Part shown: in pieces, positions 1 to 64,000 of the stretch | Position numbering within the stretch: the first letter of the stretch is position 1 | Layout of the letters: each line of letters starts with the position of its first letter | Origin: an uncultured Candidatus Saccharibacteria bacterium | GTDB taxonomy: Bacteria; Patescibacteriota; Doudnabacteria; UBA920 | Length of the DNA: 64,000 nt | Direction: 5' to 3' | NCBI GenBank assembly: GCA_964416765.1 | Contig: CAYQEU010000001.1 | Coordinates: 130,541 to 194,540, forward strand | Made by a program: the position numbers and the translations under genes | Notes under the pieces: model-generated | The model's input: the letters and a program-made list of their open reading frames with translations, nothing else | Told to the model about the DNA's origin: nothing | Database searches by the model: none

Positions 1-53
1 GCCAGCGTGCGCACCACCGTGAGCGGCGACTTTTATATAAAGAAACAATAGCT

Positions 54-392
54 ATGAAGATTTCCCTGGATTACAAAGCGTGGTACCGCAAAGCGGGCCA
101 AAACATTGGAGCGGTTTTGCTCGCAGTGCTTGTCCTGCTGCTGCTCATGGAAGCTTGGACCGTTAAGAGCGCCTGGGGTGTATTGTCCGATTCCAGCCAG
201 AGCACCCTGCTGGTTCCGGTAAAGCTCATTCGGATCAATTTTACTTCATATAATTTTATCGCCAAACGGGTACAGGACGCCGCTACTTACGCGCCGCAGC
301 CATTTGTTTCCAAGAGCCCGTTCGGGACAAATGAAAAGCCTGACAACGCGCCAGGCAGTTCGAGCACTAATTCCAATTCCGCGGCGCACTAG
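54..392 (+). CDS. hypothetical small protein with N-terminal hydrophobic segment
   Basis: ORF track only; weak RBS; hydrophobic stretch LLAVLVLLLL; no recognisable motif. Confidence 0.2.
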   Translation: MKISLDYKAWYRKAGQNIGAVLLAVLVLLLLMEAWTVKSAWGVLSDSSQSTLLVPVKLIRINFTSYNFIAKRVQDAATYAPQPFVSKSPFGTNEKPDNAPGSSSTNSNSAAH

Positions 393-418
393 CCGCGATG
401 CTTTGAGTAAAGTGGGAG

Positions 419-940
419 TTACCGCAAATAGGTAGCGATACTGGCCGCCACGACGAGCAATACGCCGAGCGTGGCTATTAGTTTTGCCACAAAGCTCAAC
501 CAGCGGCCGCCGGCGGAAATTATTAGCATATACCCGGCAACCATGAGGGTGACAACGCTCACTTCAAAAGCTTGGCCAAGCATAGTCATGGCGCTGCTGT
601 TATCCGGGGTAAAGGGGTTGGCGGGGATGAGGAAGTAGGCAAGGGAAACAATGGTGTAAGAAAATACCACCAGCAGGATTCCCCAAGCAATTGACTTGGC
701 ACTGTGCACCACGGCAACTAGCTCAAAGTCATCCATGGTATGTTTCTTCTTTGAACCTTGTTTGCCCATGGCTTTAATCCATCGGTAATGTTTCAGCCCA
801 AAGTAGGCGAGGCCGAACAACATTACCACCCAGAAGTCGGACAGTAACGTATTTATGAGGTTGTGGAATACCTCAGCGTCATTAGTAACCATTTTGTTTC
901 GTTTAATTTTGCGGGCGGCGCTAAAGCCGCGCGCTGACAT
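419..940 (-). CDS. hypothetical integral membrane protein (about 4 TM helices)
   Basis: ORF with several hydrophobic helices; real start may be the internal Met (MVTNDAEV); no family recognised. Confidence 0.4.
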   Translation of the reverse strand: MSARGFSAARKIKRNKMVTNDAEVFHNLINTLLSDFWVVMLFGLAYFGLKHYRWIKAMGKQGSKKKHTMDDFELVAVVHSAKSIAWGILLVVFSYTIVSLAYFLIPANPFTPDNSSAMTMLGQAFEVSVVTLMVAGYMLIISAGGRWLSFVAKLIATLGVLLVVAASIATYLR

Positions 941-949
941 ACATAGTAT

Positions 950-976
950 AACAAAAAATCCCCATACCTTGGGGAT
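950..976 (-). terminator. intrinsic terminator downstream of the tRNA-Arg/tRNA-Lys operon
   Basis: 7-bp GC-rich hairpin (ATCCCCA/TGGGGAT) followed on minus strand by TTTTTTGT. Confidence 0.55.
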
Positions 977-982
977 ATTCTC

Positions 983-1058
983 TGGTGGAACGGGTGGGAC
1001 TCGAACCCACGACCGAGTGCTTAAGAGGCACCTGCTCTACCAACTGAGCTACCGTTCC
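983..1058 (-). tRNA. tRNA-Lys (anticodon CTT)
   Basis: Hand-folded cloverleaf: acceptor GGAACGG/CCGTTCC, D arm GCTCAGTTGGTAGAGC, anticodon loop CTCTTAA, T loop TTCGAGT, encoded CCA. Confidence 0.85.
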
Positions 1059-1077
1059 ATAATCTTTTTTGTAATTT

Positions 1078-1154
1078 TGGTGCGCCCGGCAGGAGTTGAA
1101 CCTACTACCTTCTGGTTCGAAGCCAGACGCTCTATCCAGATGAGCTACGGGCGC
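1078..1154 (-). tRNA. tRNA-Arg (anticodon TCG)
   Basis: Cloverleaf: acceptor GCGCCCG/CGGGCGC, anticodon stem TCTGG/CCAGA, loop CTTCGAA, T loop TTCAACT, encoded CCA. Confidence 0.8.
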
Positions 1155-1179
1155 TCAACATTTGGCACAAATCCCCGTT

Positions 1180-1208
1180 ATTTTAACCCATTCCGGGGGA
1201 TTTTTCAA
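1180..1208 (-). promoter_or_regulatory. sigma70-like promoter for the tRNA-Arg/tRNA-Lys operon
   Basis: On minus strand TTGAAA-N17-TAAAAT, about 25 nt upstream of the tRNA-Arg 5' end; divergent from holA-like gene. Confidence 0.5.
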
Positions 1209-1237
1209 GGGGGCCCGGGCTTGGTACAATAACCTGT

Positions 1238-2197
1238 ATGATTAGTATATTTATTGGCAAGGACAATTTTTCTAAACAGCAGCGCCTCAAGGAGCTGGCA
1301 AAGGAAACAGGCGTTGATTTACGATGGTTTCGCGAAGGCGATTCTTCCCCCAGCGTGGGCGAATTGGGCGGGACGGCTTTATTTGGGCCGGCCGAAGCCT
1401 ATGTTTTTGACAATAGCATTGCCAAAAGCGGTTTGCTGGATAATTTAGAGAGCTTGCTGGCAACCAGCGGTCGGGTAATAATTATGGAAGATGCCGCTCC
1501 GAAGCGGGGGAGCTCCCTCCAGTTGCTGGCTGGAAATGAAATCGTGGAAGTGGTTACCTTTGACCCGCCAGAAACTACGAAGTTGCCGGCTTGGATTGCT
1601 CAGCGCGCTGAACACCACGGCGCCAGCATCAACAAAGAGGGGATTGCAGAACTCATTGCCGCGTTGGTGCCTCAACCCGCTTCGTCCTGGGAAAAACCCT
1701 TGGTTGATTTAAGGCAAATGGACCTGGAACTCCAAAAATTGGCAACCTATGCCGACGGGCAGGCGATTACCGCGGACACCGTGCGCGAACTGACCAAGCG
1801 GAACACGGAAACTCAAGTGTGGCACGTTATCAACGCCATTGCCGACAAGAACAGTAAATCTGCTTTTGCCGCGCTGGAAAAGTTTTTGGCGGAAGCCGAT
1901 GGCAGCGGCGATGACAAGTCAAAAATAATTTTGTTGAATGCTTTGCTGGCTGACCAGTTCCGCAATATTCTGTTGGTTCAGGATATGCAGAACCGCTCGG
2001 TGCCCGACTCCGCCATTTTGGGACAGACCGGTTGGAAAAGCGGGCGACTGTTCCAGCTAAAGAAATTAGCGGCGCGTTTTAACACCCTTCAGGTTAACCA
2101 GATATTACAGCGCCTGGCGGATTTGGACGTAGAGCTGAAAACTTCAGCGACCCCGCCGCGCCCAATCGTAGACCTTATTTTAGCCCAGGTTTTGTAG
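1238..2197 (+). CDS. holA: DNA polymerase III delta subunit-like (HolA-like) protein
   Basis: 319 aa; overall resemblance to HolA N- and C-terminal regions from memory; possible TGn-extended -10 TACAAT just upstream; not motif-verified. Confidence 0.4.
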   Translation: MISIFIGKDNFSKQQRLKELAKETGVDLRWFREGDSSPSVGELGGTALFGPAEAYVFDNSIAKSGLLDNLESLLATSGRVIIMEDAAPKRGSSLQLLAGNEIVEVVTFDPPETTKLPAWIAQRAEHHGASINKEGIAELIAALVPQPASSWEKPLVDLRQMDLELQKLATYADGQAITADTVRELTKRNTETQVWHVINAIADKNSKSAFAALEKFLAEADGSGDDKSKIILLNALLADQFRNILLVQDMQNRSVPDSAILGQTGWKSGRLFQLKKLAARFNTLQVNQILQRLADLDVELKTSATPPRPIVDLILAQVL

Positions 2198-2200
2198 GGG

Positions 2201-2229
2201 TTGAATTTTTGATGAATTTGTGCTACAAT
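2201..2229 (+). promoter_or_regulatory. sigma70-like promoter (TTGAAT-N17-TACAAT with TGn)
   Basis: Near-consensus -35/-10 with 17-nt spacer; shares a 13-nt motif (aattgtgctaYAATA) with the promoter at 2376. Confidence 0.5.
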
Positions 2230-2267
2230 ATAAAAAGACATTAACTCTCACCTCCGGCGAATACTTT

Positions 2268-2348
2268 ATGAGCAAAAAAACCATCAGAATAATAACTATT
2301 GTTGTAATCATTATTGCCATACTGGCACCGCTCTCCGCCTTCATGTAG
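2268..2348 (+). CDS. 26-aa hydrophobic small peptide (MSKKTIRIITIVVIIIAILAPLSAFM)
   Basis: ATG..TAG ORF between promoter at 2201 and hairpin terminator at 2353; lysine-rich N-terminus plus a single TM-like helix; no SD. Confidence 0.3.
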   Translation: MSKKTIRIITIVVIIIAILAPLSAFM

Positions 2349-2352
2349 ACTT

Positions 2353-2377
2353 CTTCCCGCAAGGGGAGTTTTCATTT
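2353..2377 (+). terminator. intrinsic terminator (CTTCCC-gcaa-GGGGAG + TTTTCATTT)
   Basis: 6-bp stem with a U-tract; the same GGGGAG-TTTT design recurs at 3826 and 16117. Confidence 0.45.
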
Positions 2378-2404
2378 GCAAAAACCCTAAAATTGTGCTA
2401 TAAT
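2376..2404 (+). promoter_or_regulatory. sigma70-like promoter (TTGCAA-N17-TATAAT)
   Basis: Consensus-like hexamers with 17-nt spacer; followed by an A-rich leader (aaataaaa repeats) to ORF 2462. Confidence 0.5.
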
Positions 2405-2461
2405 AAGGGTAGTTGAAAATCTGTAAGAAATAAAAACAAATAAAACTAAATAAAATATAAA

Positions 2462-2692
2462 ATGCGAGATAATCGTGCGTTTGTTTTGGTTGTTGGTCTG
2501 CTCTTAACCTTTATGGTAGGTGCCACTCGGGTACAATCCTACGTTAACGGCATAGAGCATATCAAAGGCGGGGGAGCGATCCATACTTTTAAGATGGACC
2601 GTTTTTACCTGCGTAAATTCACCGGAAACCTTATTAGTTATTGGATGAATACCAAATATAACCCTTCGGATGACGAAGAAGGGTGGGTGTAA
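2462..2692 (+). CDS. hypothetical small secreted/membrane-anchored protein
   Basis: 76 aa; N-terminal signal/TM segment; no SD; no known motif. Confidence 0.3.
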   Translation: MRDNRAFVLVVGLLLTFMVGATRVQSYVNGIEHIKGGGAIHTFKMDRFYLRKFTGNLISYWMNTKYNPSDDEEGWV

Positions 2693-2756
2693 TATTCCAT
2701 TATTTTGTGCGTTATGTTATAGTCGTAGTGAAATACGACATAATTAAGCCAAATTT

Positions 2757-3803
2757 ATGAAAACAACCAAAGTTTTAGGCTTTTTGGTCCTAATCAGCCT
2801 TTTTATGGGCTTTTCTGGGGGTTCGAAAGCGAGTGCGGACGTAGTTGCCGGGCTAGTACTCAACGGAGTAAGTCCTTCCTCAGGACCCATCAGCTCCACT
2901 ATTACCCTAAATGGGTCAGGCTTCTCCACCATGAACATCAATACGATGTACGGTGGCGGAGTTTGGTTTACTGACGGCACATATTCTGCCAACCTGTACA
3001 GTTCTCTCAAAGTCATAAATGACAATGTCGCTACCGTGGTAGTGCCAAACAGTCTCTGTTATGGAGTGGAAGGAAACTGTAACACCGAGCATTACAGTAT
3101 TCAGCCGTTCGGTGAGTATTCCATTTATATCAAATCAAACATCGGCAATGTGGGAGTACAAACCACCGCTAGCGTAAAGTTCACCGTAATTGCGTCGCCG
3201 ACCACCAGTTCCCATCCGGTTGGCAGTACCGTGCGTGGTTCAGATGGCACCGTGTACTTCATCAGTACCGGCAATACACGCAGCCCATATACTTCTTCGG
3301 GCGCATTCCTATCATACAAGTTCAACAACTGGGCCAACTTGCAGACCGCCAACAGCGCTGACATGGATTTGCCTTTGACCAGCTACTTTGACGGTAATCA
3401 TTATTACACTTACTTCATTCCGCCGCGCAACGGCTCGTTGATTAATGACCACGGCACAGTATATCTGATTACCAATGGCCAGCGTGCCGGTTTCACTTCG
3501 GCTAACGTCTTCCTTGAAGGCGGTTACTCTTTCGGGAATGTGTATGCCGGTGACACCTCGTTCATGACTACACTGAGTCCGATCAAATCTTCAGCGATGG
3601 CCCACAGCGAGGGGACACTAATTAATGATAACGGCACCATGTACGTCATTAAGGGCGGTTCCCGCCTTGGCTTCCCATCCATGAGTGTTCTCGAGTCTTG
3701 GGGATTCTGGGTGCAGGACGCGGTTCCAGCCAACGGCTATGACCGCAATATCCCAGTCGGCGGCGTTATTCAAACCAGGCAAGCCGACCAGATCAACATT
3801 TAA
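2757..3803 (+). CDS. secreted protein with three tandem ~60-aa repeats
   Basis: Signal peptide (MKTTKVLGFLVLISLFMGFSGGSKASA); repeated blocks GTVY(F/L)I(S/T)(T/N)G..R..(Y/F)(T/P)S...(F/V)L. Confidence 0.6.
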   Translation: MKTTKVLGFLVLISLFMGFSGGSKASADVVAGLVLNGVSPSSGPISSTITLNGSGFSTMNINTMYGGGVWFTDGTYSANLYSSLKVINDNVATVVVPNSLCYGVEGNCNTEHYSIQPFGEYSIYIKSNIGNVGVQTTASVKFTVIASPTTSSHPVGSTVRGSDGTVYFISTGNTRSPYTSSGAFLSYKFNNWANLQTANSADMDLPLTSYFDGNHYYTYFIPPRNGSLINDHGTVYLITNGQRAGFTSANVFLEGGYSFGNVYAGDTSFMTTLSPIKSSAMAHSEGTLINDNGTMYVIKGGSRLGFPSMSVLESWGFWVQDAVPANGYDRNIPVGGVIQTRQADQINI

Positions 3804-3825
3804 GGTCAACATCTGGTACGTAATC

Positions 3826-3858
3826 AAAACTCCCCTCGGAAGAGGGGAGTTTTTATTT
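3826..3858. terminator. bidirectional intrinsic terminator between the repeat protein (+) and typA (-)
   Basis: 9-bp stem ACTCCCCTC/GAGGGGAGT flanked by A-run and T-run. Confidence 0.7.
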
Positions 3859-5701
3859 AGGAACGTTTGTCTCGTTTGCGGTCGGTGGCCGACAGCAGCC
3901 GCTTTCTAATACGGATACTTTGCGGGGTAACCTCAGCCAGTTCATCAGGTCCAATGTATTCCAGGGCAAAGTCCAGTGTAATTTCTTTTGGCGGAGTGAG
4001 GATGAGCGCGTCGTCAGCACCGGAAGAACGCATGTTGGTAAGCTTCTTGGTTTTGCAAACATTAACTTCAAGGTCCATATCCAGCGAATTCTTGCCCACT
4101 ACCATTCCTTCGTAAACATCGACGGCTGGGCCAATGAACATGACACCGCGTTCCTGGGCGTTATTCAGGCCATAGGCGTTGGAGGTGCCGCTTTCAGAAG
4201 CGATAATGGAGCCGTGTTCGTTGCCGCGCAGGTCAATTTCGTGTACGGGCTTGTAGGAATCAAACAGGTTGTTGATGATGGCGGTACCGCGGGTACGGGT
4301 AAGGAGCAGGTTCTTTAACCCAATCAAACCGCGGGTCGGAATAAGGTATTCCACGTGCAGTTCCCCCGAAGCGTCGGATTCCATGTGCTGCATGTCCCCG
4401 CCGCGGCGGCCTACTTCTTCAATAACGACGCCCTGGTGTTCGCCTGGGACATCAATGGTCAGGATTTCATATGGTTCCATTTTCTGGCCGTTTTCCTCGT
4501 GGAAGATAACCTGGGGCTGGGATACCTGGAGTTCAAACCCCTCACGGCGCATGGTTTCTATTAACACGCCGAGGTGGAGCTCTCCGCGTCCGGATACGAG
4601 GAATGAGTCGCCAGTGGCTTCTTCCACTTTGAGCGCCACGTTGGTTTCCAGTTCTTTAAACAAGCGGTCGCGGATGTTGCGGGAGGTTACCAATTTGCCT
4701 TCACGGCCCGCGAATGGGGAAGTGTTTACCCCGAAAGTCATTTTAATGGTGGGCTGCTCGATTTCAACCGGCGGAATTTGAATGGGGTTGTTGGAATCAG
4801 TGATGGTGTCGCCAATCTGCACGTCATCAAAACCGGCCAAAGCGACAATGTCTCCGGCAGTGGCTTCATCGTACTCAGTTGGGACCAAACCGCGGTACAT
4901 TTGTAGGGAAGAAATTTTGCCGGCGGTTTGCTTTCCGTCGCGGTCGATCTTAACAACGGCTTGCGCTTTCTTAACGCTGCCAGAGGTAATTTTACCGATA
5001 CCGATTTTGCCTTTGTAATTGTCAGAGCGCAAGGCGAGAATGAGTACCGCAAACGGGTCTTCCGGAGAAACTTCCGGCGCGGGGATGTGTTCAATTATCG
5101 CGTCAAAAATGGGAGTAATATTAGCCTTGTCGTTCGGTAGTTCAGCGCCTGATTTAAGCGCGGTCAAAACTTCATCCAGGTTAGTGGAGGCAACACCCTT
5201 AACACCGCTTGCGTAGATAATGGGGAAGTCGAGCTGGGTTTCGGTGGCATGGAGGGAGACAAACAAATCGAAAGTCTTGTTTACTACTTCATCAACTTGG
5301 GCGTCCGGTTTGTCTACTTTGTTGATTACGACAATTGCGCGGTGGCCGAGCTCCAGCGCTTTTTTTAGCACGAACTTGGTTTGGGGCATGGGGCCTTCTT
5401 TGGCGTCCACCAAAAGAAGCACGCCGTCAGCCATTTTCAGGGTGCGTTCAACTTCGCCGCCGAAATCAGCGTGGCCTGGGGTATCGACAATGTTGATATG
5501 GAAGTCTTTGTAATCAATGGAGGCGTTCTTGGCGGTAATGGTAATGCCGCGCTCACGTTCCAAGTCGCCGGAGTCCATAATCAAATCGCCGCCATCGTTT
5601 TTGACGGTGTCGGTCTGTTTGAGCATGGCGTCTACTAAGGTAGTTTTGCCGTGGTCAACGTGGGCGATAATGGCAACGTTGCGGAGGTTGTCTCGTTTCA
5701 T
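3857..5701 (-). CDS. typA: translational GTPase TypA/BipA
   Basis: 614 aa; G1 motif [18 protein letters not shown]; EF-G-like domain order without domain IV. Confidence 0.9.
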   Translation of the reverse strand: MKRDNLRNVAIIAHVDHGKTTLVDAMLKQTDTVKNDGGDLIMDSGDLERERGITITAKNASIDYKDFHINIVDTPGHADFGGEVERTLKMADGVLLLVDAKEGPMPQTKFVLKKALELGHRAIVVINKVDKPDAQVDEVVNKTFDLFVSLHATETQLDFPIIYASGVKGVASTNLDEVLTALKSGAELPNDKANITPIFDAIIEHIPAPEVSPEDPFAVLILALRSDNYKGKIGIGKITSGSVKKAQAVVKIDRDGKQTAGKISSLQMYRGLVPTEYDEATAGDIVALAGFDDVQIGDTITDSNNPIQIPPVEIEQPTIKMTFGVNTSPFAGREGKLVTSRNIRDRLFKELETNVALKVEEATGDSFLVSGRGELHLGVLIETMRREGFELQVSQPQVIFHEENGQKMEPYEILTIDVPGEHQGVVIEEVGRRGGDMQHMESDASGELHVEYLIPTRGLIGLKNLLLTRTRGTAIINNLFDSYKPVHEIDLRGNEHGSIIASESGTSNAYGLNNAQERGVMFIGPAVDVYEGMVVGKNSLDMDLEVNVCKTKKLTNMRSSGADDALILTPPKEITLDFALEYIGPDELAEVTPQSIRIRKRLLSATDRKRDKRS

Positions 5702-5868
5702 TTTGGGTCTTCTTCTCTTACCCCGCGGCGCGGGGCGGCAGGCAGTTTAATCATTAAAAAATAGCCGCTGGCTACTGTGCCTTTTAGGGCTAATGTAAGT
5801 AAAATTATACCGGAAACTCGCCAAAAAAGCAAGTGTCCGGTATAAGTGGCGGTTGGCATTGAAACCAA

Positions 5869-7263
5869 CTAATCCATATAACTTTCTACCAATATGAAGT
5901 CCATAAGCCTTTGCGGCAAAGGTGTTTCGCCCAGTTTATAGTACAGGTGGGGGTCGGAGGAGTTATCGGTGTTCTGATACTCGGCGGTTGCGGTCGAACA
6001 TTCCATGTTCAGCCACATTTTAAGCGCTGGGATCAGACTTTCCCGAATCACGTCGCCCGGCGTGGCAAACGCTGGAGCCGTGGCGGTGGCGGCGATCTCC
6101 CTGACCTCGTCTTCGGGATTGGGTTGAACCCCGTAAACAGTTGTGTAATCTCCGAGAATCAATGCTCCCGGTTGTTTGGCGAACCGCAGGCTGCCCTCCG
6201 ATTCGTCAAAAAATACATTTACCAGGTCACCAGTTTCAACCTGTTCTGAAGCGACTAGGTTGGAGAGTGGGTAAACCAGGTAACGTTCGATGGCGCGTTT
6301 CAGGTGGCGCGCGCCGTACTGGAGTTCCGTGCCTTCGCGAAGCAGGAAATCCTTAGCGTCATCCCTGCACTCAAAGACAAATTTTGTCTTCGCCGAATGG
6401 GTGATACGGTCCTGGACCATCCCAAGCTCAATATCCATGATTTGGCGGATATGGTGCTCTTTCAGGCTGCGAAAGACCACGGTTTTATCTATACGGTTCA
6501 TGAATTCGGGGGAAAATTTCTTTTTTGCCGCCTCCACAGCGACTTTATAAATTTTCGAATCCACTTCCGTGTCTTCCTGGCGCACGGGAGGGGCGAATCC
6601 TATCCCTCCTGAGATAGTCTCGCTCATTTCGCGGGCGCCTAGGTTAGATGTCATCAAGACAATAGTCTTTGTGAAATCAACCTTCCGGTTGTCGCCGAGG
6701 GTAAGGATACCCTTATCCATGATTCCGAGCATGAGCTGCCAGAGATATACACTGGCCTTCTCAATTTCGTCGAACAGGACAAGCGACATTTGGGTATCGT
6801 CCGTGTATGCCTTGTCCAGGTTTTCCTGGGTGAACATGGGAGAGGTTTGCCGGTGCCCGAGATATCCCGGCGGCGAACCAATGAGCTTGGCGATTTCGTG
6901 ACTGTGCTGGAATTCAGCGCAGTCAATTTTTAGCATCGCGGTAGGGCTGCCAAAAAGTGTTTCGGCGGCCGCTTCCACGACCCGTGTTTTCCCCGTGCCC
7001 GTTGGACCGAGGAATAGCATGGTGCCCAGGGGGCGGCTAGGGTTATTCATATTAGCCAGGTAAATTTGGTACAGTCCGCTCATGCGACGGACCGCCCGCT
7101 CCTGGCCGACTATTAACGATGATAGCTTTTCCTCAAACTCAGCAGCTCGAGGACTTTTGCGCTCAGGGTCCAGCAGGATTCCTGATTTGGCTTCAATTGG
7201 CATAATTCCTCCATAAGCGTCTTCGGTTAAGATTCCAACATTCTCGGCGTTTCTCATTGCCAA
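5869..7263 (-). CDS. stand-alone Clp/Hsp100-type AAA+ ATPase (D2-like module only) with C-terminal extension
   Basis: Walker A GPTGTGKT, sensor/arginine-finger region, GYLGH motif of ClpA/B/C D2, IGF-like loop (GGIGFAPP); lacks N-domain and D1; about 130-aa unique C-terminus. Confidence 0.65.
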   Translation of the reverse strand: MAMRNAENVGILTEDAYGGIMPIEAKSGILLDPERKSPRAAEFEEKLSSLIVGQERAVRRMSGLYQIYLANMNNPSRPLGTMLFLGPTGTGKTRVVEAAAETLFGSPTAMLKIDCAEFQHSHEIAKLIGSPPGYLGHRQTSPMFTQENLDKAYTDDTQMSLVLFDEIEKASVYLWQLMLGIMDKGILTLGDNRKVDFTKTIVLMTSNLGAREMSETISGGIGFAPPVRQEDTEVDSKIYKVAVEAAKKKFSPEFMNRIDKTVVFRSLKEHHIRQIMDIELGMVQDRITHSAKTKFVFECRDDAKDFLLREGTELQYGARHLKRAIERYLVYPLSNLVASEQVETGDLVNVFFDESEGSLRFAKQPGALILGDYTTVYGVQPNPEDEVREIAATATAPAFATPGDVIRESLIPALKMWLNMECSTATAEYQNTDNSSDPHLYYKLGETPLPQRLMDFILVESYMD

Positions 7264-7324
7264 AGTTAAAGAAATTATAGTCCAAATAGGACCTTTTTGC
7301 TATACTGAAAATGTAAATTTAACC

Positions 7325-8359
7325 TTGTTTATGGCGTATAAACCTTTTCAGTCCATCGCTTTCTTTGTTTTCCTGGGAGCCCTATTTTTATTGGTTGTTT
7401 TCATGGCCCGGCCATTCATAAGCATCCTGGCTGTTAGTGTAATGGCAGCCATTTTAATTGAGCCATTGCAGCACCGGATTATGGATGTTTTTAAGTCACG
7501 TACAATTTCGGCAATATTGGCCGTATTAATAGTTGCTATGGGAGTAAGTTTAATCTTAACCCTGGCAGGGCGCCTATTGGCTTCGGAAATCTCCATTGTT
7601 TATGACCACATCCAGTCAGGGGACCTGGTTATTAACAAGGACCAAATTATACAAAACATCCCGGGACCGATACGTGACGGGGTCCAGGATATTACCCAGA
7701 ACCTCAACAACCTTGTTAGCCAGTTTTCAAACCAGGAATTGAATTCACTAACCGCGATAGCTTCCAATATTGCCAGTTTCGCGGCGCAGTTAATCATAAT
7801 GGTTATAGCCACATTTTATTTGCTTCGTGATGCTCCCAAGATAAAAAATCTTATAATCGAACTATCCCCATTGGCCTCAAAACAGGAAGATGTGCTGTTG
7901 AAAAAAATTGTTGCGTCAGTTAACGGGGTTATTAGGGGGTCGTTGCTTACCGCATTGTGCCATGGAGTTTCCGCCACAATCGGGTTTACCATATTCGGCA
8001 TTCCCAACCCGTTGGTCTGGGGTTTCTTTACCGTACTATTGGCAATCATTCCAACAATCGGCGCCCCAACTGCACTGGGATCCGGTGTTATTTATTTCCT
8101 AATCACGGGCCACATTCCTCAGGCAATTGGCTTGGCCATATGGGCGTTCTTTTCAATTGGGTTAATCGACAACTTGGTAGGGCCCAATATTGTTGGCGCT
8201 CGTGTCCAAATCCACCCGCTCTTAGTTATGATTGGTGTTTTGGGGGGACTGTTATTCTTTGGCCCGCTGGGCTTTCTGATCGGACCGACTGTGATGGCGA
8301 TCTTCGTGGCCACCGTAGAAATTTACCGAACCGATTTTAAAGATTATTTCTTTAAGTAA
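7325..8359 (+). CDS. AI-2E family transporter (PerM/UPF0118-like)
   Basis: 344 aa, 7-8 TM helices, typical AI-2E topology and length. Confidence 0.65.
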   Translation: MFMAYKPFQSIAFFVFLGALFLLVVFMARPFISILAVSVMAAILIEPLQHRIMDVFKSRTISAILAVLIVAMGVSLILTLAGRLLASEISIVYDHIQSGDLVINKDQIIQNIPGPIRDGVQDITQNLNNLVSQFSNQELNSLTAIASNIASFAAQLIIMVIATFYLLRDAPKIKNLIIELSPLASKQEDVLLKKIVASVNGVIRGSLLTALCHGVSATIGFTIFGIPNPLVWGFFTVLLAIIPTIGAPTALGSGVIYFLITGHIPQAIGLAIWAFFSIGLIDNLVGPNIVGARVQIHPLLVMIGVLGGLLFFGPLGFLIGPTVMAIFVATVEIYRTDFKDYFFK

Positions 8360-9556
8360 ATGGCTTATTTATTTGCCTTAACAATTATCCTGGCGCCGCT
8401 CTATGTGTGGCGCTTTGCTATTTCCGGAGTGCCGTTAAATTTCTTAATGGTATGGCTTGCCTTTGTCACCGCTACCGCGTTAATCTGGATAATTTACAAA
8501 GGCGAGTTAATGCAGTTTGTTCGCTATACCATATTACGCAATAAAATTTTGTTCGCTTTCGTTGCGTTGTTTTTTCTGGCAAGTTGCATTGGATTGGTCT
8601 CAAATGGGTTTACGATTGACCGGGCGGGACAGTGGATAGTGTTATATGCCGAGCCTATCGCCCTCTTTTTCGTACTGCGCTATATTGCCGCCAATAATTC
8701 GCAGACGCACCGCGCCGTTAAGTACGCCATGTACTTGTTTCTGGCCGCTTGCGGGGTATTGGCCCTGGCGCAATATTTCTTCCTGCTCGGCCTGCCCTCT
8801 GACTGGTGGGGGAATGCGAATGAGCCGAAGCGGGCCATCGCTTTTTTTGCCCACCCAAATGGGCTGGCTTTGTTTGTCGCGCCTTTGCTGGCTTTCCTGA
8901 CCCCTGATTTATTTACCAAACTGGAGCAACGTTCCTGGCGCGCTAGAGAAACTTTGTTAATTTTGGCGGCCTGGATACTTGGAGCCATTGCCTTGTTTCT
9001 CTCCCTGTCGCGCGGGGGTTGGCTTGGCTTTGGTATAGCGGCCGTGATTTACGCCGTATTCGTCGCCAGTAGAAAGTATTTGAAGCCGACACTAGCGGTG
9101 CTTGCTATAATGGCGGTTCTTGTTGTCGCCGTGCCAAATTTGCGCTACCGAATTGTTTTGCCCTTCTACGGGGAAAAGTCAGCCGCTGCACGCATTAGTC
9201 TCTGGCATACCGGGGAAGCCATGGTTCGCGACAATCCGATATTCGGCAAAGGCGTAGCCGGTTTTGGCATCAATTGGGACAAATACAATACCGACCCGAA
9301 CTTGGACCATTACAATTCGCCCCATAATATTTTTTTGAATTTTTGGATTGATGTGGGTTTGCTAGGATTAGTTAGCTTTTTGGCATTATTAGTCTATGGC
9401 TTAGTGGAAGGACTGCGTCACCGACGGGATATTTGGAAGATAGGGTTGGCGCTGTTTATTATTGCTATCTTTTTCCATGGGCTTATAGATACTCCGTATT
9501 TAAAAAATGATTTGGCGTTGGAATTTTGGATAGTATACGCCTTAGCTTTTATATAG
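8360..9556 (+). CDS. O-antigen ligase/polymerase-like (Wzy_C domain) membrane protein
   Basis: 398 aa polytopic; LSLSRGGWLGF and HNIFLNFW(I)DVGLLG segments typical of WaaL/Wzy_C family. Confidence 0.5.
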   Translation: MAYLFALTIILAPLYVWRFAISGVPLNFLMVWLAFVTATALIWIIYKGELMQFVRYTILRNKILFAFVALFFLASCIGLVSNGFTIDRAGQWIVLYAEPIALFFVLRYIAANNSQTHRAVKYAMYLFLAACGVLALAQYFFLLGLPSDWWGNANEPKRAIAFFAHPNGLALFVAPLLAFLTPDLFTKLEQRSWRARETLLILAAWILGAIALFLSLSRGGWLGFGIAAVIYAVFVASRKYLKPTLAVLAIMAVLVVAVPNLRYRIVLPFYGEKSAAARISLWHTGEAMVRDNPIFGKGVAGFGINWDKYNTDPNLDHYNSPHNIFLNFWIDVGLLGLVSFLALLVYGLVEGLRHRRDIWKIGLALFIIAIFFHGLIDTPYLKNDLALEFWIVYALAFI

Positions 9557-9648
9557 TGTTTTTAAACTAATTTTGAATAGATATAAGCTCTGGGTTGTGC
9601 TCAGGGCTTATTTGATATAGTATCGTATAACAAATAGGAGCAGGGGAT

Positions 9649-10449
9649 ATGGATATTATGTCTGATACTAAGAAGCCCAGACCACGCAGCGGCGTGGCTG
9701 AATTGTTCCGGGAAAACCTGCTTCAGATCATGGAAAGGAAACTCCATTGGTCTGACCCAGCTTTTGCCGGTCTCGTACCGAAAGACCTTATGGTTTTTCA
9801 TTTTCAAAACGAATATGCCGTATTCGTTCAGCCATTTCCCGACTATATGGAAAACGTCGCAAAACGTTGTCCGGTTAAGGAAGTAAGGGATGACCTAGTG
9901 AGCAACATGGAAGAGGAGCGCACCGGCATGCATTATGCCGGACGACCCCATCCGGAGTTGTTCCTGGAGATTCCGAAAGCGTTTGGCTTCGACCTCGATG
10001 AGTTCGAAGACGTTAAGCTCGGCCCCGCCGGCCGAACCTACAAAGCCTACTTAGGTTACGCTACTTTGTTCTATCCTTGGGGAGTCGGAGCGGCTATCAC
10101 CACTTTATTTCTCGAAGGGAACAGGTACGAACGTTCCGTGTTCGACCCCAGCGCGCCCAAGCGTCCAGAACCACCGCTGGAAGAACATCCTCTCGTAGCG
10201 GAATACGGAATACCAGTCGAAGCGCTTGAGCTGGTACGCGTTCACCGGGAACTCGACAGCGCCGACGGCGAGCACCGGCTTGCTGCGTGGCGCATGCTCC
10301 TGGACCACGTTCCCGAGGAGCAGTACGATGCCGTCCTTGAGGGGATGGATAAAGCACTCATGCTTTGGCGGCGTTGGCGCGAAGAAGTTGCAGCGGCGTG
10401 TGGCATCGTAAAGGGCGATAATGGCCAACCACGGTTGGCAGGCATTTGA
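9649..10449 (+). CDS. heme-oxygenase-like fold protein (CADD/PqqC/TenA family; iron-containing redox enzyme family)
   Basis: 266 aa; N-terminal FHFQNEY...EEER..H pattern typical of PF14518-like proteins; strong SD AGGAGCAGGGG; locally GC-rich (about 60%). Confidence 0.45.
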   Translation: MDIMSDTKKPRPRSGVAELFRENLLQIMERKLHWSDPAFAGLVPKDLMVFHFQNEYAVFVQPFPDYMENVAKRCPVKEVRDDLVSNMEEERTGMHYAGRPHPELFLEIPKAFGFDLDEFEDVKLGPAGRTYKAYLGYATLFYPWGVGAAITTLFLEGNRYERSVFDPSAPKRPEPPLEEHPLVAEYGIPVEALELVRVHRELDSADGEHRLAAWRMLLDHVPEEQYDAVLEGMDKALMLWRRWREEVAAACGIVKGDNGQPRLAGI

Positions 10450-10455
10450 ACTAAA

Positions 10456-10487
10456 AACACCTTGCTTGGCGGGAGCAGGGTGTTTTT
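10456..10487 (+). terminator. intrinsic terminator after the heme-oxygenase-like gene
   Basis: AACACCTTGCT/AGCAGGGTGTT stem followed by TTTTTAT. Confidence 0.6.
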
Positions 10488-10523
10488 ATATAACAAAAAA
10501 CCGCCTTTAAGGCGATATTTTGC

Positions 10524-10598
10524 TGGGGTGGCTAACGGGGATCGAACCCGTGATAACGCTGCCACAGAGCGCTGTGTTACCACTACACCATAGCCACC
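10524..10598 (-). tRNA. tRNA-His (anticodon GTG) with encoded G-1
   Basis: 8-bp acceptor including G-1:C73; anticodon loop CTGTGGC; T loop TTCGATC; encoded CCA. Confidence 0.8.
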
Positions 10599-10751
10599 AT
10601 ATAAATGAAAAATCCTACCCACAGGTAGGAATCGGCCCTAAACCTGCTGTGTCAGGCTGGATTAAATCCAGCAGTAATATAGCAAAATCAGCTTCGGTAG
10701 TCAATTGGTTTTTATTGTACTCAAGTCAATACCCGTCAAAATCGGCCACTC

Positions 10752-10780
10752 TTGTTACTTGAAACAATATGGTGTAAAAT
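10752..10780 (+). promoter_or_regulatory. sigma70-like promoter (TTGTTA-N17-TAAAAT) for the 511-aa gene
   Basis: Hexamers with 17-nt spacer about 40 nt upstream of ATG 10817. Confidence 0.45.
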
Positions 10781-10816
10781 GCGTTTTGTATTTGGTAAGA
10801 TATTCCTTAATTCTGT

Positions 10817-12352
10817 ATGGATCCCGCAGACCCAGACCCGTCTACATCGACATCAAAAGACCGCATTTTACAATCCCTCAAAGAAATAGAACAAGCAGTT
10901 TGGCGCAGAAGGCCAATTCTGGAAGAGATTGTTCAAAAACGATCCGATAAAAGTTTATACGAATATACTCAAGGCTTTATCGACATAAATCCGGTGCCGC
11001 AGCTTGAAGCGCGCAGGCCGGAGCTTTTTGCCGTGGTCCAAAAACTGTTAAGTCAGCGCTTAAGCGCCCGCGTGGCTGATGAGGTAGTTGAACAACTAAA
11101 AAAGTACCCGCTTGTTTCAACGGCTGACCATCATGGTCCCATTAACAACCCTTTTTTCGTTAACTCCAATATTATTTCAGGTATCCCTTACGTCACGGGT
11201 GCACCGGAAAAGCTAAAATACCTGGTAGATTTTTCCTTTGCCAGCATTTCCATAAACAATAGTTCTTTCCCGCGGGGGATTGAGTTTAATTCCGATATCG
11301 AAGGCACGGTTCGGATTCCGTTATTCCCGGACAAGCTGAAGATGGGGGTTGCTTACAGTATGCGCTCATTTACCCGTGAAGAACTAGACCGGGCTTTGGA
11401 TAATGTCAAAAGCAAGGAAAGAGAAACCCATATTAGCAAACAGAAGTCGGACGCGATGCAAGAATATATGGAAAAATATTATGGTGACCCGGAGGTTCTA
11501 GGGGCCAAAGATTTTTCCAGCCAAATTACAAAGCTTAACTATTTAATGTGGCCAAGCCTTTTTAGAGATGGTGAAGTGCCAAACCTGATCTATTTGGAAA
11601 TCGAAACCATTGTGGCTGAACTTCTCCAACAGTACCATTTCAAAGACACGGAATCCCTCATACACAAGTTTTTGTTTGATCCGAACTACTATAAATTGGT
11701 GCTGCGCTGCTTTGAAGGTATTGATGGCGCGTTTTCGGTAGATGAAGGGCGCGGCAGTTATATGTTTTGGGCCCTGGATGATAAATGCCGCCGGGTCGCT
11801 TTGCATCTTAAAGAAGGCCGTTTGGTTTCCAATAATGGCGAATATGATTTTGCATACACACCGGAAGGCATGGCTAAGGCTCTCGAAAACAAACAGGTGT
11901 TTCCGGGTATGCTGCTTTGCTATTTGATAATTGCACTTTACTACGGGATGAAATGTTTGGGCGGCTTTAGCCAGGTCCATGACCTGACTTTAACCAAGGA
12001 AGCCTGGATGGAATTCCTGATCCATCTCGGTAAAAGGGGAGAGGTAGATGCTGTTATGCCCATGCAGACGAAAGAGTACGGGGGAGACGGGATGCTGTTG
12101 GCTTATCTGCCATCAGAAGACCAGGTTCGACCAGCTTATGGGATAGAAATGGGTATAGGTGAAGTGAGTCAAACTTTTGGGGATTATATTGAATCGGCAA
12201 AACGGGTAAACATTTTGGAAGCCGTGGAACCGATGATGCCGGAGATCTATCAAGTTCTTTACCCCCAGGATGAGCGCATCGCTGATTTGAGCGATCTCAC
12301 CCTCTCGGACATCGCCAAGGCAATCGGGCTTTTGGAGAAGCTGCGCGGATAA
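10817..12352 (+). CDS. conserved-looking hypothetical protein, 511 aa, no recognisable catalytic motif
   Basis: Long uninterrupted ORF with own promoter; soluble; segments such as STADHHGPINNPFF and GGFSQVHDLT; no family assignment possible by eye. Confidence 0.55.
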   Translation: MDPADPDPSTSTSKDRILQSLKEIEQAVWRRRPILEEIVQKRSDKSLYEYTQGFIDINPVPQLEARRPELFAVVQKLLSQRLSARVADEVVEQLKKYPLVSTADHHGPINNPFFVNSNIISGIPYVTGAPEKLKYLVDFSFASISINNSSFPRGIEFNSDIEGTVRIPLFPDKLKMGVAYSMRSFTREELDRALDNVKSKERETHISKQKSDAMQEYMEKYYGDPEVLGAKDFSSQITKLNYLMWPSLFRDGEVPNLIYLEIETIVAELLQQYHFKDTESLIHKFLFDPNYYKLVLRCFEGIDGAFSVDEGRGSYMFWALDDKCRRVALHLKEGRLVSNNGEYDFAYTPEGMAKALENKQVFPGMLLCYLIIALYYGMKCLGGFSQVHDLTLTKEAWMEFLIHLGKRGEVDAVMPMQTKEYGGDGMLLAYLPSEDQVRPAYGIEMGIGEVSQTFGDYIESAKRVNILEAVEPMMPEIYQVLYPQDERIADLSDLTLSDIAKAIGLLEKLRG

Positions 12353-12381
12353 TATATAATTAGGGTAGTTAATTTCCCCAT

Positions 12382-13110
12382 ATGGAAGCAATATTATTTG
12401 GCATCGGGACTTTTATTTCTACCTTGGCCGGCGGTTATTTCGGCATTCGTAACCGGGAACGGCTGCATTTGATCATCAGTTTTACCGCTGGTGTGTTAAT
12501 CGCGGTTGTCTTTTTTGATATTATCCCGGAAATATTCGCGTCCCTGCAGCAAAACAATCTGAACATTACAGGTGCCATGGTGGCGGTGGTGGTGGGTTTT
12601 CTTGCCATTCATGCTCTGGAAAAGATTGCGGTGGTGCATACTAGCCATGAAGAGGAGTATTCTGACCACAAACACCCGCTGGTTGGTAAAATTGGCGCGG
12701 CGGGACTGGCTTTCCATAGCTTTCTCGACGGCGTGGGTATTGGGCTCGGATTCCACGTTAGTCCTCACGTCGGTTTGCTGGTTGCGATCGCCGTAATTGC
12801 CCACGACTTTTCTGACGGTCTAAATACCGTCAGCGTGATGCTACTTAACCGCAACACCTTAAAGAAGTCCGTAAAGTATTTGGTTTTGGATGCCGTGGCT
12901 CCGCTGGTTGGACTGGCCTTAACCTACTTATTTGTAATCCCTGAGCGGTGGCTGGTAATTTACCTGGGTTTCTTCGCGGGATTCCTCCTCTATATTGGGG
13001 CTAGTGACCTGCTCCCGGAAGCCCACAGCAAACAAAGCTCGTTAAAAATTGTCGGGCTTACAGTTGCGGGAGTACTATTTATATTCCTCGTGACCCGCTT
13101 AGCTACGTAA
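12382..13110 (+). CDS. ZIP family metal (zinc) transporter, ZupT-like
   Basis: 242 aa, 8 TM; HSFLDGVGIG and HDFSDGL metal-binding motifs. Confidence 0.75.
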   Translation: MEAILFGIGTFISTLAGGYFGIRNRERLHLIISFTAGVLIAVVFFDIIPEIFASLQQNNLNITGAMVAVVVGFLAIHALEKIAVVHTSHEEEYSDHKHPLVGKIGAAGLAFHSFLDGVGIGLGFHVSPHVGLLVAIAVIAHDFSDGLNTVSVMLLNRNTLKKSVKYLVLDAVAPLVGLALTYLFVIPERWLVIYLGFFAGFLLYIGASDLLPEAHSKQSSLKIVGLTVAGVLFIFLVTRLAT

Positions 13111-13897
13111 TTGTTGTTTCCTGGAGTTCCGCGTCGCCAAACCAACCGGTGGCGCGTTTTTTTATTTCGGGCGTTAGGGAAGTTACAAACAATTCCCGTG
13201 AACCGGTCCTTGATATAGTTGTTTCCAGCTCAGGGTGGCGTTGTAAATAAGCCTTAACTTTGGCGGGGACTAAGTCGCCCTGGGCGATGATATTTATGTC
13301 CGGCAGATCATCTCGCAGCTTTTTGGCCAACAGCTCATAGTGGGTGCAGCCCAAAATTAAAGTCTGGATCCCTTCTTCAAGGAGAGGTTTAAGATATTCC
13401 AAGGCTTCTCGTTCCGCTTCGGCTAAGTTACCCTGCTCAATTAGGGGTACTAGTTTAGGAGCAGCCTGCTCCAACACCTCAGCCTCAGGCAAAAGTTTTT
13501 TTAACTCCAGGGAATAAACTTGCGATTTAACTGTTGCCGCGGTAGCCAGAACTCCAATTTTTGGATGGGGTGACTTGGCTATCATTTCGACGGTCGGAAT
13601 AATGACTCCCAGCACGCGGCGGTTATCAAATTGTCCGGGGAGGAAACACTGTTGGATTTTCCGAAGAGCCTGCGCGGACGCGGTATTGCACGCCACTATA
13701 ATCAATTCACAGCCCTGCTTAAACAGCCAATTCACTGCCTGTTCCGTGTACAGGTAAATCGCCTCCGGGGTTTTGTCGCCATAAGGCACCCGGGCGGTAT
13801 CGCCGAGATAAACATAATCATATTCCGGCAGTTCCTGGGCAATGCGCTTAAGCACTAACAAACCGCCCAGGCCGGAATCAAATATACCTATTTTCAT
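13103..13897 (-). CDS. murI: glutamate racemase
   Basis: MKIGIFDSGLGGL, YLGDTARVPYG, ACNTASA, GCTHY motifs. Confidence 0.9.
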   Translation of the reverse strand: MKIGIFDSGLGGLLVLKRIAQELPEYDYVYLGDTARVPYGDKTPEAIYLYTEQAVNWLFKQGCELIIVACNTASAQALRKIQQCFLPGQFDNRRVLGVIIPTVEMIAKSPHPKIGVLATAATVKSQVYSLELKKLLPEAEVLEQAAPKLVPLIEQGNLAEAEREALEYLKPLLEEGIQTLILGCTHYELLAKKLRDDLPDINIIAQGDLVPAKVKAYLQRHPELETTISRTGSRELFVTSLTPEIKKRATGWFGDAELQETTIT

Positions 13898-13912
13898 TTA
13901 GTAAGTTTAACG

Positions 13913-15550
13913 CTACCTTAGGTGGGCTGTAAAGAATTCTGGGGTAGCCTCAATTTTCTTGTTGGGGTTGAATATATCGGCCGGATCGAAGATCATCTTG
14001 GTTTCCATGAATAAATCGCAAATCTCGCGGGAATACATCTTTTTAAGGAAGAATCCGCGGATAAGGCCGTCGTTGTGTTCCGCGCTCATTGATCCGCCAT
14101 ATTCCTTAATCAGGTCAAAAACCTGGTTGGACATCTCGAGGATGATTGCTCGGTGCTTTGGGTCCTTAAAGTCCATCAGTGGCATAATGTGGAAGTTAGC
14201 GTCACCCGCGTGTCCGGCAATGGTGTACACGAAAGAGGGGAACTTCGCGAAGATTTCGTATAGGCGGGGCATGAACTCAGGCAGCTGGTCCGGATGCACT
14301 ATTATATCTTCAATAAAGCAAGCCGGGACTTTATCTATATTATGAAGCCTTAGCATGTTGTAACTCTCGCGACGGATGGTCCAATACTTCTGCAAACTTT
14401 CAAAGGTCTGGGAAATTTTAGCGTTCATGTGGTATTTGTCCTGAATTTCATTATGCGCCTGTTCAAGCTTTTCCTTAACTTCTTCCGGGTTGTACCCAGT
14501 AAATTCGGCGAACAGAATGGTGGCCGGAAGACGACCGAATAATTTTCGCAAAACGTCCGGAATGAGACTGAAAGCTAATTTCAACCGGTTGCCTTTCATT
14601 TTGGCGAAGATTTCGGGCAGGTATGTAATGGCCAGGCTCAAGGTTGCCTTATCATACAATTCAAAAGCCTCAGGCTTGTACTGTTTGATGGTATTAACAA
14701 TGTTGCCGATCTCGTGGAGGTCGGGCAGGGAAATCACCAAGAGTCCGCTGGACCGCTTAGGCTTCACCAAACGGAACTTAATCTTGGTAATTATTCCTAG
14801 TGTCCCTTGGGAACCCACGATAACCTGCGCGAGGTCAAACTTTCCGGTTTCTTTATCATAGATGTTCCAAAGGTAATAGCCGGAAGAGTTTTTTGAGGTA
14901 GAGGGCCTAGCCTGTTTGATGGCATCGTAATGGCCCGAAACCATCTCATACATTTTCCGGTAGAGGTTTCCTTCAAAGTCCTTTTGGGCAATTTTGGCTT
15001 TTAAACCGGCTTCGTCCAGGGCTTCCACAAAATATTCTTTACCGTCCTCCAGAACCACCCAAAGCCCCTCAACGAAATCCTTAACTTGTCCGTAAGAGAG
15101 GGATTTTTCGCCTCCCGCGTTATTCCCAACCATGCCGCCCAGCGCGCAATACGCTTTGGAAGCAGGGTAGGCGGGCATGAGCAGTCCCCGGGCTAGTGTT
15201 GATACTTCAAAATCCCGGTACCATACCCCGGGTTGGGCGATGGCGTAATCCTGGCCGACTTCTTCAATCCGGTTCATGTGTTCCATTACGTCAACAATAA
15301 TGGAGTCGTTAATGGAACCTCCGGTCATGTCGCTTCCGGCCGCGCGCGGGGTAATGGAAAGCTCAGGATGGTCGACTTTCTTCTCTCGTACCCACTTCAC
15401 CAACGCCTTTACGTCATCGCTGTCTTTAGGGCGAACTACGCATGTAGGCTGGATGCTGAAAATGCTGTCATCCCTGCTGTATTTTGTTAACGTTTCCTGG
15501 TCCGTGAGGACTTCACCTTGGATTTTTTGTTTCAGTTCATCAAAGTTCAT
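13913..15550 (-). CDS. FAD-linked oxidase (GlcD / D-lactate dehydrogenase / alkyl-DHAP-synthase superfamily)
   Basis: 545 aa; N-terminal FAD_binding_4 (PCMH) pattern RAAGSDMTGGS; C-terminal FAD-oxidase_C region. Confidence 0.8.
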   Translation of the reverse strand: MNFDELKQKIQGEVLTDQETLTKYSRDDSIFSIQPTCVVRPKDSDDVKALVKWVREKKVDHPELSITPRAAGSDMTGGSINDSIIVDVMEHMNRIEEVGQDYAIAQPGVWYRDFEVSTLARGLLMPAYPASKAYCALGGMVGNNAGGEKSLSYGQVKDFVEGLWVVLEDGKEYFVEALDEAGLKAKIAQKDFEGNLYRKMYEMVSGHYDAIKQARPSTSKNSSGYYLWNIYDKETGKFDLAQVIVGSQGTLGIITKIKFRLVKPKRSSGLLVISLPDLHEIGNIVNTIKQYKPEAFELYDKATLSLAITYLPEIFAKMKGNRLKLAFSLIPDVLRKLFGRLPATILFAEFTGYNPEEVKEKLEQAHNEIQDKYHMNAKISQTFESLQKYWTIRRESYNMLRLHNIDKVPACFIEDIIVHPDQLPEFMPRLYEIFAKFPSFVYTIAGHAGDANFHIMPLMDFKDPKHRAIILEMSNQVFDLIKEYGGSMSAEHNDGLIRGFFLKKMYSREICDLFMETKMIFDPADIFNPNKKIEATPEFFTAHLR

Positions 15551-15588
15551 ATGATTATATTATACCACTAGTTGTAATTGTCAGGTTT

Positions 15589-16113
15589 ATGTGCCATACT
15601 TGGAGCGACACTTTTTCTGGTATGACTAAGAAAAACCCCAAGAAACAAATCAACGCCACACCCGTTGAAAGGTTGGCTATTGCCTTGACCGAATCTATTG
15701 GTTCGCCGTTTTCGGTTGTAGTCCATACTTTGCTGTTTATCGGGATTTTTGCGTTACATCTTTTTGGTATCAGCTATGAAAGCATACTGTTGCTCTTGAC
15801 CACGGCGGTTTCTCTGGAAGCCATCTATCTCGCTGTGTTTCTTCAAATGACAGTTAACCGAAACACCCGCAGTTTGGAAGAAGTAGAAGAGGATATCGAT
15901 GAAATTCAAGAAGACGTTGAAGGGATGGAAAAAGACATTGATGAAATTGAAAAAGACATTGATGAAATTCAGGAGGGCGTGGAAGAAATCCAGGAAGATG
16001 ACGAGGAAGAAGAGGCTACCGAGCGGCACACCCGCGACGCGTTGGCCAAAATCGAAAGCGGCCTCCAGCATTTAATGGCGGATATTGAACGGCTTAAAAA
16101 GCAAAAGAAATAA
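15589..16113 (+). CDS. DUF1003-family membrane protein with acidic repetitive C-terminus
   Basis: GSPFSVVVHTLLF...SLEAIYLAVFLQMTVNRNT core typical of DUF1003; probable start at internal ATG 15622; repeats (K/E)DIDEI(Q/E)E. Confidence 0.55.
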   Translation: MCHTWSDTFSGMTKKNPKKQINATPVERLAIALTESIGSPFSVVVHTLLFIGIFALHLFGISYESILLLLTTAVSLEAIYLAVFLQMTVNRNTRSLEEVEEDIDEIQEDVEGMEKDIDEIEKDIDEIQEGVEEIQEDDEEEEATERHTRDALAKIESGLQHLMADIERLKKQKK

Positions 16114-16116
16114 AAG

Positions 16117-16146
16117 ACTTCCCGGAAAGGGGAGTTTTTTATTTCT
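16117..16146. terminator. bidirectional terminator between DUF1003 gene (+) and ABC exporter (-)
   Basis: CTTCCC-ggaaa-GGGGAG stem flanked by A-run and T-run. Confidence 0.6.
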
Positions 16147-17881
16147 CTGCAATTTGCTGGCGCCACAGGGCATAGTATAGCCCTTTTTCTTTTAGGAGCT
16201 GCTCATGAGTGCCTTGTTCGGCTACTTTGCCCCGTTCAAGGACCACGATGTTGTCGGCGTGCATAATTGTGGACAGGCGGTGGGCGACCAAAACGGTTAT
16301 CAGGTCGGGATTATCCTGTTCAATGCTCTTAATAGTGTTGGTGATCTCTTCTTCCGTTAGCGAATCCAGCGAAGAGGTCGCTTCATCAAAAATGATAAGG
16401 TCAGGTTTACGGAGCAGGGCCCGGGCAATGGCCAGACGTTGCTTTTCGCCGCCGGAAAGCTTGAGGCCGCCCTCGCCAATGCGGGTATCTAACCCCTTGC
16501 CACCCCGTTCAATCAGACCCAGCGCGGCCGAGGATTTAAGGGCAGTGACACATTCTTCATCAGAAGCATCGGGTGACGCGAACAGAAGGTTCTCCCTAAT
16601 AGTTCCGGCAAACAACTGGGTATCCTGAGAGACTAACCCGATTTTTTTGCGGAATTCTTCCAGATCAATTTCATTAGCATCAGTTCCATTTATACTGACG
16701 CTGCCGGAAGTAGGGTGGTACAGTCCCACCAAGAGTTTAACAAGGGTGGTTTTGCCGCTGCCAGATGGCCCGGCAAAGGCCACGGTGTTTTTTGGCTTGA
16801 TGGAAATGGAAATGTCTTCCACCGCGTTATCCTCACTCGAAGCGTATTTGAAAGTTACATTGTCAAACTTGATGTCATTGATCTCGCCCACGTGGACGGG
16901 GTGGTTGGGTTTTTCTTCGGCCGGGGTACGCAGAATTTCATCCAATCGGTCCAGGCTGGCGCGGGCTTCCTGGTATTGCTGGGCCACGTTGCCGAGGTCA
17001 CCCAGAGGGGTGAAAATGGCAAATGAGTAAAAGAGGAGGCTAAAAAATTGTCCTAGGCTAATGCTGTGTTGGAAAATTAAATAGAGCATCAGGAAAAGCA
17101 GCCCGGAGCGGAGCGCGTTAATGGCTGTGCCCTGGACGAAGCTGAGTGTCCTGACCAATTTAACCTTTCTAAGCTCCAATTCGAGGATTTGGTCATTCAC
17201 GTCATTCAGGCGTTTGATTTCCTGTGTCTCCAGTCCCAAGCTTTTTACCAATTCCACGTTGCGGATAGTTTCCGTGGTTGAACCGGCCAACTCAGCTGAC
17301 TGTTTGATGATTTGCTGCTGGGCCGTTTTGATACGCCGGCTAATGAGAAAGGTAACGGTCCCCAAGGAAGGAATGATCGAGAAGTAGACCAAGCCGATCA
17401 ACCAGTGCACGTAAAAAGCATAGCTCAGGACAAATAATATCCCCACTAAGGAAAGAAAGATGGAGTTAATGGAACTGGCAACCAGGGCCTGCGCGTCGGT
17501 ACGGGCTTTTTGCAGCTTTTGGAGGAATTCGCCGGATCGTTGGTCTTCAAAAACCTGATAGGGGAGGGAAAAGGAATGGGACACGCTATCCGCGTACATT
17601 TTGGTTCCCAACTTTTGGTTTATGACATTCACGTAGTAGTCCTGGAAGTTTTTTGCGACCCGGGAAACGAAGTTAACGAACACCGAGGCCAACAGGAGCA
17701 AAGCCACGCCTTTGATAAATTCGGCCCGCGACAGCTCATTAAACTTGGTCGCGTAGTTGTCTATGATATGGCGGAAAATCTGCGGGTCTGCCAGGGAAAA
17801 CAGCTGATTGGTCGTGGCCAGAAAAATAGTAAATAGCAGCAACCATTTGTAATTTTTTAGGTAATGGATAAGTAGCTTCAT
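16139..17881 (-). CDS. ABC transporter, fused permease/ATP-binding exporter (MsbA/bacteriocin-exporter type)
   Basis: 580 aa; 6 TM + NBD with Walker A GPSGSGKTT, signature LSGGEKQRLAIARA, Walker B LIIFDEATS. Confidence 0.85.
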   Translation of the reverse strand: MKLLIHYLKNYKWLLLFTIFLATTNQLFSLADPQIFRHIIDNYATKFNELSRAEFIKGVALLLLASVFVNFVSRVAKNFQDYYVNVINQKLGTKMYADSVSHSFSLPYQVFEDQRSGEFLQKLQKARTDAQALVASSINSIFLSLVGILFVLSYAFYVHWLIGLVYFSIIPSLGTVTFLISRRIKTAQQQIIKQSAELAGSTTETIRNVELVKSLGLETQEIKRLNDVNDQILELELRKVKLVRTLSFVQGTAINALRSGLLFLMLYLIFQHSISLGQFFSLLFYSFAIFTPLGDLGNVAQQYQEARASLDRLDEILRTPAEEKPNHPVHVGEINDIKFDNVTFKYASSEDNAVEDISISIKPKNTVAFAGPSGSGKTTLVKLLVGLYHPTSGSVSINGTDANEIDLEEFRKKIGLVSQDTQLFAGTIRENLLFASPDASDEECVTALKSSAALGLIERGGKGLDTRIGEGGLKLSGGEKQRLAIARALLRKPDLIIFDEATSSLDSLTEEEITNTIKSIEQDNPDLITVLVAHRLSTIMHADNIVVLERGKVAEQGTHEQLLKEKGLYYALWRQQIAEK

Positions 17882-18657
17882 TTTGCTGATACAATTATTG
17901 CCAATTTTTTCGTGTCGTCAACGGTGTTTTTGGAATGATCCCAATCCGCCGCCGCCGTTTTTAAGGTTTGATAGTCGTAAGGGTAGTTAAGTCCCTTTTT
18001 TGTTCCGGAGTCGTTGGTAATGAAATTGCTCTCATCATACCCTCGCAGCAGCAGCATATGATGGATCGGTCCCGGCTGTTTATAGTTCGGGTTCCCAAGT
18101 TTTTGGCCATTGGCCGAAAATATCACCAGGTTACCCTCTGCCAGTAACTCCTTTATTTCCTCGCTGGTGGGGAAACTTATTACTTTCGCTTTGAGTCCGT
18201 AAACTTTGGTCATCATCACTGCTGTTTCGGCCGTAGTGGTATCAAGGTTATAACCAAAATTTGTTTGTTGCCAGTCCGTTAACTTGGCGATTTCCGTTTC
18301 AACAAAGTCAGGGGAGAGAGTGGAAGAAGTGTTTCCGGTAAAATAGGCGCTTGCCATAATGGCGGAAGCTTCTTCGCAAGCTTCATTATGTAGTTTATCC
18401 CAGTTAGCGGTCGGGGCCTGGGGAGTAAACGGAACTTGCAGCAGCTTAGTTTTTGGGATCGTGGAGGGTTTCTTATCCTCCAGATTCACCAGTTTTGGCT
18501 CGCGGATGTGCGCGGAAATAGGAAGGCTATTTATGGCCGGCGCGGAATATTTAGAGTCAATGTAATATTTGGCACCGAAAAAGGCGGCCACAGCCAGAAC
18601 TACCAGCCCGCCGATGAACCACAATGCTTGGAAATTATGGGAGGTGCCGCGCCGCAT
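17878..18657 (-). CDS. membrane-anchored papain-like (peptidase C39-like / YvpB-like) domain protein
   Basis: N-terminal TM; candidate catalytic Cys in NEACEEASAIMAS and His in PIHHMLLLRGYD; 4-nt overlap with downstream ABC exporter. Confidence 0.4.
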   Translation of the reverse strand: MRRGTSHNFQALWFIGGLVVLAVAAFFGAKYYIDSKYSAPAINSLPISAHIREPKLVNLEDKKPSTIPKTKLLQVPFTPQAPTANWDKLHNEACEEASAIMASAYFTGNTSSTLSPDFVETEIAKLTDWQQTNFGYNLDTTTAETAVMMTKVYGLKAKVISFPTSEEIKELLAEGNLVIFSANGQKLGNPNYKQPGPIHHMLLLRGYDESNFITNDSGTKKGLNYPYDYQTLKTAAADWDHSKNTVDDTKKLAIIVSAK

Positions 18658-19343
18658 TACAATATATCGTCCTTGGAAATGATCTTGAATTCTCCCACTG
18701 GAATTTTGGGAAGATTGAGCTTGTTAATTCGTATGCGCTTTAAATTTGCGACGGACAGTCCGACCCCATTAAACATTCGGCGGATTTGCCGTTTCTTGCC
18801 TTCATGAATAGTTATGCGGACCTTTCCGCTACGAGTGATTACTTTGGCTGGCGAAGTCATCCCGGTAGCGATTTTCACTCCCTGCCGCAAATGCTCCAGC
18901 TGGCTTTCTCCGGGGAGCTCATTCGTAGTTACCTCGTATTCTTTGTCATGCTCATATTTAGGGTGGGACAGTTCCTGGGTTAGTTCGCCGTCATTGGTCA
19001 AAATCAGAAGTCCTTCGGTGTCATAGTCCAAGCGGCCCACGTTCCAGACCTTGCCCTGCAGTTCGGGAGGCAGTAGACTGAAAACTGTTTTGCGCCCCTG
19101 GGGATCACGTTTGCTTACCACGTATCCCTTAGGCTTATTGAGTGCTAAATAAATTTTGGTTTCAGCCGGTTGGACAATCTTGCCGTAGACTTTGACTTCG
19201 TCCTTCTCCGGGTCAACTTTGTCGCCCAGCTTGGCTTTCTTGCCGTTTACTAAAACCTGGCCGGATACAATAAAACTTTCCGCCTTGCGGCGGGAAGCAA
19301 TACCACTCTCACTTAGGAATTTTTGAATACGAACTTCTGGCAT
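18657..19343 (-). CDS. rRNA pseudouridine synthase (RsuA/RluB family) with S4 domain
   Basis: N-terminal S4 (RIQKFLSESGIASRRKAESFI), catalytic GRLD motif (NVGRLDYDTEGLLILTNDG). Confidence 0.8.
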   Translation of the reverse strand: MPEVRIQKFLSESGIASRRKAESFIVSGQVLVNGKKAKLGDKVDPEKDEVKVYGKIVQPAETKIYLALNKPKGYVVSKRDPQGRKTVFSLLPPELQGKVWNVGRLDYDTEGLLILTNDGELTQELSHPKYEHDKEYEVTTNELPGESQLEHLRQGVKIATGMTSPAKVITRSGKVRITIHEGKKRQIRRMFNGVGLSVANLKRIRINKLNLPKIPVGEFKIISKDDIL

Positions 19344-19363
19344 GGCAAATGGCTTATAGCCTA

Positions 19364-20272
19364 TTATACCTCGATTTGCCCTAATAAATACAGGAGGAGG
19401 GCCTTGCGGATTTGCAGGCCGTATTTGGTTTGTTTGAAATAGATGGCGCGGTGGTCAGTATCCACAACCGCGGGGATTTCATTCACCCTCGGGAGGGGAT
19501 GCATAATTATCGCGCTGTCTCTCATCTCAGAAACCAGTTCTCGGGTAAGAATAATCTTATCTTTGACCGCTTCGTAGACTTTTTGGTCTTCAAACCGCTC
19601 CCGCTGAACGCGCGTTTGGTAAAGTACGTCTATATTTTTTATACACGAGCTTAAATCTTCCAGTTCCTCAAAAGGGGAATTATTATTTTTCAGGAAATCC
19701 TTAATTTCCTGCGGCAGCCGTAGTTCAGTGGGGGAAACGAGTTTAAAACTAACCCCGGGATATTTAGCCAACAAATAAATCAGCGAATGGGCGGCGCGGC
19801 CGAATTTTAAGTCACCAACAATTGCCACGGTATAATCCTGCATTCGGCCCAGCTCTGACTTGATTGTATAAAGGTCGAGCATGGATTGGGTCGGATGCTC
19901 CTCGCTGCCATCCCCCGCATTGATGATTGGTATGTGGGATATTGCCGACGCCTTGGCTGAAGCACCGGCTTCGTAATGGCGCAGGACAATTACGTCCACG
20001 TAATTATTCAAAACTTTGATGGTATCTTCGAGAGTTTCACCTTTGGAGACTGAAGATGTTTCTCTCATGTTGTCACCAGTAATGATATGGCCACCCAAAC
20101 GTAGCATGGCCGTTTCAAAAGAAAACCGAGTACGGGTACTCGGTTCATAGAATAGGCTGGCCATTATTTTTCCCCGCAATGGGGAATTGAAGCTGTCGGC
20201 ATTGTCGGCAATGCCAAAGATCTGGTCAATGAATTCGGTAGTAAATTCTTTTGTGGTGAGGATGTGCCGCAT
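19364..20272 (-). CDS. pyrB: aspartate carbamoyltransferase catalytic subunit
   Basis: STRTR motif, HPLP motif, about 300 aa. Confidence 0.9.
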   Translation of the reverse strand: MRHILTTKEFTTEFIDQIFGIADNADSFNSPLRGKIMASLFYEPSTRTRFSFETAMLRLGGHIITGDNMRETSSVSKGETLEDTIKVLNNYVDVIVLRHYEAGASAKASAISHIPIINAGDGSEEHPTQSMLDLYTIKSELGRMQDYTVAIVGDLKFGRAAHSLIYLLAKYPGVSFKLVSPTELRLPQEIKDFLKNNNSPFEELEDLSSCIKNIDVLYQTRVQRERFEDQKVYEAVKDKIILTRELVSEMRDSAIIMHPLPRVNEIPAVVDTDHRAIYFKQTKYGLQIRKALLLYLLGQIEV

Positions 20273-20356
20273 GTCCTGGATAAATTAAGCTCATTATAAA
20301 CGAGTTACGGGTTTTGTCTAGTTTCCGCCTGGGATAAGTGTTATATTGTATATGAC

Positions 20357-21418
20357 ATGACCCCTTTTTACGACCCGCAAAAATCCTACCAGGAGAACTT
20401 TGAAGACGGCCCTTATGGGGCTTTTGCGGACGGGGAGATTTTTCCACAGCTTTCCGCCCCACAAAACACATTTTTAGGCGTCCCGGTATTTGAGCCCTTC
20501 GGTATTCCCGCGGGGCCTTTGTTAAATGGCAGGTTCGTGAAGGCGGCTCTCGACAAGGGTTTTGACATAGCGGTATACAAAACCGTGAGGACTAAGAATT
20601 ATCCTTGTCATCCCTGGCCTAATGTCCTCCCGGTTAAACTTAGCGGGAATTTGGGCCCTGACATGGAAAAGTTGGTCGCCGGAACTGCTTATGAAGAGCC
20701 ATTATCCATTACCAATTCGTTTGGTGTGCCGTCATTTGACCCGGACGTCTGGCAAAATGATTTGGCTAATGCCGTGAAATACGCCCGGGAAGGCCAGATG
20801 GTGGTAGGAAGTTTTCAAGGGACCAACACGGGGGATGGTAACGTCCAGGCATATATAGATGATTTTGTTTTGGGAGCGAGACTGGTTAAAGAAACCGGCG
20901 CTAAAGTTTTGGAAGTAAATCTTAGCTGTCCCAATGAGGGTACGGCGCACCTGTTGTGTTTTGATATAGAGCGCACGCGCCAAATCGCGGAAGCCATAAA
21001 AAATGAAATCGGCAATACTCCATTGGTAATTAAGATCGCGTATTTTAAGTCTGATGAAGAGCTACGCAAATTAGTCGACGCCGTTGGGAATGTGGTACAG
21101 GAAATTTCCGCTATCAATACCATCCCGGCCGAAATTTTGGATGACCACGGCAACCAAGCGTTGCCTGGCCCTGGCCGCTTGGTGAGCGGAGTGTGCGGCA
21201 ATTCGATAAAATGGGCGGGCCTGGAAATGGTTCAGCGTTTGGATAAGCTGCGCGGGGAAAACGCACTAGAGTTTAAAATCAGCGGCGTTGGCGGTGTACT
21301 GAATAAAGAAGATTACCATGCCTATCGCGCGGCTGGGGCCGATGCCGTCATGTCCGCCACCGGCGCAATGTGGAATCCATATCTGGCCCAAGAAATTAAG
21401 TCAGATAACAATGAATAA
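20357..21418 (+). CDS. pyrD: dihydroorotate dehydrogenase family protein
   Basis: NLSCPN motif; TIM-barrel DHOD-like length; sits in pyr cluster. Confidence 0.7.
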   Translation: MTPFYDPQKSYQENFEDGPYGAFADGEIFPQLSAPQNTFLGVPVFEPFGIPAGPLLNGRFVKAALDKGFDIAVYKTVRTKNYPCHPWPNVLPVKLSGNLGPDMEKLVAGTAYEEPLSITNSFGVPSFDPDVWQNDLANAVKYAREGQMVVGSFQGTNTGDGNVQAYIDDFVLGARLVKETGAKVLEVNLSCPNEGTAHLLCFDIERTRQIAEAIKNEIGNTPLVIKIAYFKSDEELRKLVDAVGNVVQEISAINTIPAEILDDHGNQALPGPGRLVSGVCGNSIKWAGLEMVQRLDKLRGENALEFKISGVGGVLNKEDYHAYRAAGADAVMSATGAMWNPYLAQEIKSDNNE

Positions 21419-22043
21419 TGAAGTTCTTGATATCCTCAGGGAAACTGGCGCGATTTTAACCGAGGGCCATTTTATCGGTACATCCGGCAAACACCTCGAC
21501 GCGTATATCCAAAAAGACATTTTGTATCCTCACACGGAAAAGGTCAGCCGGGTCGGTGAGTTGTTTGCGGAAAAAGCAAAGGATTTAGATATTGATGTTG
21601 TGGTAGGGCCGGCACTGGGAGGAATTATTCTATCGCAGTGGACGGCGTTCCATTTAACTAAACTCAAAGGACAGGAAATCCTTTCGGTATACACCGAAAA
21701 GGGAAGTGAAGACAATATGGTTTTCACCAGAGGGTATGACCTGCTAGTTAAAGGTAAAAAAGTTTTGGTAGTGGAAGATACCACCAACACGGGCGGGAGC
21801 GCCAAAAAAGTAGTTGATGCTGTTCGCTCTATTGGCGGAGAAGTGGCCGCCGTTTCCGTTATGGCCAACCGCAACCCACAAGAAGTAAACGAGGAATATT
21901 TCGGTGCCACATTTTTGCCGTTAGCGGAGCTGTCGCTCAACGCTTATGAAGAAGAGGAATGTCCGATGTGCGAAAAGGGCGTGCCAGTTAACACTAACGC
22001 CGGGCACGGCAAAAAATACTTAGCCGCGAAAGGATTGTCATGA
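21411..22043 (+). CDS. pyrE: orotate phosphoribosyltransferase
   Basis: PRPP-binding motif VLVVEDTTNTGGS; start ATG 21411 overlaps pyrD stop (ATGAATAA). Confidence 0.8.
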   Translation: MNNEVLDILRETGAILTEGHFIGTSGKHLDAYIQKDILYPHTEKVSRVGELFAEKAKDLDIDVVVGPALGGIILSQWTAFHLTKLKGQEILSVYTEKGSEDNMVFTRGYDLLVKGKKVLVVEDTTNTGGSAKKVVDAVRSIGGEVAAVSVMANRNPQEVNEEYFGATFLPLAELSLNAYEEEECPMCEKGVPVNTNAGHGKKYLAAKGLS

Positions 22044-22858
22044 GCTCAATTTTGGAGAAGTACAATTCACGGGCGGATGAAATCGATTCGCTTTTATGCG
22101 TGGGGTTGGATTCGGAACTGGAGAAACTTCCCATGGAGCTCGCGGCCGCTTTGAACCCACAATTTGAGTTCAATAAAAATATTATCGAACAAACCCACGA
22201 GTTCACTTCCAGTTACAAATTAAATATCGCTTTTTACGAATCCCGGGGCGAACCTGGTCTTGAGGATTTAAAGATGACTGTGGAATACCTGAAGCAGAAG
22301 CACCCGGATATCATAATAATCTGTGACGCCAAACGAGCGGACATTGGAAACACTAACCGCGGTTATGTCCACGCCATTTTCGATGACATGAGCTTTGACG
22401 CCGTCACGCTGCATCCTTATCTGGGCAGAGAAGCCTTGATTCCTTTCCTGGAGCGGGAAGACAAGGCCAGCATAATTTTATGCCGGACATCAAACCCGGG
22501 AGCAGGTGAATTCCAGGATTTGGAAGCTAACGGCAAGCCCCTTTGGCAGCATGTCGCCGAAAGGGTTAGCAATGACTGGAACGAGCGTAATAATTGCATG
22601 TTGGTAGTTGGGGCAACTTACCCCACAGAAATGAAAAAAATTCGCGAAGTAGCGCCCGGACTCACCTTTTTAGTACCAGGTATTGGCGCGCAGGGTGGCA
22701 GTGTGGAAGAAGTAGTGGAAGCCGGACTGGACAGCAGCGGACGGGGATTGATCATTCATTCGGCCCGCGGGATAATATTCGCCGACAATCCCCGGGAAGA
22801 AGCCCGAAAGCTTCGCGATGAAATTAACACGGCAAGGCAAAAATATGTCCAACCTTAG
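22040..22858 (+). CDS. pyrF: orotidine-5'-phosphate decarboxylase
   Basis: DAKRADIGNT motif; 4-nt overlap with pyrE. Confidence 0.8.
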   Translation: MSSILEKYNSRADEIDSLLCVGLDSELEKLPMELAAALNPQFEFNKNIIEQTHEFTSSYKLNIAFYESRGEPGLEDLKMTVEYLKQKHPDIIIICDAKRADIGNTNRGYVHAIFDDMSFDAVTLHPYLGREALIPFLEREDKASIILCRTSNPGAGEFQDLEANGKPLWQHVAERVSNDWNERNNCMLVVGATYPTEMKKIREVAPGLTFLVPGIGAQGGSVEEVVEAGLDSSGRGLIIHSARGIIFADNPREEARKLRDEINTARQKYVQP

Positions 22859-24071
22859 GATCGAAGGGCGGATTGTAAACCATGACGGCGCGTTTGACGG
22901 TTCCGTGGTAATGGATACGGAAACCGGATTAATAGTGAAAGTTGGTGAAATTGAAGGCCAAAGCGATCTGGATACAGCCGGTTGCTTGATATTTCCTGGT
23001 TTTGGCGACTTGCACGTTCACGCGCGTGAAGATGCCGGTGGCACCCAAAATTACAAAGAAGATTTTCTGACGGCTTCCGAAGCGGCCATTGCGGGGGGAG
23101 TAGTCCAATTCGCCGAGATGCCGAATAATCCGATAGCACCGATTGATGACGAGAAATATGCAACGAAAGCCCAGCTGGCAAAAAAGTCTCTCGTTGACGT
23201 GACCTTGTACGCGGGAATTGGTCCAGAAACCAATCCGTTATCCAGGCGCGTTCCATATAAAGCGTTTATGGGCCCTTCAGTGGGGGATCTGTTTTTTTCC
23301 ACACAAGAGCAATTAGAACAGGCGATTGCCCGGTATGAAGGGCAAAACGTCAGCTTCCACTGCGAAGACCCGGAAATCTTAGATGCAAGCAAAAACGCGG
23401 CAACGCACGAAGCCTCCCGTCCCGCGTCCGCGGAAATAACAGCAACAGACTTCGCTTTACAGTTAATAGAGAAATATAATTTGAAGGGCAAGCTATGCCA
23501 CTATTCAACCAAAGAAGGTTTGCCAAAAATTAAAGCGGCCAAAGAACGGGGAGTGACCGTGACAGTAGAGGTAACGCCGCATCATTTGTTTTTTGATGAA
23601 ACAATGCTAACACCGGAAAACCATAAATGGCTGCAGATGAACCCTCCCATTCGCAGCAGGGAAGACCGACTGGCTTTAATTGAAGCGTTGCGAGACGGGA
23701 CAATAGACTATTTGGCCACGGACCACGCGCCGCATACCGTGGAAGAAAAAGAAAAAGGTACCAGTGGGGTTCCTCACCTGGATACCTATTCCGATTTCGT
23801 GACCTGGCTTATGGTTGAACATAATTTTACTCCTGAACAAGTGGCCAGATTTTGTTCTTACAATCCAGGCAATTTTGTTAATGAATTTTCAGAAAGCAAA
23901 TTCGGCCGGGTGGCGCCCGGTTATGCTGGCTCTTTAACCATCATTAATCCTAACTTACCGCATGAAATCCATCCGGCAAACATCAAGAGTAAATGCGGTT
24001 GGTCGCCTTTCGAAGGCTATTCATTTCCCGGAAAGGCTGCCTTTACAATTATTCGGGGTAAAATCTACTAG
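22845..24071 (+). CDS. pyrC: dihydroorotase-like amidohydrolase
   Basis: HVHxRE (DLHVHARE) and DHAPH motifs; start ATG 22845 (MSNLRIEG) preferred over 22818; overlaps pyrF end. Confidence 0.7.
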   Translation: MSNLRIEGRIVNHDGAFDGSVVMDTETGLIVKVGEIEGQSDLDTAGCLIFPGFGDLHVHAREDAGGTQNYKEDFLTASEAAIAGGVVQFAEMPNNPIAPIDDEKYATKAQLAKKSLVDVTLYAGIGPETNPLSRRVPYKAFMGPSVGDLFFSTQEQLEQAIARYEGQNVSFHCEDPEILDASKNAATHEASRPASAEITATDFALQLIEKYNLKGKLCHYSTKEGLPKIKAAKERGVTVTVEVTPHHLFFDETMLTPENHKWLQMNPPIRSREDRLALIEALRDGTIDYLATDHAPHTVEEKEKGTSGVPHLDTYSDFVTWLMVEHNFTPEQVARFCSYNPGNFVNEFSESKFGRVAPGYAGSLTIINPNLPHEIHPANIKSKCGWSPFEGYSFPGKAAFTIIRGKIY

Positions 24072-24127
24072 TTCTAACAAAATTTGTATATCAAAAAAAG
24101 AACGAGCAATCGTTCTTTAATCATTTC

Positions 24128-24204
24128 TGGCGAGCCCGGCAGGGATCGAACCTGCGACCTAGAGATTAGAAGTCTCTCGCTCTATCCAACTGAGCTACGG
24201 GCTC
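24128..24204 (-). tRNA. tRNA-Arg (anticodon TCT)
   Basis: Acceptor GAGCCCG/CGGGCTC, anticodon stem AGAGA/TCTCT, loop CTTCTAA, T loop TTCGATC, encoded CCA. Confidence 0.85.
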
Positions 24205-24236
24205 CCGCCAAACTATCTTATCATTTTCGTGTTATT

Positions 24237-24260
24237 TAAAAAACCGCCTATGGCGGTTTT
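24237..24260. terminator. hairpin AAAACCGCC-tat-GGCGGTTTT between the two tRNA-Arg genes
   Basis: Perfect 9-bp stem with A/T flanks; bidirectional terminator-like. Confidence 0.5.
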
Positions 24261-24261
24261 A

Positions 24262-24338
24262 TGGTGCACCCGACAGGATTCGAACCTATGACCTCCCGCT
24301 CCGCAAGCGGACGCTCTATCCAACTGAGCTACGGGTGC
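24262..24338 (-). tRNA. tRNA-Arg (anticodon GCG)
   Basis: Acceptor GCACCCG/CGGGTGC, anticodon stem TCCGC/GCGGG, loop TTGCGGA (34-36 = GCG), T loop TTCGAAT, discriminator A, encoded CCA. Confidence 0.75.
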
Positions 24339-24373
24339 GCGCCGTATCACACTTCCGCAATTTTACGATATTT

Positions 24374-25333
24374 TTACGATTTTAGCAAGGGTTCTAACAC
24401 GGCTTTTACTTCGTCCGCAGTCTTGCTTTCGTATAGTTCGGCACGGATTTCAGCAGCTCCATCGAACCCGTTGATATAGGCTTTAAAGTGACGCTTCATG
24501 ATGTCGAACGGTTTTACGCCGTTAAATTCCTTGTCATATAGCGCAACGTGTTCCAAAAGTACTTCGATTTTTTCTTCACGGCTTGGGTTATGTTCGGAGA
24601 ATAACCAAGGGTTGCCGAAAATAGCGCGACCCAGCATGATGCCGTCGCACCCGGATTCTTTGGCTTTATTGCGCCCATCTTCCAAATTTTTTATGTCACC
24701 ATTCCCGGTTATTAACGGCCGATTTTCTTTAGTGGTATTTTCATGAATAAATTTGACGATTTCTGGCATGAGCTCCCAGTGCGCGTCCACTTTGGACATT
24801 TCTTTCCTGGTTCGGAGGTGAACGGCAATGCCAGCGGGTTCGGCTTTTAATAGAGCGGCGACCCATGGCTGCCAGTCTATCTTTGTGTCGCCAATTCGAA
24901 TCTTAACTGACACCGGCATTTGGCCAGCGCCCTCCTTGGCGGCGCGGATTAGCTCCTGCGCCAGTTCGGGAGTTTTGTACAAAGCAGCGCAGGAGCCCGT
25001 CTTGATAATATTTTTGTCTGGGCAGCCCATGTTGATGTCGAGCCCGTCAAAGCCCAGCTCGCGGACCAGCTTGGCCGTTTCAAGAAACTTTTCCGGTTTG
25101 GTGCCGAATACTTGTGCGACAATAGGGTGCTCGATATCGGAAAATTTAAGATGGTGCATTAGCTTATCGCGGCCAGCGCTGTTCAGCCCGTCAGTCGAGG
25201 TGAATTCGGTGTAAAACACGTTTGGTTTGCCATACTTGGCAATGACATAACGAAAAGCGGCGTCAGAAACGTCGTAGAGCGGAGCGAGCGCGAAAAATGG
25301 CCGCGGCAAATTGTCCCAGAAACCCCTATTCAT
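24374..25333 (-). CDS. dus: tRNA-dihydrouridine synthase
   Basis: 319 aa; FMN TIM-barrel Dus pattern (LAPLYDVSDAAFR, GCPDKN..GSCAAL..P); C-terminal helical domain. Confidence 0.85.
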   Translation of the reverse strand: MNRGFWDNLPRPFFALAPLYDVSDAAFRYVIAKYGKPNVFYTEFTSTDGLNSAGRDKLMHHLKFSDIEHPIVAQVFGTKPEKFLETAKLVRELGFDGLDINMGCPDKNIIKTGSCAALYKTPELAQELIRAAKEGAGQMPVSVKIRIGDTKIDWQPWVAALLKAEPAGIAVHLRTRKEMSKVDAHWELMPEIVKFIHENTTKENRPLITGNGDIKNLEDGRNKAKESGCDGIMLGRAIFGNPWLFSEHNPSREEKIEVLLEHVALYDKEFNGVKPFDIMKRHFKAYINGFDGAAEIRAELYESKTADEVKAVLEPLLKS

Positions 25334-25371
25334 GGAAGATATTGTACTCGGTTTAACCGCCCTAGTCTAGG

Positions 25372-26370
25372 TTACTTTTTGTTGTGGAATTTTTTATGGA
25401 TTTCGCGCAACCCCTGGTTGGTAATGTGAGTGTAGATTTGAGTAGTGGTAATTGAGGCGTGCCCAAGCATAGTTTGCACGCTGCGAATGTCAGCACCGTT
25501 TTGCAATAAGTCAGTAGCGAAGGAATGGCGGAAAGTGTGCGGCGAGACCGGGTGCATGATACCGGCGAGCTTGGCATACTTTTGCACGATCCGTTGGACA
25601 CTGCGCGAGGTTAAACCGGCGGCCTGGTGCACGGAACCTTTTTTGTTTTGCCCTTCGATTTGGGCGGTTACGGAATTCCCGCGTCCAACCGAAACAAACA
25701 AGGCGGGGTTATTATCGGTTCGTTTTTTTAAGTACGCGCTTAGCGCGGCAATGGAATCGGGGGAGAGGAAAGCAAGCCTGAGTTTGTCTCCTTTGCCGCG
25801 GACGGTAAACTCGCCGCTCTGCATATTGATTTGGTCCTGCCGTAGACTCATGAGTTCCGAAACACGGACGCCGCTGGAGAAAAGCATGAGCAGGATCGCG
25901 AAATCGCGGAGGCGGATTAACTCGTTGTCTTCCTGGCTAGTGGCATGGAGTATCCTTGCCAGTTCGCTGTTGTCGAGCACGCTGACTTCGCGGGCCGGAT
26001 TTTTGGCCAACTCAATTTTGTCGGGAGCCAGGGTGTCTACGTCGCGCTTAATTAGGTATTTTAGGAAAGCCCGGACGGCAATGACATGGTAGTTTTGGGT
26101 GATGGGCTTGAAGGCGCGTCCAGTAGCCGGGTCGCGGTAGCGGTTTAACCACAGGCGATAGTTTCGGGTGGTGTCCAAATTTATCTGCTCCGGCTTGGAG
26201 ATATTATTTTCGGCGCAAAATCCTACAAACCGTTTTAAGTAGTGCTGGTAGTTCCGTACCGTAAGGAGACTTTTGTTGCGTTCTATTTCACAATATTCCA
26301 AAAACTCCCTGACATACTTCTCAAGAGGGGACTCAACGCGCTGTTTGATTGGGGTTTTTGTTTCAGCCAT
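25372..26370 (-). CDS. tyrosine site-specific recombinase, XerC/XerD-like
   Basis: 332 aa; catalytic RHSFAT...LGHASITTTQIYTHI (R, H, R, Y residues). Confidence 0.85.
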   Translation of the reverse strand: MAETKTPIKQRVESPLEKYVREFLEYCEIERNKSLLTVRNYQHYLKRFVGFCAENNISKPEQINLDTTRNYRLWLNRYRDPATGRAFKPITQNYHVIAVRAFLKYLIKRDVDTLAPDKIELAKNPAREVSVLDNSELARILHATSQEDNELIRLRDFAILLMLFSSGVRVSELMSLRQDQINMQSGEFTVRGKGDKLRLAFLSPDSIAALSAYLKKRTDNNPALFVSVGRGNSVTAQIEGQNKKGSVHQAAGLTSRSVQRIVQKYAKLAGIMHPVSPHTFRHSFATDLLQNGADIRSVQTMLGHASITTTQIYTHITNQGLREIHKKFHNKK

Positions 26371-26542
26371 CTTTTATTACGGTTTTATTATATCATGTCG
26401 CACAATATAGAAAGACGGGTAATTTTAAGTTTTTTACCCCATTCTTGCGTATTTTGCCAAGAATATGGTATAATTCAACCACTATTAATCCACGGGCAGG
26501 ATTTTTTACTGCCTGCCACGTGCAGAAAAGAAAGAATAACTA

Positions 26543-26818
26543 ATGCTAAGTAAAAAAGAGAAAGACGCCTTAATCCGGAAATACCAAGTTCACAAAGATG
26601 ATACTGGTAGTCCGGAGGTCCAAATTGCCATCTTGACCAAGGAAATTGAACAGGTCAGCGATCACTTAAAGACCCATCGTAAGGATAACCATTCTCGCAG
26701 AGGCTTGCTGAAGATGGTTGGCAACCGCCGCCGTCTCCTGCGCTACCTGAAGAATGAAGATGAGAAACGGTACGAAAAGATCACCGATAAGCTCAAGCTG
26801 AAAAAAGACAGTAACTAA
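26543..26818 (+). CDS. rpsO: 30S ribosomal protein S15
   Basis: 91 aa; [24 protein letters not shown] signature. Confidence 0.9.
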
Positions 26819-26825
26819 TTTTTCT

Positions 26826-26858
26826 TCACTTCAGGAAACTGGAGTGATTTTTTCTTTC
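26826..26858 (+). terminator. hairpin + U-tract after rpsO (attenuator/terminator-type element of rpsO-pnp units)
   Basis: TCACTTCAG-gaaa-CTGGAGTGA stem followed by TTTTTTCTTTC. Confidence 0.4.
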
Positions 26859-27248
26859 ATGCCGGATTTGGCCAACGTCGAAGAATTTGAAAAGGAATGG
26901 ATTGCCATCTCGGAGGAAGTTATCCGCCGCATTTTTGAGAGTGAAGACATCCAGCGCCTGAAAAACAAACTCCGTTCTGAAGGGCACCTGACCATTGAAG
27001 ACCGCAGTGACTTCATTAATATCGTGGACAAGATTAAGTACGACGTGATCTTTAGGAAATACGGTCCGGCAGATTCGGAAGGATTTAAGTCATTTACCAG
27101 GCACTGGGAAAAATGGTTGGCGGCCAAGGGTGTGGCCCGTAGCAAACCGCAAAACCTGTTTGAAGAAAACATCAACCATTTGTTGTTTGGCAGCACGCCG
27201 GATCCGGAACAGTTCCTCAGGGAATTCAAATTATATGACCAAGAATAG
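26844..27248 (+). CDS. hypothetical protein inserted between rpsO and pnp
   Basis: 134-aa ORF, acidic, no known motif; start ambiguous (26844 or 26859). Confidence 0.35.
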   Translation: MIFSFMPDLANVEEFEKEWIAISEEVIRRIFESEDIQRLKNKLRSEGHLTIEDRSDFINIVDKIKYDVIFRKYGPADSEGFKSFTRHWEKWLAAKGVARSKPQNLFEENINHLLFGSTPDPEQFLREFKLYDQE

Positions 27249-27423
27249 TTTATAACTTACTGTTCTTTTCAAATTTTTACTTCTGCAGACCGTGGGCTTT
27301 AACATAGGTCAAGGAAGTGAAAATTTGAAATAAACAATAAGTTCAGCATCAGGTATTAGGTCCCAGCCATCAAATGAATTGATGTTTGAGACTACATACA
27401 GGGTGCTGGCAAAGGAAAGTATT

Positions 27424-29727
27424 ATGGAAGTGAAAAAGATCACTGCCAATGTCGGAACTGGCACCGTCAGTTTTGAAACAGGCAAGTTGGCCCAGCAGGC
27501 CAACGGAGCCGTGCTTGCCCGGACAGGGGACACGGTAGTTTTGGCAACCGCCGTCATGAGCGGCAGTCCGCGAGAGGGTATGGATTATTTCCCTCTGTTG
27601 GTGGATTACGAAGAGCGTTTATACGCCGCTGGCAAAATTAAAGGAAGCCGCTGGGTTAAGCGCGAAGGCCGCGCTACCGACGAGGCTATCCTGACTGGTC
27701 GTGTTATTGACCGTTCGCTCCGCCCGCTATTCCCGGATGGGATGCGAAATGACGTCCAGGTCGTGGTAACCGTCCTTTCCGTGGATGGGGAAAACGACCC
27801 TGACATGCTTTCGGTTAACGCCGCGTCCATGGCTTTGCATGTTTCCAACATTCCGTTTGACGGCCCAATCGCGGCTGTTCGCATCGGGAAAGTTGATGGC
27901 CAATACGTGGTAAACCCGAACGCCGAACAAAAAGAAAAGAGCAGCATGGACCTTATTGTGTCCGGAAGCGCTGATTACATCATGATGGTTGAAGCCGGCG
28001 CCCAGCTGGTTGCTGAAGAAGAGATTATAGAGGGGATTAAGTTTGCCCAGCCTCATTTGAAAGCCTTATGTGACGCCCAAAATGATTTCCGTAAGGAAAT
28101 TGGCAAGGAAAAGGCAGAGCCAGCTATTGTAGAAGTTAATCCGGCCGTATTGGCCCGGGTTAAAGAATTCCTGACCACCGACAAGATTGACCGCGCGATT
28201 TACGTGAAGTCTAAAGAAGAGCGGGATACCAATGTTTCTGCTTTGATCACTGAAGCGGAAGCCGACGTGGTAGCAAATGTGCCCGCGGAAGAGCTGGAAG
28301 GCTTGCACGTAAAACGCGCCGTTTCTGAAGCAGTTGATAAAGTTCTGAAAAAATACCAACAGAAGCAAATTTTGGAAAGTGAACGCCGTGTCGATGGTCG
28401 GGCTCTCAATGAAACCCGGCAGATTACCGCTGAGGTGGGAGTCTTGCCGCGCGCGCATGGTTCCGCCCTGTTTACCCGAGGCGAGACCCAAGTTCTAACC
28501 GTGGTTACTCTCGGCAGCAAAGGCGATGAACAGTTGCTCGATGGAATGGAAGACCCGGCCGAAGGGCGGGCAAAGCGTTACATCCACCACTATAATTTTC
28601 CAGCCTTTTCGGTTGGTGAAGTACGCCCGATGCGCGGGCCCGGCCGCCGTGAAGTTGGCCATGGCGCGTTAGCGGAACGAGCGGTTGAAGTAGTGCTTCC
28701 GGAACAGGAAAATTTCCCGTACACCATGCGCTTGGTTTCTGAAACTATGTCCAGCAACGGTTCCACTTCTATGGCGTCCACTTGCGGCTCTACTTTGTCT
28801 CTCATGGATGCCGGTGTACCGATTAAAACGATTGTCGGCGGTGTCGCTATGGGTCTCGTTATGGATGAATCCAATCCAAACAACTTCAAGGTTTTGACTG
28901 ACATTGCCGGTATTGAAGACTTTAATGGCCACATGGATTTTAAAGTTACCGGGGATGAAACTGGCGTAACCGCTCTCCAGCTCGACATTAAGTTGAAAGG
29001 CTTAACTACAGAAATTTTGGCCAGCGCGTTAGAGCAGGCAAAACCAGCCCGCATGCATATCATTGGAAAAATGAAAGAAGCGCTGGACGCTCCTCGTCCT
29101 GACCTGTCACCGTACGCGCCTCGCATCACTTCCTTCATGATCCAGCCGGACAAGATCCGCGAAGTAATTGGCAGCGGCGGCAAAGTCATCAACGAAATCA
29201 TCGCGCAATGTCCGGGTGTTAAGATCGACATTGAAGACTCGGGTTTGGTTATGGTTACCTCAACTGACGCGGCAAACGCGAAGAAAGCGGTCGAATGGAT
29301 CCAAAACATTGTTAAAGAAGTTGAACCGGGAGAAGTATATGACGGAAAAGTTACCCGTATTATGGATTTCGGTGCTTTCGTTGAAGTTTTGCCCGGCAAG
29401 GAAGGTCTGGTTCACATTTCTCAGCTTGCCAACTACCGTGTTGAAAGAGTTGAAGACGTGGTAAAAGTAGGCGACCCTTTGAAAGTCCAGGTTTCTGAAA
29501 TTGATGACCAGGGACGCATTAACCTGACCCACAAGCCATTTGCGCCAGCGGCGACGCCGGAACAAATGGCAGCCAACGAAAGATTTGGCGACCGCGGCCA
29601 TAGCGACCGGGGACCGCGCGGGTTTGGCGATAGAGGCTCACGCAGCGGCGGGCCGCGGGGTGGACACGGCCATGGCCGGCCAGGCGGACCGAGAGGTGAC
29701 CGTGGCGGCTTCCGTCGGGACCGCTAA
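27424..29727 (+). CDS. pnp: polynucleotide phosphorylase with Gly/Arg-rich C-terminal tail
   Basis: Two RNase PH domains, KH and S1 domains; SD AAAGGAAAG before ATG 27424; C-terminal RGG-like tail of about 60 aa. Confidence 0.9.
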   Translation: MEVKKITANVGTGTVSFETGKLAQQANGAVLARTGDTVVLATAVMSGSPREGMDYFPLLVDYEERLYAAGKIKGSRWVKREGRATDEAILTGRVIDRSLRPLFPDGMRNDVQVVVTVLSVDGENDPDMLSVNAASMALHVSNIPFDGPIAAVRIGKVDGQYVVNPNAEQKEKSSMDLIVSGSADYIMMVEAGAQLVAEEEIIEGIKFAQPHLKALCDAQNDFRKEIGKEKAEPAIVEVNPAVLARVKEFLTTDKIDRAIYVKSKEERDTNVSALITEAEADVVANVPAEELEGLHVKRAVSEAVDKVLKKYQQKQILESERRVDGRALNETRQITAEVGVLPRAHGSALFTRGETQVLTVVTLGSKGDEQLLDGMEDPAEGRAKRYIHHYNFPAFSVGEVRPMRGPGRREVGHGALAERAVEVVLPEQENFPYTMRLVSETMSSNGSTSMASTCGSTLSLMDAGVPIKTIVGGVAMGLVMDESNPNNFKVLTDIAGIEDFNGHMDFKVTGDETGVTALQLDIKLKGLTTEILASALEQAKPARMHIIGKMKEALDAPRPDLSPYAPRITSFMIQPDKIREVIGSGGKVINEIIAQCPGVKIDIEDSGLVMVTSTDAANAKKAVEWIQNIVKEVEPGEVYDGKVTRIMDFGAFVEVLPGKEGLVHISQLANYRVERVEDVVKVGDPLKVQVSEIDDQGRINLTHKPFAPAATPEQMAANERFGDRGHSDRGPRGFGDRGSRSGGPRGGHGHGRPGGPRGDRGGFRRDR

Positions 29728-29750
29728 TCTCCCAAAGCAAAAGGATTATC

Positions 29751-29786
29751 AACAAGCGCTTTCTTAATAAAGCGCTTGTTTTTTAT
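29751..29786 (+). terminator. intrinsic terminator after pnp
   Basis: 12-bp stem AACAAGCGCTTT/AAAGCGCTTGTT + TTTTTTATT. Confidence 0.75.
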
Positions 29787-29879
29787 TAAGAAAGTGATAT
29801 TATTTTTCCAAGACTCCGGTCTTACACGAATCCCGTACCTTTAAGTACGGCAACATACACAACGAGGGACAATTGATCT

Positions 29880-30209
29880 ATGAGTAAAACTTTTCTGAGG
29901 ACGATGGACAGCCGTCGTCAAGACGAACGCGAAGAAACCAATTTCGCCTTTCCGGGCGACAAAACCAACCGAAGCCGGCGCCACTCGCGTCGCAGCCGGT
30001 CTGCCGAAGACGATGAACCTGAAGTCGCTATGATGACTGAACGGCTAATCGCTTTGGCGGAACAACAAGGAATTTTGTTCCATCGGGAATCCACGCTACG
30101 CGTGCCGATTGCCGAAACCCTTGCCTCCAAGCAAGGAATGCCCATCATTCAAGATGGCATTAAGCGGAACATTCCGCCCACCTTCTTCCAAAGCTATCTC
30201 TTAGCTTAA
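29880..30209 (+). CDS. hypothetical small protein with Arg/Ser-rich N-terminal region
   Basis: 109 aa; good SD GAGGGA 9 nt upstream; own terminator at 30232. Confidence 0.4.
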   Translation: MSKTFLRTMDSRRQDEREETNFAFPGDKTNRSRRHSRRSRSAEDDEPEVAMMTERLIALAEQQGILFHRESTLRVPIAETLASKQGMPIIQDGIKRNIPPTFFQSYLLA

Positions 30210-30231
30210 ATCAACTCAAACAATCAGATTT

Positions 30232-30272
30232 AAAAGACGATTGTTTCCCGCACAAACAATCGTCTTTTAATT
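30232..30272 (+). terminator. intrinsic terminator
   Basis: 15-bp stem AAAAGACGATTGTTT/AAACAATCGTCTTTT + TAATT. Confidence 0.7.
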
Positions 30273-30305
30273 ATGCCCAAAACAACAATATGTATATAAT
30301 GAAGC

Positions 30306-31466
30306 ATGGACTATTTTGAAATTCTCCAAAAAGATCCGGAGAGCCGCGCGCGGGTGGGGGTAATCCATACCTCCCACGGCCCGGTGAATACGCCGCAGTT
30401 TTTGCCAATCGGAACCCAAGGCACCGTTAAGACAGTTACCAGCGAGGAATTGAAATTTTGGGGAGCTGACATGGTATTGGCCAATACTTACCATTTGTGG
30501 CAGCGCCCCGGAGACGGGTTGGTTTATAAGGCGGGCGGCCTGCACAAGTTTATGAATTGGAAAGGCCCTATCTTTACTGATTCCGGGGGATTTCAGGTAT
30601 ACTCCCTGGCAAAGATGAGGAAAGTCATGGAGGCTGGCGTCTTATTCCAGTTTGATTTGGACGGCCGTCAGGAAATATTGTCGCCGGAAAAATCCGTTGA
30701 TATCCAGGCGAACTTGGGAAGCGATATCGCGCTTATACTGGATGACTTTCCCGGTTATCCGTTTGAACACGAGCGGAGCAAGCAGTCTATAGAACTGACC
30801 GAACGGTGGGCGGAACGCGCTGTTAGGGAACACCAGCGGATAATGGCTGATGGCGATGTAATCAATCCGGGACAAAAATTGTGGGGGATAGTGCAAGGAG
30901 CCAGTTTTGAGGATCTCCGGCGTAAATCCGCTGAAACCATGGCAAAGCTAGGTTTCGAGGGGTTTGCTATTGGCGGCGTTGCCGTGGGGGAGCCGCATGA
31001 TGAGATGATGAAAGCGGTCGATTATGCCGTTCCGTTCTTGCCGGAGAGCACACCGAAGCACTTGCTCGGGGTGGGGACCCCATACAATATAATTCATGCC
31101 GTAGCGCGCGGATGCGACACGTTTGACTGTGTCATACCAACACGGGAAGCCCGTCACGGCCGTCTATATATATCACAGATGTCGGAAACAGGCAAAGAAG
31201 GCTACGGCACAATAGATATCCGTTTAGAAAAATATAAAGAGGATTTTTCCTCACCCGATCCGACGTGCAATTGTTACTTGTGCCTCAACCACACCAAAGC
31301 CTACTTGCGCCACTTAATGCAAAGCGGGGAAGCGCTCGGCACACGGCTCGCTACCATGCATAACCTCCGGTTTTACCTTAATTTCATGGGGAAAATCCGA
31401 ACCGCCATCCAGTACGACTACTTTTCCGACCTCTTGGAAAACTTTAAAGACAATACGGAAAGGTAG
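30306..31466 (+). CDS. tgt: queuine tRNA-ribosyltransferase
   Basis: 386 aa; Zn site CxCxxC...H (CNCYLCLNHTKAYLRHL), conserved TIM-barrel Tgt motifs. Confidence 0.9.
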   Translation: MDYFEILQKDPESRARVGVIHTSHGPVNTPQFLPIGTQGTVKTVTSEELKFWGADMVLANTYHLWQRPGDGLVYKAGGLHKFMNWKGPIFTDSGGFQVYSLAKMRKVMEAGVLFQFDLDGRQEILSPEKSVDIQANLGSDIALILDDFPGYPFEHERSKQSIELTERWAERAVREHQRIMADGDVINPGQKLWGIVQGASFEDLRRKSAETMAKLGFEGFAIGGVAVGEPHDEMMKAVDYAVPFLPESTPKHLLGVGTPYNIIHAVARGCDTFDCVIPTREARHGRLYISQMSETGKEGYGTIDIRLEKYKEDFSSPDPTCNCYLCLNHTKAYLRHLMQSGEALGTRLATMHNLRFYLNFMGKIRTAIQYDYFSDLLENFKDNTER

Positions 31467-31501
31467 TTTTCGGAAGACAGGTTATTTGTTATACTTTTCC
31501 T

Positions 31502-32917
31502 ATGCCTGAACCAGATTTAATGGAAAAAATTGTTAGTCTTTGCAAGCGTCGCGGCTTTGTTTTTCCGAGCAGCGAAATTTATGGCGGCCTTGCCAACTCA
31601 TACGAATACGGCCCGGCCGGCGTGGAGTTAAAGAAAAATATTATTGATTTGTGGTGGCAATATTTCGTCCGCAGCCGTCCCGATATGGTTGGGTTGGACT
31701 CGTCTATCATATTGCATCCAAAAGTATGGGAAGCTTCCGGCCACGTATCCAGTTTCGCGGACGCGATGATTGATTGCAAGAACTGCAAGCACCGCACCCG
31801 CGCTGACCATCTGATTGAAGATTTTTATAAGGAACAAGGTAAGGTTGAAACCGTGGAAGGGAAGAGCGACGAAGAACTGGACACTATAATTGAGGAAAAT
31901 CATATTCCGTGTCCCAACTGCAAAAAGTTCGATTGGACCCCGGTTCGAAAATTTAACTTGTTATTTGAAACCAATATCGGAATCGTCGCGGAAGACTTGT
32001 CTAAAGTTTATTTGCGTGGTGAAACTGCCCAGGGCATTTTCGTCGCGTTTAAAAATATAGTTGATTCGACCCGCGTCCGGCTGCCGTTTGGGGTAGGCCA
32101 GGTGGGAAAGTCTTTCCGCAACGAGGTTACCAAAGGAAACTTCATCTTCCGTACTCTCGAATTTGAACAGGCGGAAATCGAATATTTCTTCGATCCCGAA
32201 ACCTCCGCTTGGCATGAATTGTACGACGAATGGAAAGCCAGCATGTGGCACTTTGTCACTAAAGAATTAGGTGTTCGTGATGAAAACTTGCGCTGGCGCG
32301 AGCATGATGAAAACGAAAGAAGTTTTTACAGCAAACGCACCGAGGATATGGAATACAATTTTCCCTTTGGTTTCAAGGAATTGTGGGGCTTGGCTTACCG
32401 GACGGATTACGATTTAAAGCAGCACCAGGAATATTCGGGCGAAAATCTTGAATACACTGATCCGCAAAGCGGACGCAAATTCCTTCCACATGTTATAGAG
32501 CCGGCAGTAGGGATTAACCGCTTGTTAGCCATGGTGCTGTTGGATACTTATACTGAGGAAGGGGATGGGGACAGCAAACGCATTTATTTAAAGTTGCCCC
32601 CCAAGCTTGCCCCGTTTAAAGCCGCGGTTTTTCCGTTGCTCGCGAATAAGCCGGACCTGGTCGCTAAGGCGAAAGATATTTATAAAGACCTTTCGGGAAA
32701 GTTTACCATTGCCTGGGATGACCGGGGTAACGTTGGAAAGCGTTATTACAGCCAGGACGAACTGGGCACCCCTTTTGGCATAACCGTTGATTTCCAAACC
32801 CTGGAAGACCATACCGTTACCGTCCGAGACCGCAACACGACGGAACAAATTCGCGTTAATATTAATGAACTGAGTAATTTTTTAAGCGAAAAGATAAATG
32901 GAAACAGCGCGAATTAA
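31502..32917 (+). CDS. glyQS: glycine--tRNA ligase (alpha2 dimeric type)
   Basis: 471 aa; class II motifs, N-terminal RRGFVFPSSEIYGGL.. signature of GlyRS. Confidence 0.9.
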   Translation: MPEPDLMEKIVSLCKRRGFVFPSSEIYGGLANSYEYGPAGVELKKNIIDLWWQYFVRSRPDMVGLDSSIILHPKVWEASGHVSSFADAMIDCKNCKHRTRADHLIEDFYKEQGKVETVEGKSDEELDTIIEENHIPCPNCKKFDWTPVRKFNLLFETNIGIVAEDLSKVYLRGETAQGIFVAFKNIVDSTRVRLPFGVGQVGKSFRNEVTKGNFIFRTLEFEQAEIEYFFDPETSAWHELYDEWKASMWHFVTKELGVRDENLRWREHDENERSFYSKRTEDMEYNFPFGFKELWGLAYRTDYDLKQHQEYSGENLEYTDPQSGRKFLPHVIEPAVGINRLLAMVLLDTYTEEGDGDSKRIYLKLPPKLAPFKAAVFPLLANKPDLVAKAKDIYKDLSGKFTIAWDDRGNVGKRYYSQDELGTPFGITVDFQTLEDHTVTVRDRNTTEQIRVNINELSNFLSEKINGNSAN

Positions 32918-33923
32918 GTCGTTGCAAAAGAAAATAACATCACCGTTGTTGGTCGTTAAAAAGGAAAATCTTTTCTACTTTAGCGGCCAACGTTTTATTG
33001 ACGGCTACCTTTTAGTCAACAAAGCCCAGGCCGTGTATTTTGGCAATGGGTTAGAAAAAATCGATGGGGCGAAAGCGGCGTTGATAGGTGACATGCCTAA
33101 GTTTGTTAAGCCCGGCCAGACGCTGGAGGTGGAAGACAGTATTTCCATGGAAGAATGGAATTATCTCAAGAAAAAACTGAAAGGCGTTAAACTTGTGGCT
33201 TCATCGGGTATTGTTGAGCGGCTGCGGGCTGTTAAGTCCAAAACTGAACTAGCGGATCTGGAACAGGCTTACCGGATTACCGCCAAGGTTTTTGACATTG
33301 TTAAATCCCAGTTGAGAAAGAAACAATGGACCGAAGAGGGCCTGGCCCGCTATATTCGGATTTGGGGGCTTGAACTGGGAGCGGAAGACGTAAGTTTTGA
33401 ACCAATCGTGGCCGCCGGACCTAATGCCGCAATCCCACACCATCGACCGGGGATGAAAGTGCTAAAACCTAATGAAAGTATAGTCCTGGATTTTGGCTTC
33501 AAAGTTAACGGTTATTGCAGTGATTTTACGCGCACGGTGTTTGTGGGGAAAGTTCCCGCAAAATTGAAGACGGCTTATGAAGCCGCGGAACGCGCCTTCA
33601 ATGAAGCAGTGGACGCAGGCCGCGCCGGGATGACCGGCGGAGAACTGGACCAGGTGGCTCGGGGCGTCCTCCGTGAAGAAAACATGCACAAACATTTTAT
33701 CCACTCCTTGGGGCATGGAACCGGTCTTGAGGTGCATGAGTTACCGCACGTGTCGCCAGGCTCGCCCATGAAACTGGAAAATGGGATGGTCTTTAGCATC
33801 GAGCCCGGAGTGTATCTTCCCGGGATCGGCGGCATTAGGATTGAAGATTTGGTTTATCTGGAAAAAGGCCAGGTTAAATACTTTGTTAGAGTTCCCGTTT
33901 CGCTGAAAGAAAATATTATATGA
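32898..33923 (+). CDS. M24 family Xaa-Pro aminopeptidase-like metallopeptidase
   Basis: 341 aa; HSLGHGTGLEVHE metal-binding motif; pita-bread fold pattern. Confidence 0.8.
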   Translation: METARIKSLQKKITSPLLVVKKENLFYFSGQRFIDGYLLVNKAQAVYFGNGLEKIDGAKAALIGDMPKFVKPGQTLEVEDSISMEEWNYLKKKLKGVKLVASSGIVERLRAVKSKTELADLEQAYRITAKVFDIVKSQLRKKQWTEEGLARYIRIWGLELGAEDVSFEPIVAAGPNAAIPHHRPGMKVLKPNESIVLDFGFKVNGYCSDFTRTVFVGKVPAKLKTAYEAAERAFNEAVDAGRAGMTGGELDQVARGVLREENMHKHFIHSLGHGTGLEVHELPHVSPGSPMKLENGMVFSIEPGVYLPGIGGIRIEDLVYLEKGQVKYFVRVPVSLKENII

Positions 33924-35188
33924 AGTATCAGAAAAAAATCTTACCCAACGGTTTAACCATTCTTATGGTCCCCAGTGAAGACGCCGAAAGCGTGGTCGTC
34001 GACTTTTTCGTCAAAACCGGTTCCCGAAGTGAAGCGGACAAGGAAAACGGTATATCACATTTTTTGGAACACTTTTTGTTTAAAGGGACCGAAAAGTATC
34101 CCACCTCAATGGCCATCACTGAATTGATTGATGGTATCGGCGGGGAGATGAACGCCAATACAGGCAAGGAACACACCCAATATTACATCAAGGCACAACA
34201 CACCCATTTTGAATTGATTTTCGGAGTGCTCACGGAAATGCTGCAGCGCCCTATTTTGGATAAAGAAGAACTTGAGCGCGAAAAAGGAGTAATTATTGAA
34301 GAGCTCAACATGTATCGCGATGTCCCCATGGCGGAAATTGAAAACGTTTTGGAAAACACAATGTGGCCAGATCAGTCATTGGGTAGAAATATAGTGGGGC
34401 GGGAGAATACCGTAAAGAAGTTTACCCCGCAAATGTTTAAGTCTTATATGCGCCGCAATTACCAACCGGGAAACATGATTTTGGGAATCTCCGGAAAGTT
34501 TGACCCAAGGCAGGTAAGTTTTTTGATAAAAAAATACTGGAAAAACATCCCTGCCGGGAAGTTCGGCCAGTGGGCTAAAGCCAAAGAGAACCAAAAAGGG
34601 CTACGCGTTGTCGTGGAGCATAAAAAAACCCAGCAAGCACATTTGGCCTTGGCGTTTAAGGGGTTGTCATCTAAAGACCCGAAAAACCCGGCGGCATTGG
34701 TAATGGCGACCATTCTGGGCGGCGGCATGAGCTCCCGGCTGTTTTATGAGATCCGCGAACGGCGGGGCTTGGCCTATTATGTCCGCGCTTCTTCCGGAAA
34801 CTACCAGGATACCGGTGCGTTCCAGGTAAACGCCGGAGTCCAGGTCAACAAAATTGAAGAAGCGCTAAAGGTTATAAAAGAAGAGTTGTCCCGCATTCGC
34901 TTGTTTCCCGTAGAAATGGCCGAAATCCGCAAAGCGAAAGAATATTTAAAGGGACGCACTACTCTTGCCTTGGAAGACAGCCAGTCGCGGCTCGATTGGG
35001 TGATAGAGCAGGAAGCGTTCCACCCTAAAATCCAAACTCCGAAGGAATTATTCGCCCTCATCGATGCAGTTACGCCAGTAGATATCCAAGCTATGGCCAA
35101 ACAGCTAATTAATTACGATAAGGCAACGTTAGCGGTGCTGGGGCCTTACCGTTCCGCGACGCCATTAAAGAAAATATTAACTTCTTAG
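33920..35188 (+). CDS. M16 family (insulinase-like) zinc peptidase
   Basis: HxxEH motif (HFLEHFLFKGT) and downstream E. Confidence 0.8.
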   Translation: MKYQKKILPNGLTILMVPSEDAESVVVDFFVKTGSRSEADKENGISHFLEHFLFKGTEKYPTSMAITELIDGIGGEMNANTGKEHTQYYIKAQHTHFELIFGVLTEMLQRPILDKEELEREKGVIIEELNMYRDVPMAEIENVLENTMWPDQSLGRNIVGRENTVKKFTPQMFKSYMRRNYQPGNMILGISGKFDPRQVSFLIKKYWKNIPAGKFGQWAKAKENQKGLRVVVEHKKTQQAHLALAFKGLSSKDPKNPAALVMATILGGGMSSRLFYEIRERRGLAYYVRASSGNYQDTGAFQVNAGVQVNKIEEALKVIKEELSRIRLFPVEMAEIRKAKEYLKGRTTLALEDSQSRLDWVIEQEAFHPKIQTPKELFALIDAVTPVDIQAMAKQLINYDKATLAVLGPYRSATPLKKILTS

Positions 35189-35189
35189 C

Positions 35190-36050
35190 ATGTCAAAAAC
35201 ATACGGCCAGATCGGGTGCCATGTTTCCATTGCCGGCGGGTTATGGAACGCGCCTGAGAACGCGGCCAAACTGAAGTGCGAAACTTTCCAAATTTTTTCC
35301 CGTTCGCCCCACGGCGGCCCCGTTAAGGAAATTGATAAATCAATTCAGGAGCAATTCGCCGCCGCCATGAAAGATCATGGCTTTAAGACATTTGTTATCC
35401 ATGCCCCATATTTTTTAAACCTCGGTTCTACTAATCCTCGGATTTACCACGGCACATTGAGCGTGGTTCGTCAGGAGCTGGAGCGGGGGACTCTGCTCGG
35501 CGCTGATTATCTTATGTTTCATCCCGGAAGCCTGAAAGACTTAGGAAAGGAAAAGGGTATGAAGCAGGCAAGGGAGGGGTTAAAGAAAATCATGACGGGT
35601 TACAAAGGGTCTACCAAGCTGCTGGTGGAAATCTCCGCCGGCTCAGGTGAAGTGATTGGTGATACGTTTGAAGAAGTTGAGTTTTTAATTTCACCTGTTA
35701 AAAAGCACAAAGGGTTTGGCGGCGTCTGCTTTGATACCCAACACGCTTTTGCTTCCGGCTATGACATCCGTACCCCCAAAGCAGTTAAAAAGACTTTCGC
35801 CCAGTTTGATAAAGTCATCGGCCTGAAGTATTTGCGCATGATGCACGCCAACGATTCCAAGACTGAATTTGGCTCCCACGTTGACCGTCACCAGCACATT
35901 GGGGAAGGCAAAATCGGCAAGGCTGGTTTCTCCGCCTTATTGGGGTTTTTAGCCAAAAAAAAGCTCGATATTCCCTTGATTTTGGAAACTGAGCATGATA
36001 AGGTTGAAAAAGATATCGCAACCCTTAAAAATTTGCGAGCCAAGGTTTAA
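35190..36050 (+). CDS. nfo: deoxyribonuclease IV (endonuclease IV, AP endonuclease family 2)
   Basis: 286 aa xylose-isomerase-like TIM barrel; HAPY, metal-binding H/D/E pattern. Confidence 0.85.
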   Translation: MSKTYGQIGCHVSIAGGLWNAPENAAKLKCETFQIFSRSPHGGPVKEIDKSIQEQFAAAMKDHGFKTFVIHAPYFLNLGSTNPRIYHGTLSVVRQELERGTLLGADYLMFHPGSLKDLGKEKGMKQAREGLKKIMTGYKGSTKLLVEISAGSGEVIGDTFEEVEFLISPVKKHKGFGGVCFDTQHAFASGYDIRTPKAVKKTFAQFDKVIGLKYLRMMHANDSKTEFGSHVDRHQHIGEGKIGKAGFSALLGFLAKKKLDIPLILETEHDKVEKDIATLKNLRAKV

Positions 36051-36199
36051 AAAGCTAAATAAAATCACAATGGAAAATTTTGAAGGCGAGCGCTTCGCCG
36101 CCCAGGCTGAAGCCAAAGAGGTCGAAATCAAGCATCCAAAAACCCTAGAATTATTAAAGTACTTCAAAGAAAACTTCCTCCAAGAGGAAGGCAAGTAAC

Positions 36200-36412
36200 A
36201 TGGAAGAAAAAATTAAAAAGCTTATAGAGTTAATCGAGGCTTCCGAACTCGATGAGACTATTAAAGGCATCCTGGTCCGAGACTTGCAGAATGAGGGCAT
36301 GACCGACTTCCTGAAAGAGCAAATTAAGGCTTATTGTTTAGAGGGCTTAAAGGACTCTGACGCTGATACCAAAGCCGCTCTCGAAATTTTAAACGAACCA
36401 GCAGCCGAATAA
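36200..36412 (+). CDS. hypothetical small acidic protein
   Basis: 70-aa ORF; the ATG follows the preceding stop by 1 nt (taa-c-ATG; translational coupling); preceded by a second possible small ORF (36070..36198). Confidence 0.3.
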   Translation: MEEKIKKLIELIEASELDETIKGILVRDLQNEGMTDFLKEQIKAYCLEGLKDSDADTKAALEILNEPAAE

Positions 36413-36425
36413 TACTAGAATGAAC

Positions 36426-36460
36426 AATCCAGCCAAATATTGGCTGGATTTTGCTTTTTT
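36426..36460 (+). terminator. intrinsic terminator
   Basis: ATCCAGCCA/TGGCTGGAT stem + TTTTGCTTTTTT. Confidence 0.7.
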
Positions 36461-36477
36461 CCGTATAATAAAGGTAT

Positions 36478-37521
36478 ATGCAATGGACTAAAGACCCCGC
36501 AACCAGAGTTATCGCAAAAGTCATTTTGGCCGGCCTAGGCCTGGCTTTTCTGTGGGTGACCCGCGAGATAGTTATTATTTTGCTGTTAGCCGTGGTTTTT
36601 GCTTCCGCCATGGAACCCTTGGTTGGGTACCTGCACATTAAAAGAGTACCCCGGGCGGTAAGTGTTTTGGCGGTTTACGTACTAGTGCTAGCAATTATAG
36701 GAGCCGTGTTGGCCCTGCTTGCCCCAATCATAGTCCAGCAGTTCCAGCTGCTTAGCCAAAACTTGCCGGAGTATAGCTCGAGTTTGGAAAGCCAGTACCC
36801 GGCTATTAAGAGTGTGTTGGGTAACGCCAATCTGACCGATATTATTTCGCAGGCGTTTTCCGCCTTGACCAACAACTCCAGCGTGTATAGCCAGACATTG
36901 GGCGTAGTAAATGTATTCTTTAGCGTCATCACGGTGCTGGTCGTTTCATTCTATCTGGTCGCACAGCAGCAGGGGATGATTGATTTTGTCCACTCAGTCG
37001 TGCCAAAACCCCAGCGGAAATTTACCCTCGACCTGATCCGTAAGATCCAAACCCGCATGGGGTATTGGATTATCGGGCAAATAGTCCTTAGTCTTTCCAT
37101 CTTCGTGCTAACTTTCATCGGCCTTACCGCGCTTGGCGTTAAGTACGCTTTGTTCCTCGCCCTGCTGGCGGGGATAATGGAAATCGTCCCTTATATTGGG
37201 CCGTTCCTGTCGGCTATACCAGCGGTGTTCTTTGCCCTGGTCCAGAGCCCTCCTTTGGCAATCCTTGTAATAGTTCTGTACATTGTGGTTCAAAAATTGG
37301 AAGGATATATTTTGGTGCCGAAGATCATGCAGCGGGCTACCGGTACGTCACCGCTTTTGGTGCTCATAGCGCTCCTGGTCGGATTCAAACTGGTAGGAGT
37401 CCTCGGGTTGTTGCTCGCCATTCCAGTTGTCAGTGTCATCACCTTGCTTATAGATGAATTTTCCAACAACTACCCCTCCACTACAGCCGTGGATATAGAC
37501 GAGCCTAAAGTATTACCATAA
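36478..37521 (+). CDS. AI-2E family transporter (second paralog)
   Basis: 347 aa, 8 TM, same architecture as 7325..8359. Confidence 0.65.
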   Translation: MQWTKDPATRVIAKVILAGLGLAFLWVTREIVIILLLAVVFASAMEPLVGYLHIKRVPRAVSVLAVYVLVLAIIGAVLALLAPIIVQQFQLLSQNLPEYSSSLESQYPAIKSVLGNANLTDIISQAFSALTNNSSVYSQTLGVVNVFFSVITVLVVSFYLVAQQQGMIDFVHSVVPKPQRKFTLDLIRKIQTRMGYWIIGQIVLSLSIFVLTFIGLTALGVKYALFLALLAGIMEIVPYIGPFLSAIPAVFFALVQSPPLAILVIVLYIVVQKLEGYILVPKIMQRATGTSPLLVLIALLVGFKLVGVLGLLLAIPVVSVITLLIDEFSNNYPSTTAVDIDEPKVLP

Positions 37522-39008
37522 TGCCAAAAAACTTTTACATCACAACCACATTGCCTTATGTTAATGCCGATCCCCATATCGGTTTTGCTTTAGAAATTAT
37601 CCAAACCGATGTCATCGCGCGGTATCACGAAGGAATGGGGGAGAACGTTTTCTTCAACACCGGCACTGACGAGCATGGCTTAAAGATATACCGCAAAGCT
37701 GAGGAAGCGGGACTCGACCCCCAGGCTTATGTTGATGAGTACGCGCAAAAGTTTGACCGTCTGAAAACAGCGTTGAATTTGAGCTACAACCATTTCATCC
37801 GCACTACCGACGAGCATCATGTTGCGGCGGCGCAGGAATTTTGGAAACGCTGTGAAGCGGCGGGTGACGTCTATAAGAAAACATACCAAGTTAAATATTG
37901 CGTGGGCTGCGAACTGGAAAAAACCGATTCGGAAATTGAAGACGGACGCTGTAAAATCCATCCCCACCTCGAATTGGAATTAATTGATGAAGAAAATTAT
38001 TTTTTCCGTTTCTCGAAATATGGACCGAAGCTGTTGGAATTTTATCAAGCCAACCCGGATTTTGTAGTTCCGGACTTCCGTTTCCATGAGATTAAATCAT
38101 TTGTGGAAGCTGGCCTGCAGGATTTTAGTATCTCCCGGCTAAAACAAAAAATGCCGTGGGGTGTGCCCGTTCCGGGGGATGAAAACCAGGTCATGTACGT
38201 TTGGTTCGACGCCTTGGTTAACTATATTTCCACCTTAGGGTGGCCCAATGATGTAGCTAACTTTATTGGCTTTTGGGGAACTCAGGAAAACCGCTTAGGG
38301 GTACAAACGGCTGGTAAAGACAACTTGCGCCAACAGTCAGCCATGTGGCAGGCGATGCTTATGTCCGCGGGGCTCCCGAATTCCAAACAAATTTTGATCC
38401 ACGGATTCATTACAAGTGGGGGCCAGAAGATGAGTAAGAGTTTGGGTAATGTCATTGACCCGTATGCCGTGTTGACTGATTTGCAGGAAAAGGGGCTCAG
38501 TGAGAGCCAAGCAACTGATTCACTTCGCTATTATTTATTGCGCGAAATTTCCACGTTCGAAGACGGCGATTTCACTTGGGACCGGTTCAAAGATAGCTAC
38601 ACCGCCAATCTCGTGAACGGGATTGGTAACCTGACCAGCCGCATCATGAAGATGGCGATTAACGCTGAAATGGAAATTAACCTCGATAGCTTCGATGACG
38701 AGCCGGCTCATGAGGCTGATAAGGATTATCGGGACTTGCTGGAAAAGTACGAACTGCAAAAGTGCGCGGATTTAATCTGGGACCATATTGCTTGGTGCGA
38801 CCGTTTCATCCAGGAAAAAGAACCCTTCAAAGTAGTGAAAACGGACCCGGAAAAAGCCCGCGAAGACATCATGATTCTTTTGTTGGCTTTGCGGCGCATC
38901 GCGATATGGCTCGCTCCGTTCCTGCCCCAGACTAGTGACCAGATTATTAATGTTTTGAAGAATCCGGTTTTGGAAAATATCCCCCGGTTGTTCCCTCGAA
39001 TTGAATGA
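37521..39008 (+). CDS. metG: methionine--tRNA ligase (short form)
   Basis: HIGH-type motif PHIGF, KMSKS, Zn knuckle CVGCELEK..C. Confidence 0.9.
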   Translation: MPKNFYITTTLPYVNADPHIGFALEIIQTDVIARYHEGMGENVFFNTGTDEHGLKIYRKAEEAGLDPQAYVDEYAQKFDRLKTALNLSYNHFIRTTDEHHVAAAQEFWKRCEAAGDVYKKTYQVKYCVGCELEKTDSEIEDGRCKIHPHLELELIDEENYFFRFSKYGPKLLEFYQANPDFVVPDFRFHEIKSFVEAGLQDFSISRLKQKMPWGVPVPGDENQVMYVWFDALVNYISTLGWPNDVANFIGFWGTQENRLGVQTAGKDNLRQQSAMWQAMLMSAGLPNSKQILIHGFITSGGQKMSKSLGNVIDPYAVLTDLQEKGLSESQATDSLRYYLLREISTFEDGDFTWDRFKDSYTANLVNGIGNLTSRIMKMAINAEMEINLDSFDDEPAHEADKDYRDLLEKYELQKCADLIWDHIAWCDRFIQEKEPFKVVKTDPEKAREDIMILLLALRRIAIWLAPFLPQTSDQIINVLKNPVLENIPRLFPRIE

Positions 39009-39859
39009 AATTTCTTGATACTCACACCCATATAAATTTAAGGGCGTTTCGTGATGACGCGCACGAAGCCATTAGGAGAGCGCTCGACGCGGATGTTGCT
39101 ATCGTAAACGTCGGCACACAAATAGACACGAGCCGGCAGGCAGTAAACTTGCTGGAAGATTTTCCCATGAATGTCTACGCGGCCGTCGGGTTGCATCCGG
39201 TCCATACTTTTTCACACGACTTTGAAGATGAGGAAGAAGTAAAGTTTAAAACCCGGGAGGAGGGGTTTAACTATGAGGATTACAAAGCGCTTGCCAACAC
39301 CCCCCGCGTGGTAGGGATTGGGGAGTGCGGGTTGGATTATTACCGTTTGCCGCAAGACCGCGACCACGTGGAAATAAAGCGTATGCAACTGGAGGCCTTC
39401 CTCCCGCAGGTAAAATTGGCGCGGGAGCTTGATAAAGCTTTGTGCATCCATTGTCGTCCTTCTGAGGGAACCATGGACGCTTATGACGAAATCGCTGAGC
39501 TGATGAAGCAGGTCAAAAAAGACCAGCCTGATTTTCGGTTTGAAATCCATTGCTACACGGGTGACCTGCCGACAGCATTGAAATTTGTTGAAATTGGCGC
39601 TTACATGGGGATTAACGGTATTATTACCTTTGACAAGACCGGCAGGAGCGAAAGTGTGGTTAAAGGGATCCCGCTGGAAAATATTATTCTGGAAACAGAC
39701 GCGCCTTACCTCACCCCCGTGCCGCATAGAGGGAAGCGCAATGAGCCAAGTTACCTACCCTTAGTCGCCGAAAAAATTGCCGAGTGGAAAGGCGAAAGCG
39801 CTGACCGGGTAGCGGAAGTTACCACTGCAAACGCAAAGAAATTATTTAAGCTGGAATGA
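39005..39859 (+). CDS. tatD: TatD family metal-dependent hydrolase
   Basis: DTHTHIN start motif, TIM-barrel TatD pattern with conserved H/E/D. Confidence 0.85.
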   Translation: MKFLDTHTHINLRAFRDDAHEAIRRALDADVAIVNVGTQIDTSRQAVNLLEDFPMNVYAAVGLHPVHTFSHDFEDEEEVKFKTREEGFNYEDYKALANTPRVVGIGECGLDYYRLPQDRDHVEIKRMQLEAFLPQVKLARELDKALCIHCRPSEGTMDAYDEIAELMKQVKKDQPDFRFEIHCYTGDLPTALKFVEIGAYMGINGIITFDKTGRSESVVKGIPLENIILETDAPYLTPVPHRGKRNEPSYLPLVAEKIAEWKGESADRVAEVTTANAKKLFKLE

Positions 39860-42771
39860 AGTCTTACAACCCCAAACACATTGAAAAGAAGTGGCAGGAG
39901 TACTGGGAAGAGCACCAGACTTTCCACGCCAGTGATGAGAGCGGCAAACCGAAGAAATATATCCTGGTAGAATTCCCTTATCCTTCGGGCGAAGGATTGC
40001 ATATGGGGCATCTCCGCCCATATGTTGCCGGGGATGTTTACAGCCGTTACTGGCGGCTGCGGGGCCAAGACGTTATGTATCCCATGGGATGGGATGCTTT
40101 CGGCTTGCCGGCGGAAAATTACGCGATAAAAAACAATGTCCACCCGCGCGTGTCCACGGCGAAGAACATCGCCAACGCGAAACGCCAGATTCAAAGCTGG
40201 GGCCTGGGCTTTGACTGGGACAGGGAAGTAAATACTACTGATCCGGAATTTTACAAATGGACCCAGTGGATTTTTTTGCAGTTATATAAAGCCGGGTTGG
40301 CCTATGAAGCCACAGGGCTAATTAACTGGTGTCCAAAAGACAAGACTGGCTTGGCTAATGAAGAAGTTATTGATGGTAAGTGCGACCGTTGCGGCACGTT
40401 AGTAGAAAAAAAGGAACTGCGCCAATGGTATTTGAAGATTACCGCCTATGCCGAAAAATTGCTCCAAGGCCTGGAGAGCTTGCCGGAATGGCCGGAAGCA
40501 GTGAAGCTCCAGCAGGCTAACTGGATTGGAAAAAGCGTTGGCGCGGAAATAGACTTCAAACTCAACCAGAAAAACAATTATGTCATTCTGCCTGGCTACA
40601 GCAGTGATGAAACAGAAAATTTTTATCCATGGCTGGCGGAAGAGTTGTCGGCGGATGGTTCGGAAGCCCAAACAGTAGTATATAAATCGGCTACAGAACA
40701 CGCCGAACCCGAAATAATAGAGGATTTAACTGGCCGGGTTTCGCTGGACGAAGATACCGTTTTGGTAGGCCATAGCCTGGGCGGAGTCATGGCTATGAAG
40801 TTGTTGGAAAAATCCGAAGTTCAAATAGCTAAGCTAGTTCTGGTAGCAAGTTTTGCCAATCCTAAATTCAAGGATAAAGCCAGGGCTTTTGAAGATAAAC
40901 TTTCATGGAATTTTGATTTTGAAAAGATTAAGCATAACGTCCGCGAAATAATTGTCCTGAGTGATAACACTGACCATATAGTGCCCGAAGATTCAGCAGT
41001 TGAGCTTTCGGAGAAGTTAAATGCCCGCTTGATAAGATTTGATGCCGTAGCTCCTCATATTAAAGGAGTGGAAGAGCCGGAAGTTTTGTCAGCCGTAGCG
41101 AACCGTATTAAAGTGTTTACCACGAGGCCGGATACTATTTTCGGCGCCACCTATTTAGTCGTCGCTCCCGAACATCCGGTAATCGAAACTTTGGCCGCTG
41201 AAATTACAAACTGGGACGAAGTCCAGAGCTATATTGATCAGGCGAAAGCCCAGCAGGAACAACAACGCCTTGAAGAGGGGAAAGAAAAAACCGGAGTTGA
41301 GTTAAAGGGAATAAAGGCAGTTAATCCAGCTAATGGACAGGAAATTTCTGTTTGGACGGCAGACTATGTTTTGGCCAACTACGGGACTGGCGCAATAATG
41401 GCCGTACCCGCCCACGATGAACGCGACTTTGAATTTGCCCAGAAATTCGGATTGCCCGTCACTAAAGTAATTGAATCCGCGGAAGCGGAAACTTTTTTTG
41501 CGGGTGCAGGAAAACTTATAGAATCCGGTCAGTTCACTGGAATGCATTCGGAAGACGCTCTACCGCAAATGGCGAAGAAATTCGGAAAGCTGGCGGTTAA
41601 ATACAAACTTCGGGATTGGGTCTTTTCACGCCAGCGTTACTGGGGAGAGCCAATACCACTGGTACATTGCGATAAGTGTGGAATTGTACCGGTTCCTGAC
41701 AATCAACTCCCAGTAGTATTGCCCGAAGTGGAAAAATATGAACCAACCGGAACAGGGGAGTCACCCCTAGCGGCTATTTCAGAATGGGTTAATACAACCT
41801 GCCCCAACTGTGCGGGCCCCGCTAAGCGCGAAACCAACACCATGCCCCAATGGGCGGGCAGTTCTTGGTATTATTTGCGTTATACAGACCCGCATAATGA
41901 TGAGCAGTTTGCCGCGGCGGAAAAGTTAAAGCAGTGGCTGCCGGTGGACGTGTATTTTGGCGGCATGGAACATACCACGCTTCATTTGCTATATTCACGA
42001 TTTTGGCACCTTGCCCTTTATGACCAGGGCCTGGTACCAACCCCCGAACCTTACACCAAGCGCGTACCTCATGGGATAATTTTGGCGGCTGACGGGGAAA
42101 AGATGTCCAAGAGCCGCGGCAACGTGGTCAACCCAGATGATATTGTAAACCAATTCGGTGCCGACACGCTCCGCATGTATGAATTGTTCTTGGGCCCGCA
42201 CGAAGCTACTGTGTCATGGAATGACCAGGGGATTATCGGGGTCAGCCGATTTTATGAAAGAGTTTGGAAATGGATTCATGAGCAGGCGAAGAACCCTGCG
42301 GAATCCGACAGCCTTGGGGCAAAGCGCTTACTCCATCGGTTAATGAAGAAAATTGGCGACGATATTGAAGGTTTCAGGTTCAATACCGCCGTTTCCACTT
42401 TTATGGATTTCCATAACAAAGTTAAGGACCAGCAAGTTAGCTTGGATTTCCTCAAAACATTTTTGATTTTGCTTTATCCAATTGCCCCGCACATTAGCGA
42501 GGAATTGAATGAAATTATAGGCGGACAGGCGTCCTTACAAAACGCGACGTGGCCCGAATATGACCCAACCATGCTTCAAAGTGACGAGTGGAATATCGTC
42601 ATTCAGGTTAACGGTAAAGTCAAAGGAAAGCTTACGGTCCCGGCGAACATCCCTGAAGCCGAAATAGAACAGCAAGTTTTGGCAATGGAAAACATTATAG
42701 ACACCTTGGGCGGACAAACACCGCAGCGCGTGGTTCATGTGCCGGGCAAATTAATCAACATTGTTCTGTAA
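39856..42771 (+). CDS. leuS: leucine--tRNA ligase carrying an inserted alpha/beta-hydrolase (Ser_hydrolase, PF06821-like) domain
   Basis: HMGH, KMSKS, TTRPDT and GTGAIMAVPAHD editing-domain motifs present; extra ~180 aa (aa 237-418, nt 40564-41109) with YVILPGY...PWL and GHSLGG nucleophile elbow. Confidence 0.9.
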   Translation: MKSYNPKHIEKKWQEYWEEHQTFHASDESGKPKKYILVEFPYPSGEGLHMGHLRPYVAGDVYSRYWRLRGQDVMYPMGWDAFGLPAENYAIKNNVHPRVSTAKNIANAKRQIQSWGLGFDWDREVNTTDPEFYKWTQWIFLQLYKAGLAYEATGLINWCPKDKTGLANEEVIDGKCDRCGTLVEKKELRQWYLKITAYAEKLLQGLESLPEWPEAVKLQQANWIGKSVGAEIDFKLNQKNNYVILPGYSSDETENFYPWLAEELSADGSEAQTVVYKSATEHAEPEIIEDLTGRVSLDEDTVLVGHSLGGVMAMKLLEKSEVQIAKLVLVASFANPKFKDKARAFEDKLSWNFDFEKIKHNVREIIVLSDNTDHIVPEDSAVELSEKLNARLIRFDAVAPHIKGVEEPEVLSAVANRIKVFTTRPDTIFGATYLVVAPEHPVIETLAAEITNWDEVQSYIDQAKAQQEQQRLEEGKEKTGVELKGIKAVNPANGQEISVWTADYVLANYGTGAIMAVPAHDERDFEFAQKFGLPVTKVIESAEAETFFAGAGKLIESGQFTGMHSEDALPQMAKKFGKLAVKYKLRDWVFSRQRYWGEPIPLVHCDKCGIVPVPDNQLPVVLPEVEKYEPTGTGESPLAAISEWVNTTCPNCAGPAKRETNTMPQWAGSSWYYLRYTDPHNDEQFAAAEKLKQWLPVDVYFGGMEHTTLHLLYSRFWHLALYDQGLVPTPEPYTKRVPHGIILAADGEKMSKSRGNVVNPDDIVNQFGADTLRMYELFLGPHEATVSWNDQGIIGVSRFYERVWKWIHEQAKNPAESDSLGAKRLLHRLMKKIGDDIEGFRFNTAVSTFMDFHNKVKDQQVSLDFLKTFLILLYPIAPHISEELNEIIGGQASLQNATWPEYDPTMLQSDEWNIVIQVNGKVKGKLTVPANIPEAEIEQQVLAMENIIDTLGGQTPQRVVHVPGKLINIVL

Positions 42772-43442
42772 TGGAAGTCATTAAATACCGTAAAACAGAC
42801 CATAAGAAAATTTTAGCGATCGCCGCGAAAGCATTGAAAGAAGGGAAGACCGTGGTCTACCCCACGGACACTTCATACGCCATTGCCTGTGACATCACCA
42901 ATGCCAAAGCGCGTGCCAGGTTCTATAAGATTAAAGAGCGTTCCCCGAAACAGCCCGTGCATTTGATTTTGCCTAGTTTGGCTTTCGCGCGAGGCATAGC
43001 CATATGGAACAAAACCGCGAACATCCTTGCCCGGAAATTTTGGCCGGGGCCAATTTCTCTCGTTTTACCAATCAAACTGAAGGGTAAACTCCCGGAATAT
43101 TTGAAGATTGTCAGTGCCGGCACGGGCACCGTGGGGGTGAGGCGACCGGACAATTCGGTAGCCGCCGATTTGGCGAGATATTTGGGCAAACCCATACCCG
43201 CCACCAGTGCCAATCCCTCGGCCCACTTATCCGGTGGATTTGATAGCTACTCTTCGAGGGACGTAATCATCCAGTTTTCCAAGCAGAAATATAAACCTGA
43301 TATAATAATAGACGCGGGGAGGCTGCCCAAGCGCAAGCCTTCAACCATGCTGAAAATCAATGGCCAGGCGTGGCAAATTCTGCGACCCGGCCCCATAAGC
43401 GAAAAACAAATACGAAATGCCCTCAATGAACCACAAACTTAG
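42771..43442 (+). CDS. tsaC: L-threonylcarbamoyladenylate synthase (YrdC/Sua5 family)
   Basis: 223 aa; YPTDTSYAI and K..P..LI motif of YrdC domain. Confidence 0.75.
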   Translation: MEVIKYRKTDHKKILAIAAKALKEGKTVVYPTDTSYAIACDITNAKARARFYKIKERSPKQPVHLILPSLAFARGIAIWNKTANILARKFWPGPISLVLPIKLKGKLPEYLKIVSAGTGTVGVRRPDNSVAADLARYLGKPIPATSANPSAHLSGGFDSYSSRDVIIQFSKQKYKPDIIIDAGRLPKRKPSTMLKINGQAWQILRPGPISEKQIRNALNEPQT

Positions 43443-44571
43443 GTTGCCCCATGATTTGATCGGGACGATCCGGCAGGAAATCCGGGAACTTTACGCCAGC
43501 GTTGCGTTTGCTGATATGGCCACGGCACTGGCGGTTTTGTTTGAACCGATTATTTTGTATAAAATTCTTGGCCTGAGCATAATCCAGATCTTTTTGTTCA
43601 TGGCTTCCATTTACGCCATTCAGGCTGTGCTTTTGCCGCTTGGCGCTAAAATTGGGGCCCGTCTTGGCTACATGCACGCAATTTTTTTCAGCATTCCTTT
43701 CATGGTGCTGTACTGGATGTTGCTTTACGGCGCCCAGGTTGATTTTAATTTATTGCTCCTGGCTCCAGTTGTCTATGGAATTGAAAAAGCCTTGTTCTGG
43801 CCTTCTTTCCACGCCACGGCCGCGCGATACATCAATGGCAAGCCCAGCAACAAGCACGATATCCTCTACGGCATGGTCATGGTGATGCGCGTACTGGGTC
43901 CCGCGATCGGCGGCGTGGTGGGGTATTACCTTGGTTTGCGCGTAGTGTTGCTCCTGGCCGCTGCGATGTACCTGACTTCAGTTATGCCTCTGCTCGTAAG
44001 CAAAGAAATTTATGCCCCCACCAGCTATAGTTTTAGCGACACCTGGGAAATCTATAAAAAATACCCCCGTCGGTTCATGAGTTACATGGGGCTCGGTGAG
44101 GAGATAATAATTGTCACGCTGTGGCCCATCTTGATTTATTTGATCTTGGGAAACGTGGCATATACTGGTTTAGTAGTTTCGGTGAGCGCTATCGTAACCG
44201 CAACATTGCTTTTAGCCGTGAAACGCATCAAGGGGATTCAAAACCAGCTGCAACTAATAAAGATTGGGACATTTGTTTACTCTTTCGTTAATTTGGCGCG
44301 TCTGGCAGTATGGGGCTTTTACGGGGTGTTTATGGTGGATGCACTAGGCCGCAGCACCAAAGAACTTATCACCATCCCACTAGCCACGCTCACTTATGAA
44401 CGTTCGGAAAGAAATGGTATTTTGGCTTACGTGGTATTTTTCCAGCAGAGCGCGGCGTTAGGGAAATTTTTGGCCGCCACCCTGGCCGTGGTGGTTTTCG
44501 GCCTTACGGGAAGTCTTGTGGCGGTGTTTATTTTGGCCGGAGCCTTTACTTTGTTGTACATGCTAGCCTAA
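43417..44571 (+). CDS. MFS-type membrane transporter-like protein
   Basis: 384 aa, about 12 TM segments; start ambiguous, overlaps tsaC end. Confidence 0.5.
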   Translation: MPSMNHKLRLPHDLIGTIRQEIRELYASVAFADMATALAVLFEPIILYKILGLSIIQIFLFMASIYAIQAVLLPLGAKIGARLGYMHAIFFSIPFMVLYWMLLYGAQVDFNLLLLAPVVYGIEKALFWPSFHATAARYINGKPSNKHDILYGMVMVMRVLGPAIGGVVGYYLGLRVVLLLAAAMYLTSVMPLLVSKEIYAPTSYSFSDTWEIYKKYPRRFMSYMGLGEEIIIVTLWPILIYLILGNVAYTGLVVSVSAIVTATLLLAVKRIKGIQNQLQLIKIGTFVYSFVNLARLAVWGFYGVFMVDALGRSTKELITIPLATLTYERSERNGILAYVVFFQQSAALGKFLAATLAVVVFGLTGSLVAVFILAGAFTLLYMLA

Positions 44572-44589
44572 ACCTTTATACTGAAAACT

Positions 44590-45930
44590 ATGGAATATAA
44601 AGAAATAGAAAAACAGGACCCCGATATTCATAACCTCATTTTAGGGGAAGAAAAGCGCCAAAAAGAAGGATTGGAACTCATCCCGTCCGAAAACTACACC
44701 TCCGAAGCTGTCATGGAAAGCATGGGCAGTATTTTGACCAACAAGTACTCAGAAGGCTATTCCCGCAAACGCTACTACGGCGGCCAGGAATTTATAGACC
44801 AGATTGAAACCCTGGCGATTGAGCGCGCTAAATCTTTGTTTAAAGTGGCGCACGCCAACGTCCAGCCGTATTCAGGGAGCCCGGCAAATTTGGCGGTTTA
44901 CTTAGCCACCTGTCAGCCAGGCGATACTATCATGGGTTTGAATTTGCCTGACGGCGGCCACTTAACTCATGGATGGAAAGTCAGCGCGACCGCCATGTTC
45001 TATAAAAGCGTACCTTACCACGTAAAAGAAGATGGACGGGTTGATTTAGATGAAGTTGAACGTTTAGCTAAAGAGCACAAACCAAAACTCATTTGGGTCG
45101 GCGCCACGGCTTATTGTTACCAATACGAGTACGACCGTTACGCCGAAATCGCCGATAGCGTGGGTGCATATTTGGCAGCAGACATCGCGCACGTTGCCGG
45201 TTTGATCGCCGCCGGCGCGCATCCCAGCCCCGCGGCGCACGCGGATATTATAACCAGCACCACTCACAAAACATTACGCGGCCCGCGCGGTGGTATCATC
45301 ATGGTGACGGAAAAGGGATTGAAAAAAGACCCGGACCTTGCCGACAAAATCGATAAGGCAATTTTCCCGGGACTGCAAGGGGGCCCGCATGACCACCAGA
45401 CCGCCGCAATTGCTATTGCGTTAAAAGAAGCGGCGACGCCGGAATTTGAAGAATACGGACACCAAATTGTTAAGAACGCCAAAGCCCTGGCCGCAAGCTT
45501 AATCAAAAATGGCTTTAAGCTTGTCTCGGGTGGAACGGAAAACCATTTAATTCTGATTGACCTAGAACCACAGTTCGGACCGGGTGGAGGAATTTTTGGA
45601 AGCGAAGTGCTTGAAGCCGCCGGTATGACCGTGAATAAGAACACTATCCCGAAAGATCCGGGAAGCGCTTTTTACCCTAGTGGTTTGCGGTTGGGTTCAC
45701 CGGCACTTACCACGCGCGGGTTCAAGGAAAGCGATTTCGAAAAAGTAGGGGACTGGATTTCTCGGGCCATAAAAGCCGCTCCGGGGTACACCTTACCTAC
45801 CGAAAAAACCGAACGCGTCGGCTACATTAAAAAGTTTAAGGCCGAGATCAAGGAAAATGCTGAATTGAAAAATATCCGTGAAGAAATTAAAGAATTTACA
45901 AAGGACTTCCCGGTACCGGGAATTGCATAA
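44590..45930 (+). CDS. glyA: serine hydroxymethyltransferase
   Basis: LIPSENYTS, PLP-lysine region TTHKTLRGPRGG. Confidence 0.9.
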   Translation: MEYKEIEKQDPDIHNLILGEEKRQKEGLELIPSENYTSEAVMESMGSILTNKYSEGYSRKRYYGGQEFIDQIETLAIERAKSLFKVAHANVQPYSGSPANLAVYLATCQPGDTIMGLNLPDGGHLTHGWKVSATAMFYKSVPYHVKEDGRVDLDEVERLAKEHKPKLIWVGATAYCYQYEYDRYAEIADSVGAYLAADIAHVAGLIAAGAHPSPAAHADIITSTTHKTLRGPRGGIIMVTEKGLKKDPDLADKIDKAIFPGLQGGPHDHQTAAIAIALKEAATPEFEEYGHQIVKNAKALAASLIKNGFKLVSGGTENHLILIDLEPQFGPGGGIFGSEVLEAAGMTVNKNTIPKDPGSAFYPSGLRLGSPALTTRGFKESDFEKVGDWISRAIKAAPGYTLPTEKTERVGYIKKFKAEIKENAELKNIREEIKEFTKDFPVPGIA

Positions 45931-45931
45931 T

Positions 45932-46741
45932 ATGTTACACGCCCTCGTTTTAGGTTTAGTCCAGGGATTGGGTGAATTTTTACCCATTTCCTCTTCCGCC
46001 CATTTGATTTTGGTTCCTTGGCTGTTTAAGTGGCAGGATCCCGGTTTAGGTTTTGACGTCGCGCTCCACATGGGTACCTTGGTGGCCGTGGTAATTTATT
46101 TTTACAACGACATTTGGCTGCTCATCAAAGGATTCTGGCACTCACTGTTTAAATCTACCCGCGACCTGCAAAGCAACATTTACCAAAAATTAGCATGGCT
46201 GATTATCCTGGCTTCGATCCCGGGAGCCATTATCGGCGCTTTATTAGACAACGCGGCGGAAACCACCCTGCGTAACCCATTACTTGTTGCGTGTGACCTG
46301 GCAATTTTTGGGGTGTTGCTATGGTTCCTGGACAAAATGGTGGTCGAGGAAAAGAATTTAGACAAGATCAAACCAGGACATGCCTTAGCGATTGGGTTCA
46401 GCCAAGCCATCGCGATTTTTCCCGGTGTGTCCCGCAGCGGCGCCACCATGGTCACGGCGCGCGCCTTTAAGTTTACCCGCGCTGACGCCGCCCGTTTCAG
46501 CTTTCTTATGTCGATGCCCATAATTTTTGGGAGCGGCATTCTTAAATTCAATGAATTAAACCAGGGAGTGACCCACGCGGAATTGGCGGTTGGTTTTTTG
46601 GCTGCTGCCATAAGCGGCTTCATTGCCATCAAGTTTTTGCTCCGCTACCTTAGCACCCATAGCTTTGGGATCTTTGCGGCTTACCGAATTATCCTGGCGG
46701 CGATTATTTTAGTCGTATATATGAGCCGTTTGGGCCACTAA
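45932..46741 (+). CDS. uppP: undecaprenyl-diphosphate phosphatase
   Basis: GEFLPISSSAHL motif and GxSRSGxT (PGVSRSGAT); start ATG 45932, 1 nt after glyA stop. Confidence 0.85.
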   Translation: MLHALVLGLVQGLGEFLPISSSAHLILVPWLFKWQDPGLGFDVALHMGTLVAVVIYFYNDIWLLIKGFWHSLFKSTRDLQSNIYQKLAWLIILASIPGAIIGALLDNAAETTLRNPLLVACDLAIFGVLLWFLDKMVVEEKNLDKIKPGHALAIGFSQAIAIFPGVSRSGATMVTARAFKFTRADAARFSFLMSMPIIFGSGILKFNELNQGVTHAELAVGFLAAAISGFIAIKFLLRYLSTHSFGIFAAYRIILAAIILVVYMSRLGH

Positions 46742-46793
46742 GCAGCCTTTACCGAAATACCCCGGTTTGCTATTATATGTAGGCAATTCTCAG

Positions 46794-46878
46794 GCCGCTA
46801 TGGTGGAATTGGCAGACACGCACGACTCAAAATCGTGTGCCGAAAGGCATGTCGGTTCGACTCCGACTAGCGGCACCA
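46794..46878 (+). tRNA. tRNA-Leu (anticodon CAA), long variable arm
   Basis: Acceptor GCCGCTA/TAGCGGC, anticodon stem CACGA/TCGTG, loop CTCAAAA, long variable arm, T loop TTCGACT, encoded CCA. Confidence 0.85.
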
Positions 46879-46893
46879 ACTTATAACAAAACC

Positions 46894-47898
46894 ATGGACG
46901 GCATCATTCCTCCTTCCGGCAATTCGTCCGATAATCTGTTTGTTCCCACACCCGACCCAGGCCCGCAACCGCAACGCGAGTCTTTTTCTGTTTCTGATGA
47001 GGTTTCCGAACCTGAACAGGCGCCTGCACCTTCCGGCGCGCCACGACCGGTCGTAGTGTCCACTCCGGCCACAGATGACCGCGTTTCTTATAACGACGCG
47101 CAAATCCAGGAAATCCCGGTTACGGAAGTTGTCGCCAACCCGTTTCAGCCGAGAAAACATTTTAATCCTGAAGCACTGCGCGAACTGGCAGATTCCATAC
47201 GCGAGCATGGTGTTATCCAGCCGATTGTCGTCACCAAAAGCCCGACCGGTTATGAAATAGTGGTGGGTGAACGCCGCTTCCGCGCGTCCCAGCTGGCGGG
47301 ACTCACCAAGGTACCGGCCATTGTCAAAACCGAACTGCAGGACCAGACTAAACTTGAAGTGGCGCTGATTGAAAATATTCAACGCCAGGAATTGGACGCG
47401 ATCGAAGAAGCCCAAGCCTACGACCGCCTGATCAAAAATTTCAACATGACCCAGGAACAGGTCGCGCAAAAAGTGGGGAAGAGCCGTCCGGCCATTACCA
47501 ACACACTTCGTTTGCTCAACCTGCCCGCGGAAATCCAACGCGCCGTTATTGAAGGAAAAATTACCGAGGGCCACGCGCGCGCCATTTTGGGACTGCCCGA
47601 CATGGAACGACAGATCCTGCTCTACAAGACAATCGTGGAACAGGGGTTGAATGTCCGCCAGGTGGAAGGTAAGGTGCGCGAGCTTACCGCCAAGAAAACG
47701 GTTGACGCTGCCGCCCCCGACCCACAGCTCATGGCTCTCGAAACCAAATTGCGCAGCAGCCTGGGCACGCAGGTAAAAATCCAGAAACAGGGCCGCGGCG
47801 GCAAAATCACAATTGAGTTCTTTAGTCCCGAAGAACTGGAAGACCTAATTAAGCGGATGGGCGAATCACCGAGCGGCGGCGAATATTTAACGGTTTAA
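46894..47898 (+). CDS. parB: ParB/Spo0J-like partition protein with Pro-rich disordered N-terminus
   Basis: ParB-N motif GERRFRA, HTH region, KHFNPEALRELADSIREHGVIQPIVV; start ATG 46894 (ORF-track start 46837 lies inside the tRNA). Confidence 0.75.
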   Translation: MDGIIPPSGNSSDNLFVPTPDPGPQPQRESFSVSDEVSEPEQAPAPSGAPRPVVVSTPATDDRVSYNDAQIQEIPVTEVVANPFQPRKHFNPEALRELADSIREHGVIQPIVVTKSPTGYEIVVGERRFRASQLAGLTKVPAIVKTELQDQTKLEVALIENIQRQELDAIEEAQAYDRLIKNFNMTQEQVAQKVGKSRPAITNTLRLLNLPAEIQRAVIEGKITEGHARAILGLPDMERQILLYKTIVEQGLNVRQVEGKVRELTAKKTVDAAAPDPQLMALETKLRSSLGTQVKIQKQGRGGKITIEFFSPEELEDLIKRMGESPSGGEYLTV

Positions 47899-47903
47899 AC
47901 TAC

Positions 47904-47977
47904 CGGGCTGTAGTATAGTGGTAGTACGCGTCCATGGGGTGGATGTAGTCTGGGTTCGATTCCCAGCAGCCCGACCA
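47904..47977 (+). tRNA. tRNA-Pro (anticodon GGG)
   Basis: Acceptor CGGGCTG/CAGCCCG, anticodon loop ATGGGGT, T loop TTCGATT, encoded CCA. Confidence 0.8.
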
Positions 47978-47982
47978 TTAAA

Positions 47983-48052
47983 TTGATCACAATCATATGC
48001 TTTCTTACCTAGCGGATGCACGATGGTTGCGAAAGCATATGATTGCGATCAA
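47983..48052. repeat. 22-bp inverted repeat (1 mismatch) with 26-nt loop, immediately 3' of tRNA-Pro
   Basis: TTGATCACAATCATATGCTTTC ... GAAAGCATATGATTGCGATCAA. Confidence 0.8.
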
Positions 48053-48070
48053 CTAATAAGGTAAGCACTC

Positions 48071-48397
48071 ATGACACTAGACGAATACCAGGACCAAGCT
48101 AAAACTACCGCCATTCCTTTGGGCGACAAGGGGTTGTTTTACGCGAGCTTGGGGTTGTCTGCCGAAGCAGGTGAAGTGGCGAATAAGGTAAAAAAGATTT
48201 TGCGCGATGACGATGGCGTATTAAGCGAAGAAAAGCGCGAAGCTATTGCCTCGGAACTGGGCGATGTCTTGTGGTATGCCGCTGATTTAGCCACGGAACT
48301 CGGCGTTAAGCTTGAAGACGTGGCTGCCCAGAACCTATCCAAGTTAAAATCCCGCCAGGAAAGAGGCCAGCTCCAAGGGAGCGGGGACAATAGGTAG
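48071..48397 (+). CDS. MazG-like nucleotide pyrophosphohydrolase family protein
   Basis: 108 aa all-alpha; E..E...ELGDVLWY motif typical of MazG/NTP-PPase. Confidence 0.6.
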   Translation: MTLDEYQDQAKTTAIPLGDKGLFYASLGLSAEAGEVANKVKKILRDDDGVLSEEKREAIASELGDVLWYAADLATELGVKLEDVAAQNLSKLKSRQERGQLQGSGDNR

Positions 48398-48438
48398 TAT
48401 TGACATAAAGGCCAAATTGTGATATAATTATTGGTTAT

Positions 48439-49782
48439 ATGAAAAATTTGGGCCACAAAATTAAATCCGAATTAACAGAACGGCTTTCGAAGATTTCGAT
48501 TGCCGCGCTTCCTAAATTTGCCCAGGCACCGGCCGTGGAAGTGTTTGATACTGTAGTTCCGAATGTGCGCAATAATTTCCGGCCCCACGCCCTTCGCCAC
48601 CGCTCTTTGGCGTTAATCAGTTTCCTGTTGGTAACAGTTAAAGTGGTAACAATCGGGGTCATTACTTTTGGGCCGGTGCTACCGGCATTGTCATCCGCCA
48701 TTACCCCGGCTAACGTTATTGCCCTCACTAACCAGTCACGCAGCGGTAGTGGAATTGCTTCTGTTACTGAAAACTCGAAACTCGATGCCGCGGCGCAAAC
48801 CAAAGCCAATGACATGCTTAGCAAGCAATACTTCGCCCATGTCACCCCGGAAGGAAAACAACCGTGGGATTTCATTACCGCCCAAGGATATTCCTACCAG
48901 GGAGCGGGGGAAAACCTGGCGGTAGGTTTTTTCCAAGCCGAAGGGGTGGAAGACGCGTGGATGAACTCGCCGGAACACCGGTCCAACATTTTGAACTCTT
49001 CATTTAAGGAAATTGGGATTGGGATTGCGAGCGGGACTTTTCAGGGACAGCAGGCTACCATAGTGGTGCAGATGTTTGGCACTCCGTTGGCTGGTACTCC
49101 TCCTCCCAAACCAAAAACCACCCCGGCCGCCCCAAAACCAGCTCCAAAACCGGCGCCGGCCCCGAAGCCGGCACCTACCCCTAAGCCCGCACCGACACCG
49201 AAACCGGTTACTCCTGCCCCAAAACCGGTGACTCCTCAAGTGGTAAAAGCCGCGACCAGTCCTGAGCCGTTGGCCCCCGCGCCTTCGATTCCGGCCGAAG
49301 GAGTTTCGATTGATAAGGAAAAAGTTAACGTTACCGTGGAGACCAGCGAACCGGCCGACAAAGTCACCGCGTTTTTCGGCAACCTCTACGAGGAGTTGCA
49401 GCCCAACCCCAACAGCCATACTTCCTGGAGCGCGGAAATTCCGGTTAAAGATTTGACCGAAGGAAAATATCTCAATGTACAAACCGAAAAGCAGGGGACT
49501 ACCCCCCACACCGAGCGGCTGGCTGTGTTCACGTCAGGATTCAAAAATAACTACGATTTAACTGCCGCGCCCGAACCAAAGCTTATTTCAATCTTCGGTA
49601 TAGTTATAAACCCCCAATTGCTGCAAAACCAGTTCTATCTGCTGATGATAGCGTTGCTTCTGTCGCTCCTGGTTGTGGCGCTCTGCGTGCGGGTTCGTAT
49701 CCAGCATTTGGAGCTGATTTCCAACACGGCTTTTGTGGTCACTTTAGCCACTCTGCTCTGGTATTCCGGCCTGCAATTTTGA
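48439..49782 (+). CDS. CAP (SCP/PR-1-like) domain protein with Pro/Lys-rich linker and C-terminal TM anchor
   Basis: CAP motifs (HYTQ-like FAHVTPEG, GENLA, WMNSPEHR.NIL); PAPKP repeats; C-terminal hydrophobic helix. Confidence 0.7.
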   Translation: MKNLGHKIKSELTERLSKISIAALPKFAQAPAVEVFDTVVPNVRNNFRPHALRHRSLALISFLLVTVKVVTIGVITFGPVLPALSSAITPANVIALTNQSRSGSGIASVTENSKLDAAAQTKANDMLSKQYFAHVTPEGKQPWDFITAQGYSYQGAGENLAVGFFQAEGVEDAWMNSPEHRSNILNSSFKEIGIGIASGTFQGQQATIVVQMFGTPLAGTPPPKPKTTPAAPKPAPKPAPAPKPAPTPKPAPTPKPVTPAPKPVTPQVVKAATSPEPLAPAPSIPAEGVSIDKEKVNVTVETSEPADKVTAFFGNLYEELQPNPNSHTSWSAEIPVKDLTEGKYLNVQTEKQGTTPHTERLAVFTSGFKNNYDLTAAPEPKLISIFGIVINPQLLQNQFYLLMIALLLSLLVVALCVRVRIQHLELISNTAFVVTLATLLWYSGLQF

Positions 49783-49810
49783 GCTGGCTTTAACTTGAGG
49801 CAGTAATGAA

Positions 49811-49840
49811 AGCGCTCCTTATGGAGCGCTTATTTTTTTA
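49811..49840. terminator. intrinsic terminator (AGCGCTCC-ttat-GGAGCGCT + TATTTTTTT)
   Basis: 8-bp GC-rich stem with T-tract on + strand and A-run on the other side. Confidence 0.75.
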
Positions 49841-49936
49841 CGAACTCAAGAAATGTGAGAGCAAGGATTAAGGCCGCCATTTGGGCTATGATGACATAAC
49901 CGATGACGCGGTCTTTTAGGTGGGAGTTATTCATGG
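49838..49936 (-). CDS. possible 32-aa hydrophobic peptide (MNNSHLKDRVIGYVIIAQMAALILALTFLEFV)
   Basis: ATG..TAA ORF below track threshold; single TM-like helix; no SD; sits directly downstream (minus strand) of the structured region. Confidence 0.15.
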
Positions 49937-50105
49937 GGTAGGAAGGTCTGGGGGAAGCACAAAGCCCCCCGCCAGCGGCAACTTTCGTTGCCCACTATCC
50001 CTTTCGAGATAGGACCTTCCTAGGGCTCTGGACGGAGAGCTTAATACTAGGAAGGTTTTAACCATGCCCGGGTCGTTAAGACACGCGGGTTTAGGTCTTA
50101 AATTG
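49936..50105. ncRNA. candidate structured RNA element (cloverleaf-like 4-way junction plus downstream hairpins); identity unknown
   Basis: 10-bp closing stem TAGGAAGGTC/GACCTTCCTA enclosing three hairpins (GGGGG/CCCCC, GGCAAC/GTTGCC with UUUC loop, CTATC/GATAG); second copy of TAGGAAGGT downstream allows alternative pairing; inside a 475-bp convergent gap. Confidence 0.3.
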
Positions 50106-50206
50106 TAAAGATAGTATAGCTAATTTAAGCGCGCTTTGCTATATGGGTATGATAGTATTCGGAGCATCAAATAAAATTAAAAAATTTCTAAAATGAAGAT
50201 AAAACA

Positions 50207-50241
50207 GCGGCAGGAATCTTGAAGGAATCCTGCCGCAGCTG
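50207..50241 (-). terminator. intrinsic terminator of csp
   Basis: GCGGCAGG.../...CCTGCCGC hairpin followed on minus strand by T-rich tract. Confidence 0.6.
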
Positions 50242-50258
50242 CAAACAGTTGTAGATGG

Positions 50259-50504
50259 CTAATGGTGGATGAGCGTGACGTCAACGGCTTTGTAGCCGTT
50301 GCCTTGAGCGTTGGTTGCCAACCGACACTTTATCTGTGAGCCTCCGCTAACGGCTCGAGCTTCCTTGGGGTTACGGAAATCTCCGCGGAAAATGAATACG
50401 TCGCCCAATCCGGCGAACAGACCGAAGCCGTAGCCCTTCTGTTGTCCGAACCATTTAATCGTTCCGTTTGCTATTTTTCCCTCGCGTTCCAATTTTCTTG
50501 CCAT
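50259..50504 (-). CDS. cold-shock domain (CspA-like) protein
   Basis: 81 aa; GTIKWFGQQKGYGFG...DVFIF pattern of CSD RNP1/RNP2 motifs. Confidence 0.7.
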   Translation of the reverse strand: MARKLEREGKIANGTIKWFGQQKGYGFGLFAGLGDVFIFRGDFRNPKEARAVSGGSQIKCRLATNAQGNGYKAVDVTLIHH

Positions 50505-50593
50505 ACTGTGCGTTGTTCTCCTCTTTCGTGTATTTCTGTCATTCTATCGTGTCTTCCTAAATTTCAGGCTATAAGGATTGTACCTTTTGATCC

Positions 50594-50634
50594 ATAAAAA
50601 AACAACAGGCCTAGAATAATTAGAGCCTGTTGTT
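50594..50634 (-). terminator. intrinsic terminator downstream of rpmB
   Basis: AACAACAGGC/GCCTGTTGTT stem followed on minus strand by TTTTTTTAT. Confidence 0.7.
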
Positions 50635-50650
50635 ACTTACGTTTGTGCTG

Positions 50651-50845
50651 TTACTTGGCAGCGACCGCGGCGCGAGCGGCCTTGGTCTGGGTTCTGATGC
50701 AGCGAGTGCAAGCAAGCATTCTCTGGCCATCAACCACCGTGTACTGCAAGTTCGGCAGCAAGCGCTTTATGGAGGAGCGCATACTGTGTGAGCGTTTTAT
50801 GGTGCGGGAGTAAGTCTTACCGCAGATGTTGCACATGCGTGGCAT
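50651..50845 (-). CDS. rpmB: 50S ribosomal protein L28
   Basis: 64 aa; M.R.C..CGK......RSH......KR..PNL pattern. Confidence 0.8.
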   Translation of the reverse strand: MPRMCNICGKTYSRTIKRSHSMRSSIKRLLPNLQYTVVDGQRMLACTRCIRTQTKAARAAVAAK

Positions 50846-50922
50846 CTGTTGCCTTTCGGGGTTAAATTTAAAGTCTGTATGAGTTTACCACACTTTGCTA
50901 TAATAATCAAGCCCTAAACCAT

Positions 50923-51537
50923 ATGGATAACATATTTAGTTCACTCATAACACTCGCAATACTGGTATTTTCGGCCATTGTCCACGAAGTTTGCCACGGC
51001 GTCGTGGCTGGCTGGTTTGGTGATGATACCGCCGAAAGGGCGGGCCGCATTACCTTAAATCCCATTCCCCATATTGATTTGATGGGCTCTATTGTAGTGC
51101 CTTTGCTGTTGCTGACGGCCCATTCCCCGGTCATCTTTGGGGCGGCCAAGCCCGTACCAGTTGATTTCCGCAATATGCGTCGGGAACGTTTGGGTATGGC
51201 GGCAGTCAGTTTTGCCGGACCGTTCTCTAACTTGGTGTTAGCCGTAATATTCGGGCTGGTCCTGAAATATGCGGGGACACAATATTTGTCCCAGGATTTG
51301 CTGATTACCGCGGTCATCCTGAACCTGGCTTTGTTTACCCTAAACCTGATTCCAATCCCGCCGCTTGATGGCAGCAAGATAGTATTGTCGATTTTACCGA
51401 AGAGCTGGTGGTACGTGATAGGTCGTTATGAGCAGTTCGGGTTTGTCCTGGTTTTTATTTTTATCCTCATGGGCTGGCTCAATTTTATTTTCCTGCCCAT
51501 AGCGACCACTTTCTTCAATTTGTTAGGGCTGGCATAA
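50923..51537 (+). CDS. site-2 protease family (peptidase M50) membrane metalloprotease
   Basis: HEVCH zinc motif in TM helix and NLIPIPPLDGSK (LDG) motif. Confidence 0.75.
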   Translation: MDNIFSSLITLAILVFSAIVHEVCHGVVAGWFGDDTAERAGRITLNPIPHIDLMGSIVVPLLLLTAHSPVIFGAAKPVPVDFRNMRRERLGMAAVSFAGPFSNLVLAVIFGLVLKYAGTQYLSQDLLITAVILNLALFTLNLIPIPPLDGSKIVLSILPKSWWYVIGRYEQFGFVLVFIFILMGWLNFIFLPIATTFFNLLGLA

Positions 51538-51551
51538 TTCGGAAAATAAAT

Positions 51552-51590
51552 AAGGCGTTCCCGAGAAACTTGGGAGCGCCTTATTTTTGT
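51552..51590 (+). terminator. intrinsic terminator after M50 protease gene
   Basis: AAGGCGTTCCC/GGGAGCGCCTT stem + ATTTTTGT. Confidence 0.65.
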
Positions 51591-51625
51591 GGATTGGAAA
51601 TTAAATGAGGTGACGGGATGAGGTT

Positions 51626-52156
51626 CTACGACCTGGGGCGGTTGTAGAATTCCTGCACCTTGAGGTAGAGGTCCTGCGGGGAGATGAGAATCTTGAACGA
51701 CTTCATCGGGATTTCTTCAGGAAAGATATCCCGGGTGGTGGCGAAGTATTCAAGCCAAGCTCCTGCTTTCTCGCGGTTGTTGGTCGAAGCGACGTTAACC
51801 TTTGCCATCGCATGACCAGTAGGGACTTTGTGCTTGGCGAACTTCTTGATGAAATTCGGCACATACCGGCTGTGGCGGATAGCCTGCCGTATAGTGTTAA
51901 GCAGTCGGATGTCCCAAGCGTTGGCTGAACGCGGCGCGTGGAAGCCTTTTTCGATGTCCGCATAGCAGACCCCGAAGTCGAGTCCCTTAACCCGGAACTG
52001 GATATAACCACTGCTCAACTTAGAATCCAAGAACTCTTGGAATTCCTCCTGGTCGGCTCGCGGGGGATTCCCCGTAACCGTAACGTAAACTTTAGCCGGT
52101 GCCGGCTCGGTTTTTGCCGAAGCAAATGCTGATGACCTTTTCTCTGTCATTTCCAT
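51626..52156 (-). CDS. hypothetical protein (176 aa), no recognisable family
   Basis: Good SD GGAGAA 8 nt upstream of ATG; soluble basic protein. Confidence 0.5.
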   Translation of the reverse strand: MEMTEKRSSAFASAKTEPAPAKVYVTVTGNPPRADQEEFQEFLDSKLSSGYIQFRVKGLDFGVCYADIEKGFHAPRSANAWDIRLLNTIRQAIRHSRYVPNFIKKFAKHKVPTGHAMAKVNVASTNNREKAGAWLEYFATTRDIFPEEIPMKSFKILISPQDLYLKVQEFYNRPRS

Positions 52157-52335
52157 GCTATGTATTCTCCTATACGTTGTATGTTTGTTTTATGTTGCGT
52201 GTTGAGCGGCTCAGAAACCGCTAGTTTTGCAAAAGCCGTTGCTTTTACAAGATATAATTTTCCCGTGAATAGGAGGCAAAGTCAATACCTCTTAAAAACG
52301 GGGGGTCTTGACTAACCCAGCCTATTTGGGGGAGT

Positions 52336-52364
52336 TTGACTTTTTCCGTTTCCGGCGGTATAAT
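52336..52364 (+). promoter_or_regulatory. consensus sigma70 promoter TTGACT-N17-TATAAT for the rpsL-rpsG-fusA operon
   Basis: Perfect -10, near-perfect -35, 17-nt spacer; about 200-nt leader to rpsL. Confidence 0.65.
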
Positions 52365-52491
52365 CAGTACATAATTTAGTTAAGCCACCTGGAACTTTTA
52401 ACAGAACCGGGTAATTACCGCGACTTGTCGCCGCTATTTGGGAAGCTAACCTGTGAGGCTTTGCAGGAGTACCTCTGGCGCGAACGATAGA

Positions 52492-52517
52492 GACTGACTC
52501 TAGCGTCAGTTTTTTAT
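52492..52517 (+). promoter_or_regulatory. leader hairpin with U-tract in the rpsL 5'-UTR (possible attenuator)
   Basis: ACTGAC-tctagc-GTCAGT followed by TTTTTTAT, about 55 nt upstream of rpsL ATG. Confidence 0.3.
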
Positions 52518-52571
52518 ATGCCGCAAACAGCGCTAAAAGCGCAAAACTAATTAAGCTAGAAAAGGGAAAGA

Positions 52572-52991
52572 ATGCCAACAATCAACCAGCTGGTCAGAAA
52601 GGGCCGCGCTCCTTTGAAAGCCAAGAGCAAGTCTCCGGCTTTGCAGCGCCGCATCAACCTGATCAAGAACAAAGTGTTGACCATCTCCACCGGCGCGCCA
52701 TTTATGCGCGGCGTTTGCTTGAAGGTTTACACTACCACCCCGAAAAAGCCGAACTCGGCTTTGCGTAAAGTTGCCAAGGTGAAGCTCACCAACGGCATGG
52801 AGGTTTTAGCTTACATCCCCGGCGTCGGGCATAACCTGCAGGAACACAGCGTGGTTATGATCCGCGGCGGAAGAGTAAAAGATCTTCCTGGTGTCCGCTA
52901 CCACATTGTGCGCGGCCGCCTGGACACATTAGGCGTTGACGGTCGAAAGCGCTCTCGTTCAAAGTACGGTACTAAAAAGCCGTCTGCCTAA
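52572..52991 (+). CDS. rpsL: 30S ribosomal protein S12
   Basis: [21 protein letters not shown] signature. Confidence 0.95.
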
Positions 52992-53019
52992 TATAATTTA
53001 CTGACAAGGAAACACTAAG

Positions 53020-53532
53020 ATGCCACGAAGAGCACGAAGTTTTGACCGACACGCTCCATTGCCAGATCCAAAGTTTGGCAACACCCGCTACGCCAAGTTT
53101 ATTAACTACTTGATGTTACGCGGCAAAAAGAGCGTCGCGCAGAGTATTCTTTACACTGCGTTAGACATTGTCGAAGACAAGAAAAAGGGGATAGAGGACG
53201 CTGAAGGCAAAACCTCCGCGGAGATTTTTGACGCTGCCCTCAAGAACGTTGCCCCGATTATGGAAATTAAGGGCCGCCGTATTGGCGGATCCAACTACCA
53301 GGTTCCAATGGAAGTCCAGGAACCGCGCCGTACTGCCCTCGGAATGAAATGGATGATTACCGCAGCCCGCGCCCGCAAGGGTATCCCAATGGCCCAGAAG
53401 TTGGCCAGCGAAATCCTGGACGCTTACCAGAAGCAGGGCGCTGCCATTAAGAAGCGCGAAGACACCCACCGCATGGCTGAAGCCAACAAGGCGTTCGCTC
53501 ACTTTGCCCGTTTCGGAAATAAGAGAAAATAA
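53020..53532 (+). CDS. rpsG: 30S ribosomal protein S7
   Basis: 170 aa; conserved S7 core. Confidence 0.9.
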
Positions 53533-53539
53533 ATAAAAT

Positions 53540-55663
53540 ATGCCACGAGAATATCCAATAGAAGCAACCCGTAATATCGGGATTATCGCTCACATCGATG
53601 CTGGTAAAACCACCACCACCGAAGGTATCTTGTACAACACCGGTATGATCCACAAGATCGGCGCGGTTCACGAAGGTGAAACCGTGACTGACTGGATGGA
53701 ACAGGAACGCGAACGCGGTATCACCATTACCTCCGCTGCGGTTACCTGTTACTGGAAGCCTCAATACATCAAGATCGAAGGCGATAAAGAATATAAGATT
53801 AACATTATCGACACCCCAGGACACGTTGACTTCACCGTTGAAGTGGAACGTTCTCTTCGCGTGCTCGACGGCGCTGTCACCGTATTTGACGGAAAGATGG
53901 GTGTAGAACCCCAGTCCGAAACCGTGTGGCGCCAGGCTGACAAGTACGGCGTACCGCGTATGTGTTTCATTAACAAGATCAACCAAACCGGCGGCGACTT
54001 CTACAAGTCTTTGGATTCCATCCACACCCGTTTGACCAAGAATGCTTTTCCGGTACAACTTCCAATTGGTTTTGAAAAAGACGTTATTGGCGTGGTTGAC
54101 CTTGTCCAAATGAAGTCTTACACCTACAAAGACTACACCGACAAAGAGTTTACCGTTGGTGAAGTACCGGCTGACATGAAAGAAAAGGCTGAAAAGTACC
54201 GCCACGAATTGATTGAAAAGGTTGTCGAATTCGATGACCAACTCATGGAAAAATATTTGGGCGGCGAAAGCCTGACTGAAGAAGAACTATTGCTCGCGAT
54301 CCGCAAAGCTACCCGTTCCGGTGAATTCTACCCGGTATTCGGTGGTGACGGACGCGGTATCATTGTTCGTACTTTGCTCGACGGCGTTACTAACTTCTTG
54401 CCATCTCCTTTGGATAAAGGTCCCGTTAAGGGGACCAACCCGAAGACCGGCGAAGAGCTGGAGCGTAAGCCTTCCGACACTGAACCGTTTACTGCTTTAG
54501 CTTTCAAGATTGCGACTGACCCGTTTGTGGGCCGTCTTGCTTTCTTCCGTGTTTATTCCGGAACTTTGACTGCCGGTAGCTACGTGCTCAATGCCCGCAC
54601 CGGGAACAAAGAACGTGTTGGCCGTATCGTGCGTATGCGCGCTGACCAGCGTGATGAAGTTAAGGAAGTTTTTGCCGGTGACATCTGCGCGCTGGTAGGA
54701 CCAAAAGACACTATTACCGCCGATACCCTTTGCGCCGAAAACGCGCCGATCGAACTTGAAAAGATTAAGTTCGCTGATCCGGTTATTTCCATGGCTATCG
54801 AGCCAAAGACAAAGGCTGACCAGGAAAAGATGGGTATTGCCATGCAGAAGCTTGCTGAAGAAGACCCAACCTTCAAAGTTTCTTCCAATGAAGAAACCCA
54901 GCAGACTATTATTGCCGGTATGGGCGAACTCCACTTGGAAATTTTGGTTGACCGCATGAAGCGCGAATTCAAAGTTGAAGCCAATGTTGGTAAGCCCGAA
55001 GTTGCCTACAAGGAAACTTTCAAGAAAGAAGCCCAGGCTGAAACCAAGTATATCCGCCAAACTGGTGGTCGCGGTCAATACGGCCACGTCTACCTGCGCG
55101 TTACTCCGTTGGAACGCGGCGCTGGTTACGAATTCGTTGATGAAATCGTCGGCGGTGTTATTCCTAAGGAATACATCAAACCGGTTGATAAAGGTATTCA
55201 GGAATCTGCCGCTAACGGTGTTATTGCCGGTTATCCGGTAGTAGACTTCAAGGCTACTCTGTACGATGGTTCCTACCACGAAGTTGACTCTTCTGAAATG
55301 GCGTTCAAAATTGCCGGTTCCAAAGCATTCCAGGACGCTGTTAAGAAAGCTGACCCGATCCTTCTTGAACCGGTTATGAAAGTTGTTGTAACCACTCCCG
55401 AAGCCAACATGGGTGACGTGATCGGCGACTTGAACTCCAAGCGCGCCCGCATCAACGAAATGGAAGACATTACCGGCCGCAAGGTTGTAACTGCTGAAGT
55501 TCCGTTGTCTGAGATGTTCGGTTACGCCACCGCGCTTCGTTCCATGACCCAAGGACAAGCTTCCTCTATAATGGAATTCTCCCACTACGCTGAAGTACCG
55601 CGCAATGTTGCTGAAAAGGTAATTGAATCCCGCGCAGGTATTAATGTTCGTAAGGGACAATAA
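53540..55663 (+). CDS. fusA: elongation factor G
   Basis: 707 aa; [20 protein letters not shown], five-domain EF-G. Confidence 0.95.
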
Positions 55664-55682
55664 ATTCGTGTAGTATAGACCT

Positions 55683-56027
55683 ATGGCTAACCTCCAAGAC
55701 ATAATCAAACTTGTTGAAAACGACAACGGCAAAGTGTTTGTTGTCGGTGAAGACGGCGAAGTTAGGTTGGTTATGCTCAAGCCGGAAGAATACCAGCAGT
55801 TACTGCTGGGAAAGCTACAGCAGGGGATAAAAGACATAGAAGAAATCAATAAAGAGATTACCCGGGCGCAGCTTAACGAGAATATTGGGGTGGAACTAGC
55901 GGACTTGCCGCCAACCAAGCCTCAACGCGTGGATTTGCGTTCCGAGGTAATTGACCCAAACTTCAATTTCGACGCCGCTCCCGGAGAGGAGTATGAGTCG
56001 ATAAAGCCGGAGTTTGAGGATATATAA
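55683..56027 (+). CDS. Phd/YefM-antitoxin-like fold protein with long acidic C-terminal tail (orphan)
   Basis: N-terminal KVFVVGEDGEVRLVMLKPEEYQQL resembles Phd/YefM; no toxin partner; located between fusA and tuf. Confidence 0.4.
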   Translation: MANLQDIIKLVENDNGKVFVVGEDGEVRLVMLKPEEYQQLLLGKLQQGIKDIEEINKEITRAQLNENIGVELADLPPTKPQRVDLRSEVIDPNFNFDAAPGEEYESIKPEFEDI

Positions 56028-56057
56028 AATGACGGGACCCGCTTACACAGCGGGTCC

Positions 56058-56086
56058 TTGACTTATTAATCCAAACTCCTTACAAT
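56058..56086 (+). promoter_or_regulatory. sigma70 promoter TTGACT-N17-TACAAT for tuf
   Basis: Near-consensus hexamers; preceded by GGACCCGC/GCGGGTCC hairpin; about 185-nt leader. Confidence 0.55.
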
Positions 56087-56273
56087 ATCTCTGAATTGGC
56101 GTGTTTGTGCGCGCCTTTTTAAATCAATTAATGTTATTGCGGAAACGGGTTAAGGTGACCCTGGATTCCTTAGTGAAAAAAAGAGAGACCCTCTCTTTTC
56201 CCCCGAATCGATAGAGGGAGAAGCGAGGGTATCTCGGGCGCTAAACCGTAAGAGCTTTAACGAAAGGTAAAGA

Positions 56274-57461
56274 ATGGCAGAAAAATTTGACCGTTCCAAG
56301 CCGCACATCAACGTAGGTACTATTGGTCACGTTGACCATGGTAAGACTACTTTGACTGCCGCTATTACCACTGTGCTTGCCAAGTCTGGCCATGCCAAAG
56401 CCCGCGACTACGCTGGTATTGACAATGCCCCAGAAGAAAAGGCACGTGGTATCACCATTAACACCTCTCACGTAGAGTACGAGTCTGACAAGCGTCACTA
56501 CGCTCACGTAGACTGTCCTGGTCACGCCGACTACATCAAGAACATGATTACCGGTGCTGCTCAAATGGATGGTGCCATCTTGGTAGTTTCCGCTACCGAT
56601 GGTCCGATGCCTCAGACCCGCGAACACATCTTGCTCGCCAACCAGGTTGGTGTAAAGAACATTGTTGTTTACATGAACAAGTGTGACATGGTTTCCGACA
56701 CTGAATTGTTGGACCTTGTTGAAGAAGAAATTCGTGACCTGTTGACCAAGTACGACTTCCCAGGCAAAGACACCCCGATCATTCGTGGTTCCGCTTTGAA
56801 AGCTTTGGAAGGCGACACTTCTGACATGGGCGAACCGTCCATCCAGAAATTGGTTGACGCCATGGACACCTACTTCCCAGATCCAGTTCGCGCTACCGAC
56901 CAGCCTTTCTTGATGCCTATCGAAGACATCTTCTCCATTGAAGGCCGCGGTACCGTAGTAACCGGTCGTATCGAACGTGGTGAAATCAAGATCAACGAAG
57001 AAATTGAAATCGTTGGTATCCGCCCAACCCAGAAGACCGTTGTAACCGGTATCGAAATGTTCAACAAGCAGTTGGACTCCGGTATGGCTGGTGACAACGC
57101 CGGTCTTTTGCTCCGCGGTACCAAGAAGGATGAAGTAGAACGCGGTCAGGTTCTTTGTAAGCCGGGTTCCATTACTCCTCACACCGAATTCGACGCTGAA
57201 GTATACGTTTTGACCAAAGAAGAAGGTGGACGTCACACTCCATTCTTCAAGGGTTACAAGCCTCAGTTTTACATCCGTACAACTGACGTAACCGGTGAAG
57301 TTACTTTGCCGGAAGGCCAGGAAATGGTTATGCCTGGTGACACCGTAACTGTTGGTGTTAAACTGATCACCCCGGTAGCTTTGGAAGAAAAATCCAAGTT
57401 CGCTATCCGTGAAGGTGGCCGCACCGTTGGTGCTGGTGTAGTAACCAAGATCTCCAAGTAA
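56274..57461 (+). CDS. tuf: elongation factor Tu
   Basis: [22 protein letters not shown] motifs. Confidence 0.95.
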
Positions 57462-57476
57462 TCTACTTCTAGATTT

Positions 57477-57510
57477 AAAAAGAGCTCCCGAAAGGGAGCT
57501 CTTTTAGTTT
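57477..57510 (+). terminator. intrinsic terminator after tuf
   Basis: AGAGCTCCC-gaaa-GGGAGCTCT + TTTTAGTTT. Confidence 0.75.
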
Positions 57511-57512
57511 GG

Positions 57513-58229
57513 GTGTATAATATAGTTATGTTGGTCAAAGACCTAATGACACCAAAGGAAAGGGTAATAAGCGTTAAGCCCACTACTTTAATCAGTGAAG
57601 TAGCGGAGATTTTGCACACTCGGCGTATTACCGGGGTCCCGGTGGTTAATGACGGGGGAAGAGTGTTAGGCACGATTTCCGAACGGGATTTTATAACTTC
57701 CAGCTCCGATATTTACCTCCCAACTTATATAAAGCTTTTGTCCAATATGGATTACGTGCAGGGCGGCAAGAAAGAGTTACCCTATGTGGCAAACCAGATT
57801 GTCCGAGCCACGGCTGACAGTATCATGAACCAGAAAGTAACCTTCGTTCATCCTGAAACCACCCTGGAACAATTAGCCGCGGTATTCGCGTATGACCGGG
57901 TCAATCCGGTGCCGGTGACCGACAAAAATAACCAGCTTCTCGGAATCATTTCCCGGAGCGACTTAATTAGGTTTTATTCACCGTCGCAAGTCCAGGAGTC
58001 TTATGTCGCCGAGAATAGGGAGCGCATGATAGACCAGCAGGTAAAATACACCCAGACTTTTTACAGTTCCAAGTTCGCGTACGTGGCGAAAGCACGCGCT
58101 AACATTTGGCTGACTACCGCGATTGTGCTTTTCCTGGTTGGGTTTGTTGCGGGGATAATATACGTGGCTAATCCGGCCGCTTTCCAAAAAGAGGACAGCA
58201 ACGTGCCTATTAACGCTAACATCCCATGA
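57513..58229 (+). CDS. CBS-pair domain protein with C-terminal TM anchor
   Basis: Two CBS motifs; C-terminal hydrophobic helix. Confidence 0.6.
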   Translation: MYNIVMLVKDLMTPKERVISVKPTTLISEVAEILHTRRITGVPVVNDGGRVLGTISERDFITSSSDIYLPTYIKLLSNMDYVQGGKKELPYVANQIVRATADSIMNQKVTFVHPETTLEQLAAVFAYDRVNPVPVTDKNNQLLGIISRSDLIRFYSPSQVQESYVAENRERMIDQQVKYTQTFYSSKFAYVAKARANIWLTTAIVLFLVGFVAGIIYVANPAAFQKEDSNVPINANIP

Positions 58230-58255
58230 AGAAAACGCGGCGAACTGCCGCGTTT

Positions 58256-58846
58256 TTAGTTTGACCGGTAAACTGCACGATACCGCCGAAGGATCGTGGC
58301 TATTGAAAGCAGCAGGAGCAAAACAAAAATTGAATTCAGAACCGCGAGGTTGCCAACATGGCCGTAGGGCATCAAGATATAGCAGAGTAAGGCAATCCCA
58401 ATCAACACCAAACGCTGAACCCGCTCAATGGGCCCTTTACCGAGCGATTTTTCATTGAGACCGTGGGCGCCGCCGCTCGCCTTAATATAGCTGATCATAA
58501 AAGAAGCGATTACCAAACTTATGGCAAGCGGCCAGGAACACAACCCAGCGAAACTAAAAGCTGAAATTATTATTGCGTCTGAAAAGCGGTCCAGGCTCGC
58601 ATCCAAAACAGCGCCAAAGGCGCTGACTTGGTTAGTGGCCCGGGCGTAAGCCCCGTCCAGGGAGTCGATCGCGGTTAGGATAAGGGCAAATATGGCCCAG
58701 CCATAGAAGTGGTTTATTAGCAGCCACAAAAAAGCGAGTGGTGGAATAACCCCTAATATCGTGATAAAATTAGGGCTGAAGCGCGGAAATTGCCGCGCTA
58801 TTTTTCCTACTAATTCATCACTGGAAGTTTTAAGCTGTTTAAACAT
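58256..58846 (-). CDS. CDP-alcohol phosphatidyltransferase family protein
   Basis: DG..AR........G...D...D motif (DGAYARATNQVSAFGAVLDASLDRFSD); 196 aa polytopic. Confidence 0.7.
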   Translation of the reverse strand: MFKQLKTSSDELVGKIARQFPRFSPNFITILGVIPPLAFLWLLINHFYGWAIFALILTAIDSLDGAYARATNQVSAFGAVLDASLDRFSDAIIISAFSFAGLCSWPLAISLVIASFMISYIKASGGAHGLNEKSLGKGPIERVQRLVLIGIALLCYILMPYGHVGNLAVLNSIFVLLLLLSIATILRRYRAVYRSN

Positions 58847-59498
58847 GGCTTACAAAATAGATTTACATACCCACTCTATTGTATCACGGGACGGCGGTAT
58901 TACCGCGCGCCAATATCGTGAGATTTTGGCTTCGAAACTTGATTATGTCGCCATAACCGACCATGATGAAATTGCCACGGAATTGATTAGCGATCAGAGA
59001 CTGGGCGAAAAAATTATTCTGGGACAAGAAATTGCCGCTCTGGAAGGTGACTTCATTGGGCTGTATTTGAAGGAAACCATACCCGAAGGTTTAAGTTTTG
59101 CCGACGCGGTCGCAGAAGTGCGCCGCCAAGCCGGGTTGGTTTACATCCCGCACCCTTGGGAGAAATGGCGCCGTGGTCTGCCGGGCGCGGTACTGGAAAA
59201 AAATAAGCATCAAATCGATATTGTCGAAGTTTTTAATGCCCGTACCCCGCGGCAGTACTATACGGACTTAGCTCTCCACTTCGCACAAAAGAATAATTTT
59301 GCCATGGCTAGTTCCAGCGACGCGCACGGTGCTTTGGGGGTGGGTTCCGCTTACTCTATAATTAAAGAAATGCCTACACGCGAAAACCTGGTACGGCTAT
59401 TGCGGGAAGGGGAGTTAGTGCGCACACATCCGCCCCTGCGCAGCTACCTCTACGCATCGTTAAATCGAGTAACCAAACGTTTTAAAAAGAATGGCTAA
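58845..59498 (+). CDS. PHP-domain phosphoesterase
   Basis: DLHTHS...DH..... metal-binding His pattern; start ATG 58845 shares CATG with divergent gene start. Confidence 0.6.
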   Translation: MAYKIDLHTHSIVSRDGGITARQYREILASKLDYVAITDHDEIATELISDQRLGEKIILGQEIAALEGDFIGLYLKETIPEGLSFADAVAEVRRQAGLVYIPHPWEKWRRGLPGAVLEKNKHQIDIVEVFNARTPRQYYTDLALHFAQKNNFAMASSSDAHGALGVGSAYSIIKEMPTRENLVRLLREGELVRTHPPLRSYLYASLNRVTKRFKKNG

Positions 59499-60012
59499 GG
59501 AAATATTGTTTGTATTTTTATTTTTTTTACCGGCAGGCATCGCTAACATGTTTCCCGTCTTCGCCGCGCGCTTGCCTCTGCTCAAGCAATGGAACACCCC
59601 TCTGGACTTTGGAGTGTCGTGGCGAGGGACCAGATTGTTAGGGAGCCATAAAACTATTCGCGGATTGGTAACGGGCATTATTGCCGCAATCGTTACTACT
59701 TTAATAATTTTTCGGTTCACTGATTTAGGACTTTCGGTAAATCCGGCGGTGTTGGGTTTACTCCTCGGTGCTGGTAGTTTGGTGGGGGACGCGGTAAAAA
59801 GCTTTTTTAAACGCCAAAGCGGTGTTCCTTCAGGCAGGGCATGGTTTCCCTTTGACCAGATAGATTATATTTTGGGAGCGATGGCGTTTACGTTCTTTTA
59901 TGTTCCGCTCTCCCTGACCCAATATTTGCTAATGCTCGTTTTGGGTTTTGTGCTCCACATTATTGTTGTGTATGTCGGTTATTTAACAAATCTTCGTGAT
60001 CAAGCCATCTAA
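59491..60012 (+). CDS. CDP-archaeol synthase-like (CarS/DUF46 family) membrane protein
   Basis: 173 aa, 4-5 TM; GDAVKSFFKRQSGV...FDQIDY matches CarS motif GDxxxSFxKRxxG...DQxD rather than CdsA PGHGG motif. Confidence 0.6.
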   Translation: MAKEILFVFLFFLPAGIANMFPVFAARLPLLKQWNTPLDFGVSWRGTRLLGSHKTIRGLVTGIIAAIVTTLIIFRFTDLGLSVNPAVLGLLLGAGSLVGDAVKSFFKRQSGVPSGRAWFPFDQIDYILGAMAFTFFYVPLSLTQYLLMLVLGFVLHIIVVYVGYLTNLRDQAI

Positions 60013-60886
60013 AAAATTTTTCCGGCTCTGGCCATACCATGTCCGCGACCTAGGTGTGAATGCGGTTACATTTATTTTGTCCATGGCGCGGCGCGGACGT
60101 CAGCCAGACTATAAAATGATCAAGGAGCTCCATTGGCACGAAGACAATGGCGCCGCCGGACCATCTTCATTTGCGGGGGATAGTATAACCGTTTTGTCCT
60201 GGAATGTGTTTAAGGGGTTCTATGAACACAAGCTGATTTCGATCATGCATGATATCATCCGGGAGCACGAGCCCGATATTATCGCTTTCCAGGAAGCTCC
60301 TATGTATCCCGATGGGTCATTCTTGGAATGGCCGGAAGATTTCCCCCCAGCGTCAATGACCTATATATCCAGCCAAAAGAAGCGCCCCGGGGTGTATGAG
60401 TTTGAGCATACCGGGGAATTGACTGCCTCACGCATGCCTCACCAGGAAGCCCAATTCCACTTGTTCCCCAAAGTCACAAACCAGATTGTGTTTAGCGATC
60501 TGGAATATTTGCATCGAAATTTTTTGTATTCCAAGTGGAGGACGAAGCGCGGAACTTTGGGACTTTATAATGTGCACATGGAAAGCGTAGCCACCCCACT
60601 GAATCGTTTGGCGGAAGTCCAGGCTTTATATGACGTTATTGAGAAGAATGATGATGATATTACCGTGGTAGCAGGGGACTTTAACACCATTATGGGTGCC
60701 ACACTGGAACCGGCAGTCCAGTTTTTCCGCAAAAAAGGGTTTGTTAACGGTCTCCGGCCCGGTTTGCCGCAGTGGGTTCCGAGGCTGGACCACATCTTCG
60801 TTAGGGGCGCTAAAAGTATAAAAACCACTATTTTACCTCGGTTAGGGTCAGACCATAAGCCGGCCATAGCCAAAATAGAACTTTAG
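59996..60886 (+). CDS. endonuclease/exonuclease/phosphatase (EEP) family protein with N-terminal TM
   Basis: WN.....(Q)E, GDFN, SDH catalytic motifs. Confidence 0.65.
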   Translation: MIKPSKKFFRLWPYHVRDLGVNAVTFILSMARRGRQPDYKMIKELHWHEDNGAAGPSSFAGDSITVLSWNVFKGFYEHKLISIMHDIIREHEPDIIAFQEAPMYPDGSFLEWPEDFPPASMTYISSQKKRPGVYEFEHTGELTASRMPHQEAQFHLFPKVTNQIVFSDLEYLHRNFLYSKWRTKRGTLGLYNVHMESVATPLNRLAEVQALYDVIEKNDDDITVVAGDFNTIMGATLEPAVQFFRKKGFVNGLRPGLPQWVPRLDHIFVRGAKSIKTTILPRLGSDHKPAIAKIEL

Positions 60887-61016
60887 GGCAGTAGGGATTT
60901 GACATTTCCTGAATATTCTTATAAAATATGACAAACAGCTAAGGTATTAACCCTAGCCCTGTTTATTAAGTCTTTAATCGGCCTAAAAAGCTTTTAGGTA
61001 AGCTCTTTTTACCTCT

Positions 61017-61349
61017 ATGACAAAGGATACCAAGGAAATTAGCAAGCCAAAAATCCGGATTAAAATTCGGGCTTATGATCATAAGCTAATTGACCAAAGT
61101 TCCCAACAAATTGTGGAAACTGCTAAGCGTACTGGTGCCCAGGTTTCTGGTCCAATTCCGCTTCCGACAGAAAAGTCGAAGTATACTGTGCTTCGTTCGA
61201 CATTCGTCCACAAAGACAGTCGTGAGCAGTTTGAAAGACGCGTACATAAGCGATTAATTGATATTTTAGATCCAACCCCGAAGACTATTGATTCATTGAC
61301 CAATTTGAATCTTCCAGCAGGGGTGGACGTCCAGATTACCGGCCAGTAG
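61017..61349 (+). CDS. rpsJ: 30S ribosomal protein S10
   Basis: [14 protein letters not shown] core with short N-terminal extension. Confidence 0.9.
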
Positions 61350-61489
61350 GCTAAAAAATTAAAAAGTTAGTAAATCGGTTCTGATTTCTCCCGAGCCTGA
61401 ACCGCTCCCGAATTCAGATAACTATTTACCCAAAGGTTAAGAAATTCATTTTTCATGGGTATAATAGTGTGCCCATTTTTTATTTTCAT

Positions 61490-62158
61490 ATGAACTTTAT
61501 AGTCGGCAAAAAACTCAATATGACCCAGCACTTTTTGGAAACCGGTGAAGTCATCCCGGTAACCGTTTTGAAAGTGCCTACAATGGTAGTAACCCAAGTT
61601 AAAACCGCCGACGGTAAGGACAAGTATTCCGCAGTCCAGGTCGGCGTTTCTCGTTCCGTAGGCGGAACTAAGCGCGTAAATAAGCCTTTGGCCGGCCACC
61701 TCAAAGGCACCAAAGCCGGTATCCTGACAGAATTTCGTGTTTCCGATACAGCCGATTACGAAGTAGGGAAGAAGATTGATGTTTCAAGCTTCCAAGTCGG
61801 AGAAATAGTTGACTGTATTGGTATCATGAAAGGCCGCGGTTTCGCCGGCGCTATCAAACGACATGGTTTTGCTGGGTTCCCAGCCAGCCACGGTCATGAC
61901 CGCCCACGCAGTGTGGGTTCTATTGGTATGCGTTTTCCTCAGCACGTTGCAAAGGGCCGCCGCATGGCTGGCCATATGGGTACTCAGTCCGTTACCGTAA
62001 AGAACTTACAGGTTGTTGAAGTTGATGCCGCCCGCGGTACTATTGCCGTAAAAGGCGCTGTCCCGGGAACCCGCAACGGTGTTGTCCGAATTGTTTCCAC
62101 CGGCAAAGTGAAGCCGTTGGTTCCAGAAGTTAAGGAAGACAATAAGAAGAAGAAATAA
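61490..62158 (+). CDS. rplC: 50S ribosomal protein L3
   Basis: GKKLNMTQ start region (ATG 61490 preferred over GTG 61469); conserved L3 core. Confidence 0.9.
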   Translation: MNFIVGKKLNMTQHFLETGEVIPVTVLKVPTMVVTQVKTADGKDKYSAVQVGVSRSVGGTKRVNKPLAGHLKGTKAGILTEFRVSDTADYEVGKKIDVSSFQVGEIVDCIGIMKGRGFAGAIKRHGFAGFPASHGHDRPRSVGSIGMRFPQHVAKGRRMAGHMGTQSVTVKNLQVVEVDAARGTIAVKGAVPGTRNGVVRIVSTGKVKPLVPEVKEDNKKKK

Positions 62159-62161
62159 GAC

Positions 62162-62860
62162 ATGAAGACCGCACTCTACAACCAAAAAGCAGAGAAGGTT
62201 GGCGATATTGATTTGAACGCCAAGATTTTTGAAGTTAAGGGAAGCCTTCACTTAGTTACTGAAGCTGTTCGTGTTCAGGCCTCAAACGCCCGCAAAGGTT
62301 TGGCTCACACCAAGACCCGCGGTGAAGTTTCCGGGGGCGGTAAGAAGCCATGGAAGCAAAAAGGTACTGGCCGTGCCCGTGCCGGTTCTACCCGCAGCCC
62401 GATTTGGCGCCATGGTGGCATTACTTTCGGCCCACGCTCCGAACGCAACTGGACTTTGAAGATGAACAAGAAAGCCAAGACCAAAGCTTTGTTTATGTCT
62501 TTGTCCGATAAAGCTAAAGAAGGCAATTTGATTGTTATCGATGCTATTTCTTTGGAAGCTCCAAAGACCAAAGAAATGGTTGCGATTTTGAATAACTTCC
62601 GCGATAAAGTAAATTTGGGCAACAAGCAGTTGTTCCTTCTGCCGAAGAAAGACGAAACCCTATTCCGCGCCTCCCGCAACCTGACTTATATCAAACCGTC
62701 TTTGGCTTCCAGCTTGAATGTTACTGATGTGTTGAACGCCGATTCCATTGTTTTAATGAAAGACAGTTTGCCTGTTATCGAAAAGACCTATTTGAAAGAA
62801 GTTAAGGCTAGCAAGGCTACCGCCAAGCCAGCAAAAACAGTAAAGACTGAAGCTAAATAA
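62162..62860 (+). CDS. rplD: 50S ribosomal protein L4
   Basis: 232 aa L4 core (GTGRAR, IW/RHGG region). Confidence 0.9.
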   Translation: MKTALYNQKAEKVGDIDLNAKIFEVKGSLHLVTEAVRVQASNARKGLAHTKTRGEVSGGGKKPWKQKGTGRARAGSTRSPIWRHGGITFGPRSERNWTLKMNKKAKTKALFMSLSDKAKEGNLIVIDAISLEAPKTKEMVAILNNFRDKVNLGNKQLFLLPKKDETLFRASRNLTYIKPSLASSLNVTDVLNADSIVLMKDSLPVIEKTYLKEVKASKATAKPAKTVKTEAK

Positions 62861-62861
62861 T

Positions 62862-63242
62862 ATGGCTATTTTTAACAGCAAAACTGAAGAAGAGAACAAG
62901 ACAGAAACTCCGGCAACAGAAGCCCAGGAAACTTCCTTGCCCGTTTTGAACATTGCCAAGAACCGCCGCGCTGTTGTATTCCCGCGTTTATCTGAAAAGG
63001 GCACCAACCTGGAAAAGCTGAATAAGTACGTCTTCCGTGTTGAAGGAACCGCCAATAAAGTAGAACTCCGCAAATGGTTGGAAAGCGCCTATGGCATCAA
63101 GGTAGCCAGCATTAACGTTATTACCGTAAAACCACGCAAGCGCCGTTACGGCCGCAGCGTCGGAAAGGTTTCTGGATTCAAAAAGGCGGTTGTAACTTTG
63201 AAGCCTGATAGCAAGAAAATTGAAATAGCAGAAGCAGTATAA
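62862..63242 (+). CDS. rplW: 50S ribosomal protein L23 (with N-terminal extension)
   Basis: Conserved L23 C-terminal core; about 25-aa acidic N-terminal extension. Confidence 0.85.
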   Translation: MAIFNSKTEEENKTETPATEAQETSLPVLNIAKNRRAVVFPRLSEKGTNLEKLNKYVFRVEGTANKVELRKWLESAYGIKVASINVITVKPRKRRYGRSVGKVSGFKKAVVTLKPDSKKIEIAEAV

Positions 63243-63246
63243 ATAT

Positions 63247-64000
63247 ATGGCAGTTAAACTTTACAAACCAACTACTCCAGGCCGCAGATTCGCGAGCGTA
63301 ACCGATTACTCGGTGCTGACCAAAAAGGCAAAAGCCCCGAAGTCTTTGGTCGTGTCCAAAGGACGCACTGCCGGCCGCAACAACAGCGGTAAAATTACCG
63401 TTCGCCACCATGGCGGCGGCGCGCGCAAGAAAATCCGTGTTGTTGATTTTTCCCGGCTGGACCGCGAAAACATTCCTGGAAAGGTTTCCACTGTTGAATA
63501 CGATCCGACTCGCACCGCTTTTATTTCTTTGATTACTTACAAAGACGGCGTGAAGCGCTACATCCTTACTCCCCAGGGAATGAAAGTAGGGGATGTTATC
63601 GCTTACGGTGAAAAAGCTGAAATCCTGCCGGGTAACCGGTTGCAGCTCCGCCACATCCCGCTTGGTACCGTTGTTAATGATTTGGAATTGATTCCTGGCC
63701 AGGGTGGCAAAGTTGGCCGCAGCGCCGGATCCGGCATTACCTTGCAGAACATCGAAGCCGGTTACGCTATTTTGAAAATGCCGTCTGGGGAAATCCGCCG
63801 TGTCCGCGAAACCTGTTCCGCTACTATTGGTCAATTGGCTAATGCCGACTGGATGAATGTCCGTATTGGTACCGCTGGCCGCAAGCGCCACATGGGCTGG
63901 AGACCACAGGTCCGGGGTAAAGTCATGAACCCGGTAGATCACCCTCATGGTGGTGGTGAAGGCCACAACCCGATTGGTATGAAATATCCGAAGACCCCGT
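63247..64000 (+). CDS. rplB: 50S ribosomal protein L2 (3'-truncated by window end)
   Basis: ORF runs off window end; GRNNSGKITVRHHGGG and HPHGGGEGH motifs; antisense ORF 63178..63966 in track is spurious. Confidence 0.9.
   Translation, partial: MAVKLYKPTTPGRRFASVTDYSVLTKKAKAPKSLVVSKGRTAGRNNSGKITVRHHGGGARKKIRVVDFSRLDRENIPGKVSTVEYDPTRTAFISLITYKDGVKRYILTPQGMKVGDVIAYGEKAEILPGNRLQLRHIPLGTVVNDLELIPGQGGKVGRSAGSGITLQNIEAGYAILKMPSGEIRRVRETCSATIGQLANADWMNVRIGTAGRKRHMGWRPQVRGKVMNPVDHPHGGGEGHNPIGMKYPKTP

What the first reader, a model, noticed from the sequence alone, without database searches (positions are those of the whole stretch)
10817..12352. 511-aa soluble protein with no recognisable motifs, own promoter, in a metal/redox-flavoured neighbourhood
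This is a long confident ORF with a promoter at 10752-10780, but I could find no signature (no Walker, Rossmann, radical-SAM, HExxH, etc.). It sits between a tRNA-His and a ZIP zinc transporter, near a GC-rich diiron heme-oxygenase-like gene and an FAD-linked oxidase. A protein of this size with no detectable family is a good candidate for a lineage-specific or undescribed enzyme.
Basis: seen in the sequence. Interest (0 to 1): 0.5.

Follow-up and report, generated by a model that had tools for sequence, protein, structure and literature searches.

The report
CPR-specific BshC-like ligase-fold protein
This gene encodes a conserved protein seen so far only in the small-genome "candidate phyla radiation" bacteria: sequence searches recognise nothing, but its predicted structure has the catalytic fold of class I aminoacyl-tRNA synthetases and of the bacillithiol enzyme BshC, and relatives are fused or adjacent to peptide-forming ligases and amino-acid racemases, which points to an undescribed amino-acid-ligating enzyme.

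The parts
10817..12352 (+). Coding sequence of the 511-aa family member (BshC-like / class I aaRS-like HUP fold)
11111..11140 (+). Residues 99-108, LVSTADHHGP: first Rossmann strand followed by the DHH loop, at the position where class I aaRS carry HIGH and BshC carries GGQQ
   Evidence: Strand E99-103 then helix H112-127 in the model. T102 is 97% and H105 99% conserved across 121 diverse members. The mapping to the HIGH/GGQQ position is inferred from topology and motif spacing, not from a residue-level superposition.
11234..11278 (+). Residues 140-154, SFASISINNSSFPRG: end of the second strand plus the S-x-x-N-x-x-x-P-R-G loop, at the position of BshC's EDHD motif
   Evidence: S145 95%, N148 98%, P152 95%, R153 90% conserved. 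BshC consensus. Correspondence inferred from spacing.
11585..11608 (+). Residues 257-264, LIYLEIET: core strand ending in the near-invariant E263
   Evidence: Strand E256-261. E263 is 98% conserved.
11753..11794 (+). Residues 313-326, GSYMFWALDDKCRR: G-x-x-x-F-W ... R motif in the beta-rich insert
   Evidence: G313 97%, F317 97%, W318 100%, R326 93% conserved. Aligned by hhalign to BshC NLFY..ERFL.
11939..12007 (+). Residues 375-397, YYGMKCLGGFSQVHDLTLTKEAW: strand, GG loop and helix. This is the only segment that aligns to BshC (AFIAGPGEINYW..LK.AF) at profile level
   Evidence: G382 100%, G383 97%, Q386 100% conserved. hhalign local alignment with E 0.0066, prob 5.8%.
12065..12091 (+). Residues 417-425, QTKEYGGDG: loop conserved only in the long (Peribacteria-type) subfamily
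   Evidence: Invariant or nearly invariant in A1, but only T418 is conserved family-wide. It is therefore not a general KMSKS equivalent.
10752..10780 (+). Weak sigma-70-like promoter match upstream of the gene
   Evidence: 9/12 consensus match. 8 matches in the region against 3.7 +/- 2.1 in shuffles. Function not shown.
10524..10597 (-). tRNA-His(GUG), divergent, 220 bp upstream. It is one example of a recurrent tRNA adjacency of this family
   Evidence: ARAGORN. The same arrangement is in L003. Family-wide enrichment: 25/77 against 90/608.

Best explanation
The gene encodes a soluble enzyme of a large, so far uncharacterised family seen only in Patescibacteria/CPR. Its core is a class I aminoacyl-tRNA-synthetase-type (HUP) Rossmann domain, and its closest solved relative is BshC, the putative cysteine-adding enzyme of bacillithiol synthesis. 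By analogy with class I aaRS and MshC (established knowledge) and with what is presumed for BshC, I infer the following mechanism. The protein binds ATP at the strand-loop-helix that carries the DHH motif. It activates the carboxylate of an amino acid or small peptide as an acyl-adenylate. It then transfers that group to an amine acceptor, forming an amide bond. In other lineages the same domain is fused or directly adjacent to cyanophycin-synthetase-like or LdmS-like ATP-grasp peptide ligases, and to CntK-like or Asp-type amino-acid racemases. The family therefore probably supplies one ligation step in a short pathway that makes a small, possibly D-amino-acid-containing, peptide or pseudopeptide, or a cell-envelope substituent. 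In the window's lineage the gene stands alone. Shown here: the gene, the family, its taxonomic range, the fold, the conserved polar core, and the fusions and adjacencies. Inferred: ATP use, adenylate chemistry, the ligase activity and the nature of the product.
Against: No sequence model links the family to any ligase. HHalign against a BshC profile is not significant (prob 5.8%). The canonical class I signatures are absent: there is no HIGH (only DHHG at the equivalent place) and no family-wide KMSKS-like lysine. BshC itself has never been shown to act as a ligase in vitro (PMC5790435), so the closest structural analogue does not supply a proven mechanism. In the window protein's own long subfamily the partners are rare: 1 adjacent CphA-like gene, 1 adjacent CntK-like gene and 2 nearby LdmS-like genes among about 80 loci. 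The 64-kb window holds no ATP-grasp gene. I had no model coordinates, so I could not verify that the invariant residues line one pocket.
Confidence: 0.5

Rival explanations
1. It is a divergent true BshC orthologue: the cysteine-adding enzyme of a bacillithiol- or mycothiol-like low-molecular-weight thiol pathway in CPR bacteria.
For: BshC is by far the best structural match in both models. In the 64%-identical relative L003, a GT4 glycosyltransferase (BshA/MshA class) and a PIG-L deacetylase (BshB/MshB class) lie 1.4-3.2 kb downstream. The ATP-grasp partner also resembles the glutathione-synthetase half of GshAB (E 4e-29).
Against: Pfam and NCBIfam scans at E up to 10 returned no BshC model, whereas PF10079 and PF24850 are precomputed on every BshC homolog listed. 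The profile-profile comparison is not significant. BshC's invariant GGQQ, EDHD and GPGE motifs are all replaced. No long C-terminal coiled coil appears in the model. The GT4 plus PIG-L neighbours occur in 1 of about 90 loci and are absent from the window.
Confidence: 0.1
2. It acts on tRNA. It could be a non-canonical aminoacyl-tRNA synthetase, a tRNA-modifying aminoacyl ligase like GluQRS, or an aminoacyl-tRNA-dependent transferase like the cyclodipeptide synthases.
Against: There is no anticodon-binding domain match, no HIGH and no KMSKS. The adjacent tRNAs differ in identity and orientation, which fits genome-rearrangement hotspots better than a specific substrate. Ordinary aaRS are present in the window: MetRS, LeuRS and a class II enzyme. 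The fusions are to ATP-grasp ligases and racemases, not to RNA-binding domains. The enrichment is modest and only crudely corrected for phylogeny (10 of 36 clades).
Confidence: 0.15
3. It is a non-catalytic, degenerate aaRS-like scaffold or substrate-binding module that presents a substrate or primer to a partner ligase, as the N domain does in cyanophycin synthetase.
For: The canonical ATP-binding signatures are missing. BshC has resisted in-vitro reconstitution. In the fusion proteins the domain sits N-terminal to the CphA-like ATP-grasp domain, the position of CphA's own N domain; the P0233 match starts at CphA position 162.
Against: About 15 polar residues are 89-100% conserved across members that are only 25-46% identical to the window protein. 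That is typical of catalytic or ligand-binding sites. Most members, including the window gene, stand alone without the partner.
Confidence: 0.15
4. One reading: an enzyme functionally tied to the local metal/redox genes (ZIP transporter, haem-oxygenase-like diiron protein, FAD oxidase).
For: The ZIP gene starts 30 bp after the stop codon. ZIP and FUR are near the homolog in L003. One fusion partner resembles CntK of the staphylopine metallophore pathway.
Against: These neighbours recur only in the closest relatives (L003, L011) and in none of the other roughly 85 loci. The haem-oxygenase-like gene has deviant GC and lies beyond a tRNA gene. No conserved Cys/His metal site exists: C380 is 74% and H106 72% conserved.
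Confidence: 0.05

Closest known systems
BshC (bacillithiol biosynthesis cysteine-adding enzyme; Pfam PF10079 + PF24850; PDB 4wbd)
   Different: Identity is 10-13%, and Pfam and NCBIfam scans returned no BshC model. BshC's invariant GGQQ, EDHD and GPGE motifs are replaced by (T)ADHH, SxNNxxxPRG and GGFxQ. No long C-terminal coiled coil is present. There is no consistent linkage to BshA/BshB-class genes. The family is found in CPR bacteria rather than in Bacillota and Bacteroidota.
MshC (mycothiol cysteine ligase, a CysRS paralogue; PDB 3c8z) and CysRS
   Different: MshC keeps recognisable CysRS sequence motifs, including the zinc site. This family has neither, and the similarity is much weaker than to BshC.
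Class I lysyl-tRNA synthetase (PDB 1irx)
   Different: 6-11% identity; no HIGH or KMSKS; no anticodon-binding domain detected; no evidence of tRNA charging.
Two-ligase fusion enzymes: GshAB/GshF (glutamate-cysteine ligase + ATP-grasp glutathione synthetase) and cyanophycin synthetase CphA1 (N domain + ATP-grasp + Mur-ligase-like domain)
   Same: In P0194 and P0233 the family domain is fused to an ATP-grasp domain. For P0233 the best matches of that domain are the CphA G domain (E 3.5e-48) and the GshAB ATP-grasp half (E 4e-29). This is the architecture of enzymes that perform two successive amide-bond formations.
   Different: The non-ATP-grasp module here is a BshC-like HUP domain. It is not a GshA-type or a Mur-type ligase. 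The product is unknown, and the window protein itself is not fused.

Membership tests
BshC family (PF10079 / TIGR03998) | Match to a curated BshC sequence model | tested here: not met
   Pfam and NCBIfam scans at E up to 10 returned no BshC model. PF10079 and PF24850 are precomputed on every BshC homolog listed. HMM profiles A1 and A2 do not find 4wbd. HHalign A2 vs BshC alignment A3: prob 5.8%.
BshC family (PF10079 / TIGR03998) | Rossmann-type core with class I aaRS-like inserts, as in structure 4wbd | tested here: met
BshC family (PF10079 / TIGR03998) | Invariant BshC motifs GGQQ(A)G, (A)GEDHD and (A)GPGE..YW | tested here: not met
   The BshC consensus and invariant columns compared with the family consensus: the corresponding positions carry TADHHG, SxNNSSFPRG and GGFxQ.
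BshC family (PF10079 / TIGR03998) | C-terminal coiled-coil dimerisation domain (PF24850) | tested here: not met
BshC family (PF10079 / TIGR03998) | Genomic co-occurrence with BshA (GT4) and BshB (PIG-L deacetylase) | tested here: inconclusive
   GT4 plus PIG-L lie next to the gene in only 1 of about 90 loci (L003). Whole-genome co-occurrence could not be examined.
BshC family (PF10079 / TIGR03998) | Adds cysteine to GlcN-malate | not testable with these tools
   This is a biochemical property, and it has not been reconstituted even for BshC (PMC5790435).
Class I aminoacyl-tRNA synthetases | Rossmann-fold catalytic domain | tested here: met
Class I aminoacyl-tRNA synthetases | HIGH signature after the first strand | tested here: inconclusive
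   The motif D104-H105-H106-G107 follows strand 99-103 and precedes helix 112-127. H105 is 99% and H106 72% conserved. This is not the HxGH consensus, and no residue-level superposition was available.
Class I aaRS | KMSKS loop | tested here: not met
   No family-wide conserved lysine-containing loop exists. QTKEYGGDG (417-425) is confined to one subfamily, and K175, K379 and K394 are 17-67% conserved.
Class I aaRS | Anticodon-binding domain / tRNA aminoacylation | tested here: not met
   No anticodon-domain Pfam match at E up to 10. Aminoacylation itself is not testable here.
ATP-grasp ligases (CphA G domain, LdmS, RimK) | ATP-grasp fold or sequence match in the window protein itself | tested here: not met
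   The window protein has no ATP-grasp hit. Only the fusion or adjacent partners do.

The most novel reading that the evidence does not exclude
The family is the signature enzyme of an undescribed, ribosome-independent amide-bond pathway specific to CPR bacteria. In this reading a BshC-like HUP-fold ligase works in series with a cyanophycin-synthetase-like ATP-grasp ligase, fed in some lineages by a dedicated amino-acid racemase. The product would be a new D-amino-acid-containing dipeptide or pseudopeptide, a low-molecular-weight thiol, or a cyanophycin-like polymer. Solving its reaction could also show what kind of chemistry the BshC fold performs, which remains unresolved for BshC itself.
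Probability: 0.3. Interest if true: 0.75.

Novelty: new variant of a known kind. Interest (0 to 1): 0.55.

Why it matters
CPR/Patescibacteria make up a large part of bacterial diversity, have minimal metabolism, and are rich in conserved proteins of unknown function. This family is large, well conserved (about 45% identity across candidate phyla) and invisible to sequence annotation. The work here gives it a fold, a defined set of candidate active-site residues, and concrete partner enzymes (CphA-like and LdmS-like ATP-grasp ligases, CntK-like and Asp-type racemases). That turns a "hypothetical protein" into a testable hypothesis about amide-bond chemistry. It also provides the first distant relatives of BshC, an enzyme whose reaction has not been reconstituted in vitro since its identification. 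Comparing two divergent versions of the same fold, one of them naturally fused to a partner ligase, could help to work out what substrate or cofactor this fold needs.

Tried and rejected
1. **Sequence-level annotation.** Pfam, NCBIfam, phmmer against PDB, and HMM profiles of 44 and 121 members against PDB gave nothing significant. PADLOC and PHROGs also gave nothing.
2. **AFDB searches.** The Foldseek afdb50 library was unavailable, so structural neighbours among uncharacterised UniProt families were not surveyed.
3. **Conserved operon.** All-against-all clustering of ORFs in 84 loci gave a best neighbour cluster in only 16 of 83 loci. The top two clusters match the gene sizes of the DHH-family gene and IF2 seen next to the homolog in L001, and I take them to be synteny within one Peribacteria subclade (the cluster members were not individually annotated). 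I rejected them as functional partners.
4. **Bacillithiol-like pathway.** GT4 plus PIG-L next to the gene occur only in L003. Rejected as a general feature.
5. **Metal/redox context.** Not conserved. The window racemase is ordinary MurI.
6. **Profile-profile link to BshC.** I verified a BshC sequence against 4wbd and built a BshC alignment. HHalign gave only a marginal local match.
7. **Zinc-site idea (Cys/His ligands as in CysRS and MshC).** C380 is only 74% and H106 72% conserved, so I dropped it.
8. **Literature.** Searches for BshC-like proteins in Patescibacteria, for CPR cyanophycin-synthetase-like ATP-grasp enzymes, and for aaRS-like/ATP-grasp/racemase clusters found nothing relevant. 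The BshC structure paper is not held.
9. **Cluster look-up of the fused and distant members.** This gave no organism names.

Full report
**The observation**

The neighbours are also as described. tRNA-His(GUG) lies at 10524-10597 on the minus strand. A ZIP transporter is at 12382-13110, a Haem_oxygenas_2-like gene at 9649-10449, a racemase at 13103-13897 and an FAD-linked oxidase at 13913-15550. The promoter-like site at 10752-10780 is a weak 9/12 consensus match. It is one of 8 such matches in the region, where shuffled sequence gives 3.7. The 219-bp gap to the divergent tRNA makes an own promoter plausible, but that is all that can be said. The protein is hydrophilic (GRAVY -0.29). Its single borderline hydrophobic stretch is a buried core helix and strand in the model. 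Pfam, NCBIfam and PDB sequences give nothing below E about 0.05.

**The protein is not an orphan**

A word-indexed search found 239 homologs. Those listed align over 91-100% of the query, at 41-51% identity apart from seven closer relatives. An exhaustive HMMER scan of 1.84 billion representatives found 905 clusters at E <= 0.001, of which 311 are at E <= 1e-30. Nearly every member that carries a name is a "hypothetical protein" from Patescibacteria/CPR. The phyla named are Peribacteria/Peregrinibacteria, Gracilibacteria, Magasanikbacteria, Kerfeldbacteria, Liptonbacteria, Falkowbacteria, Doudnabacteria and Parcubacteria. A few MAG records carry labels such as Gammaproteobacteria, Saccharibacteria or Woesearchaeota. 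Those labels look like binning or labelling errors. None of the listed members has a precomputed Pfam domain. The full-length collinear alignment rules out a fusion of two frameshifted genes.

**The fold**

- A long series of class I aaRS, GluQRS, cyclodipeptide synthases and MshC at lower Z.

**It is not a BshC-family member**

Pfam and NCBIfam scans of the window protein returned no BshC model, whereas PF10079 and PF24850 are precomputed on every BshC homolog listed. Profiles of 44 and of 121 family members do not retrieve 4wbd. I recovered the BshC sequence, verified it against 4wbd, collected BshC homologs and built a BshC alignment. HHalign between the two profiles gives probability 5.8% and pairwise E 0.0066.

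The single local alignment is nevertheless instructive. It pairs the family's G-x-x-LFW...R..L and FYYGL.CLGGFSQV.YLT.MK.AY with BshC's NLFY..ERFL and PTLAF-IAGPGEI.YW.ELK.AF. The spacing of the four conserved strand-loop motifs is also nearly the same in the two families (my reading of the consensus strings). At those positions BshC's invariant GGQQ, EDHD and GPGE are replaced by (T)ADHH, SxNNxxxPRG and GGFxQ. The model also shows no long C-terminal coiled coil. This is the same fold with a different active site.

**Conservation**

The 121 aligned members are only 25-46% identical to the window protein. Across them, T102, H105, S145, N148, P152, R153, Q236, E263, H274, G313, F317, W318, R326, P363, G382, G383, Q386, D444 and Y478 are 89-100% conserved. 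D444 is E in the window's clade. This is an enzyme-like pattern. There is no family-wide KMSKS-like lysine. C380 is only 74% conserved, so a CysRS/MshC-type zinc site is unlikely.

**Functional linkage**

A few family members are 846-942 aa long. Their extra C-terminal domains were identified as follows:
- P0233: a cyanophycin-synthetase-like ATP-grasp domain (TIGR02068 E 3.5e-48; PDB CphA 1e-27; it also matches the GshAB ATP-grasp half at 4e-29). P0194 carries a domain 51% identical to it.
- P0128: an LdmS-like L-amino-acid ligase (E 5e-18).
- P0126: a CntK/DapF-fold histidine-racemase homolog (E 7e-26; PDB 6jis 8e-14).

The same partners also occur as separate genes:
- Genes 47-55% identical to the P0194 and P0233 ATP-grasp domains abut or overlap the family gene in L084, L085, L087, L088 and L090. 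That is 5 of the 8 short-subfamily loci sampled, although L084 and L088 are syntenic.
- A 31%-identical copy lies 35 bp upstream in L055, which belongs to the window protein's long subfamily. It matches cyanophycin synthetase at 1e-35.
- A CntK-like gene lies 20 bp downstream in L065.
- An Asp-type amino-acid racemase (TIGR00035, above its cutoff) lies directly upstream in L085, in the order tRNA-Ser, racemase, family gene, ATP-grasp.
- LdmS-like genes lie 3.5-5.5 kb away in L045 and L047.

Three different kinds of amino-acid-handling enzyme therefore associate repeatedly with this domain, by fusion and by adjacency, in separate lineages.

**What is not linked**

Clustering all ORFs of 84 loci shows no family-wide conserved neighbour. 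The best cluster occurs in 16 of 83 loci, and the top two clusters match the sizes of the DHH-family gene and IF2 seen beside the homolog in L001, which I take to be synteny within one Peribacteria subclade. The ZIP, racemase and FAD-oxidase neighbours of the window recur only in the 64%-identical relatives L003 and L011. The window's racemase is an ordinary glutamate racemase MurI (TIGR00067, 184 bits against a cutoff of 147). The GT4 plus PIG-L pair (BshA/BshB classes) next to the gene in L003 is unique to that locus. The rest of the 64-kb window is housekeeping: pyrimidine synthesis, PNPase, TGT, MetRS, LeuRS, EF-G and EF-Tu. It contains no ATP-grasp gene.

**An unexpected side observation**

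tRNA genes flank the family gene unusually often. 25 of 77 family genes with complete flanks have a tRNA within 600 bp. For the other ORFs in the same loci the figure is 90 of 608, or 14.8% (odds ratio 2.8, Fisher p 3e-4, not phylogeny-corrected). At the level of 60%-identity clades the count is 10 of 36. At least ten different tRNA identities are involved: Pro-GGG, Pro-UGG, Trp, Leu-GAG, Leu-UAG, Ser-GCU, Ser-CGA, Lys, His and Arg. Orientation varies as well. I regard this as a moderate, unexplained enrichment. It fits tRNA genes acting as rearrangement or integration hotspots at least as well as it fits a functional tie between an aaRS-fold protein and tRNA.

**Most likely mechanism**

Class I aaRS and MshC use this fold to activate an amino-acid carboxylate as an acyl-adenylate and pass it to a nucleophile (established knowledge). 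BshC is presumed to add cysteine to an amine, although its reaction has never been reconstituted (PMC5790435). The repeated coupling to ATP-grasp peptide ligases and amino-acid racemases points the same way. I therefore consider the most likely function to be an ATP-dependent amino-acid (carboxylate-amine) ligase. It would contribute one step to the synthesis of a small peptide or pseudopeptide, possibly one containing a D-amino acid, or of a cell-envelope substituent. Confidence in the fold and family assignment is about 0.9. Confidence in the ligase mechanism is about 0.5.

The rivals are:
- a true BshC-type thiol-pathway enzyme (0.1);
- a tRNA-directed enzyme (0.15);
- a non-catalytic substrate-presenting module (0.15);
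- the metal/redox reading (0.05).

**Novelty and verdict**

The fold superfamily is known. This family is not described in Pfam, NCBIfam or the literature searched. Its active-site residues differ from every characterised relative, and its range as far as sampled is CPR-specific. I rate it a new variant of a known kind, with interest 0.55.

Noticed in passing
window 10524-10597 (tRNA-His) and loci L003, L023-L091: tRNA genes of at least 10 different identities lie within 600 bp of the family gene in 25 of 77 loci, against 14.8% for other genes in the same loci (odds ratio 2.8). At the 60%-identity clade level the count is 10 of 36. The cause is unknown: it could be a rearrangement or integration hotspot, or a functional link.
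   Followed up: partly
window 39856-42771 (+): The 971-aa leucyl-tRNA synthetase carries an extra Ser_hydrolase / alpha-beta-hydrolase-like segment (PF06821, E 3e-10, residues 242-398) between the first Rossmann half and the editing domain. This is an unusual insertion for LeuRS.
   Followed up: no
window 9649-10449 (+): The Haem_oxygenas_2-like (PF14518) gene has GC 0.543 and GC3 0.573, against 0.485 for the window as a whole. This suggests a relatively recent acquisition. It is separated from the target by the tRNA-His gene.
   Followed up: partly
window 24128-26370: A tyrosine recombinase (phage-integrase family, 25372-26370, minus strand) lies about 1 kb from a pair of tRNA-Arg genes (24128-24338), with a dihydrouridine synthase gene between them. 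This could be an integration site or a housekeeping XerC/D-type gene.
   Followed up: no
L084 8418-9605; L085 8430-9527; L087 5801-6991; L088 7403-8605; L090 7367-8548: The free-standing ATP-grasp partner has no precomputed Pfam domain, yet its fused homologs match cyanophycin synthetase strongly. In L084, L087 and the fused homologs it starts with a conserved C-x-x-C-G-N-N-(P/Q)-T-(P/S)-H motif followed by a hydrophobic stretch (the called L085 gene begins after this motif; L088 and L090 were not inspected). It appears to be an undescribed ATP-grasp subfamily in its own right.
   Followed up: partly
L085 9624-10184; L087 8522-8935; L086 4899-5435: A NUDIX hydrolase gene lies directly downstream of the family/ATP-grasp pair in L085 and L087, and 1.5 kb upstream on the opposite strand in L086. 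It may be a third recurrent neighbour in the short subfamily.
   Followed up: no
L084 2144-5295; L088 931-3954: In the Magasanikbacteria loci, type-IV-secretion/conjugation-like genes (PrgI, TraC-like, TraG-type P-loop) lie a few kb upstream of the tRNA-Ser, family gene and ATP-grasp cluster.
   Followed up: no
L003 9568-13578: In the 64%-identical relative, four genes lie between the family gene and the FUR and ZIP genes: a secreted beta-propeller-like protein, a GT4 glycosyltransferase, a PIG-L deacetylase and an unknown. GT4 and PIG-L are the BshA/BshB enzyme classes. The window has none of these four genes, nor FUR, at the corresponding place.
   Followed up: partly
L012, L020, L040, L043, L053, L058, L074, L060, L011 (record titles): Several MAG records that carry this otherwise CPR-only gene are labelled Gammaproteobacteria, Woesearchaeota or Saccharibacteria. 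These are probably taxonomic mislabels or binning contamination.
   Followed up: no

What the first reader, a model, noticed from the sequence alone, without database searches (positions are those of the whole stretch)
40564..41109. Leucyl-tRNA synthetase with an inserted PF06821-type serine-hydrolase domain next to an intact editing domain
leuS (971 aa) is about 180 aa longer than a compact bacterial LeuRS. The extra block lies between the catalytic-core strand (KSVGAEIDFKL) and the TTRPDT motif that opens CP1. It has the hallmarks of the RBBP9/YdeN Ser_hydrolase family: N-terminal YVILPGY...PWL, nucleophile elbow GHSLGG, and later Asp/His candidates. The editing-domain signatures (TTRPDT, GTGAIMAVPAHDERD) are retained, so this is an added module, not a replacement. 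No intein splice-junction residues are present. A hydrolase domain fused in cis next to the tRNA-editing site is not, to my knowledge, a described LeuRS architecture. It could act on misactivated or mischarged substrates or have a moonlighting role.
Basis: partly seen in the sequence, partly recalled or inferred. Interest (0 to 1): 0.7.

Follow-up and report, generated by a model that had tools for sequence, protein, structure and literature searches.

The report
Serine hydrolase nested inside leucyl-tRNA synthetase
The enzyme that loads leucine onto tRNA in this tiny-genome bacterium carries a complete second enzyme (a serine hydrolase) spliced into its proofreading domain, and the same hydrolase is repeatedly found inside or right next to this synthetase in related microbes, which suggests an undescribed helper of translation quality control.

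Summary
leuS (39856..42771, 971 aa) has about 180 extra residues (aa 237-418). They match PF06821 above Pfam's cutoff and fold like YdeN and RBBP9 (TM 0.81-0.84). The domain splits CP1 just before TTRPDT, and all LeuRS catalytic and editing motifs are intact. It is neither a chimera nor an intein.

Of the 120 nearest LeuRS homologues (Patescibacteria), 88 carry the domain at this site. Ser307 and His401 are invariant and residue 373 is always acidic.

The same subfamily also occurs at two other LeuRS sites and in ValRS. Separate genes abut insert-less leuS, including one in the window's own synteny. One archaeal-type leuS operon also encodes a YbaK-family editing domain. None of 40 control leuS loci has a hydrolase gene nearby. 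Rare copies sit in SecA, UvrB, EngA and TsaD/Kae1.

My best reading is a LeuRS-dedicated accessory hydrolase acting on an aminoacyl ester, thioester or anhydride, for extra proofreading or clean-up. RBBP9 chemistry fits this. The function is inferred, not shown. No published description was found.

The parts
39856..42771 (+). leuS, 971 aa: a bacterial-type leucyl-tRNA synthetase with a nested hydrolase. It lacks the leucine-specific domain (Tth residues 583-636 have no counterpart).
   Evidence: ORF. TIGR00396 scores 1012.6 bits against a cutoff of 548.4. Alignment to Tth LeuRS 1h3n. Foldseek top hits are LeuRS 2bte, 7nu8 and 5omw.
39856..40563 (+). N-terminal half of the catalytic Rossmann fold plus the ZN-1 region. 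It includes HMGH (40000-40011) and ends with the first CP1 strand GAEIDFKL (40540-40563).
   Evidence: HMGH is conserved in relatives with and without the insert.
40564..41109 (+). Inserted YdeN/RBBP9-type alpha/beta serine hydrolase domain (aa 237-418). It splits Pfam PF13603 (CP1) between about model positions 19 and 20.
   Evidence: PF06821 scores 45 bits against a cutoff of 22. PDB sequence hits to 1uxo, 2qs9 and 9fcr. The domain model has pLDDT 96.9; Foldseek gives 7oex TM 0.81-0.82 and 1uxo TM 0.84.
40774..40776 (+). Ser307, the nucleophile in the GHSLGG elbow (40768-40785).
   Evidence: Aligns with RBBP9 Ser75. Ser in 88/88 embedded domains.
40972..40974 (+). Asp373, the catalytic acid candidate (NTDHIVP). 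A second conserved Asp370 lies at 40963-40965.
   Evidence: Aligns with RBBP9 Asp138. Asp in 78/88 and Glu in 10/88. Site-C copies keep only the Asp370 equivalent.
41056..41058 (+). His401, the catalytic base (APHI).
   Evidence: Aligns with RBBP9 His165. His in 88/88 and invariant in alignment A4.
40867..40932 (+). Subfamily-specific pocket or lid segment: F338-x-D340-x-x-R343 followed by (S/D)WNFDFEKIK (aa 350-359).
   Evidence: Nearly invariant in embedded copies. The region corresponds to the RBBP9 substrate-pocket loop containing Tyr99, Leu103 and Glu108.
41110..41595 (+). Remainder of the CP1 editing domain, with an intact Thr-rich motif TTRPDT (41119-41136) and GTGAIMAVPAHDERD (41383-41427).
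   Evidence: PF13603 scores 192.9 bits. The motifs are invariant in 88 insert-bearing and 32 insert-less relatives.
41596..42768 (+). C-terminal half of the catalytic core, the anticodon-binding domain and the C-terminal domain. It includes RQRYWGEPIP (41629-41658; site C of relatives lies just after it) and KMSKS (42100-42114).
37521..44571 (+). Tightly packed gene string with overlapping stops and starts: metG (37521-39008), tatD (39005-39859), leuS, sua5/yrdC-like (42771-43442) and MFS (43417-44571). Relatives L064 and L072 place a free-standing hydrolase gene between leuS and sua5.

Best explanation
The insert is a complete, catalytically competent Ser307-Asp373-His401 hydrolase of the compact YdeN/RBBP9 class. 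It belongs to a subfamily that is a dedicated accessory of LeuRS in Patescibacteria (CPR) and some probably archaeal lineages. The subfamily is either nested in LeuRS surface loops or encoded by a separate gene abutting leuS.

Most likely it hydrolyses a leucine-like aminoacyl ester, thioester or anhydride that carries a free alpha-amine and arises from LeuRS chemistry. Candidate substrates are the 3' aminoacyl end of mischarged tRNA(Leu) presented by LeuRS, a released non-cognate aminoacyl-adenylate, or an editing by-product such as an amino-acid thiolactone. On this reading it adds a proofreading or clean-up activity that works alongside the intact CP1 editing site and does not replace it.

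Shown: domain identity, fold, conservation of the triad, the insertion point, intact LeuRS motifs, and the recurrent LeuRS association. Inferred: that the domain is active, the class of substrate, and the quality-control role.
For: Identity and fold.

Purifying selection on catalysis: Ser and His are invariant and the acid is retained in all 88 embedded copies, although the domains are only about 35% identical pairwise. The motifs are also kept in the other hosts.

Specific LeuRS link:
- The domain occupies three different LeuRS sites: A, B in P0072 and C.
- A tandem copy occurs in P0081.
- The homologous loop of ValRS also carries it.
- Of about 10 free-standing close homologues examined, six directly abut leuS, upstream or downstream, in unrelated neighbourhoods. 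One more shares an operon with leuS. One lies 1.3 kb away.
- 0 of 40 control insert-less leuS loci have such a hydrolase gene within about 3 kb.
- P0134 is 57% identical to the window's insert. It occupies the leuS-sua5 junction of the window's own synteny.

Link to editing: the L077 operon reads hydrolase, hydrolase, PF04073 YbaK-type aminoacyl-tRNA editing domain, Ham1, archaeal-type LeuRS.

Chemistry: RBBP9 traps single Leu/Ile, Met, Phe, Tyr and Trp residues on its serine and needs a free alpha-amine. Its authors conclude it is likely to cleave amide, ester or thioester bonds to such amino acids (PMC8866121). It is also cited as a valacyclovir (valyl ester of a nucleoside analogue) hydrolase.
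Against: There is no biochemical evidence.
- CP1 is fully intact in all 75 site-A hosts, so an extra editing activity is not obviously needed.
- The domain is strongly acidic (pI 4.7, net charge -14), as are the free leuS-adjacent copies (pI 4.8-6.0). That is unfavourable for binding tRNA unaided.
- The domain works from three different LeuRS sites and in trans, so no fixed geometry relative to the editing pocket is required.
- Rare copies sit in SecA, UvrB, EngA and TsaD/Kae1, or are fused to NUDIX, methyltransferase, glyoxalase or inositol monophosphatase domains. The domain can therefore function without an aaRS.
- Many CPR leuS loci have no such hydrolase in the roughly 3 kb examined.
- RBBP9's alpha-amine anchor Glu108 aligns with Ala342. 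Only the nearby Asp340 is conserved.
Confidence: 0.45

Rival explanations
1. Substrate provisioning. The domain is a leucine-preferring aminopeptidase or esterase. It frees Leu (and Val in the ValRS hosts) from scavenged peptides and feeds the synthetic site of an amino-acid auxotroph.
For: RBBP9 is an aminopeptidase for N-terminal hydrophobic residues, and Leu/Ile adducts were trapped on it. The hosts are LeuRS and ValRS, which handle hydrophobic amino acids. There is a precedent: the aminotransferase domain appended to Mycoplasma penetrans MetRS supplies methionine (PMC7694997 abstract). CPR bacteria generally lack amino-acid biosynthesis (abstracts). The acidic, non-RNA-binding character fits a small-molecule enzyme.
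Against: It does not explain the shared operon with a YbaK-type editing domain. It does not explain the hosts TsaD, SecA, UvrB and EngA. Free leucine diffuses, so nesting at three sites brings little obvious benefit. No peptide-transport or peptidase genes were seen consistently beside it.
Confidence: 0.2
2. Autonomous hitch-hiker. The hydrolase is an active house-cleaning esterase whose job is unrelated to LeuRS. Large, loop-rich, constitutively expressed housekeeping genes of reduced genomes simply tolerate it and co-express it.
For: The host range includes SecA, UvrB, EngA and TsaD/Kae1. Terminal fusions occur with NUDIX, methyltransferase, glyoxalase and inositol monophosphatase. Other guest enzymes (NUDIX, methyltransferase, HAD) occupy site B of the same LeuRS family. 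House-cleaning genes (Ham1, NUDIX, HD, inositol monophosphatase) recur nearby. The insert's GC3 is lower than the host gene's.
Against: LeuRS accounts for 51 of the 60 nested hosts among the best 150 library representatives, and ValRS-like hosts for 5 more. That count is inflated by vertical descent within LeuRS. There are at least three independent LeuRS sites. Separate genes abut leuS on either side in unrelated neighbourhoods, which loop tolerance cannot explain. The association spans bacterial-type and archaeal-type LeuRS.
Confidence: 0.25
3. Non-catalytic role. The domain serves as a structural, tRNA-positioning or regulatory appendage of CP1, and its hydrolase chemistry is vestigial.
For: Accessory domains of aaRSs often act by binding. 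The site-C copies lack the Asp373 equivalent.
Against: Ser307 and His401 are invariant and an acid is always present across 88 divergent copies and in all other hosts. The acidic surface is unsuited to RNA binding. The domain also exists as a free enzyme-sized protein.
Confidence: 0.05
4. Artefact or mobile protein element: an assembly chimera, a frameshift-joined neighbouring gene, or an intein.
For: In one MAG (L001) the gene is split by a frameshift, and a fragment (P0001) is annotated as a separate hydrolase.
Against: The identical 971-aa ORF occurs on three independent contigs. 88 orthologous clusters share the junctions. There is no Hint/intein Pfam hit, and by direct reading of the sequence no Cys/Ser/Thr...His-Asn splice junction. 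The whole-protein AlphaFold model is confident, with a continuous CP1 fold around the insert.
Confidence: 0.01

Closest known systems
RBBP9 / YdeN family of compact serine hydrolases (Pfam PF06821; PDB 7OEX, 2QS9, 1UXO)
   Same: Same fold (TM 0.81-0.84). Same size (about 180 aa, no large cap). The Ser-Asp-His triad sits in the same positions, with a GHSxG elbow. RBBP9 acts on single hydrophobic aminoacyl groups that carry a free alpha-amine.
   Different: Here the domain is nested inside another enzyme instead of standing alone. Identity to the solved members is only 22-27%. The subfamily has its own F-x-D-x-x-R and WNFDFEKIK motifs. RBBP9's alpha-amine anchor Glu108 is not conserved at the aligned column. 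The substrate is unknown.
CP1 post-transfer editing domain of class Ia synthetases (LeuRS, IleRS, ValRS; Pfam PF13603 for LeuRS)
   Same: It is a hydrolytic module inserted into the catalytic fold of the synthetase. In the best-supported reading it acts on aminoacyl esters produced by the same enzyme.
   Different: The fold (alpha/beta-hydrolase) and mechanism (covalent Ser nucleophile) are unrelated; CP1 has no covalent acyl-enzyme intermediate (established knowledge). The new domain is inserted into CP1 itself, giving three nesting levels. The 2026 domain-insertion survey reported CP1 as never acting as a host (PMC13114784).
Free-standing trans-editing factors (YbaK/ProXp PF04073, AlaX, Dtd)
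   Same: These are small accessory hydrolases genetically or physically coupled to one synthetase. In L077 the hydrolase shares an operon with a PF04073 protein and LeuRS. From my own knowledge, YbaK works in a synthetase-YbaK-tRNA ternary complex, which would be a model for the free leuS-adjacent copies.
   Different: There is no sequence or fold relationship. No alpha/beta-hydrolase-fold aminoacyl-tRNA editing factor turned up in the literature searched. No deacylase activity has been shown.
Synthetases with appended metabolic enzyme domains (Mycoplasma penetrans MetRS-aminotransferase; IleRS with GNAT domain, NCBIfam NF040702)
   Same: A reduced-genome organism welds an extra enzyme to a class I synthetase. 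The MetRS case supplies the amino-acid substrate (NF040702 listed).
   Different: Those domains are appended, N-terminally in the MetRS case, not nested in CP1, and they belong to different enzyme classes.

Membership tests
Bacterial leucyl-tRNA synthetase (TIGR00396 leuS_bact) | Whole-protein HMM score above the curated cutoff | tested here: met
   1012.6 bits against 548.4. Best PDB matches are LeuRS 1h3n (E=5e-231) and 2bte.
Bacterial leucyl-tRNA synthetase (TIGR00396 leuS_bact) | Class I signature motifs HIGH and KMSKS | tested here: met
   HMGH at aa 49-52 and KMSKS at aa 749-753, conserved across 120 relatives.
Bacterial leucyl-tRNA synthetase (TIGR00396 leuS_bact) | CP1 editing domain with the Thr-rich motif and the GTG...HDxRD aspartates | tested here: met
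   PF13603 scores 192.9 bits. TTRPDT is aa 422-427 and GTGAIMAVPAHDERD is aa 510-524. Both are invariant with and without the insert.
Bacterial leucyl-tRNA synthetase (TIGR00396 leuS_bact) | Leucylation and editing activity | not testable with these tools
   Requires enzymology.
PF06821 Ser_hydrolase (YdeN/RBBP9) | HMM score above Pfam's gathering threshold | tested here: met
   45.0 bits for the insert alone and 40.6 bits in the whole protein, against a cutoff of 22. The match covers profile positions 1-154 of 172.
PF06821 Ser_hydrolase (YdeN/RBBP9) | Compact cap-less alpha/beta-hydrolase fold | tested here: met
   The domain model (pLDDT 96.9) matches 1uxo at TM 0.84 and rmsd 2.4 A, and 7oex at TM 0.81-0.82. 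The next fold neighbours are about 5 orders of magnitude weaker in E-value.
PF06821 Ser_hydrolase (YdeN/RBBP9) | Ser-Asp-His catalytic triad at the family's positions | tested here: met
   Ser307, Asp373 and His401 align with RBBP9 Ser75, Asp138 and His165. They are conserved in 88/88, 88/88 (78 Asp, 10 Glu) and 88/88 embedded copies.
PF06821 Ser_hydrolase (YdeN/RBBP9) | RBBP9-type alpha-amine anchor (Glu108, Ser76, Tyr99) defining aminopeptidase specificity | tested here: inconclusive
   Glu108 aligns with Ala342, Ser76 with Leu308 and Tyr99 with Phe331. A nearly invariant Asp340 lies two residues away in a loop whose alignment is uncertain.
PF06821 Ser_hydrolase (YdeN/RBBP9) | Hydrolase activity | not testable with these tools
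   Needs activity-based probe labelling or substrate assays.
Intein (Hint domain) | Hint-domain homology, an N-terminal Cys/Ser/Thr and a C-terminal His-Asn followed by Cys/Ser/Thr at the junctions | tested here: not met
   No Hint or intein family appears among the Pfam hits. The junctions read FKL|NQKNNY and AVANRI|KVFTT, with no His-Asn.
Known aminoacyl-tRNA trans/cis editing domain families (PF04073 YbaK/ProX, AlaX second additional domain, Dtd) | Sequence homology to one of these families | tested here: not met
   None appears among the Pfam or NCBIfam hits of the window protein. The link to PF04073 is by operon only, in L077.

The most novel reading that the evidence does not exclude
An alpha/beta-hydrolase-fold serine enzyme constitutes a previously unrecognised class of aminoacyl-tRNA or aminoacyl-adenylate proofreading factor. 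It would be a third hydrolytic site of LeuRS (and ValRS) that uses a covalent acyl-serine intermediate. It is deployed either in cis, nested at several loops, or in trans, as a leuS-adjacent gene, across CPR bacteria and DPANN-like archaea.
Probability: 0.3. Interest if true: 0.9.

Novelty: new variant of a known kind. Interest (0 to 1): 0.74.

Why it matters
Proofreading by aminoacyl-tRNA synthetases is a textbook system, and its catalogue of editing modules (CP1, INS/YbaK, AlaX, Dtd, the ThrRS N2 domain) is regarded as essentially complete.

A serine hydrolase that is repeatedly captured by LeuRS would matter in several ways. It occurs inside CP1, at other loops, in ValRS, or as an adjacent gene, and once in an operon with a YbaK-type domain.
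- If it edits, it would add a mechanistically different module that works through a covalent acyl-enzyme.
- If it feeds leucine to the enzyme, it would be a second example of substrate provisioning by an aaRS-fused enzyme.
- Either way it shows that CP1 can itself host a domain, contrary to a recent large survey.
- It gives orphan YdeN-family hydrolases a testable physiological context.
- It shows how ultra-small CPR genomes pack accessory enzymes (hydrolase, NUDIX, methyltransferase, HAD) into the loops of essential translation proteins.

The hypothesis can be tested directly with a recombinant protein and an S307A mutant.

Tried and rejected
- **Insert-only search of the word-indexed 5.8-billion-protein database.** It found only 11 hits and missed all embedded copies. 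This was a sensitivity limit, not rarity; searches corrected it.
- **Metagenome scan with a 20-sequence domain profile.** It failed because there was no conserved block. The retry with 5 sequences gave only 6 loci: four are LeuRS hosts (L058-L061). L062 and L063 are free-standing copies with no leuS on their contigs (2.2 and 4.2 kb); L062 is too short to judge.
- **Last big-database search, using the variant CP1 domain (DSVPQT type) of L064.** It returned only short fragments. I therefore could not test without bias whether variant-CP1 LeuRSs are always hydrolase-associated.
- **Table of CP1 type against hydrolase position.** The sample is too small and too biased for any claim.
- **Model coordinates.** They are not exposed to scripts, so the distance and orientation of Ser307 relative to the CP1 pocket or the tRNA 3' end could not be measured.
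- **Whole-protein Foldseek search.** It returned only ordinary LeuRS structures.
- **Literature search on PF06821/DUF1234/YdeN.** It was swamped by the surname Ydenberg.
- **Rejected explanations.** An assembly chimera is rejected because three independent contigs and 88 orthologues share the junctions. An intein is rejected because there is no Hint homology and no splice-junction residues. Replacement of CP1 editing is rejected because the editing motifs are invariant. A strict requirement for placement next to the editing pocket is rejected because sites B and C and separate genes also occur.
- **Charge analysis.** I ran it hoping for an RNA-binding signature. The domain is acidic instead, and I count this against unaided tRNA binding.


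Full report
**Observation.** The + strand ORF at 39856..42771 encodes a 971-aa protein. It is unambiguously a bacterial-type leucyl-tRNA synthetase: TIGR00396 scores 1012.6 bits against a cutoff of 548.4, and T. thermophilus LeuRS 1h3n matches at E=5e-231. The flagged interval 40564-41109 is exactly aa 237-418. On its own this segment scores 45.0 bits on Pfam PF06821 (Ser_hydrolase; gathering cutoff 22). It also matches the solved structures of B. subtilis YdeN (1uxo, E=2e-12) and human RBBP9 (2qs9/9fcr, E about 8e-9) over essentially its full length.

**Insertion point.** Alignment to T. thermophilus LeuRS breaks between Tth residues 238 and 242. That is the turn between the first two strands of CP1, seven residues before the Thr-rich editing peptide. 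Pfam's CP1 model PF13603 is split between about positions 19 and 20. Insert-less relatives have 15-31 residues between the anchors WIGKSxG and TTRPDT, whereas this protein and its like have 190-200. The protein also lacks the leucine-specific domain (Tth 583-636).

**Structure.** AlphaFold2 with a 120-sequence alignment gives mean pLDDT 91.4 and pTM 0.83, and the insert scores pLDDT 93-98. Modelled alone, the domain reaches pLDDT 96.9 and pTM 0.93. Its best structural matches are RBBP9 in complex with phenylalanine (7oex, TM 0.81-0.82) and YdeN (1uxo, TM 0.84, rmsd 2.4 A). Their E-values are about five orders of magnitude better than those of any other alpha/beta-hydrolase. No solved LeuRS contains such a domain.

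**Not an artefact.** The identical protein is encoded on three independently assembled contigs, including a 681-kb NCBI contig and a Logan assembly of SRR11845619. There is no Hint or intein homology, and the junctions carry no splice residues. In one related MAG (L001) a frameshift splits the gene, which explains why a 126-aa fragment (P0001) is annotated there as a separate alpha/beta hydrolase.

**A conserved architecture under selection.** Of the 120 best LeuRS homologues, 88 carry the hydrolase at the same site, which I call site A. Where the sources name them, these are Patescibacteria, often Candidatus Doudnabacteria. Across those 88 copies the domain is only about 35% identical pairwise. 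Even so, Ser307 is Ser in 88/88, His401 is His in 88/88, and position 373 is Asp in 78 and Glu in 10. These residues align with RBBP9 Ser75, Asp138 and His165. The host's HMGH, KMSKS, TTRxDT and GTG...HDxRD motifs are invariant in both insert-bearing and insert-less relatives. All 75 full-length site-A hosts have a canonical CP1. The module therefore adds to the editing site and does not replace it.

**The hydrolase is tied to LeuRS, not to one loop.**
- An exhaustive phmmer search of the insert against 1.84 billion cluster representatives found 744 hits at E<=1e-3.
- Among the best 150, 51 are LeuRS hosts (41 at site A, 10 at site C). Site C lies after RQRYWGEPIP...CxxC, in the catalytic core downstream of CP1.
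- Five more are ValRS-like hosts. In three of them the domain sits at the loop homologous to site C.
- Single examples are nested in SecA, UvrB, EngA and TsaD/Kae1. A few are terminal fusions to NUDIX, methyltransferase, glyoxalase or inositol monophosphatase domains. 73 are free-standing proteins of about 180 aa.
- P0072 carries a PF06821 domain at a third LeuRS site (site B, late in CP1), and P0081 carries two in tandem at site A.
- A rough neighbour-joining tree groups the site-A, site-C and TsaD-embedded domains in one clade, apart from ordinary free YdeN-like proteins. The P0072, P0081 first-copy and P0053 type looks like a separate capture.

**Gene neighbourhood is the strongest evidence.** I examined the genomic context of the closest free-standing copies.
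- P0134 is 57% identical to the window's insert and shares its unusual LPGY motif. It starts 2 nt after the stop codon of an insert-less 806-aa leuS. It is followed by sua5, MFS and SHMT, which is exactly the window's synteny.
- P0133, a tandem double hydrolase, occupies the same position in another relative.
- P0139, P0142 and P0144 lie 6-36 nt upstream of leuS in three unrelated neighbourhoods.
- In L012 a hydrolase ORF ends 3 nt before the leuS ORF.
- P0159 lies 1.3 kb upstream of leuS.
- P0163 heads a tightly overlapping operon: hydrolase, hydrolase, PF04073 (YbaK-type aminoacyl-tRNA editing domain, 87.7 bits), Ham1, and an archaeal-type LeuRS (TIGR00395, 750.7 bits).
- Three copies were not near leuS (P0149, the hydrolase-NUDIX fusion P0205, and L063). 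Two could not be judged.
- As a control, none of 40 insert-less leuS loci has a hydrolase ORF within about 3 kb. That set holds about 15 candidate-phylum (CPR) genomes and about 25 ordinary bacteria.
- The partnership is therefore lineage-restricted, but where the subfamily exists it is overwhelmingly attached to leuS, physically or genetically.

**Mechanism.** For this family, RBBP9's catalytic serine traps single Leu/Ile, Met, Phe, Tyr and Trp residues. The enzyme requires a free alpha-amine, and its authors conclude it is likely to cleave amide, ester or thioester bonds to hydrophobic amino acids (PMC8866121). It is also cited as a valacyclovir-activating enzyme, meaning it hydrolyses a valyl ester of a nucleoside analogue. 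That is the chemistry of aminoacyl-tRNA, aminoacyl-adenylate and amino-acid thiolactone hydrolysis. Taken together with the LeuRS and ValRS association and the YbaK operon, my preferred explanation (confidence about 0.45) is a LeuRS-dedicated quality-control hydrolase. It would act on a non-cognate aminoacyl ester or anhydride, or on an editing by-product, alongside CP1.

**Evidence against this explanation.**
- CP1 is intact, so extra editing is not obviously needed.
- The domain is strongly acidic (pI 4.7, net -14; free copies pI 4.8-6.0). It probably does not bind tRNA unaided and would depend on LeuRS to present the substrate, or it acts on a small molecule.
- Three insertion sites and action in trans mean there is no fixed geometry.
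- The hosts SecA, UvrB and EngA show that the domain can function without an aaRS.
- RBBP9's Glu108 alpha-amine anchor is not conserved at the aligned column, although Asp340 nearby is nearly invariant.

**Rival explanations.** The rivals are leucine provisioning by an aminopeptidase (about 0.2; precedent M. penetrans MetRS-aminotransferase), an autonomous house-cleaning hitch-hiker (about 0.25) and a non-catalytic role (about 0.05).

**Comparison with what is known.** The parts are members of known families, and the membership tests for LeuRS and PF06821 are met. The combination was not found in the open-access literature available here. A 2026 survey of 48,551 domain-insertion events lists the LeuRS editing domain as an insertion-exclusive module with zero host events (PMC13114784). 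This protein is a counter-example, with three nesting levels: Rossmann fold, then CP1, then hydrolase. Public records call these proteins simply 'leucine--tRNA ligase', and occasionally 'alpha/beta fold hydrolase'.

**Verdict.** I rate this a new variant of a known kind: a synthetase with an accessory hydrolytic module of a new fold. There is about a 0.3 chance that it represents a genuinely new class of proofreading factor.

**Limits.** The sampling of free-standing copies is small (about 12). The counts of LeuRS hosts among library hits are inflated by vertical descent. The function is entirely inferred.

Noticed in passing
Relatives P0013, P0017, P0018, P0020 (NUDIX); P0023, P0035 (methyltransferase); P0033 (HAD); P0052, P0079, P0085 and L068 4562-7435 (NUDIX only). 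The equivalent window position is about aa 540-555 (about 41470-41520).: A second insertion hot-spot (site B, in CP1 after 'KFGLPxxxVI') carries NUDIX, SAM-methyltransferase or HAD phosphatase domains in related LeuRSs, with or without the site-A hydrolase. This gives proteins of 940-1200 aa. The window protein has no site-B insert. Hydrolase-NUDIX (P0205) and hydrolase-methyltransferase (P0227) also exist as free two-domain proteins.
   Followed up: partly
L064 1578-3998, L072 1587-4004, L013 2585-5644, L014 2657-5641: These LeuRSs have a variant CP1: the Thr-rich peptide reads DS(V/I)PQT instead of TTRPDT, and GTGAIMAVPAHDERD is replaced by G(T/S)G(I/V)V...(A/V)HDERD. All four are hydrolase-associated (adjacent gene or site C). 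However, all four were found through the hydrolase, so the correlation is untested. L064's LeuRS is otherwise 70-75% identical to the window's outside CP1, which suggests a CP1 swap.
   Followed up: partly
L077 4001-8549 (NCBI GCA_020049755.1): An operon with overlapping stops and starts: PF06821 hydrolase, a second PF06821 hydrolase, PF04073 YbaK-type aminoacyl-tRNA editing domain, Ham1 (ITPase), and archaeal-type LeuRS.
   Followed up: partly
L015 3500-5026 (= P0172); P0152; P0179; P0251; P0168, P0194, P0197, P0216, P0238: The same hydrolase subfamily is nested inside TsaD/Kae1 (tRNA t6A synthesis), SecA (wing/scaffold region), the EngA/Der GTPase (ahead of a GTPase domain), UvrB, and ValRS. 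The Ser and His motifs are kept in all of them. All these hosts are large NTP-using housekeeping enzymes.
   Followed up: partly
window 49977-50097 (-): Rfam match to the LOOT RNA motif (RF03000): 70.5 bits against a gathering score of 46.4, over the full model length.
   Followed up: no
window 37521-44571 (+): metG (495 aa), tatD, leuS, sua5/yrdC-like and an MFS transporter are chained with overlapping stop and start codons (ATGA/TAATG type). This implies one translationally coupled operon. A t6A-pathway gene (sua5) directly follows leuS, and the hydrolase is nested in the t6A enzyme TsaD/Kae1 elsewhere.
   Followed up: no
window 40564-41109 compared with the rest of 39856-42768: GC3 of the insert is 0.41, against 0.54 for the rest of leuS (overall GC 0.43 against 0.49; window 0.485). 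This could reflect weaker codon selection or a different history of the segment.
   Followed up: no
L001 3387-6381 (GCA_023487095.1): In this MAG the orthologous hydrolase-bearing leuS is broken by a frameshift inside the insert. The result is a separately annotated 126-aa 'alpha/beta hydrolase' (P0001) and a 630-aa C-terminal fragment. It is either a sequencing error or a pseudogene.
   Followed up: partly
window 40588-40599 (LPGY): The window's clade, and the free copy P0134, have Pro where most embedded copies have His in the strand-end 'LHG' motif (the oxyanion-hole region). RBBP9 likewise has Pro-Gly there (VPG).
   Followed up: no
L064 1-1007, L072 1-668, L001 6400-6993 and 9253-9669: House-cleaning enzyme genes recur around these leuS loci: Ham1/ITPase, inositol monophosphatase family, YfbR-like HD nucleotidase and NUDIX. 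These are the same enzyme classes found fused to the hydrolase or nested in LeuRS.
   Followed up: no

Follow-up and report, generated by a model that had tools for sequence, protein, structure and literature searches.

The window, by which we mean the whole 64-kb (64,000-nucleotide) stretch of DNA that was analysed, carries housekeeping genes around the locus described here: parB, mazG, csp, rpmB and a gene for an M50 protease. The CAP-protein gene (plus strand, stop at 49782) and csp (minus strand, stop at 50259) are convergent, as originally predicted, and the distance between them, put there at 475 bp, is 476 bp. Terminator-like hairpins are found at both edges of this gap, in agreement with the same prediction. 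The first, at 49810-49831, has a 9-bp stem with a T-run on the plus strand and a weak U-tract on the minus strand, and would be common to the CAP gene (plus) and to a small ORF (minus). The second, the putative csp terminator on the minus strand, is a 9-bp GC hairpin at 50236->50207 followed by UGUUUUAUCUU; lying at 50207-50236, it sets csp apart from the predicted promoter of the RNA that fills much of the gap.

This RNA was found by Rfam cmscan on the minus strand at 50097->49977, where LOOT (RF03000) matched with 70.5 bits against a gathering score of 46.4 (E = 3e-13) and over the full model, positions 1-121 of 121. The RNA of the gap is LOOT, a catalogued structured RNA family, and what is new here is its context. 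A structured RNA had been foreseen in the gap from the sequence, and it is accounted for by this full-length, confident match to a known Rfam family. Among the Rfam covariance models scanned, no riboswitch model matched in the gap; the riboswitch-like locus once suggested is still a live reading, in the form of a riboswitch-like leader.

The strand and the limits of the RNA had been drawn differently. On the plus strand, 49939-50022 does fold as described earlier, into a 10-bp stem with three hairpins (-38.8 kcal/mol, z = -4.6), but this is not the structure of the family, and both the strand and the boundaries were wrong. The tRNA-like four-way junction seen there corresponds, in complement, to another way of folding the minus-strand LOOT transcript. 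That a plus-strand cloverleaf at 49939-50022 might be the functional element can practically be dismissed, well as that segment folds, given that its fold mirrors the minus-strand alternative, that the covariance-model match, the GNRA loops, the receptor motif, the U-tract, the promoter and the ORF belong to the minus strand alone, and that its closing stem is not conserved in the family. Moreover, no tRNA or tmRNA was detected in 49700-50350 by ARAGORN, nor by covariance models even at E <= 10.

LOOT was reportedly drawn, in a survey of 2017, from environmental sequences whose host was unclassified, and its action in trans was a guess. The motif goes back to Weinberg et al. 2017 (PMC5737381), a comparative-genomics survey in which only the supplement describes it. 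Full-text literature searches gave nothing on the function of LOOT, the sole passing mention being a CaCoFold note on cross-covariations (PMC7657543). In a comparison set of 93 LOOT loci, in which the sampling pattern fixes the P1 motif, ORF calling was naive and several contigs may derive from MAGs with binning errors, the hosts are almost entirely Patescibacteria (CPR) genomes. The window locus itself is syntenic in eight related contigs, and a metagenome scan for close relatives gave one contig only.

The conserved RNA comprises 50097->49977 plus a 3' tail to about 49955, all on the minus strand. For the core (49977..50097), which consists of P1, P2 with an apical hairpin H, P3 and P4, the minimum free energy fold is the same as that of the Rfam model (-49.5 kcal/mol, z = -5.8). 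P1 lies at 50060..50097 and reads GACCUAAACCC...GGGCAUGGUU (50097-50060); the hairpin reported at 50077-50100 is present, but as a part of P1 and not as a separate element. The internal loop of P1, CCUAAAC/GCAUGG, is conserved in the Rfam consensus, and also in LOOTs that fall outside the selection made by the search pattern (L028, L043, L127 and L143). The consensus of the 11-nt GAAA-tetraloop receptor is CCUAAG/UAUGG (PMC2615604, PMC11381326), from which the LOOT loop differs in having A.C in place of G.U. The P1 loop resembles a receptor of this type in its sequence, and the GAAA loop of P3 would be its docking partner.

The 5' strand of P2, ACCUUCCUAG (50047..50056), pairs with the 3' strand, CUAGGAAGGU (50014..50023), giving in the window a helix of 10 bp, CCUUCCUAG/CUAGGAAGG, which is capped by H. 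P2 and H were analysed sequence by sequence, since MAFFT failed to align P2 and RNAalifold did not recover it. P2 measures 10-12 bp in 79 of the 93 loci, and its 5' strand comes in 87 different sequences; L143, for instance, has CCUUCGUAG/CUACGAAGG where the window has its own pair of strands, a compensatory change. Hairpin H (50025..50040, GCUCU-CCGUCC-AGAGC) is conserved in the family, where its stem takes 47 distinct forms and the mean z against shuffled sequences is -2.5. P3 (49995..50012) and P4 (49977..49992) both carry a GAAA loop in the window and have covarying pairs. The P3 loop is GAAA in 92/93 LOOTs, and that of P4 varies over the family, being GNRA or UUCG.

Upstream of the core, a -10 promoter box of the sigma-70 type, TATACT (50113..50118, minus strand), can be read from the sequence and would serve as the promoter. 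It is identical in the relatives L143-L149. The box is followed by a conserved motif outside the Rfam model, ACAAUUUAAU as it emerges from the comparison of the 93 loci; in the window it takes the form TACAATTTAA (50098..50107, minus strand; family consensus ACAATTTAAT), with transcription predicted to start at about 50106. In 68/93 loci the 50 nt before LOOT contain the pattern ACA[AG][UC]U, compared with 5.3% of background windows, and the stricter ACAAYUNAA is found in 46/93 loci, compared with 0.56% of the background. Among the 52 LOOT loci that have the motif, 45 show a TAnnnT-type box 6-7 nt upstream of it. The start motif is itself -10-like, and we presume a resemblance to the sigma-dependent pause element of lambda PR'. 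Inspection by eye for a pairing partner of the motif gave just 4 bp, offered to UUGU of the U-tract.

Downstream of P4, where the Rfam model ends, sequence comparison indicates that the RNA continues, here and in the 92 other loci, with a covarying tail that forms a helix T, a U-tract and a further hairpin, D. In the window the tail, CUGGCGGGGGGCUU, is the 3' strand of T and is followed by the U-tract UUUGUGCUU (49955..49975, minus strand). The 5' strand of T (50028-50042) overlaps H. When 66 LOOTs were aligned with MAFFT on sequence alone, T came out with 11 pairs, nine of them changed on both sides, and with 91.8% of the cells paired; when the partner strand is slid by 1-3 columns, pairing falls to 37-48%. 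RNAalifold chose the same helix unaided. The T duplexes of cognate strands have a mean energy of -22.9 kcal/mol, compared with -13.2 for non-cognate strands and with -5.9 for H, so that T is by far the more stable of these competing helices, and the minimum free energy fold of the window RNA, when terminated, is the one with T (-60.3 kcal/mol). Because nucleotides are shared, H and T cannot coexist at full length. The family has thus conserved two mutually exclusive structures, both covarying: H, and T with its U-tract. Helix T and the U-tract resemble an intrinsic terminator, at which we infer that transcription stops. Given the great stability of T, it may be chiefly the terminated RNA that is produced, and this RNA may be the real effector. 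It could also be that P2 and T coexist as a pseudoknot, T being just a part of one native fold.

Hairpin D (49948..49975, minus strand) is formed by the tail and the segment just past the U-tract; it had been seen earlier as the first of the three hairpins of the cloverleaf, at 49951-49971. The pairing of the tail with the next 40 nt averages -13.3 kcal/mol for cognate sequences, -8.6 for shuffled and -10.7 for non-cognate ones. The stem sequences of D differ among loci, and D is conserved in the clade of the window. That it is conserved and yet lies beyond the U-tract argues that the read-through RNA is under selection. For the read-through RNA of the window, the LOOT fold with D is predicted to be the most stable (-72.2 kcal/mol), followed by the cloverleaf fold (-69.2) and the fold with T (-60.3).

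The minus-strand gene that follows was taken from the list of ORFs and from homologues in related contigs. Occupying 49830..49934 including the stop, it encodes a 34-aa protein with a single predicted membrane helix, MNNSHLKDRVIGYVIIAQMAALILALTFLEFVKK; the coding part runs 49934->49833, the stop codon is at 49832-49830 and the AUG lies 20 nt past the U-tract, without a Shine-Dalgarno sequence. The hydrophobic ORF of the original prediction was therefore a real gene and correctly described as lacking a Shine-Dalgarno sequence, but it has 34 codons rather than the 32 placed at 49936->49838. A homologous small ORF comes directly after LOOT in seven related contigs (L143, L144, L145, L146, L147, L148 and L149); a core, (I/V)I(I/V)AQ(M/L), is conserved among these ORFs, and synonymous differences are seen. 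From this pattern in the sequences, the ORF is a conserved gene that gene callers have missed. The 34-aa protein has no Pfam match, and an exact look-up gave no record of it. A leader peptide starting from a GUG in the U-tract was considered and rejected: in the window its UGA overlaps the AUG, but in L146-L148 a 1-nt indel brings it into frame with the ORF, and it is not conserved as coding. A 44-aa ORF that crosses LOOT, beginning with the AUG of GCAUGG, was rejected as well, being closed in other loci. This same AUG makes gene callers predict spurious fused proteins, such as the 78-aa P0125.

A single-helix hydrophobic ORF without a Shine-Dalgarno sequence, adjoining a structured RNA, recalls a type I toxin-antitoxin module, in which the small RNA would keep the peptide, a membrane toxin, under control. 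We consider this extremely unlikely. The RNA lies upstream on the ORF's own strand and is not antisense to it, which also removes the type-I-toxin-like locus proposed earlier; the sole complementarity is an intramolecular 10-mer. In addition, the homologues of the peptide are longer (55-66 aa), and other LOOTs precede proteins of many families, up to several hundred residues in length.

The 10-mer in question is a third copy of the P2 5' strand, GACCUUCCUA, at 49939..49948 on the minus strand, 4 nt upstream of the AUG. Counting its complement as well, TAGGAAGGT has three occurrences in the 64-kb window, against 0.39 expected, and all of them fall in the gap. The duplicated strand had been described as switch-like, and comparison lends support to this, but with the roles exchanged: 50047-50056/50014-50023 is P2 of LOOT, and the stem made by 49939-49948 is an alternative foreign to the family, the 3' strand at 50014-50023 being common to both. 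The copy is invariant in L146, L147 and L148 despite variable flanks. In L143, L144, L145 and L149 the corresponding site holds a degenerate version, and for some relatives the copy may be counted as degenerate or absent (-5.7 kcal/mol in L145). Equally strong cognate copies abut the AUG in L021, L110, L083 and L026, an independent recurrence in other lineages. Duplex energies of -14 kcal/mol or lower are reached by 4/80 cognate pairs, compared with 0.44% of non-cognate ones. Strong copies near the AUG are present in only about 5% of loci, and over all loci the start region is complementary to LOOT only to a weak or marginal degree (p = 0.04), for which reason occlusion of the start codon is taken here to concern only some of the loci.

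The arrangement of genes around LOOT is asymmetric over the family. Downstream ORFs of at least 60 aa lie on the same strand in 48 of 53 cases and on the opposite strand in five (91% co-oriented), and upstream ORFs on the same strand in 22 and on the opposite strand in 32 (41%). The median distance from the tail to the ATG is about 37 nt, which is too short for a separate promoter. In L091, two paralogous ORFs each have their own LOOT, and at least two genomes hold 2-3 copies of the RNA. A transmembrane-like segment is present in the first 70 aa of 42/64 downstream products, compared with 27% of background ORFs. The Pfam families of these products are heterogeneous (Zn-ribbon, SHOCT, DUF4352, TM2, RDD and others), and the Pfam scan gave no family that unifies them. 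Downstream genes share little beyond their mostly small membrane or secreted products, and in this they are unlike a classical riboswitch regulon.

These data bear on the possibility that LOOT is a stand-alone sRNA, acting in trans, as a structural RNA or through protein binding, with its own promoter and with T and the U-tract as a constitutive terminator. In that case, the ORF would be expressed by leak-through or be incidental, and the duplicated strand would have no regulatory role. We regard this as a serious account, though somewhat short of probable. The Rfam type of LOOT is 'Gene; sRNA', the -10 box is strong and the T helix with its U-tract very stable, and the fold is compact, with a tetraloop and receptor conserved as they are in stable RNAs; the heterogeneity of the downstream genes and the lack of the P2-strand copy at most loci are also in its favour. 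Against it stand the contrast in co-orientation, the lack of room for a promoter between tail and ATG, the conservation of D beyond the terminator and of H, the competitor of T, and the enrichment of the P2 copy at the AUG. The paralogues that keep LOOT-ORF modules, and the multi-copy state of the family in some genomes, argue in the same direction. The statistics of context lean towards a role in cis.

It is very unlikely that LOOT-like RNAs belong to a mobile element, as the template, primer or partner RNA of a group-II-intron-like reverse transcriptase, with the copy in the window as an orphan. A shorter LOOT-like RNA does abut the 3' end of a group-II-like reverse transcriptase gene, convergently, at nine loci (the PADLOC/NCBIfam classification of the neighbouring enzyme covers one protein only), and true LOOTs adjoin genes of this family at three loci: in L069 and L029 they face the gene on the opposite strand, and in L110 LOOT follows it on the same strand. 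Near-identical copies are also found across several MAGs and IMG/VR contigs. However, reverse transcriptase genes adjoin only 3/93 true LOOTs, none was found by tblastn in the 64-kb window, the neighbours there are housekeeping genes, and the synteny in eight related contigs is not the behaviour of a mobile element.

We give an even chance to the proposal that LOOT is a leader with competing folds, one terminating transcription and the other occluding translation, for a small membrane-protein gene; the co-oriented ORF downstream, the gap of ~37 nt and the -10 box and start motif upstream are in its favour. The gap would then hold one minus-strand transcription unit, made of the -10 box, start motif, LOOT, tail and U-tract, 34-aa gene and terminator. 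LOOT would fold as it is transcribed into P1 with its receptor-like loop, a one-turn P2 capped by H, P3 and P4, and the GAAA loop of P3 would dock into P1. The emerging tail may pair with the loop of H and invade H to generate the long helix T, with the U-tract directly after it, and most transcripts would end there as an RNA of ~150 nt. Polymerases that read through would transcribe a short complement of the tail, which, as D, would strip the tail from T and restore the LOOT fold. In the read-through mRNA, the P2 3' strand would be contested by the P2 5' strand and its 10-nt copy: pairing with the copy, which gives the 'cloverleaf', would bury the start of the ORF, and persistence of the LOOT fold would leave it free. 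LOOT would in this manner act in cis as a leader at two levels, the termination and the translation of a small membrane-protein gene.

Such a leader has partial counterparts among known systems. Terminating riboswitches with a tetraloop-receptor aptamer, such as c-di-GMP-I (GEMM-I), likewise occupy a 5' leader and fold compactly in the manner of an aptamer, in LOOT with a probable contact of a GAAA loop and an 11-nt receptor. In both, a conserved aptamer helix shares nucleotides with the 5' strand of the intrinsic terminator, a putative one in LOOT, and the downstream genes are varied, many of them coding for envelope proteins. LOOT differs in having few conserved unpaired nucleotides, a terminator 'loop' that holds two whole hairpins, and an extra hairpin past the U-tract. 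Type III toxin-antitoxin loci (ToxIN-like) and lambda PR'-6S-tR' also combine a promoter, an abundant short structured RNA, a leaky terminator and one or more protein genes, but the LOOT locus is without a tandem-repeat antitoxin or a ToxN-like endoribonuclease, no Q-like antiterminator was identified, and its downstream proteins are mutually unrelated. Type I toxin-antitoxin loci have in common with it a small hydrophobic ORF that adjoins a small RNA, there antisense, here upstream on the same strand. Compared with RF03000 itself, the locus has the expected P1 with CCUAAAC/GCAUGG, the long central hairpin with its apical hairpin and the two 3' tetraloop hairpins, whereas the promoter, start motif, T, U-tract, D and co-oriented ORF seen here are lacking from the Rfam model.

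More tentatively, and at odds with what we would count as probable, LOOT may be not a trans-acting sRNA but a widespread, sometimes multi-copy cis leader of Patescibacteria (CPR), a new terminator-type switch and possibly a riboswitch, which gates small envelope proteins by setting an aptamer fold (H and the docked tetraloop) against the long-range helix T nucleated from a loop; in some lineages, including that of the window, the P2-strand copy would in addition occlude the start codon. For annotation, a 476-bp 'gap' proves to be wholly occupied. LOOT now has the anatomy of a full unit, with a predicted promoter, a 5' motif, a covarying helix that would double as terminator and a post-terminator hairpin, together with a consistent partner in the genes of small membrane or secreted proteins. 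What was an 'unknown sRNA' becomes a concrete hypothesis of control over termination and translation, which may make an orphan RNA testable in its host group, the genome-reduced Patescibacteria, where few regulators are known.

The CAP-domain gene (48439-49782, plus strand) and the divergent cold-shock-domain gene csp (50504-50259, minus strand) do converge, across 476 bp (475 in the original prediction), and one terminator hairpin does lie at each edge of this gap: a 9-bp hairpin with a T-run on the CAP-gene side (49810-49831), and a GC hairpin followed by UGUUUUAUCUU after csp (50236->50207, minus strand). An Rfam scan of the whole window returned seven tRNAs and one further RNA, LOOT (RF03000), which occupies 50097->49977 of the minus strand. 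The match spans model positions 1-121 of 121 and scores 70.5 bits, well above the gathering score (46.4), with E = 3e-13 for the gap. Unconstrained minimum free energy (MFE) folding of this segment reproduces the model structure (-49.5 kcal/mol, z = -5.8), all the testable defining features of LOOT are present, and the element is a member of this family; ARAGORN gave no match in the gap. The name reportedly stands for 'lots of tetraloops', and the original report, from environmental sequence, is said to have guessed a trans-acting RNA. The csp product, a divergent CSD protein, scores 20 bits, below the Pfam cut-off of 27 for the cold-shock domain; its 81-aa gene is syntenic in two related contigs (L147 and L148), and in a third (L143) the equivalent place holds a gene of 82 aa.

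A cloverleaf had been proposed on the plus strand at 49939-50022, and a 10-bp stem around three hairpins is indeed found there (-38.8 kcal/mol, z = -4.6), but the conserved RNA lies on the minus strand. The stem strand is repeated as described: the 64-kb window contains three instances of the 9-mer TAGGAAGGT or its complement, where 0.39 would be expected, and all of them fall within the gap. The pairing of 50047-50056 with 50014-50023 exists too, not as an alternative but as the family-conserved central stem P2, and the hairpin at 49951-49971 is hairpin D, discussed below, of the minus-strand transcript. What was read as a cloverleaf is an alternative fold of one minus-strand transcript, the LOOT one, seen as its complement: LOOT hairpins P3 and P4 and a further hairpin are closed by a stem in which the 3' strand of P2 pairs with the third copy of the repeat at 49939-49948. 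That the plus-strand form is itself a functional element is hardly credible.

Relatives were collected with a degenerate pattern of the P1 hairpin, which found 107 stretches in one-genome-per-species contigs and 35 in IMG/VR, and a covariance model including the 3' extension was made from 66 of them. Across the comparison loci (L-numbers below), a sample drawn by pattern with P1 fixed, this extended model gives 93 LOOTs scoring 59 bits or more; its E-values are rough, and Rfam's own model was concordant with it in spot checks. Nearly all hosts, as assigned for the loci, are Patescibacteria/CPR, with Saccharibacteria, Microgenomates groups, Parcubacteria groups, Doudna-, Berkel- and Komeilibacteria represented, and homologues of the window CAP protein lead to a Doudnabacteria-like CPR lineage. 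Contigs assigned to Bathyarchaeia (L003, L038), Sediminibacterium (L031), Sulfotelmatobacter (L032) and Gammaproteobacteria/Pseudomonadales (L006, L048, L062, L067, L087) are probably mis-binned, because their LOOT sequences are typical of CPR ones. So far as checked, no description of the leader-like anatomy and CPR host range of LOOT was found in the searchable literature.

P2 comprises 10-12 bp in 79 of the 93 loci, and its strands come in 87 distinct sequences. GAAA closes P3 in 92 of the 93 LOOTs, while P4 takes any stable tetraloop. The 11-nt GAAA receptor has the consensus CCUAAG/UAUGG (PMC2615604, PMC11381326). The internal loop of P1, CCUAAAC/GCAUGG, resembles this receptor, with A.C in place of G.U, and P3 may dock into it. 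A variant loop, CCUAAC/GCACGG, occurs at L144:5611-5762(-), L145:4646-4813(-) and L149:172-340(+); the L144 LOOT falls below the Rfam gathering score and reaches 66 bits with the extended model including helix T. Upstream, the conserved motif ACAAUUUAAU occurs in 68/93 LOOT loci versus 5.3% of background windows, and in most loci it precedes P1 by 9-16 nt. A TAnnnT box lies 6-7 nt upstream of it, and the motif therefore begins approximately where transcription would be expected to start from this putative promoter. The motif ACAATTTAAT, at 50098-50107(-) in the window and upstream of most LOOTs, begins about 7 nt past the -10 box; it is itself -10-like (nACAAT, TTTAAT), reminiscent of sigma-dependent promoter-proximal pause elements, and no pairing partner for it was found.

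Beyond the Rfam model, P4 is followed by a conserved tail (consensus GCUGGCGGnGaGCUUUUUGU) whose sequence complements the apical hairpin region within P2, and RNAalifold chose this long-range helix, T, unaided from a sequence-only MAFFT alignment. Its 11 core pairs are formed in 91.8% of cells, with both sides changed in nine (one reads CG 26, GC 16, AU 12, UG 6 and UA 4 times), and pairing falls to 37-48% when the partner is slid by 1-3 columns. T duplexes average -22.9 kcal/mol for cognate and -13.2 for non-cognate partners, and a U-tract lies directly 3' of T. The main rival reading, in which LOOT is a stand-alone sRNA whose terminator is constitutive, agrees with this stability and with the Rfam typing, and is tenable, though we lean against it. 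The apical hairpin H, which belongs to the Rfam model, is also conserved (47 different stem sequences, mean z -2.5) and shares its nucleotides with T. Selection therefore acts on two alternative structures, unless T is limited to its loop-tail part, as a pseudoknot. Past the U-tract, a sequence complementary to the tail is present in most loci (hairpin D), with stems that vary by locus (for example GUGGC/GCCAC, CAUGUGGU/ACCACAUG and GGGGAG/CUCCCC); the mean duplex energy is -13.3 kcal/mol for cognate pairs, compared with -8.6 (shuffled) and -10.7 (non-cognate). Neither the competition of H with T nor hairpin D is accounted for by a stand-alone sRNA.

With mechanical ORF calls, the first ORF of at least 60 aa downstream of LOOT is co-oriented with it in 48 loci and opposed in 5, and the upstream ORF has the same orientation in 22 and the opposite in 32. 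The tail-to-ATG distance has a median of about 37 nt, so a separate promoter would not fit. An independent sRNA explains neither this strand bias nor the spacing, and agrees with the heterogeneity of the genes downstream, whose products include Zn-ribbon, SHOCT, DUF4352, TM2, DUF4190, RDD, DUF805 and PG_binding proteins. A transmembrane-like segment occurs within the first 70 residues of 42/64 downstream products, compared with 27% of background ORFs. MGKT01 has two LOOTs, and WARV01000011.1 has three within about 10 kb (L091:1612-1789 and 1988-2147, plus strand; L040:772-937), two of them in tandem and each of these followed by a paralogous 58-77-aa ORF. The tandem pair differ in H/T subtype, and the paralogues are small cytoplasmic proteins (MPKFKIDFWFDQEP.. 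and MPKYKIDIWFDQKP..). L064 carries three tandem repeats spaced about 900 bp (888-975, 1786-1873, 2684-2776, plus strand), each only a P1 hairpin, an A-run and a P2-like 5' strand running directly into an ORF (..AAUAUGAAACUCAAAAG..), and then a complete LOOT at 3861-4023.

The window's own clade comprises three syntenic contigs reached via CAP homologues with 64-71% identity (L143, L144, L145) and four found by searching DNA with a pattern and through a small-protein profile (L146-L149). LOOT stands at the equivalent place in all seven, with a compensatory double change in P2 of L143, and a homologue of the small ORF comes next, with the core K/R-D-R-x-I-x-x-(I/V)-I-(I/V)-A-Q-(M/L). Such conservation indicates that the window ORF is a real gene; it has 34 aa (49934->49833) rather than the 32 first given and does lack a Shine-Dalgarno sequence. 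The length is 34 aa in L146, L147 and L148 as well, and 55-66 aa in L143, L144, L145 and L149. A type-I TA-like module at this locus is very improbable. The AUG within the conserved GCAUGG of LOOT opens a 44-aa frame through the RNA (window 49931-50065, minus strand), which a 1-nt indel joins to the small ORF in L147:1501-1737 and L148:1064-1300, where a 78-aa 'protein' (P0125) is called; an 89-aa product is called likewise in L144. Both fused products were rejected as annotation artefacts of this internal AUG.

The third copy, GACCUUCCUA, 4 nt before the AUG of the small ORF, is unchanged in L146-L148 despite differing flanks and ORF. Against the P2 3' strand it gives -17.1 kcal/mol in the window, interrupted versions give -12.9 (L149), -13.2 (L144) and -10.0 (L143), and it is essentially absent in L145 (-5.7), compared with a mean of -4.75 (sd 2.8) for non-cognate pairs. 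Elsewhere in the family, cognate copies of equal strength and unrelated P2 sequence are present in L021, L110, L083 and L026, and every one ends at an AUG or a few nt from it; duplexes of -14 or below make up 4/80 cognate pairs versus 0.44% of non-cognate pairs. Copies placed at an AUG are again unaccounted for by a stand-alone sRNA.

A shorter LOOT-like RNA, with the CCUAAAC/GCAUGG hairpin and then a helix whose 3' strand overlaps a terminator, without P3 and P4, was seen at L028:1249-1369(+), L043:4713-4835(-), L073:2413-2533(-) and L127:461-579(+), and in L049, L077, L086, L092, L098, L101 and L142; it matched no Rfam family at gathering score. At nine loci this RNA and a group-II-intron-like reverse transcriptase (RT) gene converge, the 3' end of the gene abutting the RNA. 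Near-identical copies of the RNA across MAGs and IMG/VR contigs suggest that it belongs to a mobile element. True LOOTs lie 3-4 kb away on the same strand in L028, L043 and L127. Others lie by an RT of that family: L069:2997-3155(-) and L029:7590-7745(+) are convergent with and abut the RT 3' end, and L110:5478-5654(-) follows the RT after a 137-nt gap and precedes a 352-aa gene, all on one strand. L110 is an IMG/VR contig that also has DNA methylases and an AAA/VWA pair. That LOOT itself is an RT-associated or mobile RNA seems improbable.

We give even chances to LOOT in the window being a cis-acting leader. By energies that leave out pseudoknots and tertiary contacts, an RNA that begins at the predicted start and ends at the U-tract has the T fold as its nested MFE structure (-60.3 kcal/mol); in the read-through RNA, the LOOT fold plus D reaches -72.2, the cloverleaf fold (the copy paired with the P2 3' strand, around P3, P4 and D) -69.2 and the T fold -60.3 kcal/mol, so D would return the T form to the LOOT form, which is predicted to be nearly isoenergetic with the cloverleaf form. 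The nearest working likeness is a terminator-type riboswitch with a tetraloop-receptor aptamer; membership of that class is not claimable because there is neither a ligand nor a shared regulon. As a leader, LOOT would fold co-transcriptionally, its tail nucleating at the H loop to form T beside the U-tract, where most transcripts would stop, and those reading through would refold via D. In this clade, the copy beside the AUG may then compete with P2 over the SD-less start site.
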